DNA of 63,840 nt, filler included, from Octopus bimaculoides (taxonomy: Eukaryota), in assembly GCF_001194135.2 (NCBI RefSeq). It is 6 parts of 6 records of this genome, joined end to end, with 100 filler letters (N's around TTAATTAATTAA, not from the genome) between each part and the next. Parts side by side here need not be neighbours in the genome. Positions count along the whole stretch, not along the records: positions 23,855 to 51,577 come from NC_068996.1; 5 more parts are not named here. One strand, 5' to 3'. This document shows positions 1 to 63,840 of the stretch, piece after piece (position 1 is the stretch's first letter; each line of letters starts with the position of its first letter). A model generated the notes under the pieces. That model searched no databases. It was not told where the DNA came from and saw nothing but the letters and a program-made list of their open reading frames with translations. The translations under genes and the position numbers were made by a program.

Positions 1-27298: not shown

Positions 27299-27362
27299 AT
27301 ATATTTATATATGTATGTATATATGTATATATATGTGCTTGTGTGTGTGTGTGTGTGTGTAT

Positions 27363-27540
27363 ACTTCGTTTTTGTATTCGGTTTGTAAGATACTTAATGT
27401 GAGTATTCGTGTGTTGAAACAAATCATGTTGTGTCTTGGGAGGACCATTACGCCAACAATCAGACCTTGAAGAGACAGAGAGGCCAGGTCATTGATGAGG
27501 TCGCGGACAGCAACGAAAGGACTTTAACAAAGAAACAATC
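27363..27540. mobile_element. Repeat family E fragments joined head-to-head, with hammerhead-like core on + (27487-27528)
   Basis: Similar to 43447-43520; ggtca-UUGAUGA-G-gtcgc(ggaca)gcaac-GAAA-ggactt. Confidence 0.6.
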
Positions 27541-27647
27541 GATTGATGGTTTAACCGACATATTAAACAAATGATCGATTAGTTAGTTGGTTAGGTATTT
27601 AATTGATTGATTAACAATAAAGAGGTGGTATTGAATCATATATATTA

Positions 27648-27750
27648 TACCCAAGGCTATTGTAGAAGGATTTACCCAAGATTCAATGCAATGGGACTGA
27701 ACCCAGAACCATGTGGTCGAGAATCAAGCTTCTTACTACACAGTGACTCC
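27648..27750 (-). mobile_element. SINE family A head, degenerate
   Basis: gggactgaacccagaaccatgtggt..gcttcttactacacag. Confidence 0.8.
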
Positions 27751-28899
27751 TTCTGACTTCCATCTTGAAACGCCCCTTTTTACGTTCATTTCGTTCCTCC
27801 ACCCAGTTCAGACTAAGGTCTCTTGCGACGTTCTTGTATTCCTCTCGTTGCACGACGACGGGTCCGAGTTAATGAAGCTTGAGCCAAAAACGGAAAAACA
27901 GTTGGGTGCGTAAGAGTATGGCTGCCCATTGATTCTGTGTTGCTAGGATAGCGAATAAGAGAGAGTCACATTTTGCTTTTGGTGGTAATGTTACCTGTTT
28001 TACTAGGTTGATACGTCTGTTGTTGTTGTCATCGTCATCAGTCTTTGTTGTCAATACTGTAATATTGTCAATCTCTGCTGCTGCTGCTGCAGATGTTGAT
28101 GCTGTTGCTGTTGTCGTTGTTCTTGTTGTTGTTGTTGTTCTTCGTTGATCTTCGTTTTTCTTCTTCATCTTCCTGGTATTGTTGATGATAGAATTGTTGT
28201 TGTTTGTTCTACTTTTTTTACTGTTATTGCTGTTGATGTGTCTATGGGGGGTTGTTACAATTGAGGTTGATGTTTGCGGTAGTAGAAAGTGTGATTGAGT
28301 GAGGTAGAAGATGGAGGTCCTTCCCCTTTCGCTCTTTCACTCTTTCATTTTAGCAGAAAGCCCTTCAGTGGTTTGCGTCACAGGTCATTCACCGTCAAGC
28401 GTTATATTTAATCGAATTCCATGTGGTTGTTTCATTAACTAGATAATTATGGCTCATTTTCTGGTTAGCATTGGTCATATCTAATCGGGGATATGTCTAC
28501 ATCAAACCAGCCTGCTTTTTGAATCTTAATTATAACTAGATCAAGCAAAACAATCACAATTAGCCATCGGTAAGTTTGTCTTGTAGGCACGCCCAACTGT
28601 TATCTTTATCACACATCTGCTCATATATGTTAGTATAAGGGTGGAATCCTTGTTCTTACACGGTTCGACAACTGTGGAAAATCTGGCATCTGCTGCAACA
28701 AAATGTTTTCCATGGGTGATGTACATCTTCTTTATACATTTTTTAATTATAGGGGAAGGCAGTGATTATGACCCCTTACAGGGCCTTCAGAACTAGTGAG
28801 AAGAGGGGAGAAAGGTAGCCCCGAACCCGAAGCCTCACCTAAATGCTTACAACAAAATGGACTCCATTAAAAGTAACCAAAATTGCCAAGTGGTGGTAT

Positions 28900-29160
28900 T
28901 AAACCGGGTGATGGACTAACTCTACCAAGTAGCAGAAATTGAATTATGAATGCAAAAAAGCCGGAATAAATACCACAAGGCATCTGGACCGGCATTCTTA
29001 CAGTTCGACCAGTTCACCAACCTCGATTGATACTTCTTTTATCGACCCCATAAAAGATGTAAAGCAATGTTGATGTCAGTTGTATTTGAACTCAGAGCGC
29101 AGTTAGTTGGAATATTCACTACAAATTATTCATTCTGATGATGTAACAATTTGCTGCTTT
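28900..29160 (-). mobile_element. Old SINE-B-like fragments
   Basis: tacttcttttatcgacccc..aaagatg.aa..atttgaactcagagcg. Confidence 0.55.
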
Positions 29161-29394
29161 TTTTTTCTCTCACACAGATTTCAGACATTGCTTTCCCTTT
29201 GTGTATGTTTGTTTCTCTGCTCAATGAGTTATTCATCAATAGGTTACCGTTCATCGATTCTTTGAATAACCCTCTGTGACACGTCCGACAAAATTGCCGT
29301 CTTGTAATACTTGCTATACTGCAATGCCTCTTGTATTTTTGAAAGCTGAATCTGATGTTTTCCTGTTAATTCTTGTCGTTGCTATTAAGTTTAC

Positions 29395-29553
29395 CCTTGT
29401 CAATATTTTGACCGGCGATGGAACCGATTTCCACATAGAAAGCCTTGGCCATGATGGTTGCGTTTGAGGTTGTTTTTATAATGTTTGACCGACCTGTTGC
29501 TGAACTATCGTTGTATTTGTATTTTCTTTCACTAACATTCGAGACGAAGACAG
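29395..29553 (-). CDS. Candidate 159-nt phase 1-1 coding exon, possibly an extracellular region
   Basis: Acceptor ttttccAG|ct and donor aagg|GTAAAC; open frame VFVSNVSERKYKYNDSSATGRSNIIKTTSNATIMAKAFYVEIGSIAGQNIDK with three NxS/T sequons. Confidence 0.3.
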
Positions 29554-31056
29554 CTGGAAAATCTCATTAAAAATAAATGCGTGTGTGTTGATGCTGTTGG
29601 CTGTGTCGTTAGTATAGTCCTTCTTATTGTAGTAGTTGTAGTAGTTGTTGTTATTATTGCTGCTTTTTACCACTGTTTTTATTATTTTTATTGTTGTCTT
29701 TACGTATTTCGCATTGTAATTCTTGTTACTGTTCACGTTGTTCATATTGTTATTTCTTACTTCCAACATAAATTTATCTAATGTAATAGCAGTAACGTTG
29801 CATCTATATTTCAACTCCTTAGCGACACTATTTAATTTGTCTCTCACTCACCACTTTATTTCACCATTTTACTCTCTTCCTCCACTTCCTCCTCTTCCTC
29901 CTCCCCTTGTTATATTCGTCTCCCTCAACTTTTGTTTCCATCTTCAAATTTTGGTAAGAAAACATCCCTTTAACAAAAATCAATATCGTATCAATAGATT
30001 TCCCTTGAATGGGAGAAGCTTGTAGGAAAACCAAACTCACCAACATTCAGCAAGTTTCTTCTCGATTTCACAAAAGAAATATACCGATGACGGAAGTTAA
30101 CTTCTTAAGTATATTTCTTAATATTCCTCACAGAATCTAATCCCACAACAGCCAAGGAACCATGCTATTCACACACAGCTATTCCGAAGTAGCACAAACA
30201 AGGTATTTTGCCAACAACAGCAACAACAACAACAACAACAGCAGCAGCAGCAGCAATGGAAGCAACAACAGAGGAAACTTACCACTTCATCAACTGGATG
30301 ACTTTACTCTCCGGTGATTCTCTTACAAAATTACACTTCGGAAAACAAAAGGTGCATATTTCACCCTGCAACTTCTTTCACTTCCTAAATTGTAGCTGGA
30401 CCTTTTGAAGACTTGTTAAGAACTCTAAGGAATCCTCCATAATTTTCTACTTTTTTTAATTCTTTCCTCAATCAATAAAATTTCGTAAGCTGTTTGCCAT
30501 CTTAGAAAAAGCTTTCTCATATTCTTCCCCATGGTTGTTTCCAGTTCTACAATGCTCTCCAGCTCTCTTTACGTACCATGTCTGTTTTACAGGTGACATC
30601 GGTCATGGATTTTCATGACATGACAAAATCTGAAGCTACATAATTTTTCTGCAGAAAACACAGCAGAAGATTTTTGTTACTTTCTGCCAGTATGTTTGCA
30701 ATTTACTCTGCTCGTCTCCTGCTTTCCTGAATTTACTCTTGAGGTAGATGGTTTATTTAACTCATACGTAGGGGTTTGGTTCACGTGATGTCGACCTGAT
30801 GGGCCTGCATGATAAATGTCTAAGGGCCTGCCATCTTCTGAGTCCTGTATGCCTTTACCTATGGGATAATCTTTTATTCTGACCAATACTTGGGGGCTTT
30901 GACAAGTAACAACCACTCCGGACCATTATTGAACTTCCCTTACTATCAACCAAAACCAAACCACACCACCATCATCATTGTCGTCGTCGTGATGGTGGTG
31001 GTGGTGGTGTTGGGGGTGATGGTCGTCATCATCGTCATCCTCACCATCGTCATCAT

Positions 31057-31087
<31 letters not shown>

Positions 31088-32029
31088 AGCAGCGGCAGCA
31101 ATACCACCGTCACCATCACCACTAATACCACCATCACAACTACTACCGCCACAACCACCACCACCACCACCACCACCATCACCACCACCACCACCACCAC
31201 CACCACCACCAAAAATCGTCAGAGTACTCTTGAGAGTAGTGGTGACTAAGGGGTTATTCCACACTGCCTCAGAACTCATGAACTCCGAAGATGGAACCTC
31301 ACTGCTGGATACAATTTAATGTCACACAATCGACAAAACTTCACTAAAACGTTCATTTTTTTTTTACTCCATCAGTCTCAGAACAATGTACAATGCATTC
31401 ATGCTTATAAGGCGCGATAACGCCTCAGATTACTTTAAACCATTGGTTCTCAATAGCGGTTCATATGGCACTTGCTGGGTGAGGTCCATATGGACCTTGG
31501 GAGTTCATATGAAATTTTGTTGTTATATTTCTACAACACAAAAAAAAAAAAATGTTTTAACAATTTTTTTTATACAACTGCTAATAATATTTAATTATAA
31601 AAGTATAATAGGATTTCTAAAACATTGAATGGCTATGAAAGTCCATTCGCGTAAAATAAGAATCAAAGAGGTCAGTAGGCAAAGAATGGTTGAGAACCAC
31701 TTGTTTAAACCAACAAGAAAGGCTACTGATAATAATTTCATTGCCTTCAAATGGTCCGCATTAGAGCTATACCTTACATTCGCCAAACTCTTTGCAATTT
31801 TACCTTCATGCTGTAAGCTCCTTGTCTGCCTTACTAATCATTCTACAACGTTTTTTTCTTCTCCCCAGGGCGAAGGGGTGGAAATCATTATAGCTCTGCT
31901 AACTATCAAGATATTTCTTTCACTCCTTGTATGTCAAGGGTGATGGACACATTCGTTAAGTGAAATACTTACTCTCTTACTTTGACTATCTCTCAGTGTA
32001 TCGTCTCTGTTTGTCTGTCTGTCTATCTC

Positions 32030-32692
32030 AACTTCAATTCTCACCGTTCATATAGTGTAAAGAGAGGAATTGCTCAGTGCTTAAACATCGAGCAAAGAAT
32101 ATAAGCAGCGATCGTGATACCCACCACGAAGAAATGATCAAGTTCAGTAACAATCTATTAAGCAACAGCTACCCACAAAACATACTCTCCACTCCAATTA
32201 TGAAGAAAATAGAGGATGCAACCCATAAAGTGACCACAGTCTGTCTACCCTATGTGAAAGGCCTCCCCGAAAAGATACAAAAGATACTCTGCCCATATGA
32301 CATCAGGACAGTATTCAAGAGCAATACAACACTTCGCGAATATCTCCTTGGAGTAAAACAACCAAGAGAAGAGAATATGACCAAAAACCTGCGTGTACTC
32401 CATGTCATGCAGCTGTGGTAGGTTATACAAAGGTGAAACATGTCGCCCCCTCAAAATAAGGGTAGACGAACATCGTAAAGCTTTAACACGAGGAGATATT
32501 GATAAATTGGGTTTAACTGATCGTGTATGGAAAAATAGAGACCACCTCCCCCTGTGGGATGATGTTAAAATAATAGACAGAGAACACCACTGGAAAATAC
32601 GAAAACTAGAAGAAGCAGCACATATGCTAGGCCACAACAACCACCTAAGCAGATATGAGCAGCATATAGGAACCAGTATTAAGGAAGGATAG
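32030..32692 (+). pseudogene. Penelope-like retroelement fragment: RT C-terminus/thumb, linker and GIY-YIG endonuclease, frameshifted
   Basis: VKRGIAQCL/HRAKNIS...VCLPYVKGLPEKIQKIL..YDIRTVFKS then VYSMSCSCGRLYKGETCRPLKIRVDEH...WKIRKLEEAAHM; at least two frameshifts. Confidence 0.9.
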
Positions 32693-32740
32693 AAAAATAT
32701 TAGATTTATAAGCCCTAAAAGTCACTCCATAGTTGCCTAC

Positions 32741-33020
32741 GGGCATGTGGCGTAATGGTTAAGAGCGCGGGCTACTAACCCCAAGATTCCGAGTTCGATT
32801 CCAGGCAGTGACCTGAATAATAATAATAATAATAACAACAACAACAACATAAAAAAATACCTTAGGAACGAGAACCCAGGTTCGAAATTTTCCCAAGATA
32901 CATGATAAGGCTGGTGGGTATATCAGCCGAAACGTTGTGTTAACAACAAACAAGATGAGGACAAATATCCGTCGAATGTAAATAGTGTACATAATTCTTC
33001 ATCTCTTAAACATAGAACTG
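32741..33020 (+). mobile_element. tRNA-derived SINE family C with hammerhead-bearing tail (HHR relic 32897-32941)
   Basis: tRNA-like head (A box tggcgtaatgg, B box gagttcgattcc; Asn/Ser-like), (AAT/AAC)n, tail gatac-AUGAUAA-ggctg..cagcc-GAAACGUU-gtgtt. Confidence 0.9.
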
Positions 33021-34115
33021 TTTCATGAAAGTAATGTCGTTGCACTTGACAGCAAGCGTTTAACTTTAACTTTCCTCTCAAATCGGAAAAATTTCTTGTG
33101 AAACCACAATATCGTTCACTATCATTTGGTCATGTCTTCTTCAGTCTTTTCTCTGTCACTACTGGCCATTCCCGAACTCATACAGATCTTAGCACTCTTT
33201 CCCACACAGACATCTTCGACACTTCAACTAACCCTCGCTGCTTCCATGAAAAGTTACTATAGCTCTGAGGAGTTTTCGTGAGCATCTCAAATGTAAAACA
33301 ACGTGCCAATACTGCAAAATGAACTTGTTTCACCAGAGACAGAAGATAATCTAGCTTTAATCAATTGCCGATCTTTTGTAAACCTCAGATATAATTCCAT
33401 TAAGGGGTACAACTCCCATATCTTGGTGGGTGCTACTGTTTCACTCAAAATCATATTTGACCAAATTCTATTCAGATATTTTTAAAGACTCACTCATTAA
33501 CAGACCGCACGACGTACACTGATACATGTGTTATCCTCTTGTTTTAGACATGTTTTATTGTGCCACTTCTACATATTTCGTTGTTCAGTTAATGTAGTTG
33601 GTTGCAATGAGTTCCACTTTTATCAAAAACCATCCGATACACATGTCAGTCATTCACTCTCCACTCCAGGTCCTTGTATTTAATAACTTCCCGATCTTTT
33701 CACTCTACGAGAATTTAACACCTCGACGACGTATTTTTTCCTGCAGACGTCAACTTATAAATGTTCAAAATGCAAAAAAAAAAAAAAAAAAAATATATAA
33801 AAAAAAAAAGCAGCTTTATTGATCTCATCGGTTTGGAAGGGTCTGCCAAGGTCATGTGCACCGCCCCTTCATCATGAAAAAGCCATTAACAAAAACAAAA
33901 CACTAAAAAACAAACAAAAAAACAAACAAGCAAAAAACAAAAAAGACAAAAGAAAAATACAAGGAATATAAAAAAAGGTGTAGTCATAAATTAAACATAC
34001 ATGTGCATGTATGTATGTATATATTTGTATGTATATAGATATATATAAATATATATGTATATGTATGCACCTTTATACATATGTGTGTGTGTGTGTATAT
34101 GTATATGCATGTACC

Positions 34116-34162
<47 letters not shown>

Positions 34163-34318
34163 TTTTTAAAGATTTCACCAGCCTAATTTTTTAAAAGACT
34201 CAACGAAAAACAAGAGATGTAACATCAACACCAATAACGAATTTTAAAATTCGAACGAAATAAAAATTGAAAGCAACAATAACAACAACAGCAGCAACAA
34301 CAACAAAACATTACGCAC

Positions 34319-34550
34319 AAACAGACACATACAGACATATACAGACACAAACAGACACATACAGACACGTACAGACACATACAGACACAAACAGACACAT
34401 ACAGACACAAACAGACACATACAGACACATACAGACACATACAGACACATACAGGTACATACAGACACAAACAGACACATACAGACACAAACAGACACAT
34501 ACAGACACATACAGACACATACAGGCACATACAGACATATATACAGATAC
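34319..34550. repeat. 10-bp minisatellite (ACAGACACAT/ACAGACACAA)n
   Basis: Direct reading. Confidence 0.9.
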
Positions 34551-35084
34551 ATACACATATCAAACAAGCATACCGAATCAAAACATCACTGCTTTTATTT
34601 AAATCGATATCATCCTCCACTTCCACATCTTCCACCTCCTCCTCCGCCTCATCTTCTTCTTCTTCTTCTTCTTCTTCTTCTTCTTCTTCTTCTTCNNNNN
34701 NNNNNNNNNNNNNNNNNNNNNNNNNNNNNNNNNNNNNNNNNNNNNNNNNNNNNNNNNNNNNNNNNNNNNNNNNNNNNNNNNNNNNNNNNNNNNNNNNNNN
34801 NNNNNNNNNNNNNNNNNNNNNNNNNNNNNNNNNNNNNNNNNNNNNNNNNNNNNNNNNNNNNNNNNNNNNNNNNNNNNNNNNNNNNNNNNNNNNNNNNNNN
34901 NNNNNNNNNNNNNNNNNNNNNNNNNNNNNNNNNNNNNNNNNNNNNNNNNNNNNNNNNNNNNNNNNNNNNNNNNNNNNNNNNNNNNNNNNNNNNNNNNNNN
35001 NNNNNNNNNNNNNNNNNNNNNNNNNNNNNNNNNNNNNNNNNNNNNNNNNNNNNCCCCCGCAAAACCTGGAACTAACAAAAGAAC

Positions 35085-35292
35085 CTCTATGTAGTCGCCA
35101 GAACTGCTAGAAATAGCAAACAAATTTCCTTCAAATAACAGCTTATTGTCTTAAAAAGAAAAAAAGACGTAATGTACACTTTGAATATTGTCCGATGCTA
35201 ACAATGATTGAGAGAAAAATAGGCGACGGGTGGTGGGGTGCCGATTGCATTAGGGATGACTTGGGGCTGAGCAACAGAAAAACCAACAATAT

Positions 35293-35370
<78 letters not shown>

Positions 35371-35500
35371 AAGTAGTAGTAGTAGCAGCAGCAATAGCCA
35401 GGACACCTCGATGTGATCATTGAACCTGCTAGAAATAGCAGTCAACTGTCTTTCAAGTCAGCCTCTAAATAGTCTTCTAATATTAAGGAACGGACAGCAC
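35085..35500 (+). mobile_element. Two fragments of a repeat tail (family F: ctgctagaaatagca...tgtcttaaaaa); a third copy at 35693-35737/36132-36240
   Basis: Recurring ctgctagaaa(t/c)ag(c/t)a motif followed by similar sequence. Confidence 0.55.
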
Positions 35501-35551
35501 ATCAGAAAATATAATTCTAAATATCTCAAAACACAAAAACCAACAAAAAGC

Positions 35552-35582
<31 letters not shown>

Positions 35583-35737
35583 CAAATACAAGGCAGGATA
35601 GACAACGATGGAATGACTTTGATCGTTGGCCTAGTCGATTATACCTAGCCTGGGGTTAAAACATGATCTTAAATATCATTGGCAATATCTTGAACGTTTA
35701 AATATACGTGGTCAATCACTCTGCTAGAAACAGTAGC

Positions 35738-36131
35738 AGCAGTGGCTGTGTGATAAGAAGCTTGCTTCCCAGGTTCCGGGTTCAGTCCCACTGCGTGGCA
35801 CCTTGGGCAAGTGTCTTCTACTATAACTTCGAGCCGACCAAAGCCTTGTGAGTGGATTTGGTAGGCGGAAACTGAAAGAAGCCCGTCGTATATATATATA
35901 TACACATATATATATATATATATTTGTTTTTTGTCTCTGTGTTTGTACGCGCACTATCGCTTGACAACCGATGCTGGTGTGTTTACGTCCCCGTCACTTA
36001 GCGGTTCGGAAACAAGAGACCAATAGTATACAAACTAGGCTTACAAAGAATAAGTCCTGGGGTCAATTTATTCGACTAAAGGTAGTGCTCCAGCATAGCC
36101 GCAGTCAAATGACTGAAACAAGTAAACGAGT
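35738..36131 (+). mobile_element. Full-length SINE family A flanked by 45-bp direct repeats
   Basis: Head, core, (TA)n and tail ending tgaaacaagtaaacgagt; repeats at 35693-35737 and 36132-36176. Confidence 0.92.
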
Positions 36132-37866
36132 AACGTTTAAGTGTACGTAGTTAATCACTCTGCTAGAAACAGTAGCCGAATCTCACACCACATTGTCTTA
36201 AAGAAGAAAGGACAGATTACACAGTGTAGTCCTTGATACACGAAGCATAAATAAAAGACAACCACCTACCACTGACCACTAGGAGTACCACGGACTGATT
36301 TGCTCCCCTCCAATAAAGCCATTTGTACTTCTCAAATAAAAACAAAACAAGAGACAGTAAAAAACAAAACAAAAACAACCAAAAAACACCGCCTATCATT
36401 AGCCATCACTCACAGACACCCGTTACAAACCCTCACCCACGACCATTCCCACTAAATATCATTTATCACCACTAGCATCAAACACACCTAACACAAGAGG
36501 CCAACCACGCGTTCAACTAACCAACCCACCTCGGCAAACTATCTTCCACCGTCGTCAACCACCAACCAGCACCCCCCACTCACAGACAGCCACTAACACC
36601 AACCAGCACCCCCCACTCACAGACAGCCACTACCACCAACCAGCACCACCACCACCGACAGACACCNNNNNNNNNNNNNNNNNNNNNNNNNNNNNNNNNN
36701 NNNNNNNNNNNNNNNNNNNNNNNNNNNNNNNNNNNNNNNNNNNNNNNNNNNNNNNNNNNNNNNNNNNNNNNNNNNNNNNNNNNNNNNNNNNNNNNNNNNN
36801 NNNNNNNNNNNNNNNNNNNNNNNNNNNNNNNNNNNNNNNNNNNNNNNNNNNNNNNNNNNNNNNNNNNNNNNNNNNNNNNNNNNNNNNNNNNNNNNNNNNN
36901 NNNNNNNNNNNNNNNNNNNNNNNNNNNNNNNNNNNNNNNNNNNNNNNNNNNNNNNNNNNNNNNNNNNNNNNNNNNNNNNNNNNNNNNNNNNNNNNNNNNN
37001 NNNNNNNNNNNNNNNNNNNNNNNNNNNNNNNNNNNNNNNNNNNNNNNNNNNNNNNNNNNNNNNNNNNNNNNNNNNNNNNNNNNNNNNNNNNNNNNNNNNN
37101 NNNNNNNNNNNNNNNNNNNNNNNNNNNNNNNNNNNNNNNNNNNNNNNNNNNNNNNNNNNNNNNNNNNNNNNNNNNNNNNNNNNNNNNNNNNNNNNNNNNN
37201 NNNNNNNNNNNNNNNNNNNNNNNNNNNNNNNNNNNNNNNNNNNNNNNNNNNNNNNNNNNNNNNNNNNNNNNNNNNNNNNNNNNNNNNNNNNNNNNNNNNN
37301 NNNNNNNNNNNNNNNNNNNNNNNNNNNNNNNNNNNNNNNNNNNNNNNNNNNNNNNNNNNNNNNNNNNNNNNNNNNNNNNNNNNNNNNNNNNNNNNNNNNN
37401 NNNNNNNNNNNNNNNNNNNNNNNNNNNNNNNNNNNNNNNNNNNNNNNNNNNNNNNNNNNNNNNNNNNNNNNNNNNNNNNNNNNNNNNNNNNNNNNNNNNN
37501 NNNNNNNNNNNNNNNNNNNNNNNNNNNNNNNNNNNNNNNNNNNNNNNNNNNNNNNNNNNNNNNNNNNNNNNNNNNNNNNNNNATATATATATATATATAT
37601 AAACATATATATACATATATATATACATACATATATATACATATATATTTATGTATATGTATGTATATGTGGGTAGAGTGTGAAGGTCTGCCTCTCTGCC
37701 TGCATGTATGTGTGTGCGTGTGTGTAATTATGTATATGTGTCTAGATATGCATATATATGTTTGTACATATGCATATATAATTATATAGTGTTTGTATGT
37801 GTCTGAACACAAACACACACACACACACATATAAACGATGTATGTAATATGTATACGTACATGTAT

Positions 37867-37905
<39 letters not shown>

Positions 37906-38042
37906 CATGCATGTACGAATATACACAAGCACACACGTACACATATATGCAAATATGCATCATGAATATCTACTTATGCGTATATGTAAGTATATATATA
38001 TGTGTACGCATATAGTGTATGTTTGTGTTTATGTGAAAGTGC

Positions 38043-38115
<73 letters not shown>

Positions 38116-39342
38116 NNNNNNNNNNNNNNNNNNNNNNNNNNNNNNNNNNNNNNNNNNNNNNNNNNNNNNNNNNNNNNNNNNNNNNNNNNNNNNNNNNNNN
38201 NNNNNNNNNNNNNNNNNNNNNNNNNNNNNNNNNNNNNNNNNNNNNNNNNNNNNNNNNNNNNNNNNNNNNNNNNNNNNNNNNNNNNNNNNNNNNNNNNNNN
38301 NNNNNNNNNNNNNNNNNNNNNNNNNNNNNNNNNNNNNNNNNNNNNNNNNNNNNNNNNNNNNNNNNNNNNNNNNNNNNNNNNNNNNNNNNNNNNNNNNNNN
38401 NNNNNNNNNNNNNNNNNNNNNNNNNAGGGGGAGAGAGGGGGGAGAGAGGGGGGAGAGAAAGGAAGATGAAGAGTGTGTGTATGCTTTTATGTGTATATGT
38501 GTATAGATTTATGTATATACGTATGTGCGTGTGTGTGACTGTATGTTTGCGTGTGCGTTCATTTGTGTGTGTGTGTGTGCGCGCGCGCGTGTGTATGTGT
38601 GCACTGCGTGCGCCTGAGAGGCGGGAAACCTCTGATAGTGATTAAAAGTACCTCTCTCTAATGCTGGAAAATAAATAAAATAAAATAAAATAAAATAAAA
38701 TAGATATACGAAAAAAAAAATAGAAACAGTAATAATAATAACAACAATAATAATGACAGCTCAAATAAATAATAAAATGACAAAGTAAAATTGTTGAAGT
38801 TAGAAATTGGTTTGGAAGAAACAGAATAGTCTGAAGACAAAAAAGAAAAAAAAAGGAAGAAAAAAAAACGAAAAAAGATTGGAACAGTTTTTTTTTTTAT
38901 ATTGCAAATTAAAGAAAAATATATTTGAGTTTAAAAGAGAAGGAATGTCAGATTCTTGTGTGAAGATATTCTATTTTACTATCTCCTACAGACTGGTCAT
39001 ATGATGCTACCAAACATTAAATGTTACCGTTTATGGTGTGATACTGAACCACTCGAGTCTTCTTGATTTTATTTATTATTTAATGATTTTGTTTTTTTTC
39101 TTCAGTAGGGTGAGTGTTAGGGGAGGGCTAGACGAGAACGACTACGTTGATGAAAGCGACGATACGGAGTTAATATGGTGGAGGATGATGAAAGCGCAAA
39201 GCCAACAGTTTTGAGGTGAGGATTTGAATGATGCGACTGACAACAGTAACTTATTTTATAGATGCCTCATGGGTGTAAAAGCTAACTTTGGCTTCGGCAG
39301 GAATTGAACTCAGAACATAATCAGCTGGAATGTACTCTTTAC

Positions 39343-39484
39343 ATTCTGTGTTCAAATCGAGCTAAGGTCAACTATAACTTTCATCCATTCAGGGTCGATA
39401 AAATATAGTACCAGTCAAGAGCTGGCGTCCATGTCATTGACTTATCCTTCCCTTGAAATTGCTGGCATGGTGTCAAAATTGAAA
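39343..39484 (+). mobile_element. Old SINE-B-like copy
   Basis: ttctgtgttcaaat..aggtcaact..tttcatccattcagggtcgataaaat..agtaccagt. Confidence 0.7.
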
Positions 39485-39496
39485 CAATTATTATTA

Positions 39497-39530
<34 letters not shown>

Positions 39531-39936
39531 GCCTTTGCACAACTTCTAACGCTGGAGATGTACTATGGTGTCAGCTGTTCATTACCAGTGAACTAAGGTA
39601 ACACCTCTTATTTTTCGAGCACCTTCCTGAGTATTCGAGCGGTTCACAGCAGTGCTGTTTTCTGCAAGTGCACCACCCCTATTGCATCTCCTATTTGTTC
39701 CACGTACTTCTGGAGATTTTTACTCACTGTTCCCAGGACTCCAACAATTATTGGTAATACTGTTACCTTTTTCATCGACCACAACTGCTTAACCTCTCAA
39801 GCTAACCTGTCATATCTCTCGACTTTTCTTTCTTCCTTATCGCATACCTTGTTGTCAGCTGAGCATGCTATATCTATAATCCAGCATTGTTTGTTTTCTT
39901 TCTCAATTAAGACCATGTCCGGCTTATCTATTATCA
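39531..39936 (-). mobile_element. R4/Dong-type RLE retrotransposon 3' fragment
   Basis: IDKPDMVLIEKENKQCWIIDIACSAD...KVERYDRLA*EVKQLWSMKKVTVLPIIVGVLG...LQKTALL*TARILRKVLEK*; PD..D RLE motif; 3' end abuts (AAT)n, 5' end abuts (GAA)n. Confidence 0.9.
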
Positions 39937-40001
39937 TTCTTCTTCTTCTTCTTCTTCTTCTTCTTCTTCTTCTTCTTCTTCTTCTTCTTCTTCTTCTTCT
40001 T

Positions 40002-40032
<31 letters not shown>

Positions 40033-40239
40033 ATGAAATTTGACTTGTATTATGAAAAAGTTTTTTCATTCTATTTTCGAAACACGACTTACTTCAAGTA
40101 TTACGAAATCAAATTCTAAGGGGAGTACTTGTGAAAAACAATTACAAAAGCTCCCAGACTGAGGGACAGAGAGGAGAAAGAAGCCTGGCCCGAATGCTTA
40201 CAACTGAGTGGTCTCTGTTAAAGATATACCAAAATCTCA

Positions 40240-40380
40240 GGTTGTAGCGTGAAACCGAACGACGGGATTAAGTCGGCGAGGAAGAAACCGAACGGCCGAT
40301 GGCGAGAGGACGAACGGAACGGCGGCTGCCGGCGGACGAGCGAGCGAGCGAATCTGCCGCGGATCTTTCCCGATTGCTTC
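40240..40380. other. Short CpG-rich segment (possible promoter/5'UTR or TE 5' end)
   Basis: Dense CG dinucleotides and (GCGA)n in an otherwise AT-rich, CpG-poor window. Confidence 0.4.
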
Positions 40381-40987
40381 AGTTTTTAACATATGCTCTC
40401 ACAGCAAATCACTTCCCATTCATGTACTAGTTTAAAATAATTAGAATAGGGTTGTCACATTTGAACCGCCATAATCTAGGACACCTCCACTGACAGTCAT
40501 CACGACTCTCCGTGGCTACACACTTTGAGCCTTTGGCGTTATATTTAAATTGCTCCTAATGATTTAACATATTAGGTAAGTACAATAAGCGCTCGCACTT
40601 CGACGATGAAAGTAGTAACTACTAATGTCCCTTATCAAAGATATTGTTTAATATTTCCTCTCTGAAGACGGTATAGCTGATCTTTGTATGGAAATCAATG
40701 AGATATGCACCAAATGCACCAAAGACACAGCTATTCTAAAATTAGCTGAAAGAGACTTTATGCATAGATTCTTAATTCCCTATTTTCTCTAACAGCCCTG
40801 CAATTATGTTTGAATTATAAATACATACTCTGAAGTGATACCACTTGCTTTGTTCATTTTTTTCACTTTTCTCTTTCTGATACACACATACACACACGTA
40901 TATATACACATAAACATACATATATGCCTATATGTCTATATGTGTATTCATATATGTATACATATATACATATATGTATATATATTA

Positions 40988-41082
<95 letters not shown>

Positions 41083-41094
41083 AATCTACCCACT

Positions 41095-41455
41095 GGTGGC
41101 TGTGTGCATTGAAACTTACCTCCCAACCGCATGGTTCCGGATTCAGTCACACTGTGCGGCAACTTGGACAAGTGTCTTCTAATATAGCTTCGGGCCAACC
41201 AATGCCTTGTGAGTGGATTTAGTAGATGGAAACTGAAAGAAGCCCGCTGAGTATGTATGTAAGTATGTGTGTGTGTGTGTGTTTGTGTGTGTCTGTCTGT
41301 TAGTTTGTCTTTGTCCCCCACTTGACAACCAGTGTTGCTGTGGTTATGTCCCCGCAGCATAGTGCTTCGGCCTAAGACATCGATAAAATAAGTACTAAGG
41401 TCGATTCATTCAACTAAAAATGGCCGCAGTCTAATGAATGAAACAAGTAACAGAT
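41095..41455 (+). mobile_element. SINE family A, full length, diverged
   Basis: Head, core, (TG/TATG)n and tail all recognisable. Confidence 0.85.
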
Positions 41456-41474
41456 AAACGATTAAAGATACGTT

Positions 41475-41563
41475 AATATCGAGTGAGAACGAGTGAGAAC
41501 GAGTGGATAAAATATCGAGTGAGAACGAGTGGATAAAATATCGAGTGAGAACTAGTGGATAAA
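41475..41563. repeat. 26-bp tandem repeat, about 3 copies, with an internal 10-bp stutter
   Basis: (aatatcgagtgagaacgagtggataa)n. Confidence 0.85.
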
Positions 41564-42340
41564 CATTCTTTATTTGTTGAGTAACTAAACTACAATTGGT
41601 TTGATGTTGAGAGAGATATCTTCCACATGGGACGTATATTTATAAGTTTTTAAGTGATAGACGCAGAAATTCGGAACTTCTGGGGGAATTAAAAAAAATT
41701 CTTCTCGGAGGTAAAATTTGACATGTTCCCTGGAAATACGGACGTACAGCAACCCTAAATTAGAACAACATTTGGAGCTAATTAGGCTCAGACATTACAA
41801 GAAACTAGAAGATACGATGGAATGAATCATCAGCTCCGAACGAATACATAAAATTCAGCACGTATATACAGCGCCCTTGCTGCAAACACGCTTACACACA
41901 CACACACANNNNNNNNNNNNNNNNNNNNNNNNNNNNNNNNNNNNNNNNNNNNNNNNNNNNNNNNNNNNNNNNNNNNNNNNNNNNNNNNNNNNNNNNNNNN
42001 NNNNNNNNNNNNNNNNNNNNNNNNNNNNNNNNNNNNNNNNNNNNNNNNNNNNNNNNNNNNNNNNNNNNNNNNNNNNNNNNNNNNNNNNNNNNNNNNNNNN
42101 NNNNNNNNNNNNNNNNNNNNNNNNNNNNNNNNNNNNNNNNNNNNNNNNNNNNNNNNNNNNNNNNNNNNNNNNNNNNNNNNNNNNNNNNNNNNNNNNNNNN
42201 NNNNNNNNNNNNNNNNNNCACACACACACACACACACACAACACGCAATCGCACACGCGCGCCCTCATACACACGCGCGCCCTCATACACACACGCACCC
42301 TCATACACACACGCACGCACACACATATAGAGAGCTGTGT

Positions 42341-42485
42341 GGAAGGCGCAGGCCTCGCATCTATGTAGTTTCGCGTTCAGTGTTGAAGCTCGTTACCTTG
42401 GGCAAATGATTTCATTTATAACCTCGAACCAACAAAAAAGCCTTGTAGAGGAGTTTGGCAGGCGGGAACTGTTCTGAAGCCCGAT
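42341..42485 (+). mobile_element. Highly degenerate SINE-A head/core
   Basis: accttgggcaaatg...aaagccttgt..gagtttggcaggcgggaact...gaagccc. Confidence 0.6.
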
Positions 42486-43335
42486 ATATATGTTATATTC
42501 TGTATTTGTCCTCTCTTTTATTATCATCATTTAATGTCTTACATTAACAGATATATATTTTCTGTACTCAGCTTAGCTGTTTGCTTCTAGTAACCGTTTG
42601 GAAATCTATTTAAGTACAAAATTGTGAAATGCATTGAACTTTTGGATGTTTTTGGATATGTATGTACATTTTGTATATATAAATGCCAGTATATGACTCT
42701 CTGCTGGTAAAGTGCGCTGTACACACACTCACATACAGACACGCGCACACACATATGACTATATGTATGTCTGCACATGTCTATATATACACATACATAC
42801 ATGGTTGTGTATATTTATATAGGAGTAATCGAGTAAATGCATATATGTATATACATTTGTGTTGGAATATATAGAAAGAATGAGAAGGATTGGTGTGAGT
42901 TGTATATGAGCTAACAAGAAATAAACAGGAAATTTTAAAGTGCTGATAACTTTACAATAGTTGTCCTTCTTCTGTCGATGACGGACACACACACAGACAC
43001 ACGCACATACATACACGCATACATATACACACACACTGCGAAATCTTATCTGGCGGTAACTGAAAGAGACAATATGTGTTCATAAATAGATCAACAAGGG
43101 TGACTACCTACCTACCTACCTACCTACCTACCTACCTACCTACCTACCTACCTACCTACCTGCCTACATATATAATATATNNNNNNNNNNNNNNNNNNNN
43201 NNNNNNNNNNNNNNNNNNNNNNNNNNNNNNNNNNNNNNNNNNNNNNNNNNNNNNNNNNNNNNNNNNNNNNNNNNNNNNNNNNNNNNNNNNNNNNNNNNNN
43301 NNNNNNNNNNNNNNNNNTGTGTGTATGTATGTGTT

Positions 43336-43366
<31 letters not shown>

Positions 43367-43446
43367 GTGTATGTATGTGTGTGTGAGCGTGTGTGTGTAT
43401 ATATGTATATATGTATATATGTATATATATATATATATATTATATA

Positions 43447-43863
43447 TTCGTTTTGCAAGATTCTTGATGTGAATTCGTGTGTTGAAACAGATATTGTTGT
43501 ATTTGGGGATAGTCATATTGCCAGTTTAGCCAATATAAACACACGCACTATATATTTGGTGTTCACTTGCTTCAGCTTTATTTTATATTAATTGTATTTC
43601 GGCTAGAGTTCTTTCGTTGCACTTCTATGACCTCATCAGTGGTCCTTTGGTTTCGTCAAAATGACAGATCATTAATAAGGAGAGACAGACAAAAAAAAAG
43701 AAAGCAAAGAACCACTGATGAGGTCACACAAGTGTGACGAAAGAATTCTGGCCGAAATATAATTAATATAAAATAAAGTTGAAGCAAGTGAACACCAAAT
43801 ATATAGTGCGTGTGTTTTTATTGGCTAAACTGACAACATGACCATCCCCAAATACAACAATAT
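43447..43863. mobile_element. Foldback of repeat family E (arms 43491-43654 and 43700-43863) with divergent hammerhead cores
   Basis: Arms are reverse complements; minus arm extends about 45 bp further. Confidence 0.9.
43712..43751 (+). ncRNA. Minimal type I hammerhead-like motif
   Basis: cca-CUGAUGA-G-gtcacac(aa)gtgtgac-GAAA-gaau-UC-tgg; strong helix II, short helices I and III. Confidence 0.6.
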
Positions 43864-43876
43864 ATATGTATATATT

Positions 43877-44095
43877 CGTGTGTGTGTCTGTGTTTGTCTC
43901 CCCGCCATCGCTTGACAACCGATGCTGGTATGTTTAGGTGCTCGTAACTTAGCGATTCAGCAAAAGGGACCGGTAGAATAAGTACTAGGCTTATAAAGAA
44001 TAAGTCCTGCAGTCGATTTGTTCGACTAACACCCTTTAAAGCGGTGCTCCAGCATGGCCGCAGTCAACTGACTGAAACAATAAAAAAAATAATAG
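43877..44095 (+). mobile_element. SINE family A 3' tail
   Basis: catcgcttgacaaccgatgctgg...gcggtgctccagcatggccgcagtcaactgactgaaac. Confidence 0.9.
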
Positions 44096-44230
44096 AATAC
44101 ACACACACACATACATACATTCATGTATATATATAATTTATTTGTGCGTGTATACACTCATGTATGCATAAAAATTTGTTATATATATATGTACACATGC
44201 AAATATATATATGTATATGTGTGTATCTGA

Positions 44231-44267
<37 letters not shown>

Positions 44268-44434
44268 TATGTATGTGTGTACGCGTGCGCGTTTGAATAG
44301 ATGACATCATTTTAGGCGGAAATCATTACGGGGCGAGGTGTATTTATGTCAACTTTAAAGTTCTAGGCGCGCATTTAATACAGAATTGCTTTGTTAATCC
44401 TTTCTGCCATAAGGGATACTACTTTTATAAGTAT

Positions 44435-44650
44435 ATTCTTTTCTCCTCTAGGCACAAAGCCCGAAATTTTTCGGGAGGGGGCCAGTCGATTAGATCGACC
44501 TCAGTACGTAACAGGTACTTAATTTATCGACCCCGAAAGGATGAAAGGCGAAGTTTACCTCGGCGGAATTTGATCTCAGAACCTAAAGACAAGCGAGATG
44601 CCGTTAAGCATTTCGCCTGGCGTGCTAACGTTTCTGCCAGCTCGCCGCAT
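44435..44650 (-). mobile_element. Full-length SINE family B (B2 tail) with 12-bp TSD
   Basis: TSD ttttataagtat (44423-44434) / ttttatacgtat (44651-44662), one mismatch. Confidence 0.9.
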
Positions 44651-45200
44651 TTTTATACGTATGTTTCATAGTAGAACTGTCGCGGCACAACGTTAGAACT
44701 GACTATAAATCCTGAGAAGTGCATCATTTGAATTCGTGTGCAATATTTTTCAAAATTGAAATGTCATATGCTTAAAACGTGTATAGCTGAAAAATANNNN
44801 NNNNNNNNNNNNNNNNNNNNNNNNNNNNNNNNNNNNNNNNNNNNNNNNNNNNNNNNNNNNNNNNNNNNNNNNNNNNNNNNNNNNNNNNNNNNNNNNNNNN
44901 NNNNNNNNNNNNNNNNNNNNNNNNNNNNNNNNNNNNNNNNNNNNNNNNNNNNNNNNNNNNNNNNNNNNNNNNNNNNNNNNNNNNNNNNNNNNNNNNNNNN
45001 NNNNNNNNNNNNNNNNNNNNNNNNNNNNNNNNNNNNNNNNNNNNNNNNNNNNNNNNNNNNNNNNNNNNNNNNNNNNNNNNNNNNNNNNNNNNNNNNNNNN
45101 NNNNNNNNNNNNNNNNNNNNNNNNNNNNNNNNNNNNNNNNNNNNNNNNNNNNNNNNNNNNNNNNNNNNNNNNNNNNNNNNNNNNNNNNNNNNNNNNNNNN

Positions 45201-45242
<42 letters not shown>

Positions 45243-45736
45243 TATACACACATACATACACATACATATATATACACACATATATTTGTATATATATATA
45301 TTTATATATATATTTATATATATATTTATATATATATATGCTCATTCACGCTCTCACAGACACACACACGCATAGCAACTCACACACACGCGCGCACTCG
45401 CACACATATATGTGTGTGTGTATATATATACATGTACATATATAGGTATATATATATATATATAGGTGTATATATTTATATCTTGAAATACTGCGTATTC
45501 ACTGAAAAAAAAAATCTACTAAATGCAAGATGTCAGTTCTTTAACTTGTAATAAATATATTATTTCTTCAATGCGATAGCAATAGCATGTATGATATCAC
45601 ATAAAGTCTACAATTTTCTGAAATGGATGTTCAGAGCAGAATATTTGGAGGAACAGAAAATGAATGATCTCACTGACATTTCAGAAATTTCTGTTGCTGT
45701 TTCCTACAACTGTTTCCACAGGCGTACCCGTGTATA

Positions 45737-45898
45737 GGCGCATGCGTGGCTGTGTGGTAAGAAGCTTGCTTCCCAACTACATGGTTCTGGGTTCAGTCCC
45801 ACTGCGTGGCACCTTAGGTAGGTGTCTTTTACTCCAACATCGGGCCGACCAAAGCCTTGTGAGTGGATTTGGTAGACGGAAACTGAAAGAAGCCCGTC

Positions 45899-45960
<62 letters not shown>

Positions 45961-46092
45961 TTATGTGTCTGTGTTTGTATATCTAGAAAGAATAACCCCT
46001 GGGGTCGATTTCTTCGACTAAAACCCTTCAAGGCGGTGCTCCATCATGGCCACACTGAAATGACTGAAACTAGTAAAACAATAAAAGAATAA
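45737..46092 (+). mobile_element. SINE family A with internal tail deletion
   Basis: Head, core, (TA)n, then the distal tail only. Confidence 0.88.
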
Positions 46093-46323
46093 AAATCCAT
46101 ATAAGAAGATAATAACATATGTAATCTCATTAATTACATAAGTACTTGCAATTATTATATTACTTTACATGAATATGATGTAGAAATCATTTTGTCAAAC
46201 GTTTATTTAATATGAAAATCAACTCGCTGTTGCTGTTGTAAATATAAACACACAAAAAGAAGTATATACAGTAAAGCATATATAGGTATAAGCAAAGATG
46301 TAATGAATACTCTAACAAATACA

Positions 46324-46534
46324 TAGTTCTATATTTAAGAGATGAGGAATTATGTTCATTATTTACATTATTTACATTTGACGGATATTTGTCATCATCT
46401 TGTTTGTTGTTAACAACGTTTCAGTTGATATACGCTCCAGCCTTCATCAGGTGTCTTGGGGAAATTTCGAACCTGGGTTCTCATTCCTAAGCTACTTTTC
46501 GTTGTTGTTTTTGTTGTTGTTGTTGTTGTTGTTG

Positions 46535-46603
<69 letters not shown>

Positions 46604-46828
46604 TCACTGCCTGAAATCGAACTCGGAATCTCGGGGTTAGTAGCCCGGGTTCTTAACCACTACGCCATATGCCCAATAATAATAACATCGAAAAATACCT
46701 TAGGAATGAGAACCCAGGTTCGAAATTTCCCCAAGACACCTGATGAAGGCTGGAGGGTATATCAGCTGAAACGTTGTGTTAACAACAAGCAAGATGAACA
46801 AATATCCGTCAAATGTAAATAATGTACG
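46324..46828. mobile_element. SINE family C foldback: full copy on minus (46324-46674) fused 5'-to-5' with an inverted tail copy on plus (46675-46828); 10-bp TSD
   Basis: TSD aacaaataca at 46314-46323 and 46829-46838; arms are reverse complements. Confidence 0.9.
46735..46780 (+). ncRNA. Minimal type I hammerhead ribozyme, intact core
   Basis: gacac-CUGAUGA-A-ggctg(gagggtatat)cagct-GAAA-CGU-U-gtgtt; predicted cleavage after 46775. Confidence 0.8.
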
Positions 46829-49039
46829 AACAAATACAATTAAAAATGTTTCAGTGAAAAAAAATTAATAGAGAACATTTACAGTGAGAAAGGACATGTG
46901 TACAGCACCCTTACAAACACCCTTACAAACACACACACACATACACACATACACACACCACACATACGTACACACACATACACTCACTACAGATACGTAG
47001 ACACACATACAGACGTATACACTCACACTACAGATACATATATACACACACACCAGACATATGCACACCTGTAAGCAAACGCGTACCAGAAAGTGATTTA
47101 CTGCTGTAATGTTTGTAGTTTCCAGCTATCTTCCTTACGCGGTCCTCCAGACCAAATATTAATAGTCGCTAGTTATTTCTTTTTTCTTATTTTCTACGTT
47201 TTGTGTCTTTCACCCACCATAAAAGCAAAATTGATTTAAATTGTTCATATTTGAAATGGATTCCCTGACTAGAAGGTTCGTTACGCATTGCATAGTGTGG
47301 TGTGATGTAAGAATTTTAGAAACCGCTGTAGGAATGAAAATATTGAAATATCACTGATCTTTCGGTTCTTTCAAATTTACACACACACACAAAGGCACAC
47401 ACACACACACACACACACGCATAAGACACACTGTCACACAGGCACACACAGACACACATATATCACACACAAATACACACGCACATACCTACATATCAGT
47501 AGAACATTCAGCGCTGCTAAGAATGATAAGTAGCTCTAAATATGCCAGAATATTCTTAATGAAGGCATATTCTGTTTAATCGAACTCTATTAGATTACAC
47601 TCGAAAACTTGTCTTTCATGAAAGAAAGGAATTTGTTCTACGGCATGTTTGTAACAAACCATTATGCAGTGTTATCTACTACATATACGTAGTGAATATA
47701 AAAGATGTATTTCCTTATTTGATTGTGTTTATGTTATATTTCTAATTCATACATATTAAATATAAACATTGTTTTAAGAAATGCAAAAACAGTGTTAGTT
47801 TATTCGGAGAAACAAAAGACAATTATTACTATTAATAATATATCATCTTTTATTCTTGGAATTCTTTAATACTGAAATGAAATTTAAAAATGCGTAGAAA
47901 ACGGAGTACCGAGAAGTAAGTTACTCCAGAATATCATTCTTATAATGTGTGAAGGCCATTATCAAAACAATGCCACACATTCAAATATCGTGAATGCAAT
48001 GAAATTATTATAGATCGTAAAATATGTTTATTTATGCAATACATAATGAAATAATGTTTTAGGTTTTACTAACCAGTACATAAATATAGAGGGATGCAAA
48101 GGAACTGGTACTGGATCACCAGCAATGGAAAACACCTGTGGACTTGGTTGGGTCTACGCATGACGACGCCTCTGGGACCATTAACTTGGAATGATCCCAC
48201 CCCATCAAGTAAAAGCATGAATCCAAGCCTAGCCAGACATAGATATAGTAGTCTTGAGCATTTCGTGTAAAACTGGCCACAAGCAAAACATGATTTCAGT
48301 AGAGGCAGTCCGCAAATTCTCAGTGTTTGTCGGTGGTATTTATTGTCATTACCAATTATAAATGATTTGGAAACAGCTGTCTCTTGTGTAGAACGAAAGA
48401 GTACGCATGTTTTCTTATGAATATTACTGCACTGAGAATAATTGTACTGAGCATAATCTCTTACGAACTCGGTGAGAATAGTTACCCCAATAGCATATGA
48501 TATGCATCTCTTTATCTTCAGTCTTGTATCATTATATTACGAAGCTGATATAATTAGCTCAACAGGATTATTGAGAATAAGAGAGAATCCTATTTTAGCT
48601 GAAGTCTGTTTCATGTGTAGTAAGACGAAATCCGAGTGAACAACAAGGTTTTCGTCAAGGATCAAACTAACTTAGCTTGAAATAAACTGTGGACGTCGTG
48701 ACCCCTTTGTTGTGCAGCAGTTGCGTTAGGTAAAGCAAATTTGTCGACAATTTGCCAAGTGAATAGAAAGGTGATAAAAGATGAGTTATCATCATGAATG
48801 GGTATGAAAAAATGTTGCCAAAAATTTTCCATTACTGCTGAGACATTGTCCACTAGCAGTAGTTTTGCGGTATCAGAGCAATCAGTACAACGCCAAATTT
48901 ATTTGTAAACATTTTTGATAAATATAAAACAATTGCCGAAATCAAAATTAATGTCTAGATTAAATGATTTGGTCAGGAGTAGAAAGCAAGGAACTAAAGA
49001 AAGAGATTAAAAATTGTGTCCAACTTAAGCTTTCTTCAC

Positions 49040-50395
49040 AAGCACTACCATACACCATACCAACATTACCATACACCAGACCAACATTACCATACACCAG
49101 ACCAACACTACCATACACCACACCAACACTACCATACGCTACACCGACAATACCATACAACACATAAACATAACATGCGTCATACCAACACTACCATACA
49201 CAACACCAACACTCTCATACACAACACCAACACTACCATTCACCACACCAACACAAGCATACACCAGACCAACACTAACATATACAAGACGAACACTACC
49301 ATATACCACAACAACACTACCATACACCACACCAACACTCTCATACACCACACCAACGCTACCATACATNNNNNNNNNNNNNNNNNNNNNNNNNNNNNNN
49401 NNNNNNNNNNNNNNNNNNNNNNNNNNNNNNNNNNNNNNNNNNNNNNNNNNNNNNNNNNNNNNNNNNNNNNNNNNNNNNNNNNNNNNNNNNNNNNNNNNNN
49501 NNNNNNNNNNNNNNNNNNNNNNNNNNNNNNNNNNNNNNNNNNNNNNNNNNNNNNNNNNNNNNNNNNNNNNNNNNNNNNNNNNNNNNNNNNNNNNNNNNNN
49601 NNNNNNNNNNNNNNNNNNNNNNNNNNNNNNNNNNNNNNNNNNNNNNNNNNNNNNNNNNNNNNNNNNNNNNNNNNNNNNNNNNNNNNNNNNNNNNNNCAAT
49701 ACCATACACCAAATCTACCATACACCACACCAACACTACCATACACCACACCAACACTACCATACACCACACCAACACTACCATACACCAAGCCAACACT
49801 ACCATATTCCACACCAACACTACCATACACAACACCAACACTACCATACACCGCACCAACACAACCATACACCACACCAACACTACCATACACCAAACGA
49901 ACACTACCATACACCGAACGAACACTACCATACACCACAACAACAATACCATACTTCACACCAACACTCTCATACACCAAACCAACACTACCATACACCA
50001 CACCATCAATACCATACACCACATCAACACTAATATACACCAACTCTACCATACACCACATCAACTCAACCATACACAACATCAACACTACCACTCTACC
50101 ACACACCAAGCCAACATTACCACTCTACCATACACGAAACCAACACTACTACTTTACGATACTCCAAACCAACACTACCATACACAACATCAAGAATACC
50201 ATACACCACAACAACACTAACTAACACCACATCAACACTACCATACACCAAATCAACACTACCATACACCAACTCTACCATACACCACATCAACACTACC
50301 TAACACCATGCCAACATTACCATACACTACACCAACACTACCATACACCACATAATAACACTACCGTACACCACACCAACACTACCATACATTAC
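49040..50395. repeat. 21-bp minisatellite (ccatacaccacaccaacacta)n, degenerate, interrupted by a gap
   Basis: Direct reading; produces the YTTPTLP / VYGSVGV repeat ORFs. Confidence 0.92.
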
Positions 50396-51437
50396 ACACC
50401 ATATCAACGCACAAATATTGCCATATGCCATTACACTTAAATCCGTTGCTATTTCTTTAATAAAAATCTTTGTTTAGATTTAAATTTTAGTAGAGTTTTG
50501 TGTTTTGACTTCCATTTTGTTGTTGAGCTGCTTTGTGTAAATTTTGCAATTCCCCCGCCGAAACATTTTTATTCCATTCTATCTTTTGTATATCTTTCCA
50601 TTCTTTCTATAATTCATTAATGTTTGTTATTTCACAAGAAATTAATAAAATACTGAACTGTTTTAGAAACAATAACCACTTTATTAACTATATTGAAGGA
50701 AAAAAAATATCATAATTGTATTATTTAACCTTTAAAGATGTGTGAAGATGAGCCGTAGAATCTGACCTGGGGTCTTTTGCGAAGCATTGTAGAGGACCTT
50801 TCAAATGAGAAACACCTTGGAATGTCGCATTATCGATATTCAAAGAAAATGTTAAATAGTTTTCTCACTGTCCTTGGAATGAATGTGATGTGTCATCACC
50901 TTTATGATTTGTTATCACTTTAGATTAAACTAATTTATCTATTGCTTTGATTCATTCAAAATTGACTTCTTAGTATTTACTTTCATCTCAGTCTTTCTAA
51001 TTATTCTCTCTATCACTTTTTCTCTCTTTAAGTCTCTCTCTAAACATACATACATACACATACATACATTCATACATACATATACATACATTCATTCATA
51101 CATACATACATACATACATAGGTACATACATACATACATACATACATATATGTATGTATGTATCTATTTATTAGCTTTTTTTCCTGTATTTGTATCTTTT
51201 CCCCATTCTGTCTATCCTATATATAAGTATGTACACACACATATATGTATAAAATATGTATGTGTATATAAATATAAAATGTATGCATACACACACACAT
51301 ACATATATATATGCATATACATGTATACCTATATACATATGCCCATGTATGTATGCATATTAATATATATATACATACATATATACGTAGATAAGTATAT
51401 ATGCATACATACGTTTATATGCATATATATATATTTG

Positions 51438-51470
<33 letters not shown>

Positions 51471-51512
51471 TTGTATATATATATGTATATATATACATAT
51501 ATATATATATGC

Positions 51513-51543
<31 letters not shown>

Positions 51544-51910
51544 TGTACATATATACATATATGCATATATATATATANNNNNNNNNNNNNNNNNNNNNNN
51601 NNNNNNNNNNNNNNNNNNNNNTTAATTAATTAANNNNNNNNNNNNNNNNNNNNNNNNNNNNNNNNNNNNNNNNNNNNGTAAAGAGTGTGATATGCTGAAA
51701 AAAGAGAGAACAGTACTTGAAGTGTAGTTTCATTCCAGTGGTAAATATCCGTGTAGAAATCCGTGCAAAGTAATCCTTGTGTGAATAATCCGGAAATTTA
51801 TGTTGGAACGAAAGTTGATATAGCATAGATAGCATAGGTACATATATATATATATATATACACATACATACACACACCGCACCCCCACACATAAATATAT
51901 ATATATGTAT

Positions 51911-52280
51911 TCTTTTATTTGTTTCGAGCAAATCGACCCCAGGACTTACTCTTTGTAACCCTAGTACTTATTCTATCGGGTTCTTTTTGCCGAACCGCTA
52001 AGTTACGGGGACGTACACACACCAGCATTGGATGTCAAGCGATGTTGGTGGGGTGGGGTGGGGGGAAACACAGACACACAGTCATATACATACAAATACA
52101 CACACATACATATATATATATGAAGGGCTTCTTTCAGTTTCCGTCTACCAAATCTATTCACAAGGCTTTGGTCGGTCCTAGGCTATAGTAGAAGACACTT
52201 ACCCAAGGTGCTACGTAGTGAGATTGAACCCGGAACCATGTGATTGATAAGCAAACTACTTACCACACAGCCACTCCTAT
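51911..52280 (-). mobile_element. SINE family A, near full length
   Basis: Tail, internal (CA/TA)n, core and head in reverse complement. Confidence 0.9.
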
Positions 52281-53332
52281 ATATAAGATACAGATTAGTA
52301 AATAATTTTATTCTCAAACGCAGGATAATGCTAATAATATCGCACGAACAGGATAGACTATCCATATAAAGGTTATGATTAGATGCAAATGGGTCTTTCA
52401 TTATATAATCTATATTATATATTTGATGTTGAGAAAACAATGGAGGCATTCAGAGTATTTAGAGAAATTTCAATAATTTTAAAAAGAGATGAAATAATAG
52501 AAAATTAAATAACCGCACATTAGGATGCAGAAAAATCAAAGCTGAAGACACCAATTTCATATCAATAAATTATAAGACAATGACTTTTTGATTTTAGCTC
52601 TTACAGACTTTTGGAAGCAAATCCAGACAACGTCTATGAGCATCAACGAAGACAAATACTTAAAAACACCAATGAGGAAGTCGTTATACTCTTAGCTTGA
52701 TAGCAATAGCTGCCAGTCTAGAACTTTTCAGACATATATTTTGCAATGTTTTGTAAGAAAGAAACAAGACGACGAAGTCGTTACTGGGAGCCATTAATCA
52801 TAGGTCTGCTCAGTTAGCGCTGACTTAGGGCTAAACAAAAAAAAAACAAACAAACAAACAAACAATAAGAAGACCAAAACTGATAAAAGTGGAAGGTATT
52901 TGTGAGACCAAAATGTATGAAAAAGAAAAACCGTTCGGTAACTCATGCATAAACAGATCGATATTAATATCTGGGATCACAAAATAAAAAACGATTTCTC
53001 CTGCGGAAGTAAGCTTCTTTGGATGATGTCAATAATACAAGAACAAATACAAGAAAGCAGGGATATCTACGATTTATTGATGATGAGAAGGATGTAAGTA
53101 CATCATCCATTTTGAAAACTGGGGTTTATTACAATGATTATTGGAAAAACAAGCCTCCTTTCGAGAAAAGCATGGCTGCATGATTGAATTTGAATTCTCG
53201 AGAGGAAAATAGTGTCTTGAAATTATTGATTAAGGGGGACGCTAAAAATGTTCACACTTTTCCCCAAGTTTTTAAAATGAAAATCGTTGAGATGACACGA
53301 CTAAGAAAACTCTGCTCCCTTTATCAAATATA

Positions 53333-53545
53333 TATTCTTTTCTACTCTAGGCACAAGGCCCGAATTTTTGAGGGAGGGGGCCAGTCGATTAGATCGACCC
53401 CAGTACGTAACTGGTACTTAATTAATCGACCCCGAAAGGATGAAAGGTAAAGTCAACCTCGGCGGAATTTGAACTCAGAACGTAAAGACAGACGAAATAC
53501 CTATTTCTTTATTGCCCACAAGGGGCTAAATATAGAGGGGACAAA
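53333..53545 (-). mobile_element. SINE family B dimer fragment (B1 tail joined to headless B2), runs into a gap
   Basis: Junction gaaata|ggtatttcgtctg at 53501/53502. Confidence 0.88.

Positions 53546-63840: not shown

What the first reader, a model, noticed from the sequence alone, without database searches (positions are those of the whole stretch)
46314..46838. Whole SINE-C palindrome inserted in one event: 10-bp TSD and PLE-style inverted 5' copy
Seen: aacaaataca flanks both outer ends. The minus copy is complete; the plus arm starts exactly at its 5' end, repeats ~155 bp of the tail, and lacks the last ~30 nt. Established: PLE insertions often carry an inverted partial terminal repeat at the 5' end, whereas LINE twin priming inverts sequence without duplicating the 3' tail. 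Inference: this is a mechanistic footprint of Penelope-type integration acting on a SINE RNA.
Basis: partly seen in the sequence, partly recalled or inferred. Interest (0 to 1): 0.8.

Follow-up and report, generated by a model that had tools for sequence, protein, structure and literature searches.

The report
Penelope-type inverted double insertion, octopus SINE
A short octopus retroelement sits in the genome as a head-to-head inverted pair flanked by one 10-bp target duplication, which is the known insertion footprint of Penelope-like retrotransposons; the short element turns out to be the 3' end module of such a Penelope-like element.

Summary
AACAAATACA flanks the composite at 46314-46323 and 46829-46838. 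A complete 351-bp unit lies on the minus strand (46324-46674): tRNA-like head, (TAA)n(CAA)n, body, tail. A 154-bp plus-strand arm (46675-46828) starts exactly at that unit's 5' end, repeats the body and stops 31 nt short of the family's 3' end.

- The window is octopus DNA.
- The same unit, head included, follows the stop codon of a Penelope-like element (PLE) ORF in 4 of 4 PLE 3' ends seen. One is in the window (32741-33021) and three are in O. vulgaris and O. sinensis loci.
- The body carries a PLE-type minimal hammerhead motif.
- All ten copies examined end at one of two sites 31 nt apart.
- Each of four head-to-head composites has one tailed and one tail-less end. Three have clean 9-11 bp TSDs and the fourth a degenerate ~12-bp one.

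This matches the published PLE architecture: an inverted 5'-truncated copy, a ~31-bp tail at one end, 8-10 bp TSDs, and two reverse-transcription start sites with both DNA strands extended.

It is a clean new example of a known kind. The possibly new element is a tRNA-headed, SINE-like PLE derivative in octopus. The empty site and a genome-wide census could not be obtained.

The parts
46314..46323 (.). Left target-site duplication AACAAATACA
   Evidence: Exact 10/10 match to 46829-46838. The last 1-3 nt may overlap the element end (microhomology with ...ACTGT).
46324..46353 (-). Copy A, 3' 'tail': the 31-nt family tail, present only on this arm
   Evidence: tail consensus positions 1-29 map to 46353-46325 at 100%; the tail is absent from arm B.
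46354..46363 (-). Copy A, 9-nt extra repeat (aataatgaa) at the body/tail boundary, a marker of the 'long' subfamily
   Evidence: A diverged homologous insert is present in L001_frag, L002_a and L002_frag. It is absent from arm B, copy2, L001_b and L002_PLE.
46364..46501 (-). Copy A, body (left arm of the palindrome)
   Evidence: body consensus 4-143, 94%.
46410..46455 (-). Minimal hammerhead-like motif in copy A, with a 2-nt deletion in the helix I 3' strand
   Evidence: core at 46415-46450.
46502..46599 (-). Copy A, internal microsatellite: (TAA)n(CAA)n on the element strand, expanded to about 100 bp
46600..46674 (-). Copy A, tRNA-like head with an A box (TGGCGTAGTGG) and a B box (GAGTTCGATTTC). 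This is the 5' end of the unit.
   Evidence: head consensus 1-75, 94.7%. For the same head in copy2, Rfam tRNA scores only 15.7 bits. ARAGORN finds nothing.
46675..46828 (+). Arm B: an inverted, 5'-truncated, tail-less copy. It consists of (TAA)3, then body 46686-46827, then 1 extra g.
   Evidence: body 1-144, 97%. It ends at the recurrent tail-less terminus.
46735..46784 (+). Minimal hammerhead-like motif in arm B: GACAC CUGAUGA A GGCUGG..UCAGCU GAA ACGU U|GUGUU
   Evidence: core at 46740-46775.
46829..46838 (.). Right target-site duplication AACAAATACA
32015..32692 (+). 5'-truncated, frameshifted PLE ORF remnant (RT C-terminal region plus a GIY-YIG-like endonuclease motif), abutting (TGTC)n at its 5' end
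   Evidence: 68% identity to O. sinensis P0037 and 78% to O. vulgaris P0103. Relatives carry RVT_1.
32693..33021 (+). PLE 3' region equal to a second full copy of the unit: 48-nt linker, head 32741-32815, (TAA)n(CAA)n, body 32848-32990, tail 32991-33021

Best explanation
The 525-bp composite is the product of a single Penelope-like-element (PLE) type retrotransposition of a short, non-autonomous unit. The unit consists of a tRNA-like head, a (TAA)n(CAA)n tract, a body carrying a minimal hammerhead, and a 31-nt tail. This unit is the 3' terminal module of an octopus PLE.

Proposed steps (mostly inferred):
1. The PLE endonuclease cut the two strands of the target 10 bp apart.
2. The plus-strand 3'-OH at ...AACAAATACA primed reverse transcription at the distal start site (...GAACUGU). 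Synthesis ran to the 5' end of the RNA and gave the complete copy A.
3. The minus-strand 3'-OH primed at the proximal start site 31 nt upstream (...AAUAAUGUAC), probably on a second RNA molecule. Synthesis ran about 150 nt and stopped in the microsatellite, giving arm B.
4. The two cDNA 3' ends were then joined head to head, most simply by an end-to-end template jump of one RT onto the other cDNA, which also provides second-strand synthesis.
5. Fill-in of the 10-bp stagger gave the TSD.

Shown here: the anatomy, the link to a PLE, the two discrete 3' termini, the one-tail-per-composite rule, and the TSD.
Inferred: the order of events, the use of two templates, and the template jump.
For: Anatomy and TSD. 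TSD chance is at most 0.1-0.2%.

Link to a PLE:
- The unit follows the PLE ORF stop through a conserved linker in 4 of 4 PLE 3' ends (window, L001, and twice in L002).
- The ORF relatives are RT-bearing, PLE-like proteins of Octopus.

Hammerhead motif:
- It is found only in unit copies, with 0 matches expected by chance.
- The consensus MFE forms helices I and II.
- The features match PMC4209133.

Termini and composites:
- Two discrete 3' termini lie 31 nt apart in all ten copies.
- Each of four head-to-head composites has one tailed and one tail-less end.
- TSDs are 10, 11, 9 and about 12 (degenerate) bp.

Two templates: copy A carries the 'long' subfamily 9-nt insert, while arm B ends with the 'short' form ...aataatgtac.

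Literature:
- Inverted 5'-truncated copy plus a tail at one end (PMC8557442).
- 9- and 10-bp TSDs and a 31-bp tail on one of the inverted pLTRs (PMC3846280).
- Both strands cleaved and extended, with two RT start sites that delimit the tail (PMC11167929).
Against: - No empty site could be retrieved, so the single event is inferred from the shared TSD and the recurrent architecture.
- The sample is small: ten copies and four composites in about 65 kb, and the loci were fetched through PLE genes, so they are biased towards PLE neighbourhoods.
- The arms are not more similar to each other (95.7%) than arm B is to a copy from another species (96.5%). Sequence identity therefore gives no independent support for a common origin.
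- Only one shared derived site was found, and it is a CpG transition.
- The 9-nt difference between the arms could be a later slippage event rather than evidence for two templates.
- Rfam finds no hammerhead, and covariation cannot be assessed with seven near-identical copies.
- Pfam does not detect a GIY-YIG domain in the ORF or its relatives. The endonuclease is recognised only by motif and by my own knowledge of PLEs.
Confidence: 0.8

Rival explanations
1. The event is the same PLE-type single insertion, but the inverted arm arose by self-priming (snap-back) of one cDNA or RNA rather than by priming on both target strands. The endonuclease later trimmed the tail from one end.
For: - Arkhipova et al. 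2013 proposed self-priming for PLEs because inverted junctions often carry palindromes (PMC3846280).
- Craig et al. attribute the tail to EN-mediated resolution (PMC8557442).
- Small junction palindromes or hairpin-like inversions do occur in L002: 7176-7209 and 7599-7650.
- L001 has a head-to-head junction at exact head 5' ends, near 12075-12090.
Against: - The A/B junction in the window has no palindrome beyond the arms. Arm B starts inside the microsatellite and skips the 75-nt head, which a snap-back from the cDNA 3' end would copy first.
- Arm B ends at a discrete site shared by four independent tail-less ends.
- Arm B lacks the 9-nt insert of copy A.
- In vitro, a PLE extends both strands from two start sites (PMC11167929).
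Confidence: 0.12
2. Two independent insertions: an older 5'- and 3'-truncated plus-strand copy, and a later full-length minus-strand copy that happened to land exactly at its 5' edge.
For: - The arms differ by about 4-8% and by a 9-nt indel.
- PLEs are said to insert into or next to existing copies (PMC6765202).
Against: - The only TSD flanks the whole composite. Neither arm has its own, and there is no tgtatttgtt next to A's head.
- The private changes, 7 against 3, do not differ significantly.
- The same tailed/tail-less pairing recurs in four composites.
- A 3'-truncated retroposon ending at exactly the recurrent site has no explanation in this model.
Confidence: 0.04
3. The palindrome existed beforehand as a composite master or a segmental copy, and was moved here as a unit.
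For: The TSD only shows that the whole block arrived together.
Against: - No second copy with this junction exists in about 65 kb of octopus sequence.
- Every other composite has a different junction.
- A search with the junction-spanning ORF found nothing, although that database barely holds such ORFs.
Confidence: 0.03
4. A foldback/MITE-type DNA transposon with about 150-bp terminal inverted repeats and a 10-bp TSD, or alternatively an assembly or foldback-read artefact.
For: Long inverted arms and a 10-bp TSD resemble Mutator/Foldback-like MITEs. That resemblance rests on my own knowledge.
Against: - The ends are asymmetric: 31-40 nt of tail on one side only.
- The same sequence occurs unidirectionally as the 3' end of PLE ORFs.
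- The arms are 4-8% diverged, so this is not a chimeric-read palindrome.
- The centre is a tRNA-like head plus a microsatellite, not a loop.
Confidence: 0.01

Closest known systems
Canonical EN+ Penelope-like element insertions (Penelope/Poseidon-type; A. vaga Pen2a_Av and the Pen2 derivative)
   Same: - A head-to-head inverted 5'-truncated copy next to the main copy.
- A ~31-bp tail on only one of the inverted ends.
- An 8-10 bp TSD around the whole structure.
- A hammerhead motif in the repeated terminal region.
- A preference for AT-rich or simple-repeat targets.
(PMC3846280; PMC8557442; PMC4209133.)
   Different: - The main copy here is a 351-bp non-coding unit that starts at a tRNA-like head, not an ORF-bearing element.
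- No direct pLTR (partial tandem) is present in this insertion.
- The terminal module contains a (TAA)n(CAA)n tract.
PAc (Poseidon of Anolis carolinensis) in vitro TPRT
   Same: Both target strands are cleaved and extended. There are two adjacent internal RT start sites, and their spacing equals the genomic tail (PMC11167929). The two 3' termini 31 nt apart and the two oppositely primed copies here fit this directly.
   Different: - In PAc the start sites lie inside the 5' part of the ORF, next to the pLTR.
- Here they lie about 300 nt downstream of the ORF stop.
- Nothing was tested biochemically here.
LINE-1 twin priming
   Same: The geometry is the same: an inverted 5' segment, a sense 3' segment, and one TSD around both. 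Both nicked strands act as primers. This comparison rests on my own knowledge.
   Different: Twin priming inverts an upstream part of the same RNA and does not duplicate the 3' region. Here 153 nt are present in both arms, which implies two templates or double copying.
Schistosome Sm-alpha/Sj-alpha SINE-like elements and metazoan non-LTR retrozymes
   Same: - They are short non-autonomous retroelements.
- The schistosome elements combine a Pol III-type promoter with a hammerhead (PMC6765202).
- Retrozymes may depend on PLEs (PMC8969392).
- In S. mansoni, paired minimal hammerheads 100-700 bp apart on opposite strands were noted (PMC4209133).
   Different: - Those elements carry canonical type I hammerheads and occur as tandem repeats or circRNA-forming units.
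- This unit has the PLE minimal type, is dispersed, and is identical to the 3' end of its autonomous PLE, head included.
Non-autonomous Chlamys/PLE derivatives (e.g. MRC1 of Chlamydomonas)
   Same: They are non-autonomous elements that share the 3' end with an autonomous PLE and show PLE-type insertion structures (PMC8557442).
   Different: They belong to a different PLE clade (N-terminal EN, no canonical hammerhead) and have no tRNA-like head.

Membership tests
Penelope-like element (autonomous partner) | A single ORF with an RT related to PLE/TERT RTs | tested here: met
   - The window ORF remnant at 32015-32692 aligns with Octopus proteins.
- The longer L002 copy contains YVDD.
- Relatives carry RVT_1 and PF26215.
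- There are weak PDB hits to group II intron-like RT and TERT.
- No full-length octopus copy was seen.
Penelope-like element (autonomous partner) | A C-terminal GIY-YIG endonuclease | tested here: inconclusive
   The motif ..CVYSMSCSCGRLYKGETCRPLKIRVDEHRKA.. is at the C-terminus, and I recognise it as the PLE GIY-YIG/Zn-finger-like motif from my own knowledge. Pfam gives no GIY-YIG hit for the window ORF or for P0121, P0037 or P0001.
Penelope-like element (terminal region) | A hammerhead ribozyme motif (minimal type I: no helix III, an extra nucleotide after A9, G10.1-C11.1, palindromic 15.x-16.x) | tested here: met
   - The motif is present in 5 of 7 aligned copies with an intact core.
- 0 matches are expected by chance.
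- The MFE forms helices I and II.
- This holds at motif level only. Rfam models do not detect it, there is no covariation, and no cleavage assay was done.
PLE insertion architecture | An inverted 5'-truncated copy adjoining the 5' end, head to head | tested here: met
   Window 46324-46674(-) with 46675-46828(+). Three further cases are in L001 and L002.
PLE insertion architecture | A 30-40 bp 'tail' present at only one end of the insertion | tested here: met
   The tail is 31 nt. All four composites have exactly one tailed end, and the tail-less ends cluster within about 8 nt.
PLE insertion architecture | A short TSD around the whole structure | tested here: met
   10 bp here, 11 bp in L001, 9 bp in L002, and a degenerate ~12 bp in L002. 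Chance is at most 0.2%.
PLE insertion architecture | A direct pseudo-LTR (partial tandem) | tested here: not met
   No direct tandem partial copy occurs in the composite or in the other copies seen. This feature is frequent but not obligatory for truncated insertions.
tRNA-derived SINE | Internal Pol III A and B boxes in a tRNA-related head | tested here: inconclusive
   - The A box TGGCGTAGTGG fits TRGCNNAGTGG.
- The B box GAGTTCGATTCC fits GGTTCGANNCC at 10 of 11 positions (consensus as quoted in PMC8969392).
- Rfam tRNA scores only 15.7 bits against a threshold of 29.
- ARAGORN finds nothing, even at relaxed settings.
tRNA-derived SINE | A discrete 5' end at the head, indicating its own transcript | tested here: inconclusive
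   Three copies in two loci begin at head nt 1 (+/-2): window copy A and both L001 12075-12090 copies. All are inside head-to-head composites. No solitary full-length copy was seen in 65 kb.
tRNA-derived SINE | Only the 3' part is shared with the autonomous partner | tested here: not met
   The whole unit, head included, lies in the PLE 3' region in 4 of 4 PLE 3' ends. It works like a SINE, but it is equally a 5'-truncated or processed PLE 3' module.
tRNA-derived SINE | High copy number, dispersed | not testable with these tools
   No octopus genome can be searched by DNA here. The scans of metagenome, genome and viral collections gave only chance hits or none.
LINE twin priming | The inverted segment is a different, upstream part of the same RNA, with no duplication | tested here: not met
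   153 nt are duplicated in both arms.
Foldback/MITE DNA transposon | Symmetric terminal inverted repeats reaching both ends | tested here: not met
   The left end has 31-40 nt that are absent from the right end. The sequence occurs unidirectionally after PLE ORFs.

The most novel reading that the evidence does not exclude
An octopus PLE carries a complete Pol III-type (tRNA-like) head in its 3' UTR. This head could release a ~250-350 nt RNA, either as an internal Pol III transcript or through tRNA-like 5' processing. That RNA would retain the minimal hammerhead and both RT start sites, and would be mobilised by the PLE machinery as a true SINE. Part of the large, mostly 'unclassified' octopus SINE fraction would then be PLE-driven rather than LINE-driven. 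The composites, whose arms carry different subfamily markers, would record dual-strand priming on two separate RNA molecules held in one, possibly dimeric, RNP.
Probability: 0.3. Interest if true: 0.65.

Novelty: new member of a known kind. Interest (0 to 1): 0.42.

Why it matters
PLE integration is the least understood retrotransposition mechanism. Its genomic signatures (inverted copy, one-sided tail) were linked to biochemistry only in 2024.

A short, abundant, non-coding PLE derivative would give many compact insertions in which both 3' termini, the junction and the TSD can be read in a few hundred bases. That makes it a convenient natural data set for three questions:
- dual-strand priming against self-priming;
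- mapping the RT start sites;
- whether two RNA templates are used.

It would also matter for octopus genome annotation. There, SINEs make up about 11-12% of the genome and most families are unclassified (PMC13282606). Palindromic PLE-type insertions can also be mis-called as MITEs or break assemblies.

Tried and rejected
- Rfam at a permissive E-value over 45800-47400 and 32700-33060 found no hammerhead. The only tRNA hit was sub-threshold.
- ARAGORN found no tRNA, even at relaxed thresholds on the consensus head.
- Pfam gave no GIY-YIG hit for the ORF remnants or their relatives.
- A search with the junction-spanning ORF (46601-46822), meant to find other composites with the same junction, found no candidate.
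- The third protein search, with the L002 RT region, returned only one Octopus protein that was already held. No more octopus DNA could be fetched that way.
- L003, an ENA contig whose PLE is about 60% identical, has no copy of the unit and no tRNA-like head after its ORF.
- Exact-pattern scans gave two chance hits in metagenome contigs. The scans of prokaryotic genomes and viral contigs gave none.
- Arm-to-arm identity as a test of common origin is not discriminating.
- Covariation support for the hammerhead cannot be assessed, because there are too few and too similar copies.
- A monomeric canonical hammerhead was considered and rejected, because there is no helix III or loop 3.
- A target/element similarity upstream of the TSD (10 of 16 matches, background frequency 0.4%) was not seen when the other two clean composites were compared by eye, so it stays a curiosity.
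- The TSD of the window's PLE copy (32015-33021) could not be defined, because its 5' end runs into (TGTC)n.
Full report
**1. What is in the sequence**

The decamer AACAAATACA lies at 46314-46323 and again at 46829-46838. Its only other occurrence in the 27.7-kb piece is at 35581. Two copies of one repeat lie between them, head to head.

Copy A is on the minus strand at 46324-46674 (351 bp). Read on its own strand it has these parts:
- A 75-nt head, GGGCATATGGCGTAGTGGTTAAG...CAGTGACCTG, at 46674-46600.
- A (TAA)n(CAA)n tract of about 100 bp.
- A 140-nt body, at 46501-46364.
- A 9-nt extra repeat.
- A tail, ...CATAATTCCTCATCTCTTAAATATAGAACTA, at 46353-46324.

Arm B is on the plus strand at 46675-46828. 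It starts at the base next to A's first nucleotide with aataataataa. It then repeats the body (46686-46827) and ends ...AAATGTAAATAATGTAC+g directly against the right decamer.

The arms are 91.6% identical counting gaps and 95.7% in ungapped columns.

A 10-mer direct repeat abutting both ends, with up to 3 nt of slack, occurs at 0.1-0.2% of random positions in this microsatellite-rich DNA. The decamer is not a simple repeat.

**2. What the repeat is**

A second full copy of the unit lies at 32741-33021 on the plus strand. It starts 49 bp after the stop codon of a frameshifted ORF remnant at about 32015-32692. The translation of that remnant reads ...LPYVKGLPEKIQKILCPYDIRTVFKSNTTLREYL...CVYSMSCSCGRLYKGETCRPLKIRVDEHRKA....

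This remnant matches proteins of Octopus sinensis (P0037, 68%) and O. vulgaris (P0103, 78%). It also matches hundreds of RT-bearing relatives carrying RVT_1 and PF26215. The longer L002 copy contains the YVDD motif.

From my own knowledge, the C-terminal motif is the GIY-YIG endonuclease motif of Penelope-like elements (PLEs). Pfam does not detect it.

I fetched the two Octopus loci, L001 from O. vulgaris and L002 from O. sinensis. Every PLE 3' end seen shows the same order: end of ORF, a conserved linker, then the head. That holds for four out of four, namely the window copy, L001 10412, L002 10819 and L002 7449.

So 'SINE-C' is the 3' terminal module of an octopus PLE. The window is octopus DNA, since unit copies are 91-96% identical across the three sources.

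**3. The hammerhead motif**

The body contains GACAC-CUGAUGA-A-GGCUGG-(8 nt)-UCAGCC-GAA-ACGU-U|GUGUU. The motif has:
- the CUGAUGA and GAA cores;
- a G10.1-C11.1 pair;
- a 6-bp helix II;
- a 5-bp helix I;
- a palindromic ACGU at positions 15.1-16.1, with no loop 3.

These are the features Cervera and De la Pena list for the minimal, dimer-dependent hammerheads of metazoan PLEs (PMC4209133).

The pattern occurs only in unit copies, twice in the window (once in each arm) and three times in the loci. Zero matches are expected by chance. The minimum-free-energy fold of the consensus forms helices I and II.

This is a match at motif level only:
- Rfam's hammerhead models, which need helix III, find nothing.
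- Seven near-identical copies give no covariation.
- Both arms of the composite have U instead of C at 11.1.
- Copy A has a 2-nt deletion in helix I, and copy2 has a mutated core.

The same paper noted pairs of minimal hammerheads 100-700 bp apart on opposite strands in Schistosoma. That is what this composite looks like.

**4. The tail and the recurrence of the architecture**

All ten copies and fragments in the window, L001 and L002 were aligned at their 3' ends. They fall into two classes.
- Six copies end ...ATAGAACTGT, with small variations.
- Four copies end 31 nt earlier, within an 8-nt window: ...AATAAT, ...AATAATGTA, ...AATAATGTAC and ...AATAATGTAAATAA. Each is followed at once by flank or TSD.

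Four head-to-head composites are present:

| Composite | Tailed copy | Tail-less copy | TSD |
|---|---|---|---|
| Window 46314-46838 | copy A (-), 351 bp | arm B (+), 154 bp | AACAAATACA, 10 bp |
| L001 9970-10648 | 80-nt minus-strand fragment | 5'-truncated PLE (+) | ATAATTTTAAA, 11 bp |
| L002 9166-11062 | 1.8-kb PLE (+) | 53-nt fragment (-) | ATAAGTACC, 9 bp, with 8 extra nt after the tail |
| L002 6889-7676 | minus-strand copy | plus-strand PLE copy | degenerate, about 12 bp |

Each composite has exactly one tailed end and one tail-less end. The junctions all differ, so these structures were formed anew at each insertion.

A fifth locus, L001 11801-12300, joins two heads at their exact 5' ends inside a (TAA)n target.

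**5. Comparison with what is known**

The published description of PLE insertions matches point by point.
- In Adineta vaga, inserts bounded by inverted pLTRs have 9- and 10-bp TSDs. They have a 31-bp tail on one of the inverted pLTRs, and the inverted one is 37 bp shorter (PMC3846280).
- In vitro, the anole PLE protein cleaves and extends both target strands. It starts reverse transcription at two adjacent internal sites whose spacing corresponds to the genomic tail (PMC11167929).

Twin priming has the same geometry but does not duplicate the 3' region. Here 153 nt are present twice.

**6. Most likely mechanism**

The following sequence of events is inferred:
1. A staggered cut is made 10 bp apart.
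2. One 3'-OH primes at the distal start site, and synthesis runs to the RNA 5' end. This gives copy A.
3. The other 3'-OH primes at the proximal start site, and synthesis stops in the microsatellite. This gives arm B.
4. The two cDNA ends are joined without homology. There is no complementarity between ...CATATGCCC-3' and ...TTATTATT-3'. The simplest route is an end-to-end template jump, which also supplies the second strand.

A hint that two different RNAs were used comes from a 9-nt insert at the body/tail boundary. Copy A carries it, and L001_frag, L002_a and L002_frag share it in diverged form. Arm B ends with the uninterrupted form ...AATAATGTAC. A later slippage event cannot be excluded.

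The older self-priming model (PMC3846280) fits less well, for three reasons:
- Arm B skips the head.
- Arm B ends at the recurrent proximal site.
- Arm B lacks A's insert.

Junction palindromes of the kind that motivated the self-priming model do occur in L002.

**7. Is it a SINE?**

The head has an exact A box and a B box matching at 10 of 11 positions, at normal spacing. It scores only 15.7 bits with the Rfam tRNA model (threshold 29) and is not called by ARAGORN.

Three copies start at head nt 1 (+/-2). That is hard to get by random 5' truncation of a multi-kb element, and it suggests a discrete RNA 5' end from Pol III initiation or tRNA-like processing.

Against this, all three copies are inside composites. 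No solitary full-length copy was seen in 65 kb. The whole unit, not just its tail, is contained in the PLE.

So the unit behaves like a SINE, but on present evidence it is equally well described as a processed or truncated PLE 3' module.

I found no paper that links octopus SINEs to PLEs. Retrozymes and non-autonomous Chlamys elements are the published precedents for PLE-dependent short elements.

**8. What could not be done**

- No octopus genome is searchable by DNA with these tools, so there is no empty site and no genome-wide census.
- The sample is small and was fetched through PLE genes.
- Arm-to-arm identity does not discriminate. Arm B is 96.5% identical to an O. vulgaris copy and 95.7% identical to copy A.
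- Private changes number 7 in A and 3 in B, which is not a significant difference.
- There is one shared derived CpG-to-TpG change.

**9. Verdict**

I put about 0.8 on a single PLE-type event.

The thing itself is a textbook PLE insertion architecture in a compact form, so it is a new member of a known kind. The possibly new aspect is a tRNA-headed, hammerhead-bearing PLE 3' module acting as a SINE in octopus, together with the hint of two templates. This deserves the census described in the decisive next steps.

Noticed in passing
window 45745-46080 (+): A different, tRNA-derived octopus SINE lies about 230 bp upstream of the composite. It reads ...ggctgtgtggtaagaagcttgcttcccaac...ggtagacggaaactgaaagaagcccgtcg. 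An internal (TA)n follows at 45896-45960, and then a 3' part ending ...catggccacactgaaatgactgaaac. The (TA)n tract produced spurious Rfam miRNA and pestivirus-UTR hits.
   Followed up: no
window 46298-46313 vs 46813-46828: The 16 nt upstream of the left TSD (ATGTAATGAATACTCT) match the last 16 nt of arm B (ATGTAAATAATGTACG) at 10 of 16 positions, in exact register. The background frequency is 0.4%. This could be target/element microhomology at the proximal RT start site. Comparing the other two clean composites by eye showed nothing similar.
   Followed up: partly
L001 11801-12300: Two unit copies are joined at their exact head 5' ends (gccatatgccc-gt-gggcatagcgg). Both heads carry internal deletions. 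The plus-strand copy consists of the head and microsatellite only. The target appears to be a (TAA)n tract, as if priming occurred inside the element's own (UAA)n.
   Followed up: partly
L002 7176-7209 and 7599-7650: There is a 34-nt near-perfect palindrome at the inversion junction, made of 17 nt of PLE ORF and its inverted copy. A second hairpin-like inverted duplication lies inside the body of the same copy. Both look like template-switch or self-priming scars.
   Followed up: no
L001 10001-10363 (O. vulgaris gene model, P0103): The annotated 'hypothetical protein' starts inside the inverted tail fragment and reads across the inversion junction into the PLE endonuclease remnant. It is therefore an annotation artefact of a composite PLE insertion.
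   Followed up: partly
window 32015-32050: The 5' truncation point of the window's PLE remnant abuts a (TGTC)n tract. This is in line with the reported microsatellite bias of PLE insertions. No TSD could be defined.
   Followed up: partly
window 39797-40069 (-): An ORF contains ...MIIDKPDMVLIEKENKQCWIIDIACSADNKVCDKEERKVERYDRLA after an arginine run. It looks to me like the C-terminal end of another retrotransposon ORF. Pfam gave only spurious low-complexity hits.
   Followed up: partly
window 25226-49696 (eight N runs): The piece has 3,596 N in eight gaps. Several of them are bordered by microsatellites, such as (TA)n and (AC)n. Repeat copies may be hidden in these gaps.
   Followed up: no
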